Shown piece after piece: positions 1 through 64,000 of a stretch of 64,000 nt of DNA. A program made the position numbers and the translations under genes. This DNA is from Phycisphaerae bacterium. GTDB taxonomy: Bacteria > Planctomycetota > Phycisphaerae > Sedimentisphaerales > UBA12454. Numbering within the stretch: the first letter of the stretch is position 1; each line of letters begins with the position of its first letter. The notes beneath the pieces were generated by a model. It saw nothing but the letters and a program-made list of their open reading frames with translations. It did no database searches and was not told where the DNA came from. The DNA is taken from the NCBI GenBank assembly GCA_041652575.1, contig JBAZHC010000014.1, positions 7,137 through 71,136 on the forward strand, written 5' to 3'.

Positions 1-1
1 C

Positions 2-1471
2 GTAAAAGAAGCCGCCAGCAAGACCAGCAAAATCGCAGGCGACGGCACTACAACAGCTACGGTTCTTACCGAAGCAATCTTCAAAGAGGCCTATCGCAAT
101 ATCACGGCAGGGGCCGATGCAATGTCAATTAACAGGGGTATTGGTCAGGCTGTCGAAGCCGCGACAAAAACGCTTGTCAAACTTGCCAAGCCGGTTGACG
201 TTGCCCGGAGAGACGATATCGAAAATATCGCGTCAATCTCGGCAAACAACGACCATGAAATCGGCAAGATTATGGCTGACGCATTTACAAAACTCGGCAA
301 AGACGGCGTTATCACCGTTGAGGAAGGCAAGAGCCTTGATACGACGCTCGAATTTGTCGAAGGTATGCAGTTCGACAGGGGTTATCTGTCTCCCAATTTT
401 GTAACGGATGCGGATAATATGACCTGCGAACTTGAGAAACCATATATACTGGTTTATGAAGACAAGATAAGCAGCGTACAGAAACTCGTACCTCTGCTCG
501 AAGCGGTGGCAAAGAGCAAAAAACCTCTGCTTATTATCGCTGAGGATATCGAAGGCGAAGCGCTGGCTACTCTCGTTGTCAACAAACTTCGCGGCGTTTT
601 GCAGGTTTCTGCTGTTAAGGCCCCCGGTTACGGCGACAGAAGAAAAGCCATGCTCGAGGACGTTGCGGTTCTCACAGGCGCCGAACCAATCTTCAAGGAC
701 CTCGGCATCGAACTTAACAATGTAAAGCTCACACAGCTCGGAAGAGCCAAAAAAGTTACCATTGATAACGATAATACGATTATCGTCGAAGGAGCCGGCT
801 CAAGAGAAGCCATCAGCGGAAGAATAAAAGCAATCCGCAGCGAGATTGACTCGACAACCAGCGATTACGACCGTGAGAAACTTCAGGAGCGTCTGGCGAA
901 ACTGACCGGCGGAGTGGCGCAGGTTAACGTTGGAGCCGCGACTGAATCCGAAATGAAGGAAAAGAAATCGCGAATCGAAGATGCGCTTCACGCCACAAGA
1001 GCGGCAATCGAAGAAGGTATCGTGCCCGGCGGCGGAGTCGCACTTATTCGCTGCATCGACACGGTTAAGAAACTTAAACTCAGCGGCGACGAAAAAACCG
1101 GCGCCGATATCATTGCACACGCCCTTAAGATGCCGTGTTTCTATATAGCTGAAAACGCAGGCGCTGTCGGTAATTTAGTTGTAAACAAGGTTTCCGAAGG
1201 CCAGGACGGATTCGGTTATAATGCCGATACGGATAAATACGAAGACCTTATCAAGGCCGGCGTTATCGACCCTGTAAAGGTAACGAGAATAGCGTTGCAG
1301 AACGCAGCTTCAGTTGCGGGATTATTACTCACCTGCGATTGTGTTGTTACTGAAAATCCGGATAATGCAAAAGCCGGTGCCGGAATGCCGCCGGGAGGTA
1401 TGGGCGGCGGAATGGGTGGCATGGGCATGGGAGGAATGGGCGGTATGGGTATGGATGGTATGGGAATGTAA
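2..1471 (+). CDS. groL: Chaperonin GroEL/Cpn60, paralog 1, 5'-truncated at window edge
   Basis: Frame is open from nt 2 ([22 protein letters not shown]...). Cpn60 sequence throughout ([20 protein letters not shown]). C-terminal Gly/Met repeat tail [20 protein letters not shown]. Confidence 0.95.
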
Positions 1472-1524
1472 TTTAGTTGATAGTTAAAAGTTAATAGTGA
1501 CTAAAAAAATATGGAGATAAAAAA

Positions 1525-1815
1525 ATGAAACTTAGACCTTTGGATGACAGGATAGTAGTAAAGCCGGAACAGGCAGAAGAAAAAACAGCAGGCGGAATCG
1601 TTCTGCCGGACAACGCAAAAGAAAAACCCCTGATGGGCAAAGTTATAGCCGTAGGTCCCGGCAAACTTCTGGACAGCGGCAAACGCGCGGAAGTGGCTGT
1701 TAAGAAAAATGATACCGTGCTTTTCGGAAAATACGGCGGAAACGATATCAAGATTGACGGCGTCGAATACAAAATCCTGCACGAGAGCGATATTCTCGGC
1801 ATCGTGGAAAAATAA
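1525..1815 (+). CDS. groS: Co-chaperonin GroES/Cpn10
   Basis: 96 aa, MKLRPLDDRIVVKP...EKTAGGIVLPD...GKV is canonical Cpn10. GGAG-type RBS lies upstream. Confidence 0.95.
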   Translation: MKLRPLDDRIVVKPEQAEEKTAGGIVLPDNAKEKPLMGKVIAVGPGKLLDSGKRAEVAVKKNDTVLFGKYGGNDIKIDGVEYKILHESDILGIVEK

Positions 1816-1854
1816 TAATTTCCGCCGAAGGCGGCTAACGGAGGTAAATAAAAA

Positions 1855-3474
1855 ATGGCAAAACAAATGATGTTTGATGATGCGGCAAGGGCACAGTTGA
1901 AACAGGGACTTGCCAGTCTGGCAAAGGCGGTTAAGGTAACTCTCGGCCCGACAGGTAAAAACGTCCTGCTGCATAAAAGTTATGGCTCGCCGAAGATTAC
2001 CAAAGACGGCGTGTCCGTAAGCAAAGAAATAGAACTGCCCGAACCGTTTCAGAATATGGGCGCAAAAATGGTCAACCAGGCCGCAAGCAAGACAAGCGAT
2101 GTTGTCGGCGACGGCACCACAACCGCAACAGTTCTGGCTGAAGCGATTTATAACGAAGGGCTGAAAAATGTAACAGCCGGCGCAAATCCTATGGCTATCA
2201 AGCGCGGCATCGATAAAGCCGTACAGGTCGTCGTGGATTTTATCGCTTCGCAGAGCAAAAAAGTCAAAGGTCATGACGATATCGCCAAGGTCGCCTCGAT
2301 AAGCGCGAATAACAATAAGGAAGTCGGCGAAATTCTTGCAAAAGCAATGGACAAAGTCGGCAAAGAGGGCGTTATCGAAATCGAGGACGGCAAAGGGCTC
2401 GAAACAGAGCTTGATGTCGTCGAAGGTATGCAGTTCGACCGCGGCTTTATATCGCCTTACTTCATAACAAATACCTCAACGATGGAAGCTGTTTTGGAGG
2501 ATGCTTACATACTGCTGTATGAAAAGAAACTTTCGAGCATTGCGGAAATCGTCCCGCTTCTTGAAAAAATCGCGCAGGTCGGCGCTCAATTGCTGATAAT
2601 CGCCGAAGAAGTTGAAGGCGAAGCATTGGCAGCTTTGGTTATAAATAAACTTCAGGGCGTTTTGAAGGTTTGCGCGGTAAAGGCTCCGGGCTTTGGCGAC
2701 AGAAGGAAAGCTATGCTGGGCGATATCAGCGTTCTTACCGGCGGCCAGGTACTCACCGAAGACCTCGGCATAAAACTTGAGAAAGTCGAACTGACCCAGC
2801 TCGGCAACGCCAAGAAGATTGTTATCGCAAAGGAAAACACCACGATAATCGAAGGCGCAGGCACAAAGAAGGACATTACTGCACGCTGCGAGCAGATACG
2901 CAAACAGGCTGAAGCGACAACAAGCGATTACGACCGTGAGAAACTTCAGGAAAGACTTGCGAAACTGACCGGCGGCGTAGCGGTAATTAAAGCCGGTGCC
3001 CCGACCGAAGCCGAAATGAAGGAAAGAAAAGACCTTCTCGATGACGCACTGCACGCGACAAAAGCTGCTGCCCAGGAAGGCGTTATCCCTGGCGGCGGTA
3101 TTATTTATCTGCGGGCCATTGAAAAGGTTCGTCAGGCCGGAACAAAAGCATCGGGCGATGAAAAAATCGGATTCGATATTATCGCTAATGCCCTGAAATC
3201 GCCGACAAAACAAATAGTCGATAACGGCGATGACGACGGCGATGTGATTGTCGAAAAACTGCTCGAAAAGACCGGCAATACAGGCTATGATGCCAATACA
3301 GGCGGGTTTGTCGATATGGTCGAAGCAGGCATTATCGACCCGGCTAAAGTGGCAAGATGTGCTCTGCAGAATGCGGCTTCAGTTGCCGGTTTGATGCTGA
3401 CTACCAACGTGCTGATTACTGACCTGAAAGACGATGACAAGGATAAACCTCAAATAGAAGGTTCGGTAAGATAA
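1855..3474 (+). CDS. groL: Chaperonin GroEL/Cpn60, paralog 2 (no GGM tail)
   Basis: 539 aa full-length Cpn60 ([24 protein letters not shown]). Ends in the charged tail [17 protein letters not shown] instead of GGM repeats. Confidence 0.95.
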
Positions 3475-3521
3475 TTGAAGATTTGACGAAAGCTTTAATC
3501 TTCAATTAACGATTTATAAAG

Positions 3522-4670
3522 ATGGCTAAAAGAGACTACTACGAAGTGTTAGGGATTGATAAAACCGCCGGCGCCGACGATATCAAACGTGCGTATCGCA
3601 GGCTGGCGATAAAATATCACCCTGATAAAAATCCCGGCGATAAAGACGCCGAGGCCAAGTTTAAGGAATGCGCCGAGGCTTACGAAGTTTTAAGCGACAC
3701 TGATAAACGGGCAAGATATGACCAGTACGGCCATGCCGGTCTTCAGGGTTCAGGCGTTCACGATTTTTCGAGAATGAATGTCGAGGATATTTTTGGTGCG
3801 CTTAATCTCGAAGATATTTTCGGCGATTTATTCGGCGGCGGCAGAAGCGGCAGGAGCCGAAGAACTGCTGCGGCAAGAGGGCCGCACAGAGGCTATGACC
3901 TTGAAACCGTTGTAGAACTTACGCTAAATGATGTCGCAAGCGGCGTCGAGAAAAGCATCGAGTTTACACGGCAGGATAATTGCGAAGAGTGCGACGGCTC
4001 CGGTTCTGCCAAAGGCAGCAGTCCTTCGAAATGTTCGGTCTGCGGCGGTACAGGACAGGTCGCTCAGGCCGGTCTTGGCGGTTTCTTCCAGATGGTTTCA
4101 ACCTGCCCCAAGTGCAAGGGAAACGGTACGATGATTACCAATCCCTGCAAAAAATGCAGGGGCGGCGGAAAAATACCCAAAAAACGACTTGTTATGGTTA
4201 AGATTCCCGCAGGCGTTCACGAAGGTCAGAGCGTAAGGGTTGCAGGTGAAGGCGAACCCGGCTTCAACGGCGGACCTCGCGGCGATTTATATTGCTATGT
4301 AAGGTTAAAAGAGCACCCGTTTTTGCAGCGGGACGGAATCGACCTTATTTCCATTGTGCCGATAAGCTTCACGCAGGCCGCTCTTGGCGGAATAGTGGAA
4401 GTGCCGAGCCTTAACGGAACAAAAGAATTGAAAATCCCGCCTGGCTCTCAGGGCGGCGATATATTCAGAATCAGAGGCCAGGGACTGCCGGATATAAGAA
4501 CAAGACGCAGCGGCGATGAACTCGTTCAGATAATCGTCGAAATACCAAAAAAACTGAACAGCTCGCAGGAAGAACTGCTAAGAAAATTCGCAGAGACGGA
4601 AGATAAAACCGTAATGCCGAAATCGAAGGGTTTCTTCGAAAAACTCAAACAGCATTTCAATAATAAGTAA
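3522..4670 (+). CDS. dnaJ: Chaperone DnaJ (Hsp40, type I)
   Basis: J-domain with HPD (YHPDKN), a Gly-rich linker, and four CxxCxGxG zinc motifs ([32 protein letters not shown]). Confidence 0.95.
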
Positions 4671-4675
4671 AAATT

Positions 4676-5305
4676 ATGAGTGAAGATACGCCAAAAGAAC
4701 CTGTTGAACAGCAAAATCAAGAGCAGGAAAAGCATCCTGCCGATAGTGCCGAACATAAAGGTCACAAAAAGGACAAACATCATCTCCATGAGCAGATAGA
4801 CAAACTGCAGGCGGAGAAGGATGAGATTTTTGCGCGTCTTCAGCGGCTCAGCGCCGATTATCTGAACTATCAGAAACGCTCGGCAAGACAAATTGCCGAA
4901 TCGATAGGCTACGAAAAAGAAATGATAATAAAATCCCTGCTGCCGGTGCTTGATAATCTTGACCATACACTGGCCAATACGGAAAAACTTCAGGATAGCG
5001 CCGATTTACTTAAAGGCGTGAAAATCGTTTACGACCAGTTTCTTGCGATACTGAAAGCTCACGGTATCGAACAGATAAATGCGGTCGGAGAAAAATTCGA
5101 CCCGGTGTGCCATCAGGCCCTTACGCAGAGAACGGAGCCGGACAAGGAAGATGCGATTGTTCTCGAAGAATTCAGAAAAGGCTACAGGCTGGCTGATAAA
5201 ATTATTCGTCCCGCAGTTGTGATAGTAAACAAAAATCCATCTCCCGACCAGCCCCAAACGCAAGAGCCGCCAGTTGATGATGCGGGCAATGAAAACGGAG
5301 ATTGA
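4676..5305 (+). CDS. grpE: Nucleotide exchange factor GrpE
   Basis: 209 aa with the typical GrpE core (RLQRLSADYLNYQKR...FDPVCHQAL). Starts 6 nt after dnaJ. Confidence 0.9.
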   Translation: MSEDTPKEPVEQQNQEQEKHPADSAEHKGHKKDKHHLHEQIDKLQAEKDEIFARLQRLSADYLNYQKRSARQIAESIGYEKEMIIKSLLPVLDNLDHTLANTEKLQDSADLLKGVKIVYDQFLAILKAHGIEQINAVGEKFDPVCHQALTQRTEPDKEDAIVLEEFRKGYRLADKIIRPAVVIVNKNPSPDQPQTQEPPVDDAGNENGD

Positions 5306-5308
5306 GCT

Positions 5309-5632
5309 GTGCCGACCTACGAATACCAGTGTGAAAAATGCGGCCACAAGCTTGAAAAATTTCAGTCGATGACCGCTCCTGTTTTGCGAAAATGCCCCAA
5401 ATGCGGCAAATCATCGCTGAAAAGGCTCATAGGCGCAGGTGCCGGTGTGATTTTCAAAGGCTCAGGATTCTATCAGACCGATTACCCAAGCGATTCTTAC
5501 AAACAATCTGTTAAAAAAGAATCCGACTCCGGAAGTAAAAAAGAGGAAAAAAAGGATTCAAAACCGGAAGTGAAAACTCCGCCTTCTCCTGAAAAATCAA
5601 CCCCAAAGAAAAAAGACAAAAAACCCGCCTGA
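5309..5632 (+). CDS. FmdB-family zinc-ribbon protein with Lys/Ser/Pro-rich tail
   Basis: GTG start. MPTYEYQCEKCGH...CPKCG...GSGFY is the FmdB/CxxC_CxxC_SSSS ribbon pattern. Starts 4 nt after grpE. Confidence 0.75.
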   Translation: MPTYEYQCEKCGHKLEKFQSMTAPVLRKCPKCGKSSLKRLIGAGAGVIFKGSGFYQTDYPSDSYKQSVKKESDSGSKKEEKKDSKPEVKTPPSPEKSTPKKKDKKPA

Positions 5633-5663
5633 TTGTTTTATGCCTGAAAGGGCACAGAGGCTG

Positions 5664-6686
5664 TTATTTTCCTATAACTAATATTGTCAAAGTTGCCTTG
5701 CCCGATGAGCTGTCGGATTTTGGCTGCTCAGCTTTTTCAGTGGAAGTAAGCACAGGTTTATCCGGCACTAAAAGGTCTGAATCGGCATCCTGCTGAGCAA
5801 AATATTTCTGTAAAACATCCGGCGCCATAACGTTGTTTATCATGGCCATATCGTTTGCCATGCGTATTCTCTGGTTGTAATTGTCGGCTTTGCAGATTTC
5901 CATGGTCTGCTGAGCGGTTATATTTTTTACGGTAATATATTTTCCCGCCTGTTCGGTGCCTATTTCAAATTTGGTCTCGGTACATTTGGGCCAGATAAAA
6001 CTTAATTCCTGGGCCAGGTTCGCAAGCGAATCCATACTGCAGTTCAAAACATATCTTACGGAATCTGTCTTTCTGTCAACCGCCGTAGTTTTTTCGAAAA
6101 GTCCGGTATTCATCAGTGCCTTACCGATAAGCCAGTCGGTTTCGACAGGGCTGTCTGTAAAAAGCGTAAGCTTTGCGACCATAGGAATAGTCGATGTTTT
6201 CGGCAGCGGCACAGGAACGGCCTCATCCTGCGGCGATTTCACATCGGGAAACGGTCTTTCATACAGTACCTGCGGCTTTTGTTTTCTGCCCATGGCGCTG
6301 CTGACAAGTTTATCTCTGCTGGACTTTGGCACGAAGATATCGAATACGATAACAGAAAGCACCGCCATAAGCACAATTATCGCTGCGGCGGTTACGAATC
6401 GTCTTAAAATCAGGTGACGCAGGCCTGCTTTATGGTGATACACGCCTGTGTCGGCAAGCAGTGCCTCTCTTTCGAGGCGTCGGGAGACGCTTTCGCTAAA
6501 CCCTTCCGGTGCTGCCGCCGGAAGCATAGAACCCATCAGTTTTTTATAACGATTCAGCGAGTCGAAAAGCTGACGGGCCTTGGGGTCATTGTCAATGAGC
6601 CGTCTGACCTCGTTGCTCTTCCGCTCGTCGAGTTCGCCGTCGATATAACTGTTAAGAAGTTCTTCGACTAATTCAATATCTTTCAT
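5664..6686 (-). CDS. Putative anti-sigma factor (single-pass membrane protein)
   Basis: N-terminus resembles anti-sigma domains (LLNSYIDGELDERKSNEVRRLI). One TM (FVTAAAIIVLMAVLSVIVFDIF). 4-nt overlap with the upstream ECF sigma gene. C-terminal domain unrecognised. Confidence 0.6.
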   Translation of the reverse strand: MKDIELVEELLNSYIDGELDERKSNEVRRLIDNDPKARQLFDSLNRYKKLMGSMLPAAAPEGFSESVSRRLEREALLADTGVYHHKAGLRHLILRRFVTAAAIIVLMAVLSVIVFDIFVPKSSRDKLVSSAMGRKQKPQVLYERPFPDVKSPQDEAVPVPLPKTSTIPMVAKLTLFTDSPVETDWLIGKALMNTGLFEKTTAVDRKTDSVRYVLNCSMDSLANLAQELSFIWPKCTETKFEIGTEQAGKYITVKNITAQQTMEICKADNYNQRIRMANDMAMINNVMAPDVLQKYFAQQDADSDLLVPDKPVLTSTEKAEQPKSDSSSGKATLTILVIGK

Positions 6687-7306
6687 TGTACTGCCGCCTC
6701 GAGAATTTCCCTGAGGTTTTTTCTGCCTCTGGCAATTCTGCTTTTTACTGTTCCAATTTCTATTTCCAGTGTTTCGGCAATTTCATTATAACTCATCTGT
6801 TCGATATCCCGCAGCACAACCACGGCTCTCTGCTGCGGCTCAAGTTTTTCAAGAGCCTTTAAAATCAGGCCGCTCACTTCTTTTTTCGACGCCAGTTCCG
6901 AAGGTTCCACGGTTTTTTTATCCAGCAGATAATCCTTCATCTGCCGGTTGCTGTCTTCATCTGTTTCATTGCTAAGCGACTGAAAACTCACTCTTGAGTT
7001 TTTTTTGCAGAAGTTCAGCGTCAAATTTACCGCTATCCTGAAGAGCCAGGTGTAAAAACTGCTTTCACCCTTGAAATCCTTCAGGCCACCGATAGCCTTT
7101 ACGAAAGTATCCTGTGCAAGCTCCGCGGCATCGGCGTCATTTCCGCACATCTTCAATATGGTGTTGTAAATCCTGTCCTGATACTTAAGTATCAGTTTCT
7201 CGACAGAAGCCATATTTCCGGCCCTGGCCTGAGAAACAAGAGATGCCTCATCAATGCTTATATTGCCGCCGGTAACCTTTAGTTGTTCCTGTATAAATTT
7301 GACCAT
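6683..7306 (-). CDS. ECF-type RNA polymerase sigma-70 family factor
   Basis: Region 2 (DAAELAQDTFVKAI...FYTWLFRIAVN) and region 4 HTH (MSYNEIAETLEIEIGTVKSRIARGRKNL). Confidence 0.85.
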   Translation of the reverse strand: MVKFIQEQLKVTGGNISIDEASLVSQARAGNMASVEKLILKYQDRIYNTILKMCGNDADAAELAQDTFVKAIGGLKDFKGESSFYTWLFRIAVNLTLNFCKKNSRVSFQSLSNETDEDSNRQMKDYLLDKKTVEPSELASKKEVSGLILKALEKLEPQQRAVVVLRDIEQMSYNEIAETLEIEIGTVKSRIARGRKNLREILEAAVQ

Positions 7307-7450
7307 CGCAGACCCGAAAAGTTCCTTCTTTTTATAAAAATAATGCAGAAATTTCGCTAACTATAATGACATAATAAGGTTACATATGCAAGTATGTTAT
7401 TAGAACGGTTACGAGAAAAAGACACAGGTTGCCCTGTATTGTGCAAGTAC

Positions 7451-8725
7451 TTACGCCGATTCCTTTCTCGCCGTTTTTGCAGAGTCGAACAGGTCGGCTT
7501 TGCCGTCAACAACATCCTTTGTAACAACGTATTTTCCCGGCTTTGGTTCTTCCGGCAGCCGGTACATCAGGTCTATCATCAGCTCCTCTGTCAATGCTCT
7601 CAGCGCCCTTGCGCCGGTATCACGTTTCATTGCTTTGCGGGCCATCATCCGTAAAGCGTCGTCTGTAAACTCAAGTTCAGCCTGTTCGAGTTTAAAAAAT
7701 TCCTTGTACTGTTTTATGAGGGCGTTTTTAGGCTTTGTCAGAATATCGACAAGCGCAGCCTCATTGAGCGATTCGAGAGCGGTAATTACCGGCACTCTGC
7801 CTACGAACTCGGGAATCATTCCGTACTCGATAATATCTTCCGGCACGACCTGTTCGAGTATATTGGAGTATTCGGCCCTGGAGTCCTGTGTCTTTTGTTT
7901 TTCGGAACCAAAGCCTATCATTTTTCTGCCGAGCCGTTTTTTGATAATATTTTCCAGTCCTGTAAACGTTCCGCCGCATATAAAAAGAATGTGTGTCGTA
8001 TCAAGCTGGATATATTGCTGTTCGGGATGCTTTCTGCCGCCCTGGGGCGGAATATTTGCGATGGTGCCTTCGAGCATCTTTAAAAGGGCCTGCTGAACGC
8101 CTTCGCCCGATACGTCGCGGGTGATGGAAACATTCTGGCTGGTCTTTCCGATTTTGTCTATTTCGTCGATATAAACTATGCCGCGCTGAGCGGATTCGAG
8201 GTCGTAATCGGCGCTCTGCAGCAGTCTCAGCAGAAAATTCTCCACGTCCTCGCCGACATATCCGGCTTCGGTAACCGTTGTAGCGTCGCAGATTGCGAAG
8301 GGCACATTAAGCTCTCTTGCCAGAGTCTTTGCAAGCAGGGTCTTTCCCGAACCTGTCGGACCGACCAGCAGGACATTCGATTTGTCGATTTCGACTTCGT
8401 TTGATTCTCTGTCGGTATGAACGAGCCTTTTGTAATGGTTATGGACGGCGACGGATAGAATTTTTTTCGTTTTTTCCTGACCGATGACATACTGGTCGAG
8501 AAATTCTTTTATCTGCCTTGGTTTCGGCACCTCTTCGAGCAGAAAACCGGACGGCCTCAGACGCCTTTTTTCCTGCCTGACGATGTTATAACAAAGCTCA
8601 ACGCATTCCGGGCATATATAGACGCCGCCGGGTCCTTCCACGAAGGCGTCAACCTGTTTTTTGCTTCTGCCGCAAAAACTGCACGTTTCCTTGTTTTTTG
8701 GAGTATCTGTTCCTTTTGCCATCAA
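7451..8725 (-). CDS. clpX: ATP-dependent Clp protease ATP-binding subunit ClpX
   Basis: N-terminal zinc ribbon (CSFCGR...CPEC), Walker A GPTGSGKT, and full-length ClpX-like sequence. Confidence 0.95.
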
Positions 8726-8856
8726 ATCACCATACTTTCTATAAACTGCCTTATTTTAGCAGATTAACAGGTATTATACAAGCATAGACAGGAAAATGGA
8801 ATTTTGTATTTTGCCGATTTGGCTCATAGAACTGGCGATTCATCCGAACAAAATCC

Positions 8857-9402
8857 CTATACCAATTCATAGCCTGCGTGGAAGGCGCTTTCGTTGATGT
8901 AATACAGCCCCTTTTTGCCCTTGTAAAACGCACGTTTCATCCCGTTTACAACCGAGGCCGGCTCGAGAATGTGGGTCTTTTTTATCATCGCTCCGAGCAA
9001 TATAATGTTGGCCACCTTGATATTGCCCATTCTTATCGCGAAATTGGTCGCGTCAACGCCGACAATCTCATGGCTGGTTTTCGCAACCTTGCCCATATCA
9101 ATCAGCGATGAATTTACAATCACCGGCGAGCCCGGCTGGATAGTATCTATATATTTTATGAACGATGGGGCGTTCATAATTATCGCGAGATTAGGATTTT
9201 CGATAATGGGCGAATCAATCTCATGGTCTGAAATGGAGATAAGAGCTTTGGCCGTTCCGCCGCGAACTTCGGCGCCGTAAGAAGCCATCGCGCAGACATT
9301 TTTGCCGGCATCGATACAGGCGTAAGCAAGTACATTACCGACCAGAATAACACCCTGACCGCCAAATCCCGCTATTAACATATTAATTTCGGTATTTGCC
9401 AT
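8857..9402 (-). CDS. 2-oxoacid:ferredoxin oxidoreductase, gamma subunit
   Basis: 181 aa, GFGGQGVILVGNVLA motif. Last gene of the delta-alpha-beta-gamma operon. Confidence 0.85.
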   Translation of the reverse strand: MANTEINMLIAGFGGQGVILVGNVLAYACIDAGKNVCAMASYGAEVRGGTAKALISISDHEIDSPIIENPNLAIIMNAPSFIKYIDTIQPGSPVIVNSSLIDMGKVAKTSHEIVGVDATNFAIRMGNIKVANIILLGAMIKKTHILEPASVVNGMKRAFYKGKKGLYYINESAFHAGYELV

Positions 9403-9403
9403 G

Positions 9404-10141
9404 CTATTCCACGTTCTTATAAACTCCCAGCGGGAAGTAGTTGATCATTTGCTCTTCGATAAACTGGATGGCCTCGACCGGCGAAACTTTCCAGCCGACA
9501 GGGCACATCGAAAGTATTTCGACCATTGAAAAACCTATGCCGTTGAGCTGGTTCTGAAATACTTTTCTTATCGCGGCCTTTGTCTTGTTTATATTTCTAA
9601 CGGAATTTATGCTTGTTCGTTCGAGATACTTGGTCTCTTCGAGCGTCGCGAGCAGTTCGCATACTCTTATCGGTTTGCCCATTCCCTTAATCGTTCTGCC
9701 GGAAGGGCTGGTAGTGGTTTTTTGCCCGATGAGCGTCGTCGGCGCCATTTGTCCGCCTGTCATTCCATAGGTGGCGTTATTAACGAATATAACCGACATA
9801 TTTTCGCCGCGGTTGGCCGCGTGTATTATCTCTGCCATGCCGATAGCGGCCAAATCGCCGTCTCCCTGATAAATCAGAACGAATTTATCGGGATGCACAC
9901 GTTTTATAGCTGTTCCGACGGCAGGGGCTCTGCCGTGCGCACATTCTACAACATCGCAGAAAATATAATCGTACAGCACAACCGCGCAGCCGACAGGGGC
10001 GGTGAGAATCATCTTTTCTCTTATGCCGAGTTCGTCGATAGCTTCGCCGATGAGCCGAAGTATAATTCCGTGTCCGCATCCGGGGCAGTACTTGGTGGAC
10101 TCCGTCGTAATCGATTTTGGCTGTGCTTTTATTATATTCAT
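9404..10141 (-). CDS. 2-oxoacid:ferredoxin oxidoreductase, beta (TPP-binding) subunit
   Basis: CPGCGHG near the N-terminus and the TPP motif GDGD...NN (YQGDGDLAAIG...FVNNATYGMTGGQ). Confidence 0.9.
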   Translation of the reverse strand: MNIIKAQPKSITTESTKYCPGCGHGIILRLIGEAIDELGIREKMILTAPVGCAVVLYDYIFCDVVECAHGRAPAVGTAIKRVHPDKFVLIYQGDGDLAAIGMAEIIHAANRGENMSVIFVNNATYGMTGGQMAPTTLIGQKTTTSPSGRTIKGMGKPIRVCELLATLEETKYLERTSINSVRNINKTKAAIRKVFQNQLNGIGFSMVEILSMCPVGWKVSPVEAIQFIEEQMINYFPLGVYKNVE

Positions 10142-11247
10142 AATTTTTTGGCTATCTCGCTGATTTCTGCGTAAACTCCGTCAGGCGTTGGATTCCATCC
10201 GCCGCCCATGCCGTAAAACAGGATGTCCTTTTTCGTCACGACATCCATAAGCGTAAGCAGCACATCTTCGAGCATCTGGCCCATACTCATTTCGATAACG
10301 AGGAATTTAACGCCTTTATTTTTCTGTGCGACCTCAACAAGCTCCGCTTCCGGCCACGGCCAAAGTGTTTTCGGCCTGAACAATCCGATTTTCAAACCGT
10401 TATCGTTATGTTTTTTTATGGCGGATTTAGCGATTCGGCTGGTAGCTCCGTAAGCTATAACGATAATGTCGGCGTTGTCGCAATTATATGTTTCGCACCA
10501 GCGGAGTTCGGATTTGATTTTGTTATACTTTTTTTCCAGATTTCTATTGTGCATTTCCAGACCGTTCGGCGGATTGAGATACAGCGTCCTGACGACATTC
10601 GGCTTTCTGCCCGCGCAGCCGGTAAGTGCCCAGTTTTTAGTCGGCAGTTTGTCGAACATCGGCTTATAAGGATGCATATCGAACGGTTCGACGAGCTGAC
10701 CGATAATGCCGTCGCTCTGTATGAATACCGGCATCCTGTAATAGTCGGCAAGATCGAATGCGTTCATTGTCATATCGTAACATTCCTGCAGGCAATTCGG
10801 CGCCAGCACGATACATCGATAATCGCCGTGTCCGCCGCCGCGGGTGGATTGGAAATAATCGGCCTGCGACGCTTCGATATTGCCCAGGCCCGGCCCGCCG
10901 CGAACAACGTTTACGATTACGCAGGGCAGTTCGGCTCCTGCGATATAACTTATGCCTTCCTGTTTGAGACTGATTCCCGGCGACGAGGATGAAGTCATAA
11001 CTCTTGCCCCGGCGGCAGAGGCGCCGAAGACCATATTTATCGCCGCGACTTCGCTTTCGGCCTGGAGAAAGATTAGATTTTCCTCTTCCATTCTTCTCGA
11101 GAGATATTCCGGCGTTTCGGTCTGTGGAGTGATTGGGTACGCGAAATAGCAGAGGCAGCCAGCTTTGATTGCGGCTTCGCCTACGGCCTCATTGCCTTTC
11201 ATCAATACTCGTTTGGTTTCCAACCCTGTATTTTTATCTTCAGCCAT
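10138..11247 (-). CDS. 2-oxoacid:ferredoxin oxidoreductase, alpha subunit
   Basis: 369 aa, GNEAVGEAAIKAGC...YPITPQTE is the typical POR/KOR alpha N-terminus. 4-nt overlap with the beta subunit gene. Confidence 0.9.
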   Translation of the reverse strand: MAEDKNTGLETKRVLMKGNEAVGEAAIKAGCLCYFAYPITPQTETPEYLSRRMEEENLIFLQAESEVAAINMVFGASAAGARVMTSSSSPGISLKQEGISYIAGAELPCVIVNVVRGGPGLGNIEASQADYFQSTRGGGHGDYRCIVLAPNCLQECYDMTMNAFDLADYYRMPVFIQSDGIIGQLVEPFDMHPYKPMFDKLPTKNWALTGCAGRKPNVVRTLYLNPPNGLEMHNRNLEKKYNKIKSELRWCETYNCDNADIIVIAYGATSRIAKSAIKKHNDNGLKIGLFRPKTLWPWPEAELVEVAQKNKGVKFLVIEMSMGQMLEDVLLTLMDVVTKKDILFYGMGGGWNPTPDGVYAEISEIAKKL

Positions 11248-11253
11248 TTCAGC

Positions 11254-11475
11254 CTATCTTGCAGAACCTGTGGTCTCAACTATGGTAAAGCAGCAGTCGG
11301 GACAAATGATATAGCATGCCCCGCATCCGTTGCACAGTTCGAGGTTAACTTCGACGTAATTGTAGCCTTTTTTATTGCTTATTCCGCTTTTTCGTATCGC
11401 CCCGACAGGGCACATTGCGATACACATATCGCAGCCCTTGCATTTTTCCGGATTTATCTGTGCTTTTTTAGCCAT
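11254..11475 (-). CDS. 2-oxoacid:ferredoxin oxidoreductase, delta subunit (2x[4Fe-4S] ferredoxin)
   Basis: 73 aa with two CxxCxxCxxxCP clusters (CKGCDMCIAMCP, CNGCGACYIICP). Confidence 0.85.
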   Translation of the reverse strand: MAKKAQINPEKCKGCDMCIAMCPVGAIRKSGISNKKGYNYVEVNLELCNGCGACYIICPDCCFTIVETTGSAR

Positions 11476-11630
11476 ATATTTTTTACTGCCTGAAATTCAA
11501 ATCTACATTACCACAAGAGGGGACAGTTTGCAACAAAACTTAAGATGTTGACTACAAAGAAGTTATCTTGATTATAATATTATTGACTTTCGATGTGAGA
11601 ATAAGTATCCTCTGAAAATTGTTTTGTCCC

Positions 11631-11701
11631 GGGGATGTGGTGTAACGGGAGCACACCGCGGTCGCATCGCGGAAATAAGGGTTCGATTCCCTTCATCTCC
11701 A
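11631..11701 (+). tRNA. tRNA-Ala (anticodon CGC), no encoded CCA
   Basis: Hand-folded cloverleaf. Acceptor GGGGATG/CATCTCC carries the G3:U70 Ala identity pair. Anticodon stem CCGCG/CGCGG with loop GTCGCAT. T-arm AAGGG-TTCGATT-CCCTT. Confidence 0.8.
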
Positions 11702-11833
11702 TTCGACTCGCCATTCGCAAAGCGAATGGCTCGCTCGTGGCAGGTCGAAAAACAAGGCCATAGGGGGGATAAAAAATCTATTGCTTAAATTTTTTATTCT
11801 GTTTCCTGTGTTCTGAATTCTGTATTCTATTTT

Positions 11834-12355
11834 TTATAACTGCCATTTTTCATAGCAGACCATCTTTTCGATATTTTCTCTCGGCCTGCGTGCCTCTTTT
11901 TCAGCGGAATAGCCTATCGGCATAAGCTCTACAATTTCGATGTTCCGGGGAATATCGAGAATTTTCCTTATCTTTTCCGGATAAAACGATCCAATCCAGC
12001 AGGTAGCCAGTCCTTCGGCTGTCGCCGCCAGCGCTATATGTTCCATCGCGATAGCTATATCTATCGGCGCTATTTTTTCGCCGCATCGCATAACATGCTC
12101 GCTGTTGCTGCATCCTATGATTATCGCCGGTGCTGTCGAGATGAACATCTGTTCGTTGGCGGCAACGGCAATTTCTTTGCGTTTCTTTTCGTCGGTTACA
12201 ATAATGAATCGCCAGTCCTGCAGGTTCTTCGCCGATGGTGCGAGCCTTGCGGCCTCAAGGATTCTGTCGAGCTTTTCCTTCTCGACGGGCTTTGAACTGT
12301 AACTTCGGCACGAAAATCTCTTTTTTATCGCTTCGTATAAATCCATATTTTTCAC
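11834..12355 (-). CDS. Nitroreductase-family protein
   Basis: 173 aa. RFSCRSYSSKPV...APSAKNLQDWRF is the nitroreductase N-terminal signature. Confidence 0.8.
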   Translation of the reverse strand: MKNMDLYEAIKKRFSCRSYSSKPVEKEKLDRILEAARLAPSAKNLQDWRFIIVTDEKKRKEIAVAANEQMFISTAPAIIIGCSNSEHVMRCGEKIAPIDIAIAMEHIALAATAEGLATCWIGSFYPEKIRKILDIPRNIEIVELMPIGYSAEKEARRPRENIEKMVCYEKWQL

Positions 12356-12420
12356 CCCTGTATATATTTTGTCTTATTATAACCGAACGGTTTTTGGCGT
12401 CAAGAAGTTTGGTAATTTGG

Positions 12421-12918
12421 CTAAATGAAATGTTTCAGCAATCCAAACCATGGGAATAAAAGTTCTATAAACTCGTCAGAAGTTTTATTGATTTTATCTT
12501 CAAGTTCCTGTCTTTCTTTATATAATTCAATCTGCGCAATAGCCAGTTTCTCCCGCTGCTGCGGGGTGAGTTTTTCTTCAAATTTTACTTCAACAGGAAT
12601 TTTGGGAAGATGCTGATATTCGCTGTCGTCGAACCAGACAATATGACATTTCGGACAAACATCGAGATACGCGGTGTTTTCACCGGTCGAAAGAGGAATT
12701 TCGCTCATCGGCGAAACACAGGAAGGGCAATTTCGCTTTTGCATAAAATCGCCGGACAAAGTTCTTTGCCATAATTTGTTGACTACCGGTCTGGGGATTA
12801 TCTTGCGAATAACCTCGACTGTAATTGCCCGGCCCCTGCAGGACGGACAAATCCAAAAAATGCCAAATCTGCTTCGTACCCTTTTTAAAACTGTTTTACA
12901 ATTTGGACAGTTAAACAT
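12421..12918 (-). CDS. Double zinc-ribbon protein (TFIIB-type ribbon-like)
   Basis: Two CxxC...CxxC units (CPNC...CPSC and CPSC...CPKC). Coiled-coil-like C-terminus. Confidence 0.55.
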   Translation of the reverse strand: MFNCPNCKTVLKRVRSRFGIFWICPSCRGRAITVEVIRKIIPRPVVNKLWQRTLSGDFMQKRNCPSCVSPMSEIPLSTGENTAYLDVCPKCHIVWFDDSEYQHLPKIPVEVKFEEKLTPQQREKLAIAQIELYKERQELEDKINKTSDEFIELLFPWFGLLKHFI

Positions 12919-12941
12919 TAAACATCTCTGTAAAAGAACTC

Positions 12942-13835
12942 TTATTTTGCAGGATAAATGCCTTTCCTGGCTATGTGCCTCGTTGCTAACGCGTCAAAAC
13001 CATGCAGGGTAAATATGATAATCAATGCGCCGATTATATAACCAGCCAGTGTTGCCGGTTCCTCTCCCGCTCGTGGCGCAAAAAAACTAATCCAAACGAA
13101 CAACATAAATAATATCTCGAATGCAGCGATTGTTTTATGCTGGCCGAGATAAAAATCACCCAGTCCCGGAAATATAAACGACAGCCATATAGCCTTGGCT
13201 GGCGATTTAAAGTTTTTATCGCAGGCCTGGCATTTTTCAGGAAATCCTTCTACTTTTACAAAGCAGTGCGGGCAGAGATTTTCTACCATTGCGCTGTTTG
13301 CCCCGACGGCATCGGGACTTGTCCGAAGAAAATCTATTACGCCTTTTACAACTTTTCTGTCGTCTTTCGGTATATGAGAAAAAACGCTTGTTTTACCGTT
13401 TTTGAATTTTATCTTACAGTTTCCTGCAAGCGTGCTCCTGACTTCTTCTATGGCTGAATATTCGATTTGCGCCCTTAGCGATTTAGGTTCGTTGCGTGAA
13501 CTTATTTGCATTATGATTATACGCTGCGTCGTGCAGATAAAGGCCCTGCGGTTGATGTAGTACATCAAATTGCCCAGAAAAAAGGATTCGACAAACGACG
13601 ACTCGACGCCGGAAGTCAAAAAACAGACCGTTTCGTCCTCGTATAACATAGCCTCAATCTGGTTGTGTATTTTTTTCAGCAGTTTGAATTTTTTCTTCGA
13701 TAATGATTTTGCCTTCCAGCCGTCAGCGGAAAATAATTTATCATAAAAGTATGGCGTGTTGTGCTTTTTGATGTTCAGCAAATCCTCGAATTTTTTTGCG
13801 GAATCAATTTCCGTGCTCATTTGGTTCCTTTCCAA
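12942..13835 (-). CDS. Hypothetical membrane protein (PH/GRAM-like N-domain, zinc ribbon, C-terminal TM helices)
   Basis: 297-aa ORF with CPHC...CQAC and hydrophobic C-terminal segments. No confident family assignment. Confidence 0.5.
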   Translation of the reverse strand: MERNQMSTEIDSAKKFEDLLNIKKHNTPYFYDKLFSADGWKAKSLSKKKFKLLKKIHNQIEAMLYEDETVCFLTSGVESSFVESFFLGNLMYYINRRAFICTTQRIIIMQISSRNEPKSLRAQIEYSAIEEVRSTLAGNCKIKFKNGKTSVFSHIPKDDRKVVKGVIDFLRTSPDAVGANSAMVENLCPHCFVKVEGFPEKCQACDKNFKSPAKAIWLSFIFPGLGDFYLGQHKTIAAFEILFMLFVWISFFAPRAGEEPATLAGYIIGALIIIFTLHGFDALATRHIARKGIYPAK

Positions 13836-13873
13836 AGGTTAATAGAAGGATTTTGCCTCTTAATTACGTAAAG

Positions 13874-13894
13874 TCCGGAGCATTTGCCTCCGGA
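13874..13894 (-). terminator. Hairpin just downstream of the beta-mannosidase stop
   Basis: TCCGGAG-catttgc-CTCCGGA, a 7-bp perfect stem. Only a weak T tract follows on the minus strand. Confidence 0.3.
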
Positions 13895-13900
13895 ACATAA

Positions 13901-16408
13901 TTATCGCACCTTTGTGAAAATTGAGTTTACAGAAATAACCTTTATTTTGCCGCCAATATCATTAACAGGCGTATTAGTTTTTATTATTATGCTTTTCGGT
14001 TTATTATTTAACAAATCGAAATAGTTATCGTTTAAATCCGCGTCAAAATCGCAATCTATATAAAGGTCTTTGGCTAATTTACCGCTCTTTAGTGTAAGTT
14101 TCCAGTTAAGTTCGTCGAGCCTTTCTGCTTTTGTCTCGACATTACAGGCAGGAAAATCGAAATACTTGTCAGGCACATAAAAGAAACTGTTTTCAGAAAT
14201 AACCTCTGTATCATTTTGCAGCAGGATATGCAAAAAAGAATTTTTATTGTTTTTGGGCGTTGCAAAAGACTGCGGCAATAAAACTTTCTCGACACTGCCG
14301 GGCCCGACAGACACCGGCCTTTTGAATTCATCAATTATCTCGAAATTCGTATCAACAATCCTGCACAAAAGCAGGGCGGTAATCGGCGAAACCGAATGAT
14401 TGACAACTGAAGCGGTTATCGAATCGATAGTTCCGGAAGACTCCTGCCGCTGAGCCGATGCCGTAACAATGACAGGGGTATGAAATCTGCGGGTATAATA
14501 ATAGAGAGCCTTTTTCCCGCCGGCATAGTCGAGACACGACCAGCTTATGGCGGGGCAACTGTCGTTGAACTGCCAGAATATGACTCCTGAATTGATGTCT
14601 GAGTTTGTCCGCAGATGTTCGACGTTTTTACGAATTGCACGGGCCTGAGTGATCTGCGACAGATAAATAAATTCATCAATATTTGCCGGAGCACGGAAAA
14701 GTTCGTTGATATAATAATGCAGCCGTCCGGCCCCGTTTGGCTGATAATCGTGCTTTTCAAGATGCCAATCCGCTGTATGCGTCTTTTTGCTGCCAAGCAG
14801 ACTCCATATCATTTTTTTACAGGGAAGTGATTGAAAACCAAACTCGGACACAAAACTGGGTATTTGAGTCAAATAATCATCCGTAGGTTTAAGTCCCGAC
14901 CAGATATTCCACTGATGGACGGTGCCGACAGACGGATCGTTCGGATTTTTAGCCGGCCCCAGCGGCGTTGAGGAAATATAATCGCGGTCAGGGTCGAGTT
15001 CATGAACAAGAGGCGGCAGAATTTTATGATAAATATTTTTGCCGTAGAATTTCTTGCTTTTACCCATACCGCCAAAGGAATGTATCCAGTCGATTTCGTT
15101 GTTGCCGCACCATAGCGCCAGTGATGGATGGTTCCGCAGCCGGACAATATTCTGCGTTGCCTCTTTTTTTATCATCTCTGTAAACCATGTTCTGTCCGGA
15201 TAGTAGGCGCAGGCAAACATAAAATCCTGCCAGACGAGTATTCCGAGTCTGTCGCAGAGATTGTAAAAAGTTTCTGTTTCGTATACTCCGCCTCCCCAGA
15301 CGCGAAGCATATTTATATTGGCGTCGACGACAGCGGTAAGAAGTTTCTCGTAATCTTCCGCTTTCGCAGAGCCTATGTAAAGCGAAGGCGGTATCCAGTC
15401 GGCGCCTTTTGCATAAACAGGCTGATTATTGACTTCAAACTGAAAACTCTGCCCATGCTCGTCCGGAGTTTGATTTAATTTCACCATCCTTATACCAAAA
15501 TTTTTCGATGCCGAATCGACCCGCTCGTTGCCGCTATGCAGTTCCGCATTCAGCTTATATAAAGGCTGCGAGCCATAAGGCCTCGGCCACCAGAGCTGCG
15601 GCTGTACGATTTTTATCACCGCCGAGGCCTGCAGATGGTTCTTGCTGAAATTAAGGCTTGCCGTCGCGGCGGTTTTGCCGGCAGGGTTGGTAATTGAAAG
15701 ATTGCAAGTCATCGTCTGCTGTGAAAAATTCTCTACCTGTACGGAGATTTTAATATCGGCATTGGATTTGTCGCAGTCGATGGTTGTAACATGCACATCG
15801 CCGATGCTGCCTGCTTTGAAGGCTTCGAGCCGGACAGGCTGCCAGATTCCACAGCCGGGCATTCGCGGCGCCCAGTCCCAGCCGAACTGGCACTGAGCCT
15901 TTCTTGCATAGGTTCTCTGAGGCAAAGAGCACGAATCCCTGCTCAAAAGTCCGAAACGGTTCATCAGCCGGTTGCCTTCTTCTGCCGCCGAGTCAAATTT
16001 AACCAGTAGCTCGTTATTTTTTTCTTTAATCAGTGAAGTAACATCGAATCGCCATTTACAGAACATATTATCGGTTTTGCCGATAATTTTTCCATTCATC
16101 CATATCTGTCCGAACGTATCGAGTCCGTCGAAGACCAGTTCGATTTTCTCGTTTTTCTGAAAATTCGCCGGCAGACTGAAATTTTTTCTATATATCCACG
16201 ATTCGAGACTCATCGGGAAGAATTCTTCGGGGTTGCGGGTCAGCCTGTTGCCATCGATAACTTTCGCTTCGACCAGATTGGTATATATGGAAGATGGAAC
16301 CGTACAATTGAGCCAGTTGCCCTCGTCAAGGTCTCTCATCCTGCGGGCGGAAACCGGGTACTGTTTAAATTGCCATGTGCCTGTTAAATCAAGAATTTCT
16401 TTTGCCAT
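13901..16408 (-). CDS. Glycoside hydrolase family 2, beta-mannosidase-like
   Basis: 835 aa. FGWDWAPRMP, WCGNNE (acid/base region) and SEFGFQSLP (nucleophile region) resemble GH2 beta-mannosidases. Confidence 0.8.
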   Translation of the reverse strand: MAKEILDLTGTWQFKQYPVSARRMRDLDEGNWLNCTVPSSIYTNLVEAKVIDGNRLTRNPEEFFPMSLESWIYRKNFSLPANFQKNEKIELVFDGLDTFGQIWMNGKIIGKTDNMFCKWRFDVTSLIKEKNNELLVKFDSAAEEGNRLMNRFGLLSRDSCSLPQRTYARKAQCQFGWDWAPRMPGCGIWQPVRLEAFKAGSIGDVHVTTIDCDKSNADIKISVQVENFSQQTMTCNLSITNPAGKTAATASLNFSKNHLQASAVIKIVQPQLWWPRPYGSQPLYKLNAELHSGNERVDSASKNFGIRMVKLNQTPDEHGQSFQFEVNNQPVYAKGADWIPPSLYIGSAKAEDYEKLLTAVVDANINMLRVWGGGVYETETFYNLCDRLGILVWQDFMFACAYYPDRTWFTEMIKKEATQNIVRLRNHPSLALWCGNNEIDWIHSFGGMGKSKKFYGKNIYHKILPPLVHELDPDRDYISSTPLGPAKNPNDPSVGTVHQWNIWSGLKPTDDYLTQIPSFVSEFGFQSLPCKKMIWSLLGSKKTHTADWHLEKHDYQPNGAGRLHYYINELFRAPANIDEFIYLSQITQARAIRKNVEHLRTNSDINSGVIFWQFNDSCPAISWSCLDYAGGKKALYYYTRRFHTPVIVTASAQRQESSGTIDSITASVVNHSVSPITALLLCRIVDTNFEIIDEFKRPVSVGPGSVEKVLLPQSFATPKNNKNSFLHILLQNDTEVISENSFFYVPDKYFDFPACNVETKAERLDELNWKLTLKSGKLAKDLYIDCDFDADLNDNYFDLLNNKPKSIIIKTNTPVNDIGGKIKVISVNSIFTKVR

Positions 16409-16474
16409 AGATCCAAAATTCTAACAGCAAATGGAATTTATTAAAGTAAAAAACAATGATTGTTTTTGTGCAAG

Positions 16475-16909
16475 TCATTTGCCTATTTTCTTTTCGACAG
16501 GCGAAAGCAGCATCAGTGCAATCAGGGTCAAAATCGTAGCGGCAAACGCCAGGGGATACATTTTCGCACCGCAGGCCATTCCGATACTTGCGACAATCCA
16601 TATCCCGGCGGCGGTTGTAAGGCCGTGAATGCTGGCGCCGCTCTGAATTATCGCGCCGGCGCCTAAAAAGCCGATACCTGTTACGATTTGCGCCGCTATT
16701 CTGCCCGGCTCAGAGCCAGCAAGCTTTGTAGAGATAATCGTAAAAACACAGGAACCAAGACATATAAGGATATTTGTACGAAGCCCGGCTGGTTTGTCGC
16801 GTAACTGTCTTTCGAGTCCTACCGCTCCTCCGAGAATGACCGCAGTCAAAAGCGGAACAACGTCAAGCCAATTTATTTCCATGTTTAAGTCCCTCAAGAT
16901 TAAAGACAT
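16475..16909 (-). CDS. MgtC/SapB-family membrane protein
   Basis: 144 aa. GLERQLRDKPAGLRTN...GIGFLGAGAI is the MgtC-domain signature. Confidence 0.8.
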   Translation of the reverse strand: MSLILRDLNMEINWLDVVPLLTAVILGGAVGLERQLRDKPAGLRTNILICLGSCVFTIISTKLAGSEPGRIAAQIVTGIGFLGAGAIIQSGASIHGLTTAAGIWIVASIGMACGAKMYPLAFAATILTLIALMLLSPVEKKIGK

Positions 16910-16971
16910 ATTGTAATAAAAATCCCCCCGTAAACAAGTATTTATCTTTAATTTAAGGGGTGTTAAAATTC

Positions 16972-17140
16972 TTGACCGTTAAGCTCTTTTCTGTTTTAAT
17001 GTCTGGTCAGATAAGATTTTAATGAAATGGGATATAAAATGAATCCCGTTAGACCTTGTTGGTCTCGTATATGCACTTTAAAATATAAAGATGACATATG
17101 TTTTATACCGTTTTACTCTATGAAAGGAGGTCTAACGGGA
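16972..17140 (+). promoter_or_regulatory. Candidate promoter plus structured leader of the aminotransferase gene
   Basis: TTGACC (16972-16977), 17-nt spacer, TTTAAT (16995-17000). TCCCGTTAGACC (17044-17055) is perfectly complementary to GGTCTAACGGGA (17129-17140), which spans the SD 3' end to the A of ATG. Confidence 0.3.
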
Positions 17141-18327
17141 TGAAAGTCAGTAAAAGGGCACAGTCCGTACCGCCTTCAGCAACTATGGCGGTGGACACAA
17201 AAGCAAAAGAACTCAAAGCCAAAGGCGTTGACGTAGTGGGCTTTGGCGCCGGCGAGCCGGACTTTGACACGCCGCAGTATATCAAGGACGCCGCAATCGC
17301 TGCTATTAAGGCGGGCAAGACAAAATACACGGCTACGCCCGGCATTCCGGAACTGCGAAAAGCAATAGCTGAAAAACTTCTTAAGGAAAATAACCTTAAA
17401 TATACGCCCGAACAGATTATCGTAAACATCGGAGCGAAGCATTCAGTTTACGAATCTATGCAGGCGGTACTCGATGACGGCGATGAGGTTATTGTGCCGA
17501 CTCCATACTGGGTTACATACCCGGAAACAATAAAGCTCGCAGGGGCGGTAATGAAGGTTGTTCAGACGGACCCGAAAAACGATTATAAGATTACACCGCA
17601 GCAGGTAAAAAATGCGATAACGCCGAAAACCGCGATGCTGCTTATGAACAGTCCGAACAATCCCGGCGGCTTTACTTATACCCCCGACGAGTTAAAGGCC
17701 ATAGCCAAAGTCCTCGAAGGCACAAATATTATGGTGCTTAGCGATGAGATTTATGAGCATCTGGTTTACGGCAGTACAAAATTTATCAGCTTCGCGGCAT
17801 TGAGCGATGACGCCTATAAACGGACAATCACGATAAACGGTTTCAGCAAGGCTTACGCGATGACCGGCTGGCGGCTCGGATATGTAGCCGGACCTCTTGA
17901 AGTGGTAAAGGCAATGAGCAGACTTCAGGGGCATATGACACAAAATCCTGTAAGTTTTGTGCAGGCAGGCGGTCTGGTCGCTTTTAGCGATCCTAATAAT
18001 GATGTTGAGAAGATGAGGCTCGAATTTGAAAAACGGGCTAAATATATGGCTGACAGACTAAACGCCATCGAGGGCGTTAAATGTCCTCAGCCGACAGGTG
18101 CGTTTTACTGCTTCCCGGACGTTTCTGCTCATTTCGGCAGGACAATCGGCGGAGTAAAGATACAAAACAGTATGGACTTTGCCGCTGCACTTCTCGAGCA
18201 GGCCAATGTCGCACTTGTACCGGGCGGGCCGTTCGGATGTAATAATAATGTCCGGCTGAGTTTCGCAACGTCTATGGAACTGATAACAAAGGGAGTTGAC
18301 AGGCTGGAAAAATGGCTCAAGAGTTAA
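17140..18327 (+). CDS. PLP-dependent aminotransferase class I (aspartate aminotransferase-like)
   Basis: I prefer ATG 17140, 9 nt after AAAGGAGG. It has the PLP-lysine motif SKAYAMTGWRLGY, and the MNSPNNPGG motif is typical of AspAT-like enzymes. Confidence 0.85.
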   Translation: MKVSKRAQSVPPSATMAVDTKAKELKAKGVDVVGFGAGEPDFDTPQYIKDAAIAAIKAGKTKYTATPGIPELRKAIAEKLLKENNLKYTPEQIIVNIGAKHSVYESMQAVLDDGDEVIVPTPYWVTYPETIKLAGAVMKVVQTDPKNDYKITPQQVKNAITPKTAMLLMNSPNNPGGFTYTPDELKAIAKVLEGTNIMVLSDEIYEHLVYGSTKFISFAALSDDAYKRTITINGFSKAYAMTGWRLGYVAGPLEVVKAMSRLQGHMTQNPVSFVQAGGLVAFSDPNNDVEKMRLEFEKRAKYMADRLNAIEGVKCPQPTGAFYCFPDVSAHFGRTIGGVKIQNSMDFAAALLEQANVALVPGGPFGCNNNVRLSFATSMELITKGVDRLEKWLKS

Positions 18328-21215
18328 TAACGGATAAAAAACCGGCGTTAAGCGGACTGATGATGCTAATTTTCTGGTGGGCGATGGTTCTTTTCGCTCT
18401 TCAGGCTTCGACTCACATGGTTGGTGCGGGCGATACCTGGGTCGCTATGGCCTGCGGAAGGCACTTCATAAATCACGGCGTTAATACCGTTGAACCTTTC
18501 AGCGCCAATTCGCACAAGCCCGGCCCGACAGCAGAGGAAGTAAAAACATGGCCGAAATGGGCACAGTGGATTACCGATAAAGTCGGACTCGATACCGTAA
18601 AATACTGGCATCCGACAGGATGGGTAAATCAAAACTGGCTGACCCATGTTTTCTTTTACTGGGTGACGCACGATTCGCCTGTTGCCGATGCTGAAACATT
18701 TGACAAGCCCATCGAAGGTCAGAAAATCACCTATGACAGTCTGGTTTACTGGAAATATGCGCTGTATATCATAACAGTCATAGTGGTTTACTATACCGGC
18801 AGGGCGTTGGGTGTAAATCCGGCTCTTTCGGCGACCTTTGCCTGTTTTGCATTATTTATCGGAAGAACATTTTTTGATATTCGGCCGGCGGGGTTCTCGA
18901 ATATGCTTACCGCTGTTCTGCTGTTCATATTTGTTTTGGCTGTATATAAAAGTTATCTCTATATCTGGCTGATTGTACCGCTGACGGTTCTGTGGTGTAA
19001 TCTGCACGGCGGGTTTGTATATGTCTTTGTCGTACTTGTGCCGTTTATTGGTCTTCATCTGCTGACATTGCTGCCGAAAAAAATATCTTTATGCGTATAT
19101 TACTCACTCGGCTGGCTGTTTTTATATGCCCTTGCATTAAAATTTCTTGGACACGAAACTATCAAAACTTATTTGACGATAAAAATCTCTCCACTTAACG
19201 ATGTATTGTTATTTTTCATCCTGGAGATGATTGTGTTAAGCATATTATCGACATTTATAAAAGATATTAAACTATTTATCTTTTATGCAATAATACCTTT
19301 GACTGTTTTTATAAGTGTACATGATCTTACTTTAGCATTTCTCGGGTATGAACATGCTGATTTTTTCAGCTCAGCAGGAGAAGTGCTTTTATTCATTTCT
19401 GGGATAAGTTTGCTAAGCATAGTATTGATATTTTCAAAAAACAAGCCAATTATTTTTTACATTCTTACATCATTACTTATTTTTATCGCCTTATGCGGAA
19501 GGTTTTTCCCGCAGGGCATAGAACGCTTTGTAAGATACGACCCTGTTTTCAGGGAATATATCAGGGACGGCAGGCAGACATTTTTTGTGGTCTTTATCGG
19601 CTTTGCGGTTATAGCGATGCTGCTGGGCGCTTTTAAGGAAAGATTAAAAAATATAACTGTCAGGGGATGGTGGCATACTGTTGCAGCGGCGGTTGTCGCC
19701 TTTGTTGCGATGATAATTTTCAATCCTTTTCATCTGACGAACCTGACGCATACTTTTGTCGCTACCGTAGGCGACAATGCTAAAACATGGAAGACTGTCA
19801 ACGAATGGCATCCTGCTTTTGAATGGGGCAACCCGGTAGGCGATGAGATACCGTTTCTCGTTATGTATATAATTGCCTGGGTGCTGCTTGCGTTCTGGAT
19901 GGTTTGTCTGCTGCTGAAACCCCGTGTCATTATTAAAAAAGGCAAAGCTCCGGCGGCTGAATTGCCCGACAATCAGCAATATGACTGGCCAATGATAGAT
20001 TTGCCTATGATGTTTATCGCATCTCTTACGATATATATGGCCATAGGTTCCCGCCGGTTTATTCCGGTCGCGGCAATTGCGGCTTGTCCGTTTATTGCGA
20101 TGTTTATCGATGCCGGAATTAAAATGATTGCGGCGACGGTGAATTTAAGGAAAACTGGCAGGGCGGTATTGAGTCCTTTTCCAATGGCGATGCAGAGATA
20201 TTTTGCCGCTGCCGCCTTTGCGGTAGTTTTATTTCTTACTGTATGGTGGGGATATTGGTACAAGACTATTTATCTTGACCCCTGGCCGGACAGTCATTAC
20301 CTGACCAGTGTTTTTATGAGGATGAGCGCTTCTTATGCAAAGCCTTTCAGAGCCTGTCAGTTCGTAAGGGACAACAAACTTAAGGGAACCGTTTTTAACT
20401 ACTGGACCGAAGGCGGTTTTATCGCCTATGGTCAGATTCCAGACCCCAACACAGGTAAAACGCCTCTCCGGCTTTATATGGACGGCCGCGCTCAGGCTGC
20501 GTATAACACTGCCACTTATCATCGCTGGATGTATATAATGGGCGGCGGAGACCCGGTAAGAGCTGTGGAAAGGGCAGGCAGAAATTTTACCCAATCGGAC
20601 TACGAAGCTATCGGAGACTGGATTGATAAACAGTTTCAAAAGGAAAATGTATGGGTTGTCTTTATGCCTTCTGCCCAGTTTGATTCTGTTTTCATCAGAG
20701 GTCTTGCTGTTAATCCGTCATGGCGGCCGGTGTTTATGGATGATGAACAACGCCTCTATGTCGACATAAAAACAGAACAGGGACTTAAGCTTTACACCGG
20801 CATTTTCAACGGCAATACGAAATTTCCTGACAAGTTCTCCAGACTTTTTACGGTTGGATACAATTTACTGCGATTACAGGGCGAAAATGATGTTAATAAT
20901 ACCTGTGAGCTTATTATACAGGCTCTTATGGATAGACCTTCTCCGGCCGCTGTTATTGAACTGTTGCAGGCTGCTGCCAGATATCCCCAGCTTCGCAGCA
21001 GGACAACAGAAGTCTTTAACCGGTACTTCGAGGATTTCATCGAAAAGAAACAAACATATATGAAACAGGATGGCTTCCGGGACAGGCTCGTAACGATGAT
21101 GATGATCGGCGATTATCTTAAGAGGATAAATCCGGCATCGACCGAAAAATATGAGAAATATTATGCGGAATTTGTTAACGAGCAGATACGTATTGGCAAG
21201 ACCTCTCGCTGGTAA
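18312..21215 (+). CDS. Large polytopic membrane protein, possibly a GT-C-fold glycosyltransferase (function uncertain)
   Basis: 967-aa ORF with more than 15 hydrophobic segments plus a soluble C-terminal domain. Immediately followed by a GT2 polyprenol-phosphate-sugar synthase-like gene. Confidence 0.6.
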   Translation: MAQELITDKKPALSGLMMLIFWWAMVLFALQASTHMVGAGDTWVAMACGRHFINHGVNTVEPFSANSHKPGPTAEEVKTWPKWAQWITDKVGLDTVKYWHPTGWVNQNWLTHVFFYWVTHDSPVADAETFDKPIEGQKITYDSLVYWKYALYIITVIVVYYTGRALGVNPALSATFACFALFIGRTFFDIRPAGFSNMLTAVLLFIFVLAVYKSYLYIWLIVPLTVLWCNLHGGFVYVFVVLVPFIGLHLLTLLPKKISLCVYYSLGWLFLYALALKFLGHETIKTYLTIKISPLNDVLLFFILEMIVLSILSTFIKDIKLFIFYAIIPLTVFISVHDLTLAFLGYEHADFFSSAGEVLLFISGISLLSIVLIFSKNKPIIFYILTSLLIFIALCGRFFPQGIERFVRYDPVFREYIRDGRQTFFVVFIGFAVIAMLLGAFKERLKNITVRGWWHTVAAAVVAFVAMIIFNPFHLTNLTHTFVATVGDNAKTWKTVNEWHPAFEWGNPVGDEIPFLVMYIIAWVLLAFWMVCLLLKPRVIIKKGKAPAAELPDNQQYDWPMIDLPMMFIASLTIYMAIGSRRFIPVAAIAACPFIAMFIDAGIKMIAATVNLRKTGRAVLSPFPMAMQRYFAAAAFAVVLFLTVWWGYWYKTIYLDPWPDSHYLTSVFMRMSASYAKPFRACQFVRDNKLKGTVFNYWTEGGFIAYGQIPDPNTGKTPLRLYMDGRAQAAYNTATYHRWMYIMGGGDPVRAVERAGRNFTQSDYEAIGDWIDKQFQKENVWVVFMPSAQFDSVFIRGLAVNPSWRPVFMDDEQRLYVDIKTEQGLKLYTGIFNGNTKFPDKFSRLFTVGYNLLRLQGENDVNNTCELIIQALMDRPSPAAVIELLQAAARYPQLRSRTTEVFNRYFEDFIEKKQTYMKQDGFRDRLVTMMMIGDYLKRINPASTEKYEKYYAEFVNEQIRIGKTSRW

Positions 21216-21230
21216 TTTTCAGGAACTTAC

Positions 21231-21941
21231 ATGGATGCAAGTCGCGTTACGTCGTTATCTGTTTTTTTCCCGTGTTTCAACGAACAGGAGAATGTTGAAA
21301 AGACTGTAAAGTCCGCATCGGATGTCCTGTCGCCTTTAAAAATAGATTATGAGATTATTATTGTAAATGACGGCAGCAGGGATAAAACCGGTCAAATCGC
21401 CGACAGGCTGGCGGCGGAAAATAAAAACGTAAAAGTTGTTCATCATCAGACAAATCTCGGTTACGGCGCAGCGCTTCAGAGCGGTTTTAAGGCCGCGGCC
21501 AAAGAATATGTCTTTTATACGGACGGCGACGGGCAATTCGATATCAAAGAACTGCCTTCGTTATTCAAATATACCGCTGATTACGATATCGTAAGCGGTT
21601 ACCGTATCAGGAGGCAGGACAACCTGATAAGGAAAATAAACGCTTTTTGCTGGACGACGCTTGTCTGTATATTATTTAAAATGAAAATAAAAGACATAGA
21701 CGGCGCTTTCAAGCTTTACAAACGCAGTATATTCGACGATATAAAAATGAAAAGCACCGGCGCACTGATAAATACGGAAATTTTCGCCCGGGCGAAAAAC
21801 AAAGGATATAAAATAACCCAGATCGGCGTGCACCATTATCCGAGAACTGCCGGAACGCAAACCGGTGCGAAACTAAGTGTTATACTAAGAGCATTCAGGG
21901 AACTTTTCGTTCTCTACAAGCAGATTAAAGAAGATAAATAA
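21231..21941 (+). CDS. Glycosyltransferase family 2 (polyprenol-phosphate mannose/glucose synthase-like)
   Basis: LSVFFPCFNEQENV...IIVNDGSRDKT...YTDGDGQF (DxD) is the GT2 DPM1-like pattern. Confidence 0.85.
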   Translation: MDASRVTSLSVFFPCFNEQENVEKTVKSASDVLSPLKIDYEIIIVNDGSRDKTGQIADRLAAENKNVKVVHHQTNLGYGAALQSGFKAAAKEYVFYTDGDGQFDIKELPSLFKYTADYDIVSGYRIRRQDNLIRKINAFCWTTLVCILFKMKIKDIDGAFKLYKRSIFDDIKMKSTGALINTEIFARAKNKGYKITQIGVHHYPRTAGTQTGAKLSVILRAFRELFVLYKQIKEDK

Positions 21942-23089
21942 TGCAATTTCAAACAAGCAGCCAGTTCGTCAGATACGACCAGAAAGTCCATATCTATTCA
22001 CAGGCGTTATTGAATAACCTTAAAGCCGTCAGGGGCGCGTGCAGGCCCGAAACGAAATTATGCGCCGTCATCAAGGCCAACGGATACGGACACGGCATCA
22101 GGGATATTGTGAATATCCTTAAAAAGGGGAATGTCGATTTCTTTGCGGTCGCCAATGTTTACGAAGCGGCTTTTATCGCCGATACTGTCGAACAGATAAA
22201 AATTCTCATACTTGAGCCTGTTCATACCGCCTACAGCAGCGAGGCCATTCAGCTATGCGCCAGGAAGGGATTCCACTGTGCCGTTGTCGATACTGAAACG
22301 CTGCGATTCGTTCAGGATTGCCTGAAAACCACGTCGGATGTATTGAACGTTCATATAAAAGTCGAAACCGGCATGGGACGCTGCGGAATAGATGCCGAAA
22401 AAGCGGATGAATTGATTAAGCAAATCAGGTCTTTTCCGAATGTTAAACTTGCAGGCGTATATACTCATTTTTCCACGGCCGCAGAGAAAAATCTTTCTTA
22501 TGCCGAGCAGCAGCTTGAAAAATTCAGGAAATTTCTGTCCGGCCAATCCCTGCTTGCCTGTAAAGATGTTATTATTCACGCCGCCAACAGTGCCGCCATG
22601 CTAAATATGCCCGAGGCGCATTTCGATATGGTCCGCTGCGGAATAGCGATTTTCGGCTGGGTGGAACATCCGGATCTGCTCAAAATAAAACTTACCCCCG
22701 CGATGAAATTTGAGATACCGATAGTCCAGCTTAACCATTACAAAAAAGACCAGACCGTCGGCTACGGCAGAACGTTCACCGCCTGGCGGGATACAATCGG
22801 GGCGATTGTGCCGATAGGCTACGCCGATAATTACTGGCGGCTGTATTCGAACAATGCCGTTATGAAGGTCGGCGATAATTTTGCTCAGGTCATCGGCAGG
22901 GTAAGTATGGATAAAACCATAATTGATGTTACCGATATTCCCAATGTCGCGGTCGGTCAATATGTAACCGTCATCGACAACGACCCCAAGAGTATGTGCA
23001 GCGTATATAGATTAGCTGAAATGGCAGATACGATATGTCACGAAGTTTTGACTTCGCTCCCCGCAAGGGCGTTAAGAATTATTCACTAA
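21941..23089 (+). CDS. alr: Alanine racemase
   Basis: PLP-lysine motif AVIKANGYGHG. 382 aa with alr-like C-terminal beta domain. Confidence 0.85.
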   Translation: MQFQTSSQFVRYDQKVHIYSQALLNNLKAVRGACRPETKLCAVIKANGYGHGIRDIVNILKKGNVDFFAVANVYEAAFIADTVEQIKILILEPVHTAYSSEAIQLCARKGFHCAVVDTETLRFVQDCLKTTSDVLNVHIKVETGMGRCGIDAEKADELIKQIRSFPNVKLAGVYTHFSTAAEKNLSYAEQQLEKFRKFLSGQSLLACKDVIIHAANSAAMLNMPEAHFDMVRCGIAIFGWVEHPDLLKIKLTPAMKFEIPIVQLNHYKKDQTVGYGRTFTAWRDTIGAIVPIGYADNYWRLYSNNAVMKVGDNFAQVIGRVSMDKTIIDVTDIPNVAVGQYVTVIDNDPKSMCSVYRLAEMADTICHEVLTSLPARALRIIH

Positions 23090-23530
23090 GTCTTTAAGCT
23101 TTTTTATCGCTAAAGCAGCAACATCCTTATGGTCGAATGCCATATTTTCCGGCAGGGCGTCAATCTCGAACCATTTCGCTTCGGCAGCGTCATCTCCGCC
23201 TTTGATTTCCGTCTTTTTAGTTGTGCCGATAAACGCGACAGTAATATTTCTGCCTCGCGGGTCTCTGCCGCATCTGCCGAAAGTGTAAAACTGCTCAAGT
23301 TTGACTCCCGTTAGCCCTGTTTCCTCGGCAAGCTCTCTTGCGACAGCGATTTCAAGCTCCTCGTCCATCTCCACAAAGCCGCCCGGAAATGCCCACTGAC
23401 CCTTAAACGGCTCATTGCCCCGTTTTATCAGCAGTACTTTGGGTTTGCTGCCGCTTACGTCGAAGACTATGGCATCGACCGTAACCATCGGTCTGGGCCA
23501 GTCGTAAATATATTTTCCCTTTTCAGCCAT
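23072..23530 (-). CDS. NUDIX hydrolase
   Basis: Nudix box GGFVEMDEELEIAVARELAEETGL (GX5EX7REUXEEXGU). Confidence 0.85.
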   Translation of the reverse strand: MAEKGKYIYDWPRPMVTVDAIVFDVSGSKPKVLLIKRGNEPFKGQWAFPGGFVEMDEELEIAVARELAEETGLTGVKLEQFYTFGRCGRDPRGRNITVAFIGTTKKTEIKGGDDAAEAKWFEIDALPENMAFDHKDVAALAIKKLKDLVNNS

Positions 23531-23614
23531 ATTCGAATATTAACAAACCGGACGGAAAAAATACAAACAAAAAGCCCTTTGATAATAATCGATATTCGAT
23601 TAAAATACCGCTCA

Positions 23615-24496
23615 ATGAATCCTTGTATGATACCGATAATCGTAAAATTGAAACTGGCCGCCGGCTGGAAGGGCGTTGCCCTTGAGCAATGGTCCGACTT
23701 TGCCTTCGACCCGGAGAAATTAACTCAAAAGCCAGACACGATATTCAAATCGGAAAACGGCAATGTTACCGCCTTAAAGCAAATCGAAATCAAAGGCAAA
23801 AAGATTTTCTTCGTCGTCAAAAAAAACGTCAGGCGCACCGGCATAAGGGCTCTCGGCGATTTACTCAGGGCGCCGAAATCGTTAAGAAATTTCTATCTTG
23901 CCGTGATACTGAAACAAAAGAACATCGAGGTCGCCGAACCGGTGGCCGCTTTATGGCATCGAAAATATGGAAGCATTTATATAACCGAATATATTCAAAA
24001 CAGTTTGAATCTTTATGATATTGCGTTTGGCAAAGATAAGGAAATTATTAAAAACTTCTCCGCGAGAAAAACTGTTATAAGGCAGGTCGCCCAGGTACTT
24101 GCGAAACTGAATAAATCTAATTTCTGGCACAGGGACCCGAAAGCCGGTAATTTTATCATATATAAAGACGGCGGTATTTACAGGGTTAAGCTTATCGACC
24201 TTGACGGCATAAAACAGGACTCCGCCGGCCGCCGAGAAAATCATATAAAAACCATTTCTAAACTTGCCGAGAGCCTGATTCGTTTCAAAGCGGTCAATTT
24301 TGCTGACTTGTACAGGGGCTTTTTGATTTACTGTAATACGATGGGTATAGATGATACAGAGACAAGAGAACTTTTCCGTAAAGTGGCAAAAATAACTGTC
24401 GCCGCAAGGCTTTTAACGATAATTTCAGATTCATATAAACTTAAGATTCTTATATATCTCTGTGTCCTCTGTGAACTCTGTGGCAAAATTAAATGA
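23615..24496 (+). CDS. Lipopolysaccharide kinase (Kdo/WaaP)-family protein kinase-like
   Basis: HRDPKAGNFII and LIDLDG catalytic-loop-like motifs. I prefer ATG 23615 over the TTG at 23579. The last ~12 codons are encoded by a repeat element. Confidence 0.6.
   Translation: MNPCMIPIIVKLKLAAGWKGVALEQWSDFAFDPEKLTQKPDTIFKSENGNVTALKQIEIKGKKIFFVVKKNVRRTGIRALGDLLRAPKSLRNFYLAVILKQKNIEVAEPVAALWHRKYGSIYITEYIQNSLNLYDIAFGKDKEIIKNFSARKTVIRQVAQVLAKLNKSNFWHRDPKAGNFIIYKDGGIYRVKLIDLDGIKQDSAGRRENHIKTISKLAESLIRFKAVNFADLYRGFLIYCNTMGIDDTETRELFRKVAKITVAARLLTIISDSYKLKILIYLCVLCELCGKIK
24453..24485 (+). repeat. 32/33-nt element TATATCTCTGTGTCCTCTGTGAACTCTGTGGC (3x CTCTGTG at 9-nt period), copy 1
   Basis: Identical to 25554-25585. 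Ends 8 nt before the GT9 ATG and lies inside the 3' end of the kinase ORF. Confidence 0.9.
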
Positions 24497-25530
24497 CTGA
24501 ACAGATTAAAAAAATACTCATAATAAAACCAAGCGCGCTGGGCGATATTGTTATGGCGATGCCCGCGGCCTGCTGCCTGGCCGAAAATTTCCCTGATGCG
24601 CAGATACATTGGTTTGTCAGGCCGGAATATTCGTCAATCCTTGAAAATCATCCGTGTGTCCATAAAACTGTAATTTTCGACCGCAAAAAATTAGGCAAAT
24701 GGTGGTACAAACCGGCCGCTTTTGCCGAACTTGTCAGGCTGATAAGGCAGTTAAGAAAAGAAAAATACGATATTGTTTTCGATTTTCAGGGCAGGTTCAG
24801 AAGCGCGATTTTCGCGTGGTTCAGCGGCTGTAAAAAAAGAATCGGTATGACCCCGACGCAGGAAATCACCGGTCTGTTTTATACCAGCCGAATAGCACAG
24901 CCACAAAGTTCGCCTCACGTTGTCGATTATTTTCTCGATATGGTCTTCAGTGTGGGCGTGAAAAAAAGCAAAGTTCATTTTGACTTAAAACCCCAGCCGC
25001 AGGCAATAGCTGAAATACAAAAAATCATGGCCGAGCATCGGGTCAATAAAGATAATTATGTTATATTTGTGCCCGGAGCTACGGTTGAAACGAAAAAATG
25101 GCCGATAGAGAACTTCGCCGCTCTTGCCGATAATGTTCATAAAAAATATCAGTGTGGCATTGCCGCCGTTGGCGTTGAGGCCGAACGCCAAACCGCCGAA
25201 AAACTTCAGGAACTGACAGATGTTTCTGTGGTCAATCTTGCCGGCAAAACGAATATAAGCCGGCTTATTGCTCTTCTGGCCGGTGCCAAAATAGTTGTCA
25301 GCAATGATACCGGCCCTGCGCATATAGCCGCGGCATTGGGCGTGCCTATGGTTTTGATTTTCGGCTTTACCAATCCAGCCAGAGTCGGCCCTTACGGCCG
25401 GCCGCAAACCGTCGCCGCGATTGACCCCGACAAAAGAGGCAGTGATGTCGAAAGTACCAATCCGGCTCACGATATAAAAAATGTAACGGTCGAAACTGTT
25501 TTCGAACTAATCTGCGGACAATTGGGGTAA
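24493..25530 (+). CDS. Glycosyltransferase family 9 (heptosyltransferase-like)
   Basis: KPSALGDIVMAMP N-terminal motif and SNDTGPAHIAAALGVPMV C-terminal motif, both typical of GT9. Confidence 0.85.
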   Translation: MTEQIKKILIIKPSALGDIVMAMPAACCLAENFPDAQIHWFVRPEYSSILENHPCVHKTVIFDRKKLGKWWYKPAAFAELVRLIRQLRKEKYDIVFDFQGRFRSAIFAWFSGCKKRIGMTPTQEITGLFYTSRIAQPQSSPHVVDYFLDMVFSVGVKKSKVHFDLKPQPQAIAEIQKIMAEHRVNKDNYVIFVPGATVETKKWPIENFAALADNVHKKYQCGIAAVGVEAERQTAEKLQELTDVSVVNLAGKTNISRLIALLAGAKIVVSNDTGPAHIAAALGVPMVLIFGFTNPARVGPYGRPQTVAAIDPDKRGSDVESTNPAHDIKNVTVETVFELICGQLG

Positions 25531-25553
25531 TCATATTAATGTCCATTAAATAT

Positions 25554-25609
25554 TTATATCTCTGTGTCCTCTGTGAACTCTGTGGCTAAAAATAAAAATA
25601 TCTCTGTGG
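25554..25609 (+). repeat. Copy 2 of the CTCTGTG x3 element plus an extra ATATCTCTGTGGC half-unit
   Basis: 25554-25585 is identical to 24454-24485. A further CTCTGTGGC lies at 25601-25609. Located in the GT9/DUF2062 intergenic spacer. Confidence 0.9.
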
Positions 25610-25629
25610 CAAAAAAAAGAAAACATCCG

Positions 25630-26148
25630 ATGCTGCGTTATCTTGAGTATAAGATTTTGCACATAGACGATTCGCCCGCCAAAATCGCTCTCGGTCTTGC
25701 CCTTGGTTTGTTTGTCGCATGGACGCCTCTGCTCGGATTGCATATTCTGATAGTTATCGCTTTGGCAATCCTTTTCCGCGCCAATAAATTCGTGGCCATC
25801 ACGAGTGTCTGGGTTTCCAATGTCTTTACTTTTGCGATTATCTATTATCCCGCCTATCTCGTCGGCAGGGCCGTATGCGGCATTTTCCCTAATTACAGGC
25901 AGTCGGGCGGTCAGCAGGTTTCGACATCTTTTAATCAGCTCTTTGCTCCGATGAATATGATTTCTGGTTTTTACACAAAAGCGTACTGGTTGCAATTTTG
26001 GGTTCTTCTTAAAAAAATTGGACCGGAATTATGGATTGGCTGTTTCCTTGTCGGTGGTATGACCGCTGTTATCTCTTATATAATCTGCTATAAACTTATC
26101 ATGAGTCATCGCGCAAAAAGCCCCCATCGAAGATACAGACATTATTAA
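25630..26148 (+). CDS. DUF2062-family membrane protein
   Basis: I prefer ATG 25630, because the GTG 25564 extension reads through the repeat. DSPAKIALGLALGLFVAWTPLLGLH is DUF2062-like. Confidence 0.7.
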   Translation: MLRYLEYKILHIDDSPAKIALGLALGLFVAWTPLLGLHILIVIALAILFRANKFVAITSVWVSNVFTFAIIYYPAYLVGRAVCGIFPNYRQSGGQQVSTSFNQLFAPMNMISGFYTKAYWLQFWVLLKKIGPELWIGCFLVGGMTAVISYIICYKLIMSHRAKSPHRRYRHY

Positions 26149-26231
26149 GCGGCAACGCCGATTAGTCCGCCTCGAAGCGAAGCGTATATCCCGATGCATC
26201 GGGGCTCAATTAAAAATTAAAAACTAAAAAT

Positions 26232-26651
26232 TCAAAACTTTTTTTCCTGTTTCCATTTATGCCCGCAGTTTTTGCAGGTATATTTTTTAACAGGAAAACT
26301 TAACGGCACCCGGAAAAGCACCAGGAACGACAGTAAAAACGCCCAGCGGGAATAATGTTCATAACTGACATTGGTACTTTTGCATATCGGGCAGATTATA
26401 TCGTATTCCTTGTCTTCGTTTGATATTTCCGGCTTGTGTATATTCGCAAGAATTTCCATTGCCTTTTCTTTATCGGATTCTTTTATGCACAGCTCCACTC
26501 CGCCTACCGCGGGTGAATATAAGCCGTAAGTGGCGACAAAATTATCGCCGCCGAGAAAGCATTTAATCTCTTCCGATTCGAGAGCTATCTTTGCGATTTC
26601 CGCCTGCAGATAATCGTCATACCTCGCAATTTTTATTATCTTGTCGTCCAT
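26232..26651 (-). CDS. DUF2007-like (putative signal-transducing) domain fused to a zinc ribbon/TM segment
   Basis: The N-terminus (IARYDDYLQAEIAKIALESEEIKCFL) resembles DUF2007. CPICK...CKNCGH flanks a hydrophobic stretch. Confidence 0.5.
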   Translation of the reverse strand: MDDKIIKIARYDDYLQAEIAKIALESEEIKCFLGGDNFVATYGLYSPAVGGVELCIKESDKEKAMEILANIHKPEISNEDKEYDIICPICKSTNVSYEHYSRWAFLLSFLVLFRVPLSFPVKKYTCKNCGHKWKQEKKF

Positions 26652-26910
26652 ACTGTTAAATTATACCTCTATTATAAAAATATTCCACCAATAATCATTC
26701 ACAACGTATCAGAGCCCCAAGCGTTAGCGCGGGGTAATTCATAATTGGTTAGCCCTGCCATCACGATGGCAGGGTTCGTTGCGAGGAGTGAAACGACGAA
26801 GCAATCTTATTTACCCCCAACTTGGAGTTTACCCTCGCGAATGCGGGGGGCGTGATTTCCTTGACCAATTCCCCACTCTCTAAAACTCCCAATGCAAAAA
26901 TCTTAAGTGT

Positions 26911-26995
26911 CTATACTCGTATGCAGTATACTGCATACGAGTATAGTGGGAAAAAATAAGAACTTCAAAGAAGTTGATATTATTGCTTTAAAGCC
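26911..26995. repeat. 36-nt perfect palindrome (26911-26946) plus ~49-nt conserved flank, copy 1
   Basis: CTATACTCGTATGCAGTA|TACTGCATACGAGTATAG. The flank tgggaaaaaataagaacttcaaagaagttgatattattgctttaaagcc recurs inverted at 30866-30910. Confidence 0.9.
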
Positions 26996-27022
26996 TGAGC
27001 TCTACCTGCCCAGCCGAACTTT

Positions 27023-27091
27023 CTCGTCCTTCCGTCCCTTGCCCTGCATAGCATGTAGTGCGACGTAGGGTTAACGAAGGAGGAAGCGAAG
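27023..27091 (+). repeat. ~70-nt REP-like repeat, copy 1 (second copy at 55055-55124)
   Basis: ctcgtccttccgtcccttgccctgcatagcatgtagtgcgacgtagggttaacgaaggaggaagcgaag is about 90% identical by eye to 55055-55124, in the same orientation. Confidence 0.85.
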
Positions 27092-27107
27092 GCGGGTGGC
27101 TAAAATG

Positions 27108-27165
27108 ATTCGTGCGTATTCGTGTTTATTAGTGGTTTAAATTCGTGCCTTAGTGCCTTTGTGGC
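27108..27165. repeat. Short-period GTG/CAC array abutting the ileS stop codon
   Basis: attcgtgcgtattcgtgtttattagtggtttaaattcgtgccttagtgcctttgtggc. The last 25 nt are the inverted match (22/25) of 30081-30105. Confidence 0.8.
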
Positions 27166-30008
27166 TATATTTGCTTCACGACCTCGCCACAGCGACTGCA
27201 CAGCTCCGGCTGTTCCGCGTCTTTGCCAACGCTTGGCCAATAGTTCCAGCATCTTGCGCATTTTTGATGCGGGCTCTTCTCGGCACTAATGGGCTTTTCA
27301 CTCTTTTCTTTATTAAGTTTTATCTCGCTGACGATGCAAAGGGCCGCAAAGTTTTTAACGCCGAACTGTTCGACTATACCGATTAACTCGCCGTCGTCTG
27401 TGGATATTATTACAGACGATTCCTGGTTACTTGCGATGGCCTGTTTCTGGCGAAGTCCCTCAAGTTCTTTTAATACTTCATCGCGCAGAGACATCAGTTT
27501 TTCCCATTTATGTTCTTCTTTCTGCCAGTCGATTGACTTATCGACTTTCGGCATACTCAAAAGATGAACGCTTTCTGCCTTTTCGCTTTTCACGCCTATA
27601 GACTCATATATCTCTTCAGCCGTATGAGCCAGAACCGGAGCAAGCAGTCTCGCGAGGGCGTCGAGTATGGAATACATCGCTGTTTGAGCGCTTCGGCGTG
27701 AAGGTGAATCTTTCCCGTCGCAGTAAAGTCTGTCTTTAAGCAAATCCATATAAATACTGCTCATTTCGATTGAGCAGAAATTGTAAACGAGCGTATAGAC
27801 TTTATGGAACAGGAAATTTTCATAAGCCGATGTAACTTCGCCGATAAGTTTTTGTAACTGCTGCACGGCCCATCGGTCAATCTCGAACATTTTATCGTAA
27901 GAAACGCTGTTTGTCGCGGGGTCGAAATCGGAGATATTGCCCAGCAGATAGCGTATGGTATTTCTGATTTTCCGGTATGCGTCCTGCAGTCTTGCGATAA
28001 GCGTATCGCTGCATCGCATATCTTCCTGATAATTTACACTTGAGACCCAGAGCCTGAGAATATCTGAGCCGTATTTTGTGATTTCTTCCTGAGCGTTGAC
28101 GTAGTTGCCCAGCGACTTGGATTGTTTCCTGCCTTCCGCATCGACAGTAAATCCGTGCGTCAGTACCGTTTTGAAAGGTTCCATACCTGTCACGCCCAGG
28201 GCAGGCAGGAGTGAAAGCTGGAACCAGCCTCTGTGTTGGTCTGAGCCTTCCAGATATAAATCGACCGGCACCGGCCAGCCCGCCTGTTTTGCTACACTGA
28301 ACCACGAACAGCCTGATTCGAACCAGACGTCGAAGATATTTTCTTCTTTTTGCAGGTCCTCGAAGCCAAAGCCTGCCGGCAGTTTAAAGTCTTCGCCGAG
28401 TATTTCCTTTGGCGAATCTATGAACCAGCTATCGGAGCCTTTTTGTCGGATATGTGCAGAAACTGCCAGTACGGATTCTTTTGTTAAAAGAGTTTTTCCC
28501 TCTGAATTATAAAATACCGGTATCGGCATTCCCCAGCATCTTTGCCGTGAAATACACCAATCAGGCCTGGATTCGAGCATTCCGGTAATCCGTTTTTCGC
28601 CCCAGCTCGGTATCCATTTTACTTTTGGAATTCTCTCCAGTGCCAGCTGCCTCAGATTTTTCCCATCCGGCATCGGCCTATCCACCGAAATAAACCATTG
28701 ATCCGTAGCCCGAAAAATGACTGGCATTCTGCTGCGCCAGCAGTGCGGATATGAATGGGTGATTTGGCCCTCGGAGAAAAGCAGGCCTTTGGTTTTCAGG
28801 CACTCATTTACTTCCTTGTCAACCTTTAAGACATTCTTTCCACAGAGCCAGGCCGGAACCGTATCATCATAACAGCCGTCATCCATAACCGGCGAATAAA
28901 CCGCCAGTTTATTCTGTTGGCCGGCGACATAATCTTCAACACCATGGCCGGGAGCGGTATGAACAAGACCTGTACCGTCCTCTGTCGTTACGAAATTGGC
29001 GCTGATTACAAGATAAGCGTCCTTATCTGTCGGGTTCTTCTCGACAAAAGGATGCTGATACCTCAAACCAACCAAATCACTGCCCTTTACCGTCTTCTCG
29101 CTGGCAGTGTAATTTTCAAGTTTACCGACCGCGACAACCGCCTCAAGCCGAGCCTGCGCAATAATCGACGTAAATTTCCTGCCATTCTGAAAATAACTAA
29201 CCGCCTTATAGTCAAGGTCAGGATTGGCAGCAATCGCAAGATTAGCGGCCAATGTCCACGGCGTAGTCGTCCATATCATAAAACAAACATCGCCGCCATC
29301 TCCTCCGGCAAGGCCGAGAGATTTCAATTTATCTATAGAATCTTTCGTCGCAGGGAAATTAACAAAGATGCTCGGCGAGGTAATATCCTCATACTCCAGC
29401 TCTGCATCGGCAAGCGCCGTCTGACAGCCGACACTCCAATGAATCGGCTTGAGCTGTTTATAGACGAGGCCTTTGCCCACAAGCTCGGCAAAGACTTCGC
29501 AGATGCCCGCTTCGTATTGCGGCTTGAGAGTCAGATACGGATTTTCAAAATCGCCGAATATGCCGAGGTCCTTAAACTGCTTCGATTGCAGTTTTACATA
29601 TTTGCTCGCGTATTGCTTGCAGAGCTTTCTGATTTCGAGCTTGCTCATCGTTTTGGCTTTTTCGCCAAGCTCGGTAAAAACCTTCGCCTCGATAGGCAGG
29701 CCGTGACAGTCCCAGCCGGGCACGTAAGGAGCCTTGAAGCCGGACATCGTTTTGTATTTGATAACGATGTCTTTTAAGACCTTGTTTATAACGTGGCCCA
29801 TGTGAATATCGCCGTTGGCGTAAGGGGGTCCATCGTGGAGAGTATATTGAGGCGAATCGGCCTTTGAATCGAGAATCTTTTTGTAGATTTCCATCTTGTC
29901 CCATGCTTTTCGCTGGGCCGGCTCGCGCTGGGTCAGATTGGCCTTCATCGCAAAGTTCGTCTTAGGCAGATTTAACGTCTTACTGTAGTTTTTCTTGTCT
30001 TCAGTCAT
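27165..30008 (-). CDS. ileS: Isoleucyl-tRNA synthetase
   Basis: HIGH motif (PYANGDIHMGH), KMSKS-like KQSKSLG, editing-domain-length insertion, C-terminal Cys zinc motif. I prefer ATG 30008 over the TTG at 30032. Confidence 0.95.
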   Translation of the reverse strand: MTEDKKNYSKTLNLPKTNFAMKANLTQREPAQRKAWDKMEIYKKILDSKADSPQYTLHDGPPYANGDIHMGHVINKVLKDIVIKYKTMSGFKAPYVPGWDCHGLPIEAKVFTELGEKAKTMSKLEIRKLCKQYASKYVKLQSKQFKDLGIFGDFENPYLTLKPQYEAGICEVFAELVGKGLVYKQLKPIHWSVGCQTALADAELEYEDITSPSIFVNFPATKDSIDKLKSLGLAGGDGGDVCFMIWTTTPWTLAANLAIAANPDLDYKAVSYFQNGRKFTSIIAQARLEAVVAVGKLENYTASEKTVKGSDLVGLRYQHPFVEKNPTDKDAYLVISANFVTTEDGTGLVHTAPGHGVEDYVAGQQNKLAVYSPVMDDGCYDDTVPAWLCGKNVLKVDKEVNECLKTKGLLFSEGQITHSYPHCWRSRMPVIFRATDQWFISVDRPMPDGKNLRQLALERIPKVKWIPSWGEKRITGMLESRPDWCISRQRCWGMPIPVFYNSEGKTLLTKESVLAVSAHIRQKGSDSWFIDSPKEILGEDFKLPAGFGFEDLQKEENIFDVWFESGCSWFSVAKQAGWPVPVDLYLEGSDQHRGWFQLSLLPALGVTGMEPFKTVLTHGFTVDAEGRKQSKSLGNYVNAQEEITKYGSDILRLWVSSVNYQEDMRCSDTLIARLQDAYRKIRNTIRYLLGNISDFDPATNSVSYDKMFEIDRWAVQQLQKLIGEVTSAYENFLFHKVYTLVYNFCSIEMSSIYMDLLKDRLYCDGKDSPSRRSAQTAMYSILDALARLLAPVLAHTAEEIYESIGVKSEKAESVHLLSMPKVDKSIDWQKEEHKWEKLMSLRDEVLKELEGLRQKQAIASNQESSVIISTDDGELIGIVEQFGVKNFAALCIVSEIKLNKEKSEKPISAEKSPHQKCARCWNYWPSVGKDAEQPELCSRCGEVVKQI

Positions 30009-30035
30009 TATTTTAAGTCCCTGATAAAGCAAAAC

Positions 30036-30064
30036 ATAATAGTTTCTATTTTATTGCCTGTCAA
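30036..30064 (-). promoter_or_regulatory. Candidate sigma70-type promoter of ileS
   Basis: On the minus strand, TTGACA (30064-30059), a 17-nt spacer, then TATTAT (30041-30036). The -10 hexamer ends 27 nt upstream of the ATG at 30008. Confidence 0.5.
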
Positions 30065-30080
30065 GTGGTTATGGAAAATA

Positions 30081-30142
30081 GCCACAAAGTCACCAAGACA
30101 CGAATTAACACTGTATTTCACCACAGAGAACACAGAGAACAC
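30081..30142. repeat. CAC-core short-period arrays (module 1)
   Basis: gccacaaagtcaccaagacacgaat (30081-30105), linker ttaacactgtatttcaccac, then CACAGAG repeated at 9-nt period (30122-30142). Confidence 0.8.
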
Positions 30143-30203
30143 CCCCGCAGATTCTCGACGAATCTAATCGCGGGGGTCTCCGCTCCGCTTCGACAGAGAC
30201 GCT

Positions 30204-30322
30204 ATTGCTTTAAGGCGTCCCTATCGGGACTATCAAAATCAAACAAACCCCTCTTTAAAGCAAGCTTTAGCCGGGGTTGGCGTTTGATTTTCGGCCCCTA
30301 AGGGGCTTAGCCTTAAAGCAAT
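30204..30322. repeat. Structured ~120-nt element A (candidate ncRNA or MITE-like hairpin element)
   Basis: 13-bp closing helix ATTGCTTTAAGGC/GCCTTAAAGCAAT encloses three hairpins. Same architecture as 30751-30875, with compensatory differences. Confidence 0.6.
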
Positions 30323-30365
30323 AAAACTTCGTCAACAGGTTGATAATCAGTTTATATAACAAAAA

Positions 30366-30400
30366 AGCCTTCCGGATTTTTTGACCCCGGAAGGCTTTTA
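30366..30400. terminator. Bidirectional terminator-like hairpin
   Basis: AGCCTTCCGG (30366-30375) pairs with CCGGAAGGCT (30387-30396). It is flanked by an A-run on the 5' side and TTTT on the 3' side. Confidence 0.5.
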
Positions 30401-30422
30401 AATAGTAGTTTAAAAGAGCCTT

Positions 30423-30545
30423 TCAGGGCGCAGCACCTATGATAATGGCGATAATAATAGCGATGCGGAAGATTGGGCTGTTTGACCCATTCGGCAAGCT
30501 CAGGGCAAGAAAGCTATAAACAGATTGTTTTGAAACATTAGTCAT
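30423..30545 (-). CDS. Candidate 40-aa small hydrophobic-tail peptide
   Basis: Below the ORF-track cutoff. ATG 30545 is preceded by AAGGA (8-nt spacing). Translation is MTNVSKQSVYSFLALSLPNGSNSPIFRIAIIIAIIIGAAP. The stop is followed by the 30366-30400 hairpin. Confidence 0.25.
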   Translation of the reverse strand: MTNVSKQSVYSFLALSLPNGSNSPIFRIAIIIAIIIGAAP

Positions 30546-30597
30546 TTGAAAATCCTTATACCAGTTATTTCGGCAAAAGTCAAGGGATGCTTAATTA

Positions 30598-30715
30598 GCC
30601 ACTAATACACAAAGGCACAAATAAATTTAGACGCTGATTACACTGTTTTTCACCACGAAGAACGGAAGGGACACGAAGGAACGTAACCACGGATTGCACG
30701 GATGACACGGATTCC
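30598..30715. repeat. CAC-core short-period arrays (module 2)
   Basis: gccactaatacacaaaggcacaaat, linker attacactgtttttcaccac, CACGAAG-type array (30651-30683), then CACGGAT x3 at 9-nt period (30688-30712). Confidence 0.8.
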
Positions 30716-30750
30716 GCAGCGGCGGAACGCGGGATTTACGCTGTCAGATA

Positions 30751-30875
30751 TTGCTTTAAGGCGTCCCGATGTGTCGGGACTGTAAATTCAAAGCTTATGC
30801 CTTACTTACAAGCAAGCTTGACGTCGGCATATCGCTTTGAATTTTTGCCACTGTGCGGCTTTCGCCTTAAAGCAA
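30751..30875. repeat. Structured ~125-nt element B (homolog of element A)
   Basis: 12-bp closing helix TTGCTTTAAGGC/GCCTTAAAGCAA. Hairpin GTCCCGA-tgtg-TCGGGAC. Long hairpin AAATTCAAAGC/GCTTTGAATTT with inner TATGCC/GGCATA and an AAGCAAGCTT apex. Confidence 0.6.
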
Positions 30876-30946
30876 CAATATCAACTGCTTTGAAGTTCTT
30901 ATTTTTCTCACTATGCTCGTATGCAGTATACTGCATACGAGCATAG
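30866..30946. repeat. Palindrome-plus-flank element, copy 2 (inverted relative to copy 1)
   Basis: CTATGCTCGTATGCAGTA|TACTGCATACGAGCATAG at 30911-30946. It differs from copy 1 by a paired A>G/T>C change that keeps the palindrome perfect. Confidence 0.9.
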
Positions 30947-31123
30947 ATGCATGGAGTTTTTTTATGGGGGAATTATAGATTGCAGATTTAGAAAGCGGGG
31001 GTATAATTTGGGGAAGAATACAGAAATCAGAACACAGGAGACAGAATACGGGAAAAACAGAAAGCAGAGGAAAATTAAAAAACAAAAAGTGCGTCATTTT
31101 TATTATCTAAAGGAATATGTTAA

Positions 31124-32242
31124 ATGAATGGTCAATGGATAGGGAAGCATGGAGGCACTAATAGTGGCTCAATAATTGTAAATTGTGATGACAGAGGAGA
31201 TTATTATGAAGGGGTCGCATATATAGGTGATTCTATATATAGCTTGCCCAGCCTTGCTGCTGTTTTTAAAACTAATAATCGAGATAATGATTTTAAGTTT
31301 CGAACGCAAGTTATTATGCCGATTAATAGATTAACAGGGGGGGTAGATAGTTGGGAAAATTGTAAGAAATTATATGCAGATGATACAATTCTTCCAAAAT
31401 ATGCTGATGTCAAAGGATGTTGGGATAGTGAAAGTTTAACCTTAGAGTGGACAACAGATATAGGAACAGGCGGTTTTAGCAAATTGCCTAAAACTAATGC
31501 AGATAAACCATCAGAATACAACCCAATCAATACAGATTGGATTGGCTTTAAAGAATTCGTTTCAACATTAGAGGGAAGGAGATTGTTATTCAGAGGTCAG
31601 AATAAACCGTGGAGGTTGCGAACAGCGTTTCATAGGACAGAGAGGGCAAATTTAGCTAGATTTGTAACAGAGGATATTTCAGCGTTATACAAAAATCTAA
31701 GCGCGAGGACAAAACATCTATTCAATTTGTCTGTGCCAGATGAAAATGGAGCTTTTTACAATTTGTTACAACATCATGGATATCCTACACCTTTGTTGGA
31801 TTGGACGTGCTCACCTTACGTTGCAGCTTTTTTTGCCTATCGAAGCATTGATAAGAACAAAGCAAGCTTGGCTAGGGATGATGAAAAAGTAAGAATATTA
31901 GTTTTTGATTATAAGCAATGGGCCGCAGATTTAAACCAAATTCTTAGTCTGAATACAGCGGCTCTACACTTGTCTACATGTGAGTTTATTGCGATTGAGA
32001 ATGAAAGAATGATACCTCAGCAATCAGTGTCCACGATTACCAATATAGATGACATAGAATCGTATATTCAATTAATAGAGAAAGAAAAAGGGAAAAGTTA
32101 TTTAAAAGTTATTGATTTGCCTGTCACAGAGAGAACAAAGGTGATGCGAGAACTTAGTTTTATGGGCATTACGGCAGGATCTCTATTTCCTGGGTTGGAT
32201 GGTGCTTGTGAGGAACTTAAGGAACGCTTTTTTAACTTATAA
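31124..32242 (+). CDS. FRG-domain protein with an unrecognised ~140-aa N-terminal domain
   Basis: 372 aa. LLFRGQNKPWRLRTAFHR and LLQHHGYPTPLLDWTCSPYVAAFFA are the FRG-domain signature motifs. The gene is AT-rich relative to its neighbours. AAGGA RBS. Confidence 0.8.
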   Translation: MNGQWIGKHGGTNSGSIIVNCDDRGDYYEGVAYIGDSIYSLPSLAAVFKTNNRDNDFKFRTQVIMPINRLTGGVDSWENCKKLYADDTILPKYADVKGCWDSESLTLEWTTDIGTGGFSKLPKTNADKPSEYNPINTDWIGFKEFVSTLEGRRLLFRGQNKPWRLRTAFHRTERANLARFVTEDISALYKNLSARTKHLFNLSVPDENGAFYNLLQHHGYPTPLLDWTCSPYVAAFFAYRSIDKNKASLARDDEKVRILVFDYKQWAADLNQILSLNTAALHLSTCEFIAIENERMIPQQSVSTITNIDDIESYIQLIEKEKGKSYLKVIDLPVTERTKVMRELSFMGITAGSLFPGLDGACEELKERFFNL

Positions 32243-32382
32243 TACCTCATAAAAATAGGTGGCTGTTCCTAATTATTACGGAAATTCCGGATTGTTTTTC
32301 ATTGTTTAGCCCTCTCACTTTTAGTGGGGGTTCGTTTTATTTCATTTTACATTTGTTGCGCGGTTTTTTAATAATAGAACAA

Positions 32383-32832
32383 ATGATAGGATATATGCTT
32401 ACATGGACGACTTATGGCACCTGGCTGCAGGGAGACGAAAGAGGATATGCTAAAGATGGCCAGATTTTGGACAAAAACGAAACGCTTGAAGAAATAAATA
32501 AATCAAATCTTAAAAAACAACCTGTCAAGTTTAATGCCAAACAGAAAGAAATCGTTAAAGAAGCAATCATTCAGGAAGCGAAAAGAATCAATCAAAAAAT
32601 ATTCGCATTAATCGTATATTCAAACCATATACACCTGCTTGTCGAGAAAAATCAAAAATCAATAGAAGCAACAGTGGCGATATACAAAACGGCAGCAAGA
32701 AAGGCCCTGTATCAGACAGGCCTTGAAGGGAAAATATGGTCAAAAGGATTTGACAAAAGATTCTGTTTCAATGAACAGGAATTAAAAAACAGAATTACAT
32801 ATATTCTTCGGCATAATGAAACAATGAAATAA
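32383..32832 (+). mobile_element. HUH/Y1 transposase-like protein (IS200/IS605 TnpA or REP-associated RAYT-like)
   Basis: I prefer ATG 32383. YMLTWTTYGTWLQGDERGY N-terminus, HUH motif (SNHIHLLV), C-terminal catalytic-Tyr motif (ITYILRHN). No tnpB and no obvious IS ends. Confidence 0.7.
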
Positions 32833-32840
32833 ATTACTTA

Positions 32841-32857
32841 TTCCGCCTATGGCGGAA
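32841..32857. repeat. REP-like hairpin TTCCGCC-tat-GGCGGAA 9 nt after the transposase-like gene stop
   Basis: 7-bp stem. A related ATTCCGC-agcg-GCGGAACG lies at 30711-30729. Confidence 0.6.
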
Positions 32858-32877
32858 CGACGGCCCCCCAGCCCCTT

Positions 32878-32906
32878 CCAAAGTTTTTTCGAGGAAAAAA
32901 CTTTGG
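32878..32906. terminator. 13-bp perfect hairpin between convergent genes (bidirectional terminator-like)
   Basis: CCAAAGTTTTTTC-gag-GAAAAAACTTTGG. Confidence 0.45.
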
Positions 32907-32956
32907 AAATAACTCGGGGGTCTACACTTCGTTCCGACGCTTCGCTCCGATGGGGG

Positions 32957-33565
32957 CTAAACAATTTTGAATTTGTTTAAATCTGTTTCTAATAGAAACG
33001 TGCGAAAGGGTTCGTATTTAAAACTATCAAAATTCAGCGGCGCGTATTCCTCGTCGCCGGACTGCAAAACAAATTTGTCGTGGGCGTAAGCGGTCAAAAT
33101 CCAATGCTCGGGACAATCAGCAGCCTCGAAATTAAATGAAACTCCATCGCCAAGTTTAAATTCCGCTCTGCAGAAGCTTCTGCCATTCTTAACGCGAACA
33201 TTTACGCCAAAAAAACCTGTATTGCCGACAATTTTCTTATTTAGTGCGTTTTGCCTGTAAGTGGCAATTCGCAGGTTCTCTCTTCGATTGTCGTACCTGT
33301 CGTTATTAATGTGGTCAACGACCATTCCGGCCGGCGGATTCATAATAAAACGTGAAACCGGGACGAGTCTTGTCGGATTTTTTCCGATGCGAAGAAGGGG
33401 GTAGTTTTCACCTGAGATACGCAAACCAATGATATCGCCAACGTATTTTTTGCGACCGCGGGCAGGGCTGACATTGAATATCTGATAATAAATATCAGGG
33501 TCAACTTTCACAGTTTGGCCTGCGATAGTAAAAGTCAAAAAATCAATTGCGCTTTGCGATGACAT
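32957..33565 (-). CDS. HNH endonuclease with AP2-like DNA-binding region (homing-endonuclease-like)
   Basis: VDHINNDRYDNRRENLRIATYRQN is the HNH_3-type motif. It is followed by GFFGVNVRVKNGRSFCRAEF, which is AP2-like. Confidence 0.75.
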   Translation of the reverse strand: MSSQSAIDFLTFTIAGQTVKVDPDIYYQIFNVSPARGRKKYVGDIIGLRISGENYPLLRIGKNPTRLVPVSRFIMNPPAGMVVDHINNDRYDNRRENLRIATYRQNALNKKIVGNTGFFGVNVRVKNGRSFCRAEFKLGDGVSFNFEAADCPEHWILTAYAHDKFVLQSGDEEYAPLNFDSFKYEPFRTFLLETDLNKFKIV

Positions 33566-33893
33566 AAATATAATGGGGAAAAATTGTGGGGTTAAAAAGA
33601 TTTAATTGTTCGTTTTTTACGGTCTGCGGTGAGCATCGGCCGTAAGACATTTAATTTTAATGTTTTAAGTAAAAAGCCTTCTCTTTGTTGTTTGCTTATC
33701 AAACAATATGGGTATTTTACCATATTTTTAATGAAAATCAAGCAAAAAATTGGCCCCGCACCAATTAATTTTATCGCAGCAATGCAGGAACCTTGCCGCA
33801 ACGTGCTTCGGGATTAACAAAAAGCCTTGCGATTTTTAATAGTTGTTAAAAAAGAGAATTTGCCGGACAATAGTATTTTTAAGGAGAAAAATT

Positions 33894-34088
33894 ATGAAAC
33901 CATCGGTGAATGTCGTATCGATATTTTTGTTAGTTGTTTCTATCGCGCATTTGATAAGGCTGGTTCTGCAATGGAAGGTAACAGTCAGCAGTTACGATGT
34001 TCCGTTGTGGATGAGCGCTGCGGCGTGTATTGCCACGGCGGTACTGGCGTTTTGGCTGAGGCGGGAAAATAAGCCGGCGAAGTCGTAG
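33894..34088 (+). CDS. Small two-TM membrane protein (hypothetical)
   Basis: ATG 33894 lies 8 nt after AAGGAGA. The 64-aa product has two hydrophobic helices. Confidence 0.4.
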   Translation: MKPSVNVVSIFLLVVSIAHLIRLVLQWKVTVSSYDVPLWMSAAACIATAVLAFWLRRENKPAKS

Positions 34089-34193
34089 AGGCATTTGGGC
34101 TTTGATTTTCGGCGCCGGCAGTGTTAAACTGTTTTTCTGATAAAACTATCGGCAGGGCGATATTCGATAAGATAAAGGTGCTTCGTAAAACAG

Positions 34194-35882
34194 ATGGATA
34201 AAACCGCAAACAAATATCAAATTCATTTGATTTATATATTACTGGCGGTGATAACTTTTGCCGCCTTCGAGCCGATACTTCATAACGGGTTCGTAAGTTT
34301 CGACGACGACGTATATATTTATGAGAATAGTCATATAACTTCCGGCCTGACGATGGAAAATATCGTCTGGGCATTTCAGAATATTCATGCCAATAATTAT
34401 CATCCCGTAACGTCGCTATCTCATATGCTGGATTGCGAGCTTTACGGGACGAATCCGGCAGGTCATCATTTTACCAATCTGCTGTTTCACATAGCCAATA
34501 CGCTGCTGCTGTTTTATGTTTTGAGCCAGATGACAAAAAGGGTATGGGCGAGTGCGTTTGTCGCGGCTTTGTTTGCGCTGCATCCGCTTCATGTCGAGTC
34601 TGTGGCGTGGGCATCGGAGCGTAAAGATGTGCTGAGCACTTTTTTCTGGCTACTTACGATGTGGGCGTATGTACGTTATTGCCGCGCTGCAAACCTAACC
34701 CCCGGCACAGGTCCGGGGGCTAACCGTTATTATTTATTAACGATTGTATTTTTTATTTTTGGTCTGATGTCCAAGCCGATGCTTGTAACACTTCCGTTTG
34801 TATTGTTATTGCTGGATTATTGGCCGCTGGAACGGTTTGGGAAAGTGCGGACAGGCAAATTGATTTTAGAGAAGATTCCATTTTTTATTCTTTCTGCGGT
34901 ATTGAGTATTGTTACGCTCGACGTTCAGTCGAAAATGGGAATAGTAAAATCGGTTTCGAATTATCCACTGGAATGGCGGATTGAAAATGCTCTTGTATCG
35001 TATGTCATGTATATCTGGAAAATGATTTGGCCGGTCAACCTTGCGGTATTCTATCCGCATCCGAAGGGCAATATTCCTTTGTGGCAGATTACAGGGGCGA
35101 TATTCGTTCTGGTGATTATAACATTGGCTGCTTTGTGGAAATTGCGTAAGCGGCCTTATATTGCGATGGGGTGGCTGTGGTTTTTGGGCACTCTTGTGCC
35201 TGTTATCGGGATATTTCAGGTTGGAATGCAGAGCCGTGCCGACAGATATACATATATTCCTTATATCGGGCTTTTTATTATAATCGCATGGGGCGTTGGC
35301 GATATTTTCGCGAGATTGCGATACCGAAAAATGATTCTGTTAGTTTCAGCAGGTATTCTGCTTTCGGCTCTTTGCGTTAAGACTTATATTCAAAATATAT
35401 ACTGGCATGATAATGTGACGTTATATACACACGCCATAAAAGCGGTCGAGAATAACTGGTGGGCGCATCATTTTCTGGGTAAGGCTCTTGCCAGGCAGAA
35501 GGAATTCGAAGAGGCTATCGTACAGTTCAAGGAGACTCTTCGTATCGACCCGGAAAACGCTACGGTATATCACGGTTTGGCCAAAACATATCTTGATAAA
35601 GGCGATGTAAACGAAGCTGTGAAATTATATCGGCGATTGCTTCCTCCTTTGCCTGATGATTTGAACGAACCGAGAGGCGTCGATACTTCGCGGAACGATT
35701 ATCCGATACTTAGAGATTTATATGTGAGCGCGAATATAAATTTTGCACACGCATTAGTTCGGCAGGGCAATCTCGCCGAGGCTGCCAGGCATTTTAAGGA
35801 AGCACTGCGTCTTGCGCCTGACGCTGTGACGGCGCGAAAAGGACTGGAAGATATAGAAAAACAGACTGCCGGCCATAGATAA
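34194..35882 (+). CDS. GT-C-fold glycosyltransferase with C-terminal TPRs (TMTC/PMT_2-like protein O-mannosyltransferase-like)
   Basis: The polytopic N-terminus has FALHPLHVESVAWASERKDVLS (DUF1736-like motif). TPR repeats at the C-terminus. Confidence 0.8.
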   Translation: MDKTANKYQIHLIYILLAVITFAAFEPILHNGFVSFDDDVYIYENSHITSGLTMENIVWAFQNIHANNYHPVTSLSHMLDCELYGTNPAGHHFTNLLFHIANTLLLFYVLSQMTKRVWASAFVAALFALHPLHVESVAWASERKDVLSTFFWLLTMWAYVRYCRAANLTPGTGPGANRYYLLTIVFFIFGLMSKPMLVTLPFVLLLLDYWPLERFGKVRTGKLILEKIPFFILSAVLSIVTLDVQSKMGIVKSVSNYPLEWRIENALVSYVMYIWKMIWPVNLAVFYPHPKGNIPLWQITGAIFVLVIITLAALWKLRKRPYIAMGWLWFLGTLVPVIGIFQVGMQSRADRYTYIPYIGLFIIIAWGVGDIFARLRYRKMILLVSAGILLSALCVKTYIQNIYWHDNVTLYTHAIKAVENNWWAHHFLGKALARQKEFEEAIVQFKETLRIDPENATVYHGLAKTYLDKGDVNEAVKLYRRLLPPLPDDLNEPRGVDTSRNDYPILRDLYVSANINFAHALVRQGNLAEAARHFKEALRLAPDAVTARKGLEDIEKQTAGHR

Positions 35883-35886
35883 AGCA

Positions 35887-37875
35887 ATGGATAAAACATC
35901 GAGCAAATATTGGTTTGTCTGCATCTGCCTGGCAATGACATTGGTCACGCTGGCGGTTTATTGGCAGATGTGCCAATACGATTTTGTCAACTTTGACGAT
36001 TATAAATACGTAGGAGAAAATCCCCATGTCCGGTACGGATTTACGCGGGAAGGTATTAAATGGGCGTTTACGAACTTTGGATACGCAGGCAACTGGCACC
36101 CGCTGACGTGGCTTAGTCATATACTTGACTGCCAGCTTTACGGAGTTGACCCCGGCCGGCAGCATTTGACTAATTTATTCCTGCATATTGCAAATACCCT
36201 TTTGTTATTTGCTGTTTTCAGTGCAATGACCGGCACGCTTTGGCAGAGCGCCTTCGTCGCGGCACTGTTCGTATTGCATCCGATGCACGTTGAATCTGTG
36301 GCGTGGATATCGGAACGCAAGGATCTTCTCAGTACCTTGTTTTGGCTGCTGACAATGTGGGCGTATGTTAGATATTGCCACTGCGTTGCCATACCGGCAA
36401 CGGCTAAACAAACCCCCACCACAGGTGTGGGGGCTAAACATTATTATTTATTAACGATTGTATTTTTTATTTTTGGGCTGCTGTCCAAACCGATGCTTGT
36501 TACTTTGCCGTTCGTTTTGCTGCTGCTTGATTACTGGCCTTTGGAGCGTTTCGGGAAACGGTCAGTCTATAACCTGATTTTGGAAAAAATACCGTTGTTT
36601 GTATTGTCGGCGGTATCGAGTGTTATTACTGTCTTTGTTCAAAAAATAATTACAGTTGACCGGCTGCCTTTTAATCTTCGCATCGCCAATGCCTTTATTT
36701 CCTATGTCAGGTACATTGGGAAAATGATTTGGCCCTGCGGACTGACATTTTTTTATCCATATCCCGGCCTGAAGATATCTTTTTTTTATGTCGCAACATC
36801 GGCTGTTCTCCTGCTGGCCGTAACAGTTCTTATAATCAGATTCGCCGGAAAACATCGTTATATAGTTACAGGCTGGTTATGGTATCTTGGAACGCTTTTT
36901 CCTGTTATCGGGCTGGTACAGGTCGGCGGCCAGGCGATGGCGGACCGCTACAGCTATATTCCTCTGACAGGTTTATTTATTATTATCGCATTCGGTCTGC
37001 CTGAATTGCTGGGGAAATTGCCGCATCGAAAAATTGTACTTTGGATTTCATCACTAATAATTTTATCCGTATTGGCCGTGTGCGCGTATTTTCAGCAGCA
37101 ATACTGGAAAAATACCGCAGTACTTTGTCAGCATGCAATAAAAGTAACCAAAAATAATTATTTGGCGCATTCCTGCATGGCCGAATACTTTCTCAATCAG
37201 AAGATGTTCGATGACGCCATCATGGAAAGTCGGAAATCTCTTGAGATAAAGCCGGAAGGGCCGGAGGCTCTTAATGTTATTGGAGTTATACTCAGTCAGC
37301 AGGGCAAATCAGAAGAGGCCATCGAATATTTTGCCAAGGCTCTCCAGATAAAACCTGATTTTGCCGCTACCCACGACAATATGGGTCATGCTCTGCTCCT
37401 GCAGGGAAACCTGGACGAGGCTGCGGTACATTTTGCCGAGTCGCTGCGGCTTGACCCTGATGCCGCATTGCCGCACTATCATCTCGGGCAGGTTTTGTCC
37501 CAAAGAGGTAAAATCACTGATGCTGTCATACACTTCGAAAAGGCGATTCGGCTTAAACCTTACTGGTTCGAACCGATGAATGATTTGGCATGGATTCTGT
37601 CTGTCAATAAAGACGCTGCGATTCGTAATCCTGTCAGGGCGGTCGGGCTTGCGCGGCGAGCCTGCGAACTTACTAATTACGAAAATCCCGGCATATTGGA
37701 TACTCTGGCGGCCGCTTATGCCTCTGCAGGCAACTTTAGTATGGCCATAGAAACTTCTATGAATGCTCTGAAGCTATGTAAATCGCCTCGGCAGGACATA
37801 TTTAAAAAGGAAATTGAAAGCCGGCTGGTTTTATATAGAGCAGGCGAGTCTTTTATCGAAACAAACGCTGAATAA
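35887..37875 (+). CDS. GT-C-fold glycosyltransferase with C-terminal TPRs, tandem paralog
   Basis: FVLHPMHVESVAWISERKDLLS, with an N-terminal half colinear to the upstream gene. Longer TPR region. Confidence 0.8.
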   Translation: MDKTSSKYWFVCICLAMTLVTLAVYWQMCQYDFVNFDDYKYVGENPHVRYGFTREGIKWAFTNFGYAGNWHPLTWLSHILDCQLYGVDPGRQHLTNLFLHIANTLLLFAVFSAMTGTLWQSAFVAALFVLHPMHVESVAWISERKDLLSTLFWLLTMWAYVRYCHCVAIPATAKQTPTTGVGAKHYYLLTIVFFIFGLLSKPMLVTLPFVLLLLDYWPLERFGKRSVYNLILEKIPLFVLSAVSSVITVFVQKIITVDRLPFNLRIANAFISYVRYIGKMIWPCGLTFFYPYPGLKISFFYVATSAVLLLAVTVLIIRFAGKHRYIVTGWLWYLGTLFPVIGLVQVGGQAMADRYSYIPLTGLFIIIAFGLPELLGKLPHRKIVLWISSLIILSVLAVCAYFQQQYWKNTAVLCQHAIKVTKNNYLAHSCMAEYFLNQKMFDDAIMESRKSLEIKPEGPEALNVIGVILSQQGKSEEAIEYFAKALQIKPDFAATHDNMGHALLLQGNLDEAAVHFAESLRLDPDAALPHYHLGQVLSQRGKITDAVIHFEKAIRLKPYWFEPMNDLAWILSVNKDAAIRNPVRAVGLARRACELTNYENPGILDTLAAAYASAGNFSMAIETSMNALKLCKSPRQDIFKKEIESRLVLYRAGESFIETNAE

Positions 37876-37886
37876 AGAGGTTAACA

Positions 37887-39497
37887 ATGAAAAATATTAT
37901 CAATAATCATAGGCTTATAGCTGTCGGCTTATTGGTAATAGTATTATTTATCGCTGCTATCCGTATTCGGCTTTTAAGTATCCCTTTGGAACGCGACGAA
38001 GGGGAGTATGCCTATATCGCACAAATGATGCTTAAAGGTGTGCCTCCTTTTATTTCAGCTTATAGTATGAAACTGCCCGGCATTTACGCCGTTTATGCAC
38101 TTATTTTTCTGGTTTTCGGCCAGTCGGCTTCGGCAATCCATTTCGGCCTGCTGATAGCCAACATAGCGGCAATTATTTTAATCTTTTTACTGACAAGACG
38201 GTTATTCGATGATATCTCCGCTTTTATAGCGGCTTGTTCTTATGCAGTTGTGTCCCTGGCCAGACCGGTTCTTGGATTATCCGCCAATGCCGAGCATTTT
38301 GTACTGCTGCCTGTTCTGACAGGTTTTATCCTGTTGCTTCAATTTATCGAACGACGGCGATTATGGGTTTTATTTTTCACGGCGCTGCTGTTCGGCCTGG
38401 CATTTATTATCAAACAGCATGCGATTTTTTTCGGCATCTTCGCTGCTTTTTATTTGCTGTATTCCGATTTCCACTGCGAACCTTTTCGATGGAAAAACCT
38501 GATTGCCGGTCAGATTGTTTTTGCTGCCGGAGCAGTAATACCTTTTGTTGTAACTTGTTTTATTTTTTGGCGAGCGGGCGTCTTTGACAAGTTCCTGTTT
38601 TGGACATTCATTTATGCCGGTAAATACGCAAGTGTAACCCCATTGCAATTCGCTCCGGGGATTTTCTTTCATTATTTTTCAGATGTTTTCAAATTTTCAA
38701 TACCCATATGGATTTTTGCCCTGTCGGGGTTGTTTCGGATTTTTTATAACAGCAGCCTGCGTAAATTTATTCCTTTTATATCTGGTTTACTGTTTTTTTC
38801 ATTCCTTTCCATTTGCCCGGGTTTCTATTTTCGTTCTCATTATTTCATTTTTCTTTTACCTGTGACAGTAATCCTGTCAAGCCTGGGGTTCCTGGGATTT
38901 TGTGTTTGGATAAAAGGTCGTCTGCCCAGGCCGCTATATGGTCTGATTGCTGTTATTGCCGGGTTTATCTTAATCGGATATGCGTTATTTGAACAGCGAA
39001 TGTATTTGTTTGACGGTAATTCAGCTAAAGTATGCCGATTGATTTACAAAGCCAATCCATTCCTGGAATCGCAGAAAATTGCTGAATTCATTACCGCCAA
39101 TTCCGACTCAAACGATACTATTGCCGTTATCGGGTCTGAGCCCCAGATTTATTTTTACTCCCGCCGTAAATCCGCAACCCGATATATTTATACATATCCT
39201 TTAATGGAACCGCATGATTATGCCGCTTCAATGCAGAAGGAAATGATGAAAGAAATTGAATCAGCAAAACCGAAATTCCTTGTCTTTGTCAATATTCAGG
39301 CGTCCTGGCTTGTCAAGAAGGATTCCATAACGACTATTTTAAAATGGTTCGAGTCGTATAGCGGCGAATATTACGATGTTGTCGGCGTAACAGTATTGCT
39401 GCCTAATGAGCAGTCTATTTACCGGTGGCAGGTGCAGGCTCGCGATTATAGACCTTCGACTGATACCTGGCTTGCAGTATGTGAACGCAAACAATAA
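37887..39497 (+). CDS. Polytopic membrane protein, ArnT/GT39-like glycosyltransferase candidate
   Basis: 536 aa with about 10 TM segments, an early loop LERDEGEYAY, and a soluble C-terminal domain. The family call is tentative. Confidence 0.55.
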   Translation: MKNIINNHRLIAVGLLVIVLFIAAIRIRLLSIPLERDEGEYAYIAQMMLKGVPPFISAYSMKLPGIYAVYALIFLVFGQSASAIHFGLLIANIAAIILIFLLTRRLFDDISAFIAACSYAVVSLARPVLGLSANAEHFVLLPVLTGFILLLQFIERRRLWVLFFTALLFGLAFIIKQHAIFFGIFAAFYLLYSDFHCEPFRWKNLIAGQIVFAAGAVIPFVVTCFIFWRAGVFDKFLFWTFIYAGKYASVTPLQFAPGIFFHYFSDVFKFSIPIWIFALSGLFRIFYNSSLRKFIPFISGLLFFSFLSICPGFYFRSHYFIFLLPVTVILSSLGFLGFCVWIKGRLPRPLYGLIAVIAGFILIGYALFEQRMYLFDGNSAKVCRLIYKANPFLESQKIAEFITANSDSNDTIAVIGSEPQIYFYSRRKSATRYIYTYPLMEPHDYAASMQKEMMKEIESAKPKFLVFVNIQASWLVKKDSITTILKWFESYSGEYYDVVGVTVLLPNEQSIYRWQVQARDYRPSTDTWLAVCERKQ

Positions 39498-39553
39498 TAA
39501 CAATTCCATAATTCATTTGACATAACCGCTGAAAAGGAAATATAGTCTTTTAA

Positions 39554-42301
39554 ATGTCTGAAAAACCAAAAACACTCTATATAATCGACGGCCACGCTCA
39601 TATCTATGCGGCGTTTTACGCGCCAATGAGCCAGCAACTGGTCAGCTCGACCGGCGAACCCACCAAGGCGACCTATATTTTTACCAATATGATTTTGAGA
39701 CTTCTGGAAAGTAAAAAGCCGGATATGCTCGTCGTCGCGATGGATTCCAAAGAGCCGAGCTTCCGGAGGGAAATCTATCGGGAATACAAGGCGCACAGGC
39801 CGCCTATGCCGGACGAAATGCCGGTGCAGATAAATCGAATCGAACAGATACTCGAAGCGATGAATATTCCCATCATCCGCGAAAGCACCTTCGAGGCTGA
39901 CGATATAATCGGTACACTTGCCGCAAAGGCGGTAAAGGCCGGTATCGATACTTATATCTGCTCCAAAGACAAGGATATGCTCCAGCTTCTTGAAATCGGC
40001 GTTCGTATATACGATATCAAAACAGATGCTGTAACCGACGCGAAATCATTTACACAGGAAACCGGCCTTGAGCCGAGGCAGTTTATCGACATTCTGGCTC
40101 TGCAGGGCGATGCGGCGGATAATGTGCCGGGCGTTCCGGATGTCGGGCCGAAGACCGCCCTTGAATGGATAAAACAATATGGTTCGCTCGAAAATCTGTA
40201 CGAACACGCCGATGAAATTAAGGGCAAACGGGGCGACAACCTGCGGAATTCGAAAGACATCGCATACCTGAGCAAAAAACTTGTTACGATTAATTGCGAA
40301 ATGCCGGTAAAACTTGACGAAAAGACTTTTGCAGTTAAGGAATTCGACAAGGGAAAACTTGCCGCTGTTTTTACAGAACTCGGCTTTAACAGGCTTTTAA
40401 GCCAAATGGGTCTGTCCGCCGGCGAGCAAAAAGTGAAAGTGGATAAAGAAAAGCCGCCGGTAAAAGTTTCCAGCCCGGACGGTTTCGATACGATAAAAAC
40501 CGTAGAGCATAAATATACATTAATAGATACGCCTGAAAAACTTGACGGCTTTGTTTTGGATCTTAAAAAACAAAAACTTTTTGTACTCGATACCGAAACT
40601 ACCTCGATATCGGCTCATCGTGCCGAACTTGTGGGAATAAGTTTCTGCTGGGAGCTGCATAACGCGTATTATCTTGCGGTGAAGGGACCGATGGGTGCAA
40701 AATTTATGGGGCTGCAGGCTGTCAGAGAAAAATTGGCAGATATTTTCGCTGATGAGGAGGCCAAAAAAGTCTGTCAGAACGCAAAATACGATATGATAGT
40801 CCTGGCAAATGCCGGTATGCCAGTTAAGGGTCTTGTTTTCGATACGATGATAGCTTCTTATGTACTCGATGCCGAAAGGAGCCATTCGCTCGATAATATG
40901 GCGATGGATTTTTTGTCTTATCGTAAAATTCCGACTTCCGACCTGATAGGCAAAGGCAAAAATCAAATAAGTTTTGATATTGTAGATACGGCACTTGCCT
41001 GCGATTATTCCGGCGAAGACGCGGATGAAACATTCCAGCTTTACCAGTATCTAAGCGAAAAACTTGAAAAAGAGCCGAAACTGAAAAAACTCTTCGAAGA
41101 GATGGAAATGCCTCTTGTCGATGTTCTGACAAAAATGGAACTTAACGGCGTAAAACTCGATGTGCCGATTCTTAAAAAACTGTCGGTTGAGATAGACAAC
41201 CTGCTTGACGAGACGACAAAGAAAATTTACAGCCTTGCCGGCGGGAAGTTCAATGTCGATTCGCCGAAACAGCTTGCCGAAATACTTTTTAATCGGCTGG
41301 GTCTGCAATCTCTCCGCAGCGGCAAAACCGGCCCAAGCACCGATGCCGATGTTCTCGATGAATTGGCCGGCGAGCATCCGATTATCGAACAGATACTCCA
41401 GCATCGGCAACTGAGCAAACTTAAAAACACCTATACCGACAAACTTGGTTCGCTCATAAGCAGCCGAACCGGCAGGCTGCACGCAAGCTTCAACCAGACA
41501 ATAACCGCGACCGGCCGATTGAGCTCATCCGACCCGAATCTGCAAAATATTCCCATCAGAACTGAAATAGGCAAAAAGATTCGCGCAGCGTTTGTGCCGG
41601 AGAAAAAGGACGATAAAATTATCAGCCTCGATTATTCACAAATTGAACTTCGTGTGCTGGCGCATTTTTCAGATGATAAAGCCATGATAAAGGCATTTGA
41701 AGAGGATAAGGACATTCACAGCTTCGTCGCTTCGCAGATTTATAATGTCGATATTAAAGAAGTAACATCTGATATGCGGTCGAGATGCAAGGCGGTTAAT
41801 TTCGGCCTTATTTACGGCCAGGGCGCCTTCGGCCTGAGTAAAACAACGGGTATGAATGTCGCGGAGGCTAAAAAATTCATTGACGACTATTTCACCAAAT
41901 ATAATTCTATACAGCAGTTTAAAAAAGAAGCTATAGAGACGGCAAAAACAATCGGCTATGCTGAAACCATCTGCGGCAGAAGGAGAAACATTACCGGCCT
42001 CGAAAGCAAAAACGGCAATGTGAGGTCGCAGGCTGAAAGGCTGGTTATAAATACGCTGATTCAGGGTTCTGCCGCAGATTTGATAAAAATAGCGATGATA
42101 CGAATTCAAAAAAGGATTGAAAAAGAAAAACTGCCTGCGAAAATGATTCTGCAGATTCACGACGAGCTTGTTTTCGAGGCGGACGGCAAAGAAGCGGAAA
42201 ATCTCGCGAAAATTTTCGGCAGGGAAATGACAGGTGCGATAAAACTGAACGTACCGATGAAAGTCGATACGACAATCGGTAAAAGCTGGCTGGCGGAGTA
42301 A
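39554..42301 (+). CDS. polA: DNA polymerase I
   Basis: 5'-nuclease N-terminus, 3'-5' exonuclease region, polymerase motif A (DYSQIELR), motif B (RSRCKAVNFGLIYG) and motif C (QIHDELV). Confidence 0.95.
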   Translation: MSEKPKTLYIIDGHAHIYAAFYAPMSQQLVSSTGEPTKATYIFTNMILRLLESKKPDMLVVAMDSKEPSFRREIYREYKAHRPPMPDEMPVQINRIEQILEAMNIPIIRESTFEADDIIGTLAAKAVKAGIDTYICSKDKDMLQLLEIGVRIYDIKTDAVTDAKSFTQETGLEPRQFIDILALQGDAADNVPGVPDVGPKTALEWIKQYGSLENLYEHADEIKGKRGDNLRNSKDIAYLSKKLVTINCEMPVKLDEKTFAVKEFDKGKLAAVFTELGFNRLLSQMGLSAGEQKVKVDKEKPPVKVSSPDGFDTIKTVEHKYTLIDTPEKLDGFVLDLKKQKLFVLDTETTSISAHRAELVGISFCWELHNAYYLAVKGPMGAKFMGLQAVREKLADIFADEEAKKVCQNAKYDMIVLANAGMPVKGLVFDTMIASYVLDAERSHSLDNMAMDFLSYRKIPTSDLIGKGKNQISFDIVDTALACDYSGEDADETFQLYQYLSEKLEKEPKLKKLFEEMEMPLVDVLTKMELNGVKLDVPILKKLSVEIDNLLDETTKKIYSLAGGKFNVDSPKQLAEILFNRLGLQSLRSGKTGPSTDADVLDELAGEHPIIEQILQHRQLSKLKNTYTDKLGSLISSRTGRLHASFNQTITATGRLSSSDPNLQNIPIRTEIGKKIRAAFVPEKKDDKIISLDYSQIELRVLAHFSDDKAMIKAFEEDKDIHSFVASQIYNVDIKEVTSDMRSRCKAVNFGLIYGQGAFGLSKTTGMNVAEAKKFIDDYFTKYNSIQQFKKEAIETAKTIGYAETICGRRRNITGLESKNGNVRSQAERLVINTLIQGSAADLIKIAMIRIQKRIEKEKLPAKMILQIHDELVFEADGKEAENLAKIFGREMTGAIKLNVPMKVDTTIGKSWLAE

Positions 42302-42305
42302 AATT

Positions 42306-43046
42306 ATGAAAAAATACAGATGGCAGATAGTTTTGGGAATATCATTAGTCGCGCTTTCGGCGATTTTGTACTATATTCATTTTCTTATTTTCCGCGATGC
42401 GCATCATATTTATATATATCTTCTGGGCGATATAGCTTTTATACCGGTGGAGGTGCTGCTTGTTACCCTGATAATTCATAATCTGCTCAGTATTCGTGAA
42501 AAGAAAAACAAGATGGCGAAACTGAATATGGTTATAGGCGCCTTTTTCAGCGATACTGGCACGAAACTTGCCGAAAAGTTTTTCGAGCTTGACCCTGACG
42601 CCGAACAGATACGCGGCCAGCTTGTGATAAAAGACGACTGGACGAGTGAAAAATTCGCCTCGGCGGTCAGCCATCTGCGAAAACACGAATATAATATGCA
42701 GATTGACCGGGCGGACCTCGAAGAGTTCAGGACATATCTGCTTGGCAAAAGAAGTTTTTTAATGCGGCTGCTCGAAAATCAGAATCTGCTCGAACATGAC
42801 AGGTTCAGCAATATGCTCTGGGCGGTTTTTCACCTTACCGAAGAGCTGGTTCACAGGCAGAGCCTGAAGGATTTGCCGGAAAACGATAAAAAACATCTGC
42901 TCGGCGATATGAAAAGGGTGTATAAGGCGATTATTTTCGAATGGATCGAATATACAAAACATCTGAAAAAGAATTATCCGTATCTGTTCAGTCTTGCGAT
43001 GCGGACAAATCCGTTTAACCCTGACGCTTCGATATATGTTCCCTGA
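42306..43046 (+). CDS. Hypothetical membrane-anchored protein
   Basis: 246-aa ORF with two N-terminal TM helices. 4 nt after polA. No family recognised. Confidence 0.5.
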   Translation: MKKYRWQIVLGISLVALSAILYYIHFLIFRDAHHIYIYLLGDIAFIPVEVLLVTLIIHNLLSIREKKNKMAKLNMVIGAFFSDTGTKLAEKFFELDPDAEQIRGQLVIKDDWTSEKFASAVSHLRKHEYNMQIDRADLEEFRTYLLGKRSFLMRLLENQNLLEHDRFSNMLWAVFHLTEELVHRQSLKDLPENDKKHLLGDMKRVYKAIIFEWIEYTKHLKKNYPYLFSLAMRTNPFNPDASIYVP

Positions 43047-43082
43047 AAAAAAGCTGATTAGTTTTCTGCGAAGATAAATTCC

Positions 43083-44306
43083 ATGCATCAATTATTTAAA
43101 GATAAAAATTTTCTGCGATTATGCCTTGCGGCATTTTTTATGAGTTCCTGCCTTCAACTGGTTCAGATTGTTATGCCTTTTGTCGCCAAGTCACTGGGCG
43201 GCAGCGATACCGAAGTCGGACTTTGTTTTATGGGGCAGATGGGCGTTTATGTAATTTTCTGCATAATGGCTTATTTTATCGTTGAAAAATTTAAGCCGAG
43301 AAGAGTGTTGTGGGTTAGCGCAGCCGGTCAGGCCGTGATTGTATGCGGAATTTTAGGGGTCATCTGGCTGGGCAAAGATACCCCTTTGGCCGTAACGCCT
43401 GTAATGCAATTGGTTTTTCTTATGTCGATGATTGGCATTGTGACGGCGTTTTACTGGCCTGTGCTGATGGGATGGATTTCGACAGGACACGAAGGGGCGG
43501 AACTCACAAAACGGCTGGGATTTTACAATGTGACATGGGGCTCGGCAAATATGCTCCTGCCGATTGTCGGCGGGTACCTGATGGAAATAAATTATATCCT
43601 TCCTGTAACCGCGGCAGTTATCGTTACGATATTATGTATAATGGCCGTTTCCACTACTACCTGCATCAGCGAAATTCCAATAAAGAAATCAGAGGATTTA
43701 CCGGTTTTTATAAACGATATAAATCAAAATGAGAAAAGTCAATTTCTCTGGATATCGCGAGTAGCGATGTTCGCCAATTTTATATGTGCAGGCATATTCA
43801 GAAGCCAGCTCGGCATATATTATAAATTTGAACTCGGATTTACCGAATCAGTTTACGGCTGGGCAATATCGCTGATGTGCCTTTTTAACGTTGTTGTTTT
43901 TTATATGATGGGCAGAAGTTACTGGTGGCATTATAAAAAGGGAATGTTTGTCGCATCGCAGTTTTTAATAGTGATTTGTATGATGACGATTATTTTTTCA
44001 CACAATATTGTCGTACAGCTTCTGGCGGCGGGTATGACCGGAATCACTTACGGCATAACTTACAGCTCTCACCAATATTACGGCGTTTCAGGCGGCAAAA
44101 ATCGTGCAGGCAGAATGGCGATTCATGAGATAATTCTCGGCACCGGCTTTGCCGCAGGTTCGCTGCTGGGCGGAATGATTAGCGACAGTTTCGGCAGGCA
44201 TTTTCCTTACTGGTTCGGCTGCGGGATTATGGCTGCGTTTGGAATTTTTCAGGTGATTCTGTGGTTTTCTATTGGAATTCTTCAAAAGCAGAAACGTCTT
44301 TCCTGA
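43083..44306 (+). CDS. MFS-type transporter
   Basis: 407 aa with about 12 hydrophobic segments and an MFS-like organisation. Confidence 0.75.
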   Translation: MHQLFKDKNFLRLCLAAFFMSSCLQLVQIVMPFVAKSLGGSDTEVGLCFMGQMGVYVIFCIMAYFIVEKFKPRRVLWVSAAGQAVIVCGILGVIWLGKDTPLAVTPVMQLVFLMSMIGIVTAFYWPVLMGWISTGHEGAELTKRLGFYNVTWGSANMLLPIVGGYLMEINYILPVTAAVIVTILCIMAVSTTTCISEIPIKKSEDLPVFINDINQNEKSQFLWISRVAMFANFICAGIFRSQLGIYYKFELGFTESVYGWAISLMCLFNVVVFYMMGRSYWWHYKKGMFVASQFLIVICMMTIIFSHNIVVQLLAAGMTGITYGITYSSHQYYGVSGGKNRAGRMAIHEIILGTGFAAGSLLGGMISDSFGRHFPYWFGCGIMAAFGIFQVILWFSIGILQKQKRLS

Positions 44307-44568
44307 CGTCGCCGACATAAAATCTGCCGTCGTTATATATAAAATTCAAAATCGTATCAAGCTGACTGACGGTAAAAGTCCTGTCGTTTGACACCACGGC
44401 CAAACCTATAATGGCCATTTGCCTGTTGTCGAGCCTGTCAATCTCAGCGGCTGAAACATTAAACCGGCTTTTCAGTCTTTCGATAAGACTTTTTACAATT
44501 CTTCTTTTGTCCTTCAGGGTCATTACTCCCTGAAGATGTATGCAAATTCTCGCGGTGCCGGTGAACAT
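44269..44568 (-). CDS. DUF503-family protein
   Basis: LKDKRRIVKSLIERLKSRFNVSAAEIDRLD...AVVSND matches the DUF503 (YlxP-like) pattern. Confidence 0.75.
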   Translation of the reverse strand: MFTGTARICIHLQGVMTLKDKRRIVKSLIERLKSRFNVSAAEIDRLDNRQMAIIGLAVVSNDRTFTVSQLDTILNFIYNDGRFYVGDVRKDVSAFEEFQ

Positions 44569-45504
44569 TTATCCTCTCGGATGGAATTTTTTGTGGATGC
44601 TCCGCAACCTTTCCTGGTCAACGTGCGTATAAATCTGCGTTGTGGCTATATCGACATGGCCGAGCATCTCCTGAACGCTTCGCAAATCAGCTCCGCCGCT
44701 CAGCAGGTGGGTGGCGAAACAATGACGTAAAGTATGCGTCGTCATCTGTCTCGACAGGCCCGCCCGGCAGGCATATTTTTTTACAATCCGCCAGATTTCA
44801 ATCCTGCTTAAGGCTTTGCCTGTTCGCGATAGAAAAAGAAAATCGCCGCTGACAGGCTTTATTAGTTTAGGTCTTAATTGCTCAAGATATTGCTCAATCG
44901 CGGCTGTCGCGGCTTTATTAAGAGGAACGACTCTTTCTTTATGGCCTTTGCCAAGGCATCTTATATAGCCGATTTTTAAATTAGCATCACTGACCTTAAG
45001 CCCGGCCACTTCGCTGGCTCTTGTGCCGGTAGCGTAAAGCACTTCGAGCAGGGCACGGTCCCGGTGATAATAAGGCTCTTTTTCATCGGGACAGTCCATC
45101 AGTTTTGTAACCTGGTTTTTACTGCAGATGACAGGAAGTTTCTGCCATAGTTTTGGGCTTTCAAGAAAAATTGTTAAATCGTCTTTGACGTGTCCCATCA
45201 TTTTGCAAAAACGCATAAACATTTTTATCGCGACTACCGAACGGTTTATCGATGCCTCTGCTTTGCTCTGCCGGCCAAGAGTTTTTGCGTAATCGTAAAA
45301 TATAGTGGTGGTAATTTTGTCAGGCTGTTCGACACCTTTTGAGAGGCAAAAAGCGGTAAAATCTTTCAAATCCCGCCCGTAGCCGAGGATGGTGTTATCG
45401 CTCAGGCCCGCTTCGACGGTCAGGTAATTCAGAAAAGCCAGAACTACCTTGCCGAGCAATTCTGTTTCCAGTTTAGCGTTCAAATTTTGTACCTGTGTCG
45501 ACAT
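44569..45504 (-). CDS. Tyrosine recombinase XerC/XerD-like
   Basis: N-terminal SAM-like domain. RHCFATHLL and LGHVDIATTQIYTHV give the R-H-R-Y catalytic set. Confidence 0.85.
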   Translation of the reverse strand: MSTQVQNLNAKLETELLGKVVLAFLNYLTVEAGLSDNTILGYGRDLKDFTAFCLSKGVEQPDKITTTIFYDYAKTLGRQSKAEASINRSVVAIKMFMRFCKMMGHVKDDLTIFLESPKLWQKLPVICSKNQVTKLMDCPDEKEPYYHRDRALLEVLYATGTRASEVAGLKVSDANLKIGYIRCLGKGHKERVVPLNKAATAAIEQYLEQLRPKLIKPVSGDFLFLSRTGKALSRIEIWRIVKKYACRAGLSRQMTTHTLRHCFATHLLSGGADLRSVQEMLGHVDIATTQIYTHVDQERLRSIHKKFHPRG

Positions 45505-45648
45505 TTTGCCTCAATAGCCCGATAAAAAACGGCTTTTTCGCTTAATTTCAAGATATCGTTTCATTGCCTTTAGTTTTTTCGTCAAAAATATATCTTTTAC
45601 CTTAATAATTTTGGGGCGACCGAGAAATGAATATATCAAACAACTGCA

Positions 45649-46233
45649 TCACTTTGGCGGATAATAATCAGGAATTTTTCCTTTTTCATTTGCGCGGGAA
45701 GCCTGTTCTAAAATAGCCTGGCCCTCATTACTATCGGCTAAAAACCATGAGTCATCCTCAAGTCTGCGAACAAATCTATTATTATTTAACTGTCGAATCA
45801 TTTCTTTGGTTACATTGTCTTTTGAATTTTTTAAAAGTGAGATTATTTCTTTGCCTTGCGGCGTGTATTTTTCTAAAAAGCCGATAAAAAGCTCAGAATC
45901 ATTCGGGTCGCTGAAGTAGGTGAATACGTATGCCTTGACGCCTGCCGGCTCGCCGTCAGGAAGTTTGCCGGAAGGTGCATCGATAGGCGGAATCCTGTCG
46001 TCATTTCTTATAAAAAGTTCATTCGTATTCAGGTCGTAGAACCATGCTTTATGAGATTGCATAATCGGCGGACTGGAAGGTATTAACAGTGTTATCACAA
46101 TCAGTAAAAAGATAACAGCAGAGACAATACTTATGCCAATGATTATCTTCGGATTATTATTAATCCATTTTCTGATGCCCAGTTTTTCGAGGCGTTCTTC
46201 AATATCATACCAGATGTATTTCCAGTTTGGCAT
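45649..46233 (-). CDS. Hypothetical single-TM protein
   Basis: 194-aa ORF downstream of the prepilin-like gene. One TM (IIIGISIVSAVIFLLIVITLLI). Confidence 0.45.
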   Translation of the reverse strand: MPNWKYIWYDIEERLEKLGIRKWINNNPKIIIGISIVSAVIFLLIVITLLIPSSPPIMQSHKAWFYDLNTNELFIRNDDRIPPIDAPSGKLPDGEPAGVKAYVFTYFSDPNDSELFIGFLEKYTPQGKEIISLLKNSKDNVTKEMIRQLNNNRFVRRLEDDSWFLADSNEGQAILEQASRANEKGKIPDYYPPK

Positions 46234-46244
46234 ATTGTCGCTCC

Positions 46245-47120
46245 TTAATAGCCTTCGTTAAAACCCTTTTTACCTTTTAATAGTTCAATCATATATTCTA
46301 AATCAGGATTATCAGCCGATGCGTCTATCTCGTTCTGTCGGGTTGTTTCGTCATCAGCTAATTTAACAGTTCGCTGGTCTTTATATCTCCAGTAGCTGCA
46401 ATGACCATCGGCAAAAGAAAGATTGCTTCCGCTGTTATGTCTTGCCGTAATAATATTACATGGTACGCCGTCGCCGTTTCTGTAGAATTTCCACTGGAGA
46501 CCTGTTGGGCTCTCCGTCAAAGGCCAAAAAAGGCCACACAGCCAATAATCGTCTCTGGCACCTCGAAGTCCGCCGTCTGCATCAGTAAACACCATTTTTT
46601 CTGATGGCCTTGTAATTCCAGAAAGATTTGAAAAAGTGCTGATAATATTTACGTCATCCATCCATCGTTTATATGGGTAGCCCATAGTTGCGGGTATCGC
46701 ATAATCCCGCAAACGTCCCGGACGGCGGTTTGCTGTTGGATAGTTCCAGGAACTTTGGCATTCATAAAGTTTTACAGACTGCGTATAATGCCACAGAACT
46801 CCGTCTTTAATAGCTGTCTCTGTGCCGCCTATCCAATTATCGGGCAAAGCCGGACCATCAACAACCCAGCATGAAGCTGTCAGGCATCCTGTATCGGGCG
46901 AACAAAGCCTGTCGCGATTGTCCATAGCGTACAAATTCCACGCAAGTGTCAGTTGTCTAAGATTTGAAGCGCAAACAACGCGTCTGCCTGACTCTCTTGT
47001 CCGGGTAAGGGAAGGCATCAGTATCGACATCAGCATTGAGATGATGGACATAACCACAAGCAGTTCAACTAATGTAAACCCGGTTGTGCCGGCGATTCTA
47101 AAATCCTCTTTTTGCGACAT
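46245..47120 (-). CDS. Prepilin-type N-terminal cleavage/methylation domain protein (DUF1559-like pseudopilin)
   Basis: GFTLVELLVVMSIISMLMSILMP, then SNLRQL, then a C-terminal SFADGH-type motif typical of the planctomycete DUF1559 family. Confidence 0.8.
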   Translation of the reverse strand: MSQKEDFRIAGTTGFTLVELLVVMSIISMLMSILMPSLTRTRESGRRVVCASNLRQLTLAWNLYAMDNRDRLCSPDTGCLTASCWVVDGPALPDNWIGGTETAIKDGVLWHYTQSVKLYECQSSWNYPTANRRPGRLRDYAIPATMGYPYKRWMDDVNIISTFSNLSGITRPSEKMVFTDADGGLRGARDDYWLCGLFWPLTESPTGLQWKFYRNGDGVPCNIITARHNSGSNLSFADGHCSYWRYKDQRTVKLADDETTRQNEIDASADNPDLEYMIELLKGKKGFNEGY

Positions 47121-47394
47121 AAATTATCCCATGATTTTTATGCTCATTTGTTAGACCTCACTGCCATCCGATCAAACCACGGTGCCCAGGCAGGGGCGAA
47201 TATGCTATACTATTCGTCTTATGGCGGAAATAAAGTTTAAAATTATATCCTGCCGTAATTTTTACACGACTTAATTTGTCATACTTACCACGACTCGCCC
47301 GGGACAAGCCTGTGGTTTATGTTAAAAATTCATCTTGAGAGTCTGCAATTTACAGTTTATAATCTTCTAACTTATATATTTAAAGGGATTGACA

Positions 47395-47976
47395 ATGGTA
47401 AAGCAAGTTATTATCTGGACGCTATTTACGGTAATTTGTTTATTTTGCGGCTGTACCGAAAAACAGACGATAGCACCTGAGCCCAAATGTTTGTCCGGCA
47501 TCAATACGGATTCGGCTATGAAGGCGGCCGAGCGTGTTCTCATCGGTATGAATTTTGTTATAGATAAGGCCGATGCCAACCTCGCTGTAATGACGACAAA
47601 ACCGCTGACAGGTGGACAATTTTTCGAGCTTTGGCGCAGGGACAATGTCGGTGGCTACAACAATGCTGTATCCAATCTTCACAGCATTCAGCGGACTGTT
47701 GAGCTTGATTTTAATGGCAAGCAGGCACAGGTCTGTATCGGCTGTACTGTTAAAGTTGAAAGACTTTCAATCCCCGAAAAGGAAATCGACAGCACCGCAA
47801 GGGCATACAGTATGTTCTCAAGAAGCAGCGGAACAAGGCAAAGCCTGTCTCTTAATGCCAAACAGGAAAAAAATATGGACTGGGTTGATATCGGCAGAGA
47901 TAACCGGCTCGAAGCTGTCATCCTGAATAAAATTGATAAGGAAATTTCAAAAGCTGCAACGAAAGGTAAAAAGTAA
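47395..47976 (+). CDS. Hypothetical secreted/lipoprotein-like protein
   Basis: I prefer ATG 47395, after AAAGGGA. Signal-like N-terminus ending in CLFCGC. Confidence 0.5.
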   Translation: MVKQVIIWTLFTVICLFCGCTEKQTIAPEPKCLSGINTDSAMKAAERVLIGMNFVIDKADANLAVMTTKPLTGGQFFELWRRDNVGGYNNAVSNLHSIQRTVELDFNGKQAQVCIGCTVKVERLSIPEKEIDSTARAYSMFSRSSGTRQSLSLNAKQEKNMDWVDIGRDNRLEAVILNKIDKEISKAATKGKK

Positions 47977-48959
47977 TGAACGTTCTGGTTTGCGGAGGAG
48001 CAGGATATATCGGCAGTAATATGACGGCTACGCTCGCGTTACAGGGGCATAAGCCGATTGTCTTTGATAATCTAAGCAAGGGACACAGGGATGCTGTAAA
48101 AGGGCAGGAACTGATTGAAGGCGACCTGGCCGATTTTGACCTTCTCGTAAAAGTTCTTAAAGAGAAAAAAATCGAAGCGGTGATGCACTTTGCCGCGTTT
48201 ATCGAAGTCGGCGAATCGTGCGAAAAGCCGCTCGAATATTATCGAAATAATTTCAGCAACACGCGCGCGCTTTTGGCTGCAATGGAGAATGCCGGCGTAC
48301 AGAAATTTGTATTCAGCAGCACAGCAGCGACTTATGGAATGCCGAAAACCGTTCCAATCACCGAAGACCTGCCGAAAGAGCCTATCAATCCTTACGGCGA
48401 AAGCAAATGGGCGGTCGAACGGATGTGCCATTTCCAGAGCCTGACGGGAAGATTGAATTACGCGGCGCTGAGATATTTCAACGCCTGCGGCGCAGGCGGA
48501 AACGGCACTATCGGCGAAGACCATAAACCGGAGTCTCATCTTATCCCGCTGATAATTGCCGCGGCGATGGGCAAAAGAGCGGATATAAAAGTTTTCGGCA
48601 CGGATTATCCTACGCCGGACGGAACCTGCGTAAGAGATTATATCCATATCGAGGATTTATGTTCGGCTCATCTTCTCGCACTTGAAAAGCTCGATAAAAA
48701 TTCCGAGCTGGTTTACAATCTCGGCAACGGCAAAGGATATTCCGTCAGAGAGGTCATCGAGACGGTTAAAAAAGTTACCGGTAAAGATTTCAAAGTTACG
48801 GAAGTCGCACGCAGGGCCGGCGACCCGCCTGTTTTGACTGCTAACGCCGCAAAAGCCGTAAAAGAGCTTGGCTGGAAGTTAAAATATCCGCAGCTTGAAA
48901 AAATAGTCGAAACTGCATGGTTATGGCACAGTAAAAATCCGGAAGGTTATAAAAAATAA
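47976..48959 (+). CDS. galE: UDP-glucose 4-epimerase
   Basis: GGAGYIGS Rossmann motif, YGESK catalytic YxxxK, full-length GalE-like sequence. Confidence 0.9.
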   Translation: MNVLVCGGAGYIGSNMTATLALQGHKPIVFDNLSKGHRDAVKGQELIEGDLADFDLLVKVLKEKKIEAVMHFAAFIEVGESCEKPLEYYRNNFSNTRALLAAMENAGVQKFVFSSTAATYGMPKTVPITEDLPKEPINPYGESKWAVERMCHFQSLTGRLNYAALRYFNACGAGGNGTIGEDHKPESHLIPLIIAAAMGKRADIKVFGTDYPTPDGTCVRDYIHIEDLCSAHLLALEKLDKNSELVYNLGNGKGYSVREVIETVKKVTGKDFKVTEVARRAGDPPVLTANAAKAVKELGWKLKYPQLEKIVETAWLWHSKNPEGYKK

Positions 48960-48964
48960 CAAAT

Positions 48965-49921
48965 ATGACTGACTACATAGGTATAGATTTCGGCGGCACA
49001 AACGTCAAGATGGGATGCTTTTCCAATGATATGAAAATGTTATGGAAAATATCCATACCGACCGATGCCGATATGGGACCGGATGTCGTGATTGACAGAA
49101 TGGTTGCGGCAATAAAAGAAACAGCAGGCAAAAAAAATACTCCTTTGGAAGCAATCAAGGCTATCGGTATCGGCGCTCCCGGCCCTGCAAAATATACACA
49201 GGGTATTATTATCCGCTGCGCTAACCTGCCTAAATTTACGAATGTGCCGATAAGCAAAATGTTAAGCGATAAGCTCGGCAAACCGGTTATTTTTGATAAT
49301 GACGCCAATGTCGCCTGCCTGGGCGAATTCGTCGCAGGTGCCGGGAAAAACATAAAAAATATGGTTTTCTTCACTCTCGGAACTGGTATAGGCAGCGGAA
49401 TTATATCCGACGGCAAACTGCTCCACGGCAGCGGAGACAATGCCGCAGAGTTGGGGCATACTATAGTTAATATTAATGGCAGACAATGTAACTGCGGCCA
49501 AAAAGGCTGCGCGGAGGCTTACGCGTCCGCTTCGCATACAGCTTTAAGAGCATCTGAGGCAATAAAGGCGGGCGAAGAATCAAGTCTTAAAGATGTACTG
49601 AAAAAAACCGGCAAAATCACATGCAAGGATGTCTTTGAATATTCCGCCAAAGGCGATAAACTCGCTAAACGAATAACCGAAGAAACTGCTGAAGTTTTAG
49701 GCGTGCTTTGTGTCAATGCCCTGCACTGCAGCGAGCCGGAGAGAATCGTTTTTGCCGGTGGGATGATTGCGGCAGGGGAGCCGCTGCTGGAGAGGATTAA
49801 ATTTTATTTTAATAAACACATCTGGAAAATCAAAAAAGAGGATACAGTTGAAATTTGCTTTGCGACGATTGGCGAAGACGCCGGCATTATCGGTGCCGCA
49901 GCTTTGGCAAAAGATTTATGA
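48965..49921 (+). CDS. ROK-family sugar kinase (glucokinase-like)
   Basis: GIDFGGTN ATP-binding motif and the ROK zinc motif CNCGQKGCAEAY. Confidence 0.85.
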   Translation: MTDYIGIDFGGTNVKMGCFSNDMKMLWKISIPTDADMGPDVVIDRMVAAIKETAGKKNTPLEAIKAIGIGAPGPAKYTQGIIIRCANLPKFTNVPISKMLSDKLGKPVIFDNDANVACLGEFVAGAGKNIKNMVFFTLGTGIGSGIISDGKLLHGSGDNAAELGHTIVNINGRQCNCGQKGCAEAYASASHTALRASEAIKAGEESSLKDVLKKTGKITCKDVFEYSAKGDKLAKRITEETAEVLGVLCVNALHCSEPERIVFAGGMIAAGEPLLERIKFYFNKHIWKIKKEDTVEICFATIGEDAGIIGAAALAKDL

Positions 49922-50500
49922 TTCCATAATTGCTTTTTGGAGCAGGTCGTTTAAGCCCAGCTTTTTTGCCCAATTCTTTAAGTAATCGAAATCGAGGGAA
50001 TTTTTCTGAATGGATAAAACGCCTAAAACATCTGTCCACTGACGTTCAGAATTACAGCCCGATTGCCTATACCAGTCCAACTTGAGCAGGATTATATCCT
50101 CTGGCGATACAAACGATACTTCCTTGGCGATATTGCCTAATTTCAATTTTCTGCTGCGAGAAAACATCTGCCTGTAAAATTCCTTCTCCGGCCGAACAAA
50201 AATATCTATTTTAAAGGCAGTTGCCAAATGTATGATATTAAAGCTGATCTTGCTCTGCAAGGCCTGATTCATTGCTTCCTTACTGACATAAAAATCATTT
50301 TTCAGTGCCTCAATAAATTTGTCGCAAATCGGTCCAAAAGGCTCAACTGTAATATCGGCATCCTGTGTGAACCTCGCAGTGCCGTAAGTCGAGCTTGCCA
50401 TAGAGCCGCCGATAACATAAGCAATGTTCATATTGTCAAGAACATTGAGTAATTTCTCCAGAACAGCGATATCCTGCGGATTATTCATTTTTGCCGCCAT
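49916..50500 (-). CDS. Minimal nucleotidyltransferase (Pol-beta superfamily, MNT/AbiEii-like)
   Basis: IGGSMASSTYGTARFTQDADI fits hG[GS]x9-13Dh[DE]h. The start is ambiguous (ATG 50500 or 50488), and both overlap the upstream gene's stop. Confidence 0.6.
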   Translation of the reverse strand: MAAKMNNPQDIAVLEKLLNVLDNMNIAYVIGGSMASSTYGTARFTQDADITVEPFGPICDKFIEALKNDFYVSKEAMNQALQSKISFNIIHLATAFKIDIFVRPEKEFYRQMFSRSRKLKLGNIAKEVSFVSPEDIILLKLDWYRQSGCNSERQWTDVLGVLSIQKNSLDFDYLKNWAKKLGLNDLLQKAIMES

Positions 50501-50738
50501 AGACTTTATTGTATAATTCCTCGCCCAAGTGGCGTTTTGCCCAGATATGCCAGACCTGCTTCTCATCTGCATTGGGGTACTGCATTCTAATGCCTGTCAT
50601 TGAGAGGATTTGTCCTGTGCGAATTGCATCGAAAATTAATTCGATTTTTTCCGCAGAGCTCATTTTGCGGTACAACTCGTATTGAATTTCGAGAACCTCT
50701 CTCGATGTATCAGTTTGTATTTTATGCGGTTCGGCCAT
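50481..50738 (-). CDS. Small helical protein, partner of the nucleotidyltransferase (antitoxin-like?)
   Basis: 85 aa from ATG 50738. The longer ORF-track start runs through the tRNA. Translationally coupled to the downstream NTase gene. Confidence 0.5.
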   Translation of the reverse strand: MAEPHKIQTDTSREVLEIQYELYRKMSSAEKIELIFDAIRTGQILSMTGIRMQYPNADEKQVWHIWAKRHLGEELYNKVYGGKNE

Positions 50739-50740
50739 AA

Positions 50741-50812
50741 AGCCGGTGGTGGGATTCGAACCCAAAACCTCGGCTTTACGAAAGCCGCGCTCTACCGTTG
50801 AGCTACACCGGC
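50741..50812 (-). tRNA. tRNA-Thr (anticodon CGT)
   Basis: Minus-strand cloverleaf. Acceptor GCCGGTG/CACCGGC, D-arm GCTC-AACGGTA-GAGC, anticodon arm CGGCT-TTCGTAA-AGCCG, T-loop TTCGAAT. Confidence 0.85.
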
Positions 50813-50831
50813 ACAAATCAAGCATCTCGTT

Positions 50832-50870
50832 ATTCGTGAAGCGTGAAGCGAAATACGAGATACGATGAAT
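50832..50870. repeat. Short-period array ATTCGTGAAGCGTGAAGCGAAATACGAGATACGATGAAT upstream of tRNA-Thr
   Basis: 7-nt period CG-initiated units. Shares the ATTCGTG start with the 27108-27165 arrays. Confidence 0.7.
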
Positions 50871-51042
50871 AATAACTAATCGGTCAATTATTGTAAAGCA
50901 AAGACTCCGAAACCGGCTTTGCCGGTAAAATAATATAATGTTCTTGAAAATTTTATGGAATTGTGCTATAAAATTTGGTACAATAAATGAACCAATTTTT
51001 AAATTTTATAATTACTTACAAACAAAGGACTTGCGATAGATT

Positions 51043-52317
51043 ATGCTGTTTTGCGGCAAAGGAAATCCACAAATAAACTTGAGTGCCGACGACCTGAAAG
51101 CCGGTCTGTTTTCAGCACTTAAAAAGCTCGGCAGCCGTAAAAAAGTTCTCGTTATCGGCCCCGACATTACACGAATGTATTCGCGGGCGGGCGAGCTTAC
51201 CTATATGTCGTACCAGTATTACGGCGACAGGCTGACCGATATTCTGCCTGCACTGGGAACGCACGTTCCGATGACCGAAGAAGAAATAAAAAAAATGTAC
51301 GGCCAGACGCCGGTAAGTCTTTTCAGGAATCATAACTGGCGGACGGACATTGTTACGCTCGGGCAGGTGCCCGGCGATTTCGTAAAAAAAGTAACCGACG
51401 GCAAACTGGATTATGACTGGCCCGCGCAAGTGAACAGGCTGCTTGTCGAAGGCGGCTTTGATTTGATTCTGTCAATCGGCCAGGTTGTGCCGCACGAGGT
51501 CGCGGGTATGGCCAACTACAACAAAAATATTTTCGTCGGAACAGGCGGGCAGGAAGGCATAAACAGAAGTCATTTCATCGGCGCCGTCTGCAATATGGAA
51601 AAAATTATGGGCAGGGCGGATAATCCTGTTCGCAAGGTTTTGAATTATGCATCGGAGCATTTCGCCAAACACCTGCCGATAGTTTATGTTCAGACAGTAC
51701 TTGCACCGGATGAAAACAGAAAGATGCAGACAAGGGGACTTTTCATCGGTGACGATATCGAGTGTTTCAACAAGGCCTGCGAGCTTTGTCTGAAGGTTAA
51801 TTTTACCATGCTCGATGAGCCTATAAAGAAAGCGGTTGTATATCTCGACCCGCACGAATATAAAAGCACCTGGCTTGGAAACAAAAGCATTTATCGAACG
51901 AGAATGGCAATGGCTGATAATGGCCGCCTGATTGTTTTGGCGCCGGGAGTCGCGGAATTCGGCGAAGACAGGCAGATAGATACGCTTATCAGAAAATACG
52001 GCTATGTCGGCACGGAAAAAGTGCTTAAATTTGTCAAGGAAAATGATGATTTAAAAGCGAATCTAAGCGCAGCCGCTCATCTTATTCACGGTTCGAGCGA
52101 AGGCAGATTCAAAATAACTTATTGCCCGGGAAAATTAACGAGGAAGGAAATCGAATCGGTTAATTTCGAATACGGCGACCTTTCCGAAATGAGGGACCTT
52201 TATAATCCCGACAATCTTCAAAATGGTATAAATACTATGCCGGATGGAGAAGAAATATTTTTCATTTCCAATCCGGGTCTGGGCCTTTGGGCGTATAAAA
52301 ACAGATTTAGTCGATAA
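51043..52317 (+). CDS. LarA-like (DUF2088) nickel-pincer-cofactor-type hydroxyacid racemase/epimerase homolog
   Basis: ALGTHVP (first catalytic His region). PHEVAGMANYNK has His and Lys spaced 10 apart, as in LarA PHFFAGFSGGRK. A further His lies 16 residues after the Lys. Confidence 0.7.
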   Translation: MLFCGKGNPQINLSADDLKAGLFSALKKLGSRKKVLVIGPDITRMYSRAGELTYMSYQYYGDRLTDILPALGTHVPMTEEEIKKMYGQTPVSLFRNHNWRTDIVTLGQVPGDFVKKVTDGKLDYDWPAQVNRLLVEGGFDLILSIGQVVPHEVAGMANYNKNIFVGTGGQEGINRSHFIGAVCNMEKIMGRADNPVRKVLNYASEHFAKHLPIVYVQTVLAPDENRKMQTRGLFIGDDIECFNKACELCLKVNFTMLDEPIKKAVVYLDPHEYKSTWLGNKSIYRTRMAMADNGRLIVLAPGVAEFGEDRQIDTLIRKYGYVGTEKVLKFVKENDDLKANLSAAAHLIHGSSEGRFKITYCPGKLTRKEIESVNFEYGDLSEMRDLYNPDNLQNGINTMPDGEEIFFISNPGLGLWAYKNRFSR

Positions 52318-52332
52318 ATAAGGAGCAAAAAA

Positions 52333-53406
52333 ATGCCAAAAACAGAAACGCATAAATATGCTTTACTCGTTCCGACCAGTATGGGTATTCGGTTAACTCC
52401 TGTTAATTCTCAGCCTTTTCATTGCAGCGATACCTTTAAAATGCAGGCAACCAGCGCAGAAAGTAATGTAGCGTCTGTTTCTTCGTATCTTGGTATGCCG
52501 GTCAAAATTTTGACGGCATTTGTTAAAGGCAGTCCTGTTTCGCATTTTATAAAGGACAATCTAAATAGTCGTCGAATGGATTTTGAAGGCCGTGAATTTG
52601 GGCAGGGCGGCCCGTGGGGTTATCGCCATCAAATTAATATGGCTGACAGCGGCTGGGGTACACGCGGGCCGAGAGTTCATAATGACCGGGCTGGTGAAGT
52701 TGGAAGAGAACTTAGCGCCGAAGATTTTGATTTTGAGAGAATTTTTGCAAAGGAAGGTGCAAAGATTGTACATCTTTCCGGTTTAATTGCCGCGTTGTCG
52801 CCGAAGACGAGTAAATTTTGTCTTGATATTGCGAGAATTGCCAAGAAAAATGGTTCGTTAATATCATTTGACCTCAATCATAGAGCAAGTTTCTGGAAGG
52901 ATAGAGAAAAAGAGCTTTCAGAAATATTTGCTGAAATTGCATCCCTCAGCGATATACTGATTGGTAATGAAGAAGATTTTCAGTTATGTCTCGGCGTAGA
53001 AGGTCCCCAGACCGGCGGCAAAGGGCTTGAAGATAAAATAGACGGCTTTAAAGAGATGATTAGCAGGGTGCAAAAGGCTTATCCGAATGCTACTTATTTT
53101 GGAACAACGCTTCGTGAGGTTATCTCGGCCAATAGTCATATGTGGGGTGCACTGGTGACAGACAAAAAGAATTGGGAAATTATTAAGCCGCGTCAGATAG
53201 GTGTTCTTGACCGTATTGGCGGCGGTGATGGTTTTGTCGGCGGTTTGCTTTACGGCATACTCAGGGGCTGGGATGTGACAAAATGTGCCAGGTTCGGCTG
53301 GGCAACAGGAGCTCTTGCAGCTACGATGCTTACCGACTATGCCCAGCCTGCTGACGAAGAACAGGTGTGGAGTATATGGGAAGGTAACGCAAGAGTTAAG
53401 CGATAA
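52333..53406 (+). CDS. PfkB-family sugar/sugar-acid kinase (KdgK-like)
   Basis: 357 aa with ribokinase-like organisation and the C-terminal anion-hole motif DRIGGGDGF. Confidence 0.8.
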   Translation: MPKTETHKYALLVPTSMGIRLTPVNSQPFHCSDTFKMQATSAESNVASVSSYLGMPVKILTAFVKGSPVSHFIKDNLNSRRMDFEGREFGQGGPWGYRHQINMADSGWGTRGPRVHNDRAGEVGRELSAEDFDFERIFAKEGAKIVHLSGLIAALSPKTSKFCLDIARIAKKNGSLISFDLNHRASFWKDREKELSEIFAEIASLSDILIGNEEDFQLCLGVEGPQTGGKGLEDKIDGFKEMISRVQKAYPNATYFGTTLREVISANSHMWGALVTDKKNWEIIKPRQIGVLDRIGGGDGFVGGLLYGILRGWDVTKCARFGWATGALAATMLTDYAQPADEEQVWSIWEGNARVKR

Positions 53407-53474
53407 TACCTTTGAGATTAGAAATTGTGAGTTTTACAAAAATCTTTTTTTATTAAAATACGGAGAACAAAAAA

Positions 53475-54926
53475 ATGTCGAAAGCGGATATTGGTTTAAT
53501 TGGTCTTGCGGTAATGGGTGAAAATCTTATCCTTAATATGGAAAGCAAAGGTTTTACCGTTGCATGTTTTAATCGTACTGTTTCGAAGGTCGATAACTTT
53601 ATGAACGACAGAGCGAAGGGCAAAAACATAATCGGCTGTCATTCAATCGAGGAGCTTTGCGCAAATCTTAAAACGCCGCGAAAAGTTATGCTGATGGTCA
53701 AAGCAGGCCAGGCGGTGGATGATTTTATCGAACTGGTACTGCCGCACCTTGAAAACGGAGACATCATTATAGACGGCGGAAACAGCCATTTCCCCGATAC
53801 CACACGCAGAACAAAATATGTCGAGAGCAAAGGCAAACTTTACATTGGCACCGGCGTTTCCGGCGGCGAAGAAGGCGCTTTGACGGGGCCATCGATTATG
53901 CCCGGCGGTTCGCCTGCTGCGTGGCCGGCGGTGAAACCGATCTTCCAGAAAATTTCAGCTCACACTGAAACCGGCGAACCATGCTGCGACTGGGTCGGCG
54001 AAAACGGCGCAGGCCATTTCGTGAAAATGGTTCACAACGGCATCGAATACGGCGATATGCAGATGATTTGCGAAACATACCAGATGATGAAGCAGGGTCT
54101 TGGTATGAGCAACGATGAAATGCACAACGTTCTTGCCGAGTGGAACAAGGGCGAGCTTGATTCATACTTAATAGAAATTACCCGCGACATTCTCGGCTAT
54201 AAAGACGAGCAGGGCAAAGAAGTTGTTGACCTGATTCTCGATAGGGCAGGCCAAAAAGGAACCGGCAAATGGACGGCGATTGCCGCTCTCGATGCCGGCC
54301 AGCCGTTGACGCTTATAGGCGAAGCGGTTTTCGCAAGGTGCCTCTCGGCGATGAAAGATGAACGCGTTGAAGCGTCAAAAATACTCGCAGGCCCAAATAA
54401 GCCGTTCAAAGGCGACAAGGCGAAAATGATTGACGATTTACGCAAAGCTCTCTACGCGGCGAAAATCGTAAGTTACGCGCAGGGTTATCAGCTTATGCGT
54501 GCGGTCGCCAAAGAATCCGGCTGGAATCTCAACTACGGCGGTATCGCTCTTATGTGGCGTGGCGGCTGTATTATTCGTTCGGCATTTCTGGGCAAGATTA
54601 AGGCCGCGTTCAAGAAAAATCCGGCTCTTGTCAATCTGCTGCTCGACCCGTTCTTCAAGAGCGCAGTAAAGAAATCGCAGGGTTCATGGAGAAGAGTCAT
54701 ACGAGCCGCTGTTGACCTTGGCATTCCAATGCCTGCTGTAGGTGCGGCACTGTCTTATTATGACGGTTATAGGGCTGAAAGACTGCCGGCAAATCTCCTG
54801 CAGGCTCAGCGCGATTATTTCGGCGCTCATACTTATGAGCGAGTCGATAAACCACGCGGTCAGGTATTCCATACGAATTGGACCGGCCGCGGCGGCACTA
54901 CCAGCGCTTCGACTTATATTGCGTAA
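53475..54926 (+). CDS. gnd: 6-phosphogluconate dehydrogenase, decarboxylating
   Basis: IGLIGLAVMGENL Rossmann N-terminus. Full-length 483-aa Gnd-like sequence (GAGHFVKMVHNGIEYGDMQ). Confidence 0.95.
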   Translation: MSKADIGLIGLAVMGENLILNMESKGFTVACFNRTVSKVDNFMNDRAKGKNIIGCHSIEELCANLKTPRKVMLMVKAGQAVDDFIELVLPHLENGDIIIDGGNSHFPDTTRRTKYVESKGKLYIGTGVSGGEEGALTGPSIMPGGSPAAWPAVKPIFQKISAHTETGEPCCDWVGENGAGHFVKMVHNGIEYGDMQMICETYQMMKQGLGMSNDEMHNVLAEWNKGELDSYLIEITRDILGYKDEQGKEVVDLILDRAGQKGTGKWTAIAALDAGQPLTLIGEAVFARCLSAMKDERVEASKILAGPNKPFKGDKAKMIDDLRKALYAAKIVSYAQGYQLMRAVAKESGWNLNYGGIALMWRGGCIIRSAFLGKIKAAFKKNPALVNLLLDPFFKSAVKKSQGSWRRVIRAAVDLGIPMPAVGAALSYYDGYRAERLPANLLQAQRDYFGAHTYERVDKPRGQVFHTNWTGRGGTTSASTYIA

Positions 54927-54998
54927 AACGTCATTTCGAGCGAAGTCGTTGGAGCGGAGCAGAAACCCTCGCAGAGGGAAAAATCTAAAAAATAAAAA

Positions 54999-55031
54999 CC
55001 CGCATTCGGCAATTCCGGATGCGGGCTTTTT
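54999..55031 (+). terminator. Rho-independent terminator of gnd
   Basis: CCCGCATTCGG-caat-t-CCGGATGCGGG (11-bp stem with one G:U pair) followed by CTTTTTTATT. Confidence 0.65.
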
Positions 55032-55054
55032 TATTGTTTTGTCATTGCAAGCAG

Positions 55055-55124
55055 CTCGTCCTCCGTAGCCCCTGCCCTGCATAGCATATAGTGCGGCGTA
55101 GGGTTAGCGAAGGAGGAAGCGAAG
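55055..55124 (+). repeat. ~70-nt REP-like repeat, copy 2
   Basis: ctcgtcctccgtagcccctgccctgcatagcatatagtgcggcgtagggttagcgaaggaggaagcgaag. It is embedded between gtcattgcaagc and gcgaagcaatc. Confidence 0.85.
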
Positions 55125-55133
55125 CAATCTCGT

Positions 55134-56744
55134 TTAGTGTTTGAAATGTCTTTTTCCTGTAAAGACCATAGCGATGCCGTATTTATCCGCCGCTGCGATA
55201 ACTTCGTCATCTTTCTTTGACCCGCCGGGCTGGATTATACAGGCAACTCCGTGCTTTGCGGCCTGGTCGATATTATCAGGGAATGGGAAGAACGCATCGC
55301 TGCCCATCGCACAGCCTTTCGGGTCCTCGGCTGAATTTTTGAAAGCGATAAAGCCGGACTCGACACGGTTCATCTGTCCTGCGCCGACGCCGATAAGTCT
55401 TCTGTCTTTTACGAGCGTAATTGTATTGCTCTTTACGTGCTTTGCGCAAATCCATGCGATTCGCAAATCTTCAAGCTGTTCCTTGTTCGGTTTTACCTTT
55501 GTCGGATAGGTCAGCAGGGCGGGTTCCCAGCCGATAAGGTCTCTGTCCTGCAGCAGCATACCGCCGACGATGCAGCGGACATCGAATTCGCCGCAGTTGA
55601 TTTTTGCCCTGTCGATTGCCGATGTTGACATAAGCCTCACGCGTTTGCCCCATGGCTTGAGAGTCCTGATTGTTTCAAGTGCGTCGTCGTCGAATCCCGG
55701 CGCGATTATAACTTCGGCGAAGAATCCGGCAGCACCTTTTGCTTTGCCGAACCGTGAATAAGATTCCATTACCGTCGTGGCAAGGTTCTTATCGACCTTT
55801 CTGTTCAGAGCGATAATTCCACCGAATGCGCTTGTAACATCTGTTTCGTAAGCTTTTTGATATGCCTTGTGAATATCGTCATCGATTGCGCAGCCGCAGG
55901 GATTAAGATGTTTTACAACAATCGCCGCCGGCTCGGCGAATTCCTTTACAAGCTCGAATGCCGCATTAACATCGAGCAGATTATTGAAGCTTATCTGCGT
56001 TTCGTCTTCCATAATTTTCGCAGATGACACATTTACCTCTTCGTTTGCCGGAAGTTTATAAAACGCTCCGCTCTGATGAGGATTTTCGCCGTAACGCAGT
56101 TCCTTCACTTTTGACAGGGCGATGCTTATTCTTTCCGGATACCTTACGCCTGCCTGTTTATTGAGATATTTCGATATCGCGGCATCGTAACCTGCCGTCA
56201 GGCCGAACGCGATTCTTGCGAAATCGCTTCTCGTTTTTTCGCTTACGGAACCGCCGCTTGCCTTCATCTCCGCGATTACTTTTTCGTACTGGCAGGAGCT
56301 TGTAACTACCGTAACAAATTTATGATTTTTCGCAGCCGAACGAACCATGCTTGGGCCACCGATGTCTATATTTTCAATCGCGTCTTCGAATTTGCAGCCG
56401 GGTTTGGCGACAGTTTGTTCGAATGGATAAAGATTGATGCAGACCATATCAATCGGCTCGATGCCGTGCTTTTTCATCGCTGCCTGATGTTCGGTGTTAT
56501 CGCGGATACTCAACAGCCCGCCGTGGATTTTCGGATGAAGTGTCTTTACTCTGCCGTCCATCATTTCAGGAAAGCCGGTCACCGAATCTATACTGACAAC
56601 ATTTACACCGGCGAGAGCAAGTGCCTTGGCTGTTCCGCCGGTACTGATGATTTTTACGCCCATTGCCGAAAGATTTTTTGCAAAATCGACAATACCTGCT
56701 TTATCCGATACGCTGATTAGTGCCGTCCTGACTTTCACATCCAT
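55134..56744 (-). CDS. purH: Bifunctional AICAR formyltransferase/IMP cyclohydrolase
   Basis: 536 aa. The N-terminus (ALISVSDKAGIVDFAK...GGTA) and the C-terminal AICARFT region are typical PurH. Confidence 0.95.
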   Translation of the reverse strand: MDVKVRTALISVSDKAGIVDFAKNLSAMGVKIISTGGTAKALALAGVNVVSIDSVTGFPEMMDGRVKTLHPKIHGGLLSIRDNTEHQAAMKKHGIEPIDMVCINLYPFEQTVAKPGCKFEDAIENIDIGGPSMVRSAAKNHKFVTVVTSSCQYEKVIAEMKASGGSVSEKTRSDFARIAFGLTAGYDAAISKYLNKQAGVRYPERISIALSKVKELRYGENPHQSGAFYKLPANEEVNVSSAKIMEDETQISFNNLLDVNAAFELVKEFAEPAAIVVKHLNPCGCAIDDDIHKAYQKAYETDVTSAFGGIIALNRKVDKNLATTVMESYSRFGKAKGAAGFFAEVIIAPGFDDDALETIRTLKPWGKRVRLMSTSAIDRAKINCGEFDVRCIVGGMLLQDRDLIGWEPALLTYPTKVKPNKEQLEDLRIAWICAKHVKSNTITLVKDRRLIGVGAGQMNRVESGFIAFKNSAEDPKGCAMGSDAFFPFPDNIDQAAKHGVACIIQPGGSKKDDEVIAAADKYGIAMVFTGKRHFKH

Positions 56745-56775
56745 TTGATTTTTCCTTCTCCTTAAGGTTATGGTT

Positions 56776-57849
56776 TTATTTTTTTATGGGCTTAATGCAT
56801 GAAATGCTTTTGTCTTCCATGATATATATGCTCGAGTCGTATGTATTAACCGCAAAACTGGTTACGGAAGCGAAATTGATAGTATAAGTCTTTTTGGCCT
56901 GTTTATTGTCCATAACGGTACATATATTATTTTTGTCAAGGATATAAGCGGTATCGTTATCCTGTGCCAGTAAATCAAACCCGTCGGCTAAAAGCCATAA
57001 TTGTTTTCCGCTGTTCGCGTCGATTGCGTAAAGACCTTTGCCCTGTGCGTATTGATAGACAACTGTTTCAGTCGCTCTTGCGGAAGTCAGAAGTGCGGAA
57101 CCGGCATGGAATTCCCACATCTTCTCGCCGCTGCCGGCGCTAAGTTTATAAAGATTTGTGTCTTTGCCGCTTGCATAGAGCCAGTCGGAAATTCCGGTCA
57201 AAGGCGTCATAATCGCTCCAACCGCATCAAACTGCCATATACGTTTCGGTGTGGAAGTATCCATACATATTATATTACCGCCCTGGGTAGCGAAAAACAC
57301 GGAGCGGTCGGTTGCGAGAACACTTGTAATAACTGATTTGTTGTCAGCGCTTGCCTTGAAATTTTCGTGTTCGCCATTAGGGTCCAGAACATGCAGCACT
57401 TTATCCATACCGGCCAGATAAAAATGTGATGCGTTCACTGCCGCCGGCGCAGATACTGAAAACGACATTTTTTTTCTGTAAAGCTCGGCGCCTTGCTGCA
57501 GGCCAATCGCGACAAGATTATTTGCAGCGACTATATAGACGGTATTGTTGTAAACCGTCGGCTCTGAAACAGGCAGGTTCTTTATTGCGACAGGAATACC
57601 GAAATGCAGTTGGCCCGTGTTCCTGTCCAGACAGAACAAATAATTGCTGTCGGTTAAAATGTATAAATAATCGCCGATGACGGTTATTTTCTGAATCTTC
57701 TCTTTCGGATTCAGCGAGACGGCATTTTGCCAGACAGTTGCGAGCTTTGCCTGGCCAAGCAGTTGTTCACTTATAGCCGCGCCGGAGTTTGATGGCAGAA
57801 CTGTTAAAAAAACAAAAGTAAGCAGTACAGTTAAATAAAGATTTCTCAA
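56776..57849 (-). CDS. Secreted PQQ-like/BamB-like beta-propeller repeat protein
   Basis: Signal peptide, then repeated ~40-aa blocks with the W/Y...G pattern of PQQ-type propellers. Confidence 0.65.
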   Translation of the reverse strand: MRNLYLTVLLTFVFLTVLPSNSGAAISEQLLGQAKLATVWQNAVSLNPKEKIQKITVIGDYLYILTDSNYLFCLDRNTGQLHFGIPVAIKNLPVSEPTVYNNTVYIVAANNLVAIGLQQGAELYRKKMSFSVSAPAAVNASHFYLAGMDKVLHVLDPNGEHENFKASADNKSVITSVLATDRSVFFATQGGNIICMDTSTPKRIWQFDAVGAIMTPLTGISDWLYASGKDTNLYKLSAGSGEKMWEFHAGSALLTSARATETVVYQYAQGKGLYAIDANSGKQLWLLADGFDLLAQDNDTAYILDKNNICTVMDNKQAKKTYTINFASVTSFAVNTYDSSIYIMEDKSISCIKPIKK

Positions 57850-57886
57850 CGTCTTTCTCCATGAAAATTAGACAGCACCGGGACAA

Positions 57887-58186
57887 TTATTCTACGGAAT
57901 TAACATATTCACAAAGGTCTACGCCAAATCGCTTTTCAAACAGTTTCATCTGTTCGATTCTTTCTATGTCGTCGTTAATGCGGTTTGCCAGTTTAAATAT
58001 GTAAGGCTTGCCTTCCAGGCGGTTCTTCAAATCCTGATACATCGGTTCCCATTTACCGCCGTAAAGCTGACTTTTAAGAACTATCAGCATTTTATGTTCG
58101 GTCGAAAGACCCTTGACGAAATCCGCCACTGCGTTTTTACGTTTTTTCTCGTCAATTTTACCGGTTTTTTCGGTAATTTTAGCCAT
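57887..58186 (-). CDS. Hypothetical 99-aa protein
   Basis: I prefer ATG 58186, because the longer ORF overlaps the upstream gene. No family recognised. Confidence 0.4.
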   Translation of the reverse strand: MAKITEKTGKIDEKKRKNAVADFVKGLSTEHKMLIVLKSQLYGGKWEPMYQDLKNRLEGKPYIFKLANRINDDIERIEQMKLFEKRFGVDLCEYVNSVE

Positions 58187-58322
58187 AGCATTCTGCGTTT
58201 TCCGTTTATCGGTTGCGATGCTCGTTTCGTATATCGTCTTACGGTTGCGTCTGGTTTCCGACGCTATTACGATAAACGTAACCGATACGAGCGTCGTAAC
58301 CGAAACCGTTTCACGTAAAATT

Positions 58323-60092
58323 CTACATTCTCGCCTGGTCAAGAATCAGGTCTTTAACCCTTCTGCTCGGCAGGTTCAACGCTCCAAATGCCGTAGCAGC
58401 GGACGACCGCAGCTCCTGGTTAATTTCCCGTGATTCCACGATTTTATAAATCTGGTCTATCTGGCTGTCGAGCAGCAGGTTGGCGTTCACTTTTGCTGAT
58501 ATCGTCAGAGAATCAAAGCTCGAAATTCTTATCTCAATCGAATGTTCCTCTTTCAGTGCCGAATCAGCGATAGCCCTTTGTGCGTCTGGACTCGATATAT
58601 ATGCCAGTATCTGACAGGAAACGATTTTTATTTCATCTCGTGTATCTTCTGTCGCCTTTACGAGTGCATCCAGTGCGCCGGCCAGGTTGATCACAGTATT
58701 TCGTGTCTCAGCCAGTTTCAGCATTGCCTGGGCTGACCGAATCGCATAGTTATCAGCCGTTTCTTTCGGCCAGTTCGCGTCAGCCTGTGAGGTAATCGCT
58801 CCGACCAGACCATTAACGACCAGTTCGCTTTCAGCGAATTTCTCGGCCGGTTCCGCCATTGCCAGTGCTATCGCGGCACTGTACCTGACGGATCTGTCGT
58901 TGAAAGATAAGGCTTCGATGAGCGGCTGTGAAGTTTTCAGTCTGAACATAAGCGATTTCTCGCCGGCATTCTTGGCCAAAGCTTCGACTGTGCCAAGGGC
59001 TATAACACTGTCGTTGTCCTTTACCGCCCGCTCAAGAGCTTCGTGAAGATATTCCGGCCCTGCGGTTGTCGCATAAGTCATCGCATCGGCATGACCCTGG
59101 CCGAAATATTCAGGATATTCGATGCTCTTGCCATCCATCCGGAAAAATGATGCCAGCCATAACGAGATGGCTTTTCCAAAATCCTTATCGGCTCGCAATG
59201 ACCATTCGCAGAGGCGCATTGTCATAAGCTCATGAAAACATATCTTTTTTACTGCCTGACGTGTCAATCTGGCGTTCTGTTTGTCCCAGAACCATATATT
59301 TACACTGTTTCCTTCGTCAACAGGTGCAAGGGACTGGGCCTTGTAATAGTAATTTTCCGCTATTGCAAAGAACAGCTCTGCCGCGCTTTTACCGGCACTG
59401 GCAGAATCGATTTGATTTATAGACTCAACCGCGAGATTTCTAAGCTGTTCAGAATTATCGTTTTCGGCAATATACTTAAGATATCCGAGCGCCTCAGGAT
59501 ATCCGATTTTACCGAGAGCCTTTATAACTTCTCCTTTTACTACCACGCTGTCCATCGCCAGTGATGCCGTCAGAGGTCTTACAGCGGCCCTTCCCATTTC
59601 GGGCAGGGCAGTGGTAATATTGACAAATTCCTCTTTCCTCTGTTCGTCCGCCATCGCGTCGAGCATATATGGTATTGCGTATTCGCCGGCGTTGCGGAGT
59701 CTTTCTATAGCGGTGTATTTGCCGCGAACGGTACCGCTTAGCCTTTTGATTTCCTCTGTTATGATTTCAGGGTCGGTGCGGCGAATCATTCGGCCGCTTT
59801 CGATAATATCGAGAATCTTCGCCGCAAGGGGGGCAAGTTCGGGATTGTCTGCCTGAACACGCACAAGAATTGCATAGCCTCGCGGATTATCTTCGCTTAA
59901 CTGGAGCAGTTTTAGCGGGTCGGGATTGTTACTGTCAATAATCTTCTGTGCAAAACCCGCTGCAAGGTCGAATCGGCCTATTACCGTATAATGTAAAAAA
60001 TCATTCCAATCATCTTCGAGCGATTGACCCTTCACAATAAGCGGATTAAGTAAAATACATAGTCCAAAAAACACCAAAAAACTTTTACTCAT
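58323..60092 (-). CDS. Secreted HEAT/armadillo-like repeat protein
   Basis: I prefer ATG 60092, 7 nt after GGAGA. Signal peptide MSKSFLVFFGLCILLNPLIVKG. Repeated helical units with the ...AAIALA.../...A..AL..IG... pattern. Confidence 0.6.
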   Translation of the reverse strand: MSKSFLVFFGLCILLNPLIVKGQSLEDDWNDFLHYTVIGRFDLAAGFAQKIIDSNNPDPLKLLQLSEDNPRGYAILVRVQADNPELAPLAAKILDIIESGRMIRRTDPEIITEEIKRLSGTVRGKYTAIERLRNAGEYAIPYMLDAMADEQRKEEFVNITTALPEMGRAAVRPLTASLAMDSVVVKGEVIKALGKIGYPEALGYLKYIAENDNSEQLRNLAVESINQIDSASAGKSAAELFFAIAENYYYKAQSLAPVDEGNSVNIWFWDKQNARLTRQAVKKICFHELMTMRLCEWSLRADKDFGKAISLWLASFFRMDGKSIEYPEYFGQGHADAMTYATTAGPEYLHEALERAVKDNDSVIALGTVEALAKNAGEKSLMFRLKTSQPLIEALSFNDRSVRYSAAIALAMAEPAEKFAESELVVNGLVGAITSQADANWPKETADNYAIRSAQAMLKLAETRNTVINLAGALDALVKATEDTRDEIKIVSCQILAYISSPDAQRAIADSALKEEHSIEIRISSFDSLTISAKVNANLLLDSQIDQIYKIVESREINQELRSSAATAFGALNLPSRRVKDLILDQARM

Positions 60093-60318
60093 CTGTAAAT
60101 CTCCAAACCTATGCTGCACCTGCTCATAAGGCGCCAAAAACAAACAGACAATAAAGACCATTAAAGAACCATTTCTAATATAACCGATTATAAATTATAA
60201 GACTTAACTGTCAATAAAAAAGCCTCTTATACGGTAGTCATTTGGCTTTTTTTGTTGCACTATCTTGTCTTGTTTATTAGGATTAACGAGAATTTAACTT
60301 TGTGAGGAGTGACAAAGT

Positions 60319-61869
60319 TTGGGACTACTTGCTGTGACAGGATTGTTGTTTAGCCCGATCAAGGTGATATTCCTTGTTTTCTGGTTCTATTTATGTATGT
60401 ATTTGATTCAGCGCCTCGAGTTTAGCCCACTCATCAGCAACCGTTTGAAAGTATGGACAAACGTATTAATGCTGGTTGCAGCACCGGTTGTACTGCTCTT
60501 GGCCTTTGCCTGGGCTGTCTTTAAGAAAGTAGAGCAAACCGGGGCCACGATTTCTGAAGCGGCAGTTGCTACTTTTGGCCACGCCATACAGGCCATTAAG
60601 CGTACAAAAATTGCAGGTGCAAGGGGCAGTTCTTCAATCATACTTCTCGACCCTTCCGGCAAGAGTATTAATGAGGTTTACGGCAGCAAATCTGATGATA
60701 AAAATAATGATGCAAAACAGATAGTTGCCGTTGCCGAACGCCTGATAGGCGATGCTGTGAATATGCTGGCCAGTGATATACTTATCAACCCGGCCGAAAA
60801 TCTTGAATATGACATAAGATTCAGAATTGACGGCGTATTGAGTCCTTATAAGAAAATTGATTCCAGTGTCTGCGGTGCCGTGGTCAACAGCATAAAAGCG
60901 ATTTCGGGAATGGACATATCGGAAAAACGCCGGCCGCAGGACGGCGCTTTTGTCGCCAAGGTGCCTGACGGTACGGTATCATTTCGTGTCGCAAGCGCAG
61001 GCATATTGCACGGCGAAAAACTTTCTATAAGGGTATTGAACCAGAAGCTCGCGCCTCAGACTCTGCCTGAAATCGGAATGGATGAACATACCTGTCAGAT
61101 TGTAAGGAATGTTTTAGCCAAAGAGTCCGGAATGATACTTATTTGCGGTCCGACAGGCAGCGGCAAAAGCACTACGCTTTACGCGATGCTACGGGAGATA
61201 GATTTTTACACGAGAAATGTGATTACGATTGAGGACCCGGTCGAATATGTACTGGCAGGTGCAGGCCAGATTGAAGTAAACCCAAAAGCGGATATTACCT
61301 TCGCAAAAGCGCTTCGAAGCATATTAAGACAGGACCCGGATGTGATTTGCATCGGTGAAATTCGTGATGAGGAAACGGCGTCGATTGCCTTGAAGGCGTC
61401 TCAGACAGGCCATATGGTTTTGGCTACTTTGCACAGCAGCAGCAATAATGCTTCACTGGTACGTCTTCTTGACCTCGGTATCAGTCCTTTGCTGATGGCA
61501 TCAGGTCTTGACCTTGTAATTTCGCAGAGGCTTGTCAGGAAACTTTGTAATAACTGCAAAACAACCGCCAGGCTGAGTGACACACAAATAAAAACTTTGC
61601 AGCAGAGAGGTATCGATCCTTCCACAATATACGACCCGGTCGGCTGCGGCAAATGCAGCAATACCGGCTTTAAGGGAAGAATCGGAGTTTTTGACGTTAT
61701 GGTTATTAATAACGAAATCAAAAATAAGATTTCGATGGGCCAGATTACCGTTGCAAGCAGTATGAAAGATGACGAGCATATGAAATCCAACCTGCAGAAA
61801 CAGGCGATGAAACACGCTATGAACGGTATTGTATCTATCGATGAGGCTAAAAAAGTGACGTCTAATTAA
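60319..61869 (+). CDS. GspE/PilB-family secretion ATPase with N-terminal transmembrane segment(s)
   Basis: TTG start 9 nt after GAGGAG. Two hydrophobic helices in aa 1-70. Walker A GPTGSGKSTT, Walker B/Asp box DPDVICIGEIRD, His box GHMVLATLHS, CNNC...CGKC zinc motif. Confidence 0.85.
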   Translation: MGLLAVTGLLFSPIKVIFLVFWFYLCMYLIQRLEFSPLISNRLKVWTNVLMLVAAPVVLLLAFAWAVFKKVEQTGATISEAAVATFGHAIQAIKRTKIAGARGSSSIILLDPSGKSINEVYGSKSDDKNNDAKQIVAVAERLIGDAVNMLASDILINPAENLEYDIRFRIDGVLSPYKKIDSSVCGAVVNSIKAISGMDISEKRRPQDGAFVAKVPDGTVSFRVASAGILHGEKLSIRVLNQKLAPQTLPEIGMDEHTCQIVRNVLAKESGMILICGPTGSGKSTTLYAMLREIDFYTRNVITIEDPVEYVLAGAGQIEVNPKADITFAKALRSILRQDPDVICIGEIRDEETASIALKASQTGHMVLATLHSSSNNASLVRLLDLGISPLLMASGLDLVISQRLVRKLCNNCKTTARLSDTQIKTLQQRGIDPSTIYDPVGCGKCSNTGFKGRIGVFDVMVINNEIKNKISMGQITVASSMKDDEHMKSNLQKQAMKHAMNGIVSIDEAKKVTSN

Positions 61870-61877
61870 GGCTGAAT

Positions 61878-62045
61878 ATGACAGGAATAATTTCATTAAT
61901 AGTTGCGGCTTTGTTCGGGCTTTGGGGATATAAAAAACGGCTTTTCCCTGCCTGGTCATTTGCGTTTAACGTTATTATTGCTGTTTATCTCGGCGTTATG
62001 CTGACCCCGAATATCCTTGAATCGGCGGGGGGGCTGCTTGATTAG
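61878..62045 (+). pseudogene. CvpA-like membrane protein, N-terminal part ending at an in-frame TAG
   Basis: 55 codons (MTGIISLIVAALFGLWGYKKRLFPAWSFAFNVIIAVYLGVMLTP...) in the same frame as 62073-62555. TAG at 62043-62045. Confidence 0.4.
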
Positions 62046-62072
62046 CTCGGCTCGTACGCCAACGTTACGGCT

Positions 62073-62555
62073 ATGGTTGTATTGGCGGTTCTTTACTTTG
62101 TTATTGCCCAGTCTTTAAGTACCATTTACCTGACGGGCACTTATTGCATATCATTTCACAAAATGGTCGATAACGGAGGCGGAGTAATTTTAGGCTTTGC
62201 CGGCGGATTGCTAATCGCCAATTTCGTCCTTTTTTCCATAGCGGCATCGCCTTTGAAGGAGATTTCTTCAATTTCAAAATGCCTGCCGGCCGGTATGGAA
62301 AAATCATCCGGCAAACATGTTATCAATGCCTGCCGATTTGTTTCCGGTTGTTCATTACAATACGGCGATAAAAACATAGCGAAAGCTATTGAGATTATCA
62401 GCAGAACTGCATGTACAAATCAGCCACAGCCGAAAATAGTCGTACCGAAAATAGTTGCGCCGAAGCCTAAATTGCCTGATTCAAACCAGACATCGCCATC
62501 CATAAAGAAAACTATCATAAAAGATAATGATGCAATTTTTGAGTTGAAGAAATAA
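62073..62555 (+). CDS. CvpA-like membrane protein, C-terminal part
   Basis: VDNGGGVILGFAGGLLIANFVLFSI resembles the conserved CvpA Gly-rich TM motif. The reading frame is continuous with 61878-62045 except for one TAG. Confidence 0.5.
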   Translation: MVVLAVLYFVIAQSLSTIYLTGTYCISFHKMVDNGGGVILGFAGGLLIANFVLFSIAASPLKEISSISKCLPAGMEKSSGKHVINACRFVSGCSLQYGDKNIAKAIEIISRTACTNQPQPKIVVPKIVAPKPKLPDSNQTSPSIKKTIIKDNDAIFELKK

Positions 62556-62692
62556 ACATTAGGGCAGATTTAATCCTTTATCGATTTATAACCTGATTTT
62601 TCGCCCCCTATCGATAGTCCTATAATATATGTTATGTTTCATTCGCCTTTTTCTTAAAAAGGCTTCAGGTGCCATATAATAAGGTTATTTGG

Positions 62693-64000
62693 CTAAACGG
62701 GCCTTTGTGACGCTATATTGACCATATCGCCTATCAGGTTCCAGCAGGCATAGGCACGGTCGATAAGCCCCATGTTCTGGAGTGTTTCGTTTAATGCCGT
62801 GTAGGTTGATTCCGTATCGAACTCCTGGAGGTGTTCTTTTCGGCTCGTTTTCAAAGCGCTCATAAACGCGGCCCTGTTGCAATACAAAAGAGCTGTTTTG
62901 TAATGCAGGTCGATAAGCCGGCTGTTGGTTTTGTTTTCTGCGTTCAGATAGGTCAATGTCCTCGATTTGTCGCCGAGTTCTGTGCAGCAAAGAATCAGCC
63001 GTGTAAGGGCCCTGTAATTTGTTTCATTTCTCTGGACAACTTCAGTGAACTTTTCGGCAGCCTGTTTGTATTTCCTGTATTTCATTAAAATTGTGCCCAG
63101 GGCGTATCCGACCGAAAGATTCTCGGGATTTTCCGAATACTCTTTTTCAAAGGTCTCCAGTGCGATTCTGTCGGATTTTTGCTTGTCGAATTCCGTCCCG
63201 GTCGCGGCGCTCAATCTTAATCTCGCCGCTTCGGCGAATAATATACAGCTATTCTGCGCTATCGCGGCAGAGAGACTCAGTGTTGCGTATGCCGAGTCAT
63301 CGTCTCCAAGTTTTTTTTGTGCCTGCGCCAGTCCGACATACGCGTCGACGATTTCGTCGTTTATGGCAGCGGCCCTGTTAAAAAGTTCGGCGGCCATGGA
63401 CATATTCGAATTGATTACGTGCAAAGAACCGAGCTTTACATAAGCCGCCAGATAGTTTGGCTCCAGTCTTATGGCTTTTTCATAGTGAACAACCGCCTGC
63501 GCGAAATCTTCGGTTTGTTCGAAAATCTCGGCGAGCTGAACATTTAAATCCGCCGCCTCAGGCTGTTTTTCGAGAAGCTCGTTCAGATAATCTATCGCCT
63601 GATAGGGACCCTGCTCGTCTATAATTTCCTGGACTTTTTCTTCTTCCGCCGCGGAGCTGTTGAAATTATCGGGATGTATCAGAATTGCGTTATTGAACGC
63701 CTCTGTCGCGGATTCGTAATCGCCGGTTTGCATATACAAATGCCCCAGCAGCACGAGAGTTTCTATGTCATCGGGATATTCGCTTATTTGCCTTCGATAC
63801 TCCTGAATCGCCCTTTCGACCTGTCCGTTTTTATAATATATGGCGGCAAGTCTCAATCTCGGGAACTCAAGATAATTTTTGAACTTCAGGCAGTCCTGAT
63901 AAAACTCTATGGCTTCAGCTTCCTTATAAAGTCTTTCGTAACAGTGTCCGAGTGCGTACAGCGCGATTGTATTATTCGGCTGTTTGCAATAAATCGTTTG
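62693..64000 (-). CDS. TPR-repeat protein, 5'-truncated by window edge
   Basis: My hand translation upstream of the ORF-track TTG (63856) finds no stop up to nt 64000 (...YCKQPNNTIALYALGHCYERLYKEAEAIEFYQDCLKFKNYLEFPRLRLAAIYYKNGQ). TPR-like throughout. Confidence 0.7.
   Translation of the reverse strand, partial: QTIYCKQPNNTIALYALGHCYERLYKEAEAIEFYQDCLKFKNYLEFPRLRLAAIYYKNGQVERAIQEYRRQISEYPDDIETLVLLGHLYMQTGDYESATEAFNNAILIHPDNFNSSAAEEEKVQEIIDEQGPYQAIDYLNELLEKQPEAADLNVQLAEIFEQTEDFAQAVVHYEKAIRLEPNYLAAYVKLGSLHVINSNMSMAAELFNRAAAINDEIVDAYVGLAQAQKKLGDDDSAYATLSLSAAIAQNSCILFAEAARLRLSAATGTEFDKQKSDRIALETFEKEYSENPENLSVGYALGTILMKYRKYKQAAEKFTEVVQRNETNYRALTRLILCCTELGDKSRTLTYLNAENKTNSRLIDLHYKTALLYCNRAAFMSALKTSRKEHLQEFDTESTYTALNETLQNMGLIDRAYACWNLIGDMVNIASQRPV

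Follow-up and report, generated by a model that had tools for sequence, protein, structure and literature searches.

An undescribed family of dispersed intergenic repeats with a strand-specific four-way-junction fold in uncultivated Sedimentisphaerales

Among the repeats described in bacteria, close counterparts of the elements reported here are the REP, BIME and REPIN sequences of E. coli and Pseudomonas, with their RAYT (TnpA-REP) partners (PMC3733652). Like these, our elements are high-copy, strictly intergenic and non-coding, keep a hairpin structure while the sequence drifts, and lie in variable mosaics with other short motifs; in both, the form that is handled is thought to be a single strand, and RayT-type genes occur in the same genomes. 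However, REP/BIME units are single hairpins of 20-40 nt or hairpin dimers, whereas the present element is 115-127 nt long, with four helices around a junction. In addition, the conserved GTAG/CGTC tag is absent from an alignment of the copies, the RayT genes that we inspected are flanked by another hairpin, and the element is tied in a polar fashion to GTG arrays. Bacterial MITEs (Correia/NEMIS, ERIC/IRU, RUP) share with it a length of roughly 100-150 bp, terminal inverted repeats (here 12-13 bp), a non-coding, intergenic nature, subfamilies common to several species, and truncated and nested copies. Unlike MITEs, the element has no target-site duplication and, among 117 neighbouring ORFs, no transposase of a parent IS sharing its ends; its interior is not one long hairpin, selection on it is strand-specific, and copies within a genome have mostly diverged. 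IS200/IS605-derived elements (PATEs) and HUH substrates offer a third comparison, since they too have strand-specific hairpins near both ends, no target-site duplication, insertion beside a fixed sequence context and a single-stranded intermediate, the last of which we infer for our element. Yet the ends of IS200/IS605 are not mutually complementary, whereas those of the element pair; no TnpA or TnpB lies nearby, and in place of a defined 4-5-nt 5' target its 5' flank is merely T-rich.

We analysed a 64,000-nucleotide stretch of a Phycisphaerae genome (the window), in which an initial annotation had recognised two elements, A and B, of common multi-helix architecture, candidates for either a structured RNA of a new kind or a MITE-like hairpin. 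The parts of this locus are as follows.

30204 to 30322, minus strand: element A, a full four-way-junction copy (MFE folds and model R1)
30322-30310 and 30216-30204, minus strand: 5' arm and 3' arm of the closing helix (P1) of A
30306-30294, minus strand: P2 hairpin of A, GCCCC-TTA-GGGGC
30291-30235, minus strand: long P3 hairpin of A
30230-30217, minus strand: P4 hairpin of A
30079 to 30203, minus strand: GTG-repeat array directly 3' of A, GTGTTCTCTGTGTTCTCTGTGGTGAAA ... GTGTCTTGGTGACTTTGTGGCTA (sequence, alignment and motif scan)
30750 to 30876, minus strand: element B, a full four-way-junction copy (MFE folds and model R1)
30876-30864 and 30762-30750, minus strand: 5' arm and 3' arm of P1 of B, the 13th pair being G·T
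30859-30847, minus strand: P2 of B
30844-30784, minus strand: P3 hairpin of B, with apex G(CTTG)C
30780-30763, minus strand: P4 of B
30595 to 30749, minus strand: GTG-repeat array directly 3' of B (sequence, alignment and motif scan)
30877 to 30946, minus strand: upstream module of B, a 36-nt perfect palindrome CTATGCTCGTATGCAGTATACTGCATACGAGCATAG (30911-30946) plus a 34-nt linker (repeat family D17 and flanks)
26911 to 27170, plus strand: third composite, truncated, beyond ileS and directed towards it (sequence, repeat families D7 and D17)

The closing helix and three hairpins form the MFE fold of both A and B, on either strand and with RNA or DNA parameters, and every helix that had been named was found at its coordinates. 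With RNA parameters the MFE is -56.5 (plus) and -57.7 (minus) kcal/mol for A and -53.8 (plus) and -60.4 (minus) kcal/mol for B, with z-scores of -6.7 to -9.5 and none of 200 shuffles equally stable; with DNA parameters the minus strands adopt the same junction (z -7.5 and -8.5). The terminal inverted repeats are perfect 12-13-bp arms. For B, the helices described at first were correct, but its extent grows by an extra G·T pair (30750/30876) that forms on the minus strand alone, and its 'hairpin 3' is longer there (5 bp, one of them G·T, versus merely 3 bp on the plus strand). Model R1 likewise scored A at 69.2 bits (E 2e-13) on the minus strand versus 44.1 bits on the plus strand, and B at 119.1 versus 35.9 bits.

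The neighbouring parts are themselves composite. A's GTG array is interrupted near its start by a REP-like G/C hairpin (CCCCCGC...GCGGGGG, 30143-30177); that of B, whose units run ATCCGTG three times, then CTTCGTG-type, GTGGTGAAAAACAGTG, and TTTGTG...TAGTGGCTAA, has a small hairpin inserted in it, TTCCGC-CGC-TGCGGAA. The palindrome and linker upstream of B also precede the element in at least 9 of 86 copies. In the truncated composite, the 36-nt palindrome (26911-26946) and the same linker as in B lead to a solo P1 5' arm, ATTGCTTTAAAGC (26982-26994; one mismatch in a DNA search), while the rest of the four-way junction is absent; an unrelated repeat (27036-27091) follows, and the GTG modules beyond it, at about 27097-27170, overlap the stop codon of ileS.

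The exact 12-bp arm pair, with a gap of 80-110 nt, recurred at 38 genome loci and 61 metagenome loci, so that A and B do have further copies. Together with copies with variant arms contributed by model R1, the collection from 99 public loci comprises 86 distinct copies, all with the arms, at a density of several per Mb of chromosome; their hosts are almost all Phycisphaerae/Sedimentisphaerales MAGs or freshwater/peat metagenomes. We measured covariation over 47 base pairs in two separately collected sets, with shuffled and slid structures as controls. Paired cells made up 94.6% and 95.1% of the two sets, changes on both sides were seen at 37 and 35 of the 47 pairs, and the covariation scores were 0.481 and 0.411, compared with 0.151 and 0.132 for shuffles and at most 0.064 for slid structures. 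The recurring arm pair and covariation far above both controls argue that the element is more than a chance arrangement, and bear out the earlier proposal that diverging yet paired helices reflect selection on the fold rather than recent duplication. Sequence itself is conserved in two places, the 12-13-bp closing helix (TTGCTTTAAGGC/GCCTTAAAGCAA, with variants TTGCTTCAAC/GTTGAAGCAA and TTGTTTCAAC/GTTGAAACAA) and the base of the long hairpin, which is rich in A/T (AAATTCAAA/TTTGAATTT); in the other helices pairing is conserved and sequence is not. A pseudo-dyad relating P1 to the P3 base was unconvincing, as the two consensus sequences share just 'TT.AA'.

No Rfam 15 family matched A or B even at E values up to 10, in keeping with the novelty claimed for them, and at the gathering score two tRNAs were the sole matches in the whole window. 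A tRNA or tmRNA identity was rejected, as ARAGORN reports just tRNA-Ala at 11631 and tRNA-Thr at 50741 in the window; so was a phage or plasmid origin, with zero matches among viral contigs, phages and plasmids. We did not find a description of these repeats in the literature on Phycisphaerae or Sedimentisphaerales. A and B belong to a hitherto undescribed family of repeats dispersed between the genes of uncultivated Sedimentisphaerales.

The strand that folds is the minus strand of the window. Cells of the G·T type outnumber those of the A·C type by 85 to 29, and the minus-strand fold was the better one in 33 of 39 copies (-50.1 versus -45.6 kcal/mol). The mini-hairpin motif GCGNAGC occurs on the folding strand of 59 of the 86 copies and on the opposite strand of none. 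The two short arms are usually tipped by C(GNA)G triloops (58 of 142 short-arm loops); among 213 loops in all, GNRA appears once and UNCG never, and G(CUUG)C apical tetraloops are present in 17 copies. As DNA, d(GCGNAGC) forms a mini-hairpin of extraordinary stability, far above that of the RNA counterparts (PMC13037366; PMC3201870). In a crude test based on the sign of local GC skew and on gene orientation, the folding strand was not the lagging-strand template at 24 loci versus 10, a weak trend confounded by gene orientation.

All copies are intergenic, their orientation relative to neighbouring genes is random, and the genes beside them are unrelated, housekeeping ones; BLAST clustering of neighbouring ORFs gave a few small clusters of shared genes, of which ileS is the clearest. 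The commonest arrangement of neighbours (17 of 45) is one unable to give a sense transcript. What does not vary is the polarity of the GTG arrays: three or more GTG within 60 nt were found on the 3' side of 73 of 84 copies and on the 5' side of none, with units repeating every 9-10 nt (8-10 nt by another count), near one helical turn. The 5' side adjoins one of a few other modules, such as the 36-nt palindrome, and the flank is T-rich. GTG arrays elsewhere in the window stand in sense orientation just before start codons (24453-24488, with an ATG at 24493, and 25555-25612). We know of no binding or promoter motif that fits all the GTG module types, having considered DnaA boxes, sigma-54 and ECF promoters, CsrA sites and rut sites.

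The mosaics also hold other small repeats, truncated copies, solo arms and nested hairpins, some of them within loops. The mosaics of one pair of strains, L010 and L105, are set apart by a single 9-nt unit, an insert of 23 nt and a swapped hairpin; the element itself is identical in the two. The closest copies (98.9%, L007 and L026) come from different species and unrelated loci, the ileS locus shared by four genomes carries different subfamilies, and copies within a genome are mostly diverged (median identity 55%). Tandem copies in the same orientation, 0.2-1.1 kb apart, occur at about nine distinct loci, with spacers of repeats and no cassettes; most copies are solitary. In the window and at L025, composites on either side of ileS face inward, as they do around two genes of L028. 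Inward-facing pairs number 4 and outward-facing pairs 0, too few for significance.

The position of A beside ileS could suggest a T-box or other 5' leader. However, the ileS promoter in the window (TTGACA-17-TATTAT, 11 of 12 consensus positions) lies downstream of both the element and its array, which by promoter scan stops some 15 nt short of the -35 box; the same order was read by eye at L014 (TTGACA-17-TATCAT). The element is therefore not part of the ileS mRNA, and its occurrence at unrelated genes in every orientation also contradicts a leader role. Nor did we find signals of its own: the 5' flanks consist of several unrelated modules with nothing conserved upstream, and in the flanks of the copies no U-tract follows the structure in either direction.

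These results bear on whether the family could represent non-coding RNAs of a new structured class. Such an RNA would be made from the minus strand, perhaps together with its GUG array, and might, for example, be a scaffold to which proteins bind or a 5' domain that stabilises the transcript. The very strong strand-specific covariation, with G·U pairs, would be expected of such an RNA, as would a junction of several helices whose internal loops are purine-rich on one side, the 17 G(CUUG)C tetraloops and the fixed polarity with arrays whose counterparts in the window are in sense; it would be new, given the Rfam result. We nevertheless consider it fairly unlikely, because no conserved promoter precedes the copies and no terminator follows them, gene orientation is random, 17 of 45 arrangements give no sense transcript from either neighbour, and at ileS the promoter is downstream in both the window and L014. 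GNRA and UNCG loops are virtually absent and the DNA-type GCGNAGC is dominant, and selfish repeats typically show the solo arms, truncations and nested insertions seen here.

Cis-acting roles on transcription or mRNA have been proposed for the REP/BIME elements of E. coli and for ERIC and Correia elements. By analogy, the family could be a host-co-opted cis element that blocks 3' exonucleases, terminates transcription or insulates transcription units from each other, or offers nucleoid proteins or gyrase a platform with phased GTG arrays. The copies are always intergenic and frequently at gene ends, inward composites flank ileS (window and L025) and two genes (L028), the fold is very stable on both strands, and the 8-10-nt GTG spacing approximates one helical turn. 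But strand-specific selection is not expected of a duplex or cruciform, random orientation speaks against a strand-specific role in mRNA, a U-tract is lacking in both directions, and the excess of inward over outward pairs is not significant. We judge such a co-opted function improbable.

We also looked for an enzyme that could act on the element. RayT-type Y1 genes are present in these genomes, one of them at 32386-32832 in the window, 1.5 kb from the elements. In a tblastn search with 120 RayT homologues across about 0.7 Mb around elements, RayT was found in the window and at L037 only, the sole cases within 2 kb of an element, and the L037 gene has its own inverted repeats with the element outside them. 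At L039 and L042 the hairpin flanking RayT, AACGAACGAACCCCC...GGGGGCTAAA, differs from the element, and model R1 gave no convincing element near the RayT genes of L039-L045, the sole match being weak and about 3.7 kb off. As cognate partners, the RayT genes of the inspected loci were rejected, since different repeats flank them. A Pfam scan of 117 neighbouring ORFs showed no recurrent transposase and no integrase. A retron msr-msd was likewise rejected: the neighbours are IleRS, an FRG-domain protein and housekeeping genes, and the element is multi-copy. Matches between the flanks of copies were distributed as in mismatched-flank controls, giving no sign of a target-site duplication, and no pairs of empty and filled alleles were found, the retrieved alleles being all filled, a bias of how loci were collected.

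Integron attC sites invite a further comparison, as they favour structure over sequence, use one folding strand, carry two duplex boxes around a variable terminal structure and are of comparable length. The element might then be an attC-like folded site for a tyrosine recombinase, with P1 as the 'R box', the P3 base as the 'L box' and the rest as variable terminal structure. In line with this, those two duplex boxes alone are conserved in sequence, folding is strand-specific with a variable remainder, tandem copies share one orientation, and by eye some variant arms (TTTCAAC/GTTGAAA) match RYYYAAC/GTTRRRY at 6 of 7 positions. These variants are rare and set in from the ends, though, and the canonical arms TTGCTTTAAGGC/GCCTTAAAGCAA lack AAC/GTT and with it the R''/R' consensus. 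The element has a four-way junction instead of a bulged hairpin with extrahelical bases, the 117 neighbouring ORFs include no integrase, and the tandem spacers hold repeats rather than cassettes between copies that are mostly solitary. We regard an attC-like site as very unlikely.

Of the two readings first proposed, a repeat element fits better than a structured RNA, given the dispersed intergenic copies, random orientation, truncated and nested copies, GCGNAGC triloops, and the lack of promoter or terminator. It is not a plain MITE, because the inverted-repeat arms come with no target-site duplication, the four-way junction is strand-specific and GTG arrays follow. The family looks closer to a REP/BIME- or MITE-type DNA element than to a classical RNA gene, and we give an even chance to its being a DNA repeat that is non-autonomous, folds as a single strand and makes up one module of a BIME-like mosaic. 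The functional form is most likely the folded minus strand, as single-stranded DNA. The junction would hold the conserved duplex boxes in fixed geometry as the recognition site of a trans-encoded DNA-processing enzyme, for which HUH/Y1 proteins (RayT/IS200-type) or a recombinase are candidates. By analogy with REP/REPIN, IS200/IS605-derived elements and integron attC sites, this enzyme would act by way of a single-stranded intermediate, copying the module or moving it into the borders of GTG arrays; mobility is inferred. Selection for being propagated would then give rise to the compensatory changes, and effects on neighbouring genes, such as ileS with its promoter downstream of the element, would be secondary. 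Several observations weigh against a DNA module: no enzyme is linked to the element, neither a target-site duplication beyond chance nor an empty/filled allele pair was seen, and most copies of one genome have diverged from each other, which does not resemble a MITE burst of recent date. The apical G(CUUG)C loops and the internal loops rich in purines would suit an RNA too, and the weak 24:10 trend away from the lagging-strand template is not one that an IS200-like mechanism predicts.

Single-strand initiation signals such as phage G4 ori-c and plasmid ssi (PMC13037366) are also multi-hairpin single-stranded DNAs of about 100-140 nt with GCGNAGC-type mini-hairpins. They differ in being single sites in phage or plasmid replicons, whereas the element is present in several copies per Mb of chromosome and is missing from phage, plasmid and viral collections. 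More speculatively, the cloverleaf and its 3' (C/T)GTG array, with 9-10-nt spacing, may form one undescribed functional unit, either a chromosomal single-stranded DNA signal or a new multi-copy structured RNA, a proposal that we hold with more doubt than confidence. As a DNA signal, the mini-hairpin junction could escape SSB and recruit primase, polymerase or a recombinase beside repeated initiation or target triplets; as an RNA, the repeat-array tail could titrate a protein.

Known small repeats of prokaryotes are single hairpins or hairpin dimers, and an element that is branched, strand-specific and structurally selected extends the range of forms that such repeats take. In the annotation of MAGs, its covariance model tells such repeats apart from genuine RNA genes, and it also marks regions likely to break assemblies. 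The fixed polarity of the GTG arrays, together with fast mosaic turnover between near-identical strains, makes the family a system for studying how mosaics are built. Finally, the element provides a defined substrate with which to search for the enzyme in Planctomycetota, and in Sedimentisphaerales in particular, a phylum almost without genetics.

All the helices that the initial annotation had claimed for elements A and B are found in the sequence (A at 30204-30322, B at 30750-30876, both read on the minus strand): a closing helix (P1), two short hairpins (P2 and P4) and a long one (P3) form a cloverleaf with a four-way junction. Minimum-free-energy folding recovered P1 and the three hairpins on both strands of A and B; with RNA parameters the energies were -53.8 to -60.4 kcal/mol (z -6.7 to -9.5), and none of 200 shuffles folded as well. 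DNA parameters gave the same junction, with z of -7.5 and -8.5 for the minus strands. On the minus strand of B, P1 gains a 13th pair, G·T, and P2 has 5 bp, one of them G·T; the plus strand would have A·C at these positions.

Further copies, on which the annotation had staked its proposal, exist. With one genome taken for each species, a scan for the two 12-nt arms at a spacing of 80-110 nt yielded 38 loci in 16 MAGs, 14 of them labelled Phycisphaerae, Sedimentisphaerales or Planctomycet-; the contigs in the other two are short and probably mis-binned. The same pattern occurs at 61 loci in JGI metagenomes and had no match in viral contigs, nor did the B composite (cloverleaf plus neighbouring modules) when BLASTed against phage and plasmid records. 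A covariance model, R1, trained on 11 copies of a single subfamily, recovered all other subfamilies, detected copies with variant arms (ATTGCTTCAAC/GTTGAAGCAAT, TTTGTTTCAAC/GTTGAAACAAA, ..AAGAC/GTCTT..) and matched only A and B within the window. The family totals 86 distinct sequences, all from MAGs and metagenomes and collected via the element itself. Rfam 15, searched with E up to 10, held no matching family, and we found no description of the repeat in the searchable literature.

The cloverleaf fold is under selection, as had been argued from A and B: most pairs have changed on both sides, and covariation exceeds both shuffled and slid controls.

Pairing and covariation in the genome set (42 copies) and the metagenome set (61 distinct copies), in that order
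Canonical pair cells (somewhat inflated, because both alignments were fitted to the model): 94.6%; 95.1%
Pairs changed on both sides: 37/47; 35/47
Covariation score: 0.481; 0.411
Score after shuffling: 0.151 ± 0.008; 0.132
Shuffles reaching the observed score, genome set (not a probability, because copies are phylogenetically related): 0/500
Score with partners slid by 1-3 columns: at most 0.063; at most 0.064

Per-sequence minimum-free-energy folds independently gave the same four-way junction. Only P1 and the base of P3, which is A/T-rich (AAATTCAAA/TTTGAATTT), are conserved in sequence; P2, P4 and the inner and apical parts of P3 differ freely between copies yet stay paired. There are at least five P3 subfamilies, across which P2 and P4 hairpin types are reshuffled.

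The selected strand is the window's minus strand. This strand gives the better fold in 33 of 39 copies (mean -50.1 vs -45.6 kcal/mol), G·T-type cells outnumber A·C-type cells by 85 to 29 in paired columns, and GCGNAGC lies on this strand in 59 of 86 copies and on the other in none. That the family is a new structured RNA would fit a G(CUUG)C apex in 17 copies and purine-rich internal loops on one side of P3, but the loop types point to DNA, and we consider this reading unlikely. Triloops and tetraloops are about equally frequent (110 and 109), 58 of 142 P2 and P4 loops are C(GNA)G, and 213 loops include one GNRA and no UNCG. The d(GCGNAGC) motif, known as 'mini-hairpin DNA', is extraordinarily stable as DNA but much less stable as RNA, and has been described in single-stranded replication-initiation sites (PMC13037366; PMC3201870).

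Co-option as a cis element acting in transcription, mRNA stability or nucleoid structure seems to us improbable, more so than an RNA. All copies are intergenic, among varied housekeeping genes, and their orientation shows no departure from random when compared with the closest ORFs of 150 aa or more (opposite/opposite 17, same/opposite 12, opposite/same 8, same/same 8). The flanks inspected showed no conserved promoter-like or terminator-like feature. The gene ileS accompanies a cloverleaf in four genomes (the window, L014, L025 and L026), with differing subfamilies. A near-consensus ileS promoter (30064-30036, 11/12) lies downstream of A and its GTG array, a layout also read by eye in L014; therefore, the element is not part of the ileS mRNA. 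The most similar copies come from different species and unrelated loci (L007 vs L026, 98.9%), and copies within a genome have a median identity of 55%.

Between A and B lie a 40-codon ORF (30423-30545, minus strand; MTNVSKQSVYSFLALSLPNGSNSPIFRIAIIIAIIIGAAP, hydrophobic tail), a promoter-like TTGACT-17-TATAAG read by eye at about 30553-30581 (minus strand), and a strong bidirectional terminator-like hairpin (30360-30400). Judged from sequence, this region could encode a small membrane peptide, a toxin or an sRNA; the ORF had no match in Pfam and is absent from spacers between tandem cloverleaves at other loci. Elsewhere in the window are two tandem paralogous ORF pairs: 122-1471 and 1855-3474 (stretches 71-74% identical), which from DNA repeats alone we take to be chaperonin-like, and 34194-35882 and 35887-37875, the first ORF with TPR domains (Pfam).

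The cloverleaf sits in a polar mosaic. Within about 10 nt on its 3' side (folding orientation) come direct-repeat arrays whose short units end in GTG (such as CTCTGTG, CTTCGTG, ATTCGTG and ATCCGTG); the units usually come in threes, with GTGG(C/T)TAA or GTGGTGAAAA as the closing motif, and GTG-to-GTG distances peak at 8-10 nt. Of 84 copies, 73 have three or more GTG in the 60 nt next to the element on the 3' side, and none has as many on the 5' side. The 5' flank, rich in T, holds any one of several module types; the 36-nt palindrome upstream of B recurs there in at least nine copies, including other genomes.

Modules in the window
24453-24488, plus strand: GTG-triplet module, no cloverleaf
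25555-25612, plus strand: GTG-triplet module, no cloverleaf
27097-27170, plus strand: GTG-triplet module
30079-30142, minus strand: GTG-triplet module
30595-30749, minus strand: GTG-triplet module
26911-26946 and 30911-30946: 36-nt perfect palindrome CTAT(A/G)CTCGTATGCAGTATACTGCATACGAG(T/C)ATAG, on both sides of the ileS region

In an LPS-core gene cluster, two GTG modules without a cloverleaf immediately precede start codons.

Decay and turnover are repeat-like. On the other side of ileS, a third composite is truncated: it has a solo P1 arm (26982-26994) preceded by the palindrome and the same linker, and other repeats and GTG modules follow as far as the ileS stop codon; other loci hold solo P1 arms and half elements. 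Small hairpins are inserted in P3 apices, between P1 and P2, in GTG modules and even in the palindrome; at locus L054 an insertion splits the palindrome. The near-identical strains L010 and L105 have identical cloverleaves; the mosaic around them differs in one GTG unit of 9 nt, an insert of 23 nt and a hairpin module that has been swapped.

Small G/C-rich hairpins (e.g. TCCGCC-N3-GGCGGA, CCCCCGC...GCGGGGG, CGGAGCCTGCCCC...GGGGTGG) occur in GTG modules, usually right after GTG, and in cloverleaf loops:
30143-30177, 30716-30735 and 32846-32862: window
L028:1230-1372, L025:3470-3611, and L010 vs L105: other loci

The 23-nt insert, found in one of the near-identical strains and missing from the other, suggests recent mobility of this class. 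A 56-nt repeat, CCCTTGCCCTGCATAGCATGTAGTGCGACGTAGGGTTAACGAAGGAGGAAGCGAAG, at distant intergenic sites (27036-27091 and 55069-55124, 93% identity) is another member of the repertoire. Composite pairs of opposite orientation faced inward, with GTG arrays beside the enclosed gene(s), in four cases and outward in none, too few for significance; ileS is enclosed in two species:
26911-30946: window
L025:3470-7271, L028:1230-3689 and L070:2603-3569: other loci

We give about even chances to the cloverleaf being a non-autonomous repeat module whose single DNA strand, once folded, is recognised and propagated by an enzyme encoded in trans. Such an enzyme would act on the cloverleaf through a single-stranded intermediate, with P1 and the P3 base as putative recognition boxes and GTG-array borders as the candidate insertion site. 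A RayT-type gene (RayT being a Y1/HUH-type transposase linked with REP repeats) lies nearby:
32302-32832, plus strand: RayT-type Y1/HUH gene, probable start 32386
32243-32385 and 32833-32962: its flanks

The ORF scores 23.7 bits to Pfam Y1_Tnp and 39 bits to NCBIfam REP_Tyr_transpos, below the cutoff of 80; its translation shows HIH as the HUH motif and TYILRHN with a candidate catalytic Tyr, and its homologues carry the JGI name RayT. Its neighbours on either side are genes for an FRG-domain protein (31124-32242) and an HNH endonuclease (32957-33565, minus strand). Homologues elsewhere (e.g. L039 and L042) have tandem AACGAACGAACCCCC-loop-GGGGGCTAAA hairpins at their flanks and not the cloverleaf, and in about 0.7 Mb searched the window and L037 are the only places with RayT and a cloverleaf no more than 2 kb apart; therefore, a link between the two is not established. 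The downstream flank in the window ends in GGGGGCTAAACAA, resembling the L039/L042 hairpins but broken by nested hairpins.

In how it works, the cloverleaf comes closest to REP/BIME-REPIN systems and IS200/IS605-derived elements, and its logic resembles that of attC sites; yet it fails defining features of each. Unlike REP/BIME-REPIN, it lacks a short tagged hairpin, and no RAYT is flanked by it; it has neither a target-site duplication nor a parent IS. An attC-like recombination site is very improbable: R''/R' sites, integrase and cassettes are missing, and no transposase or integrase recurs among neighbours of the copies. These genomes do carry single-strand DNA transposase systems together with several co-resident small repeat families, and among known repeat systems we rate the cloverleaf as a new variant, a branched, strand-specific intergenic repeat.
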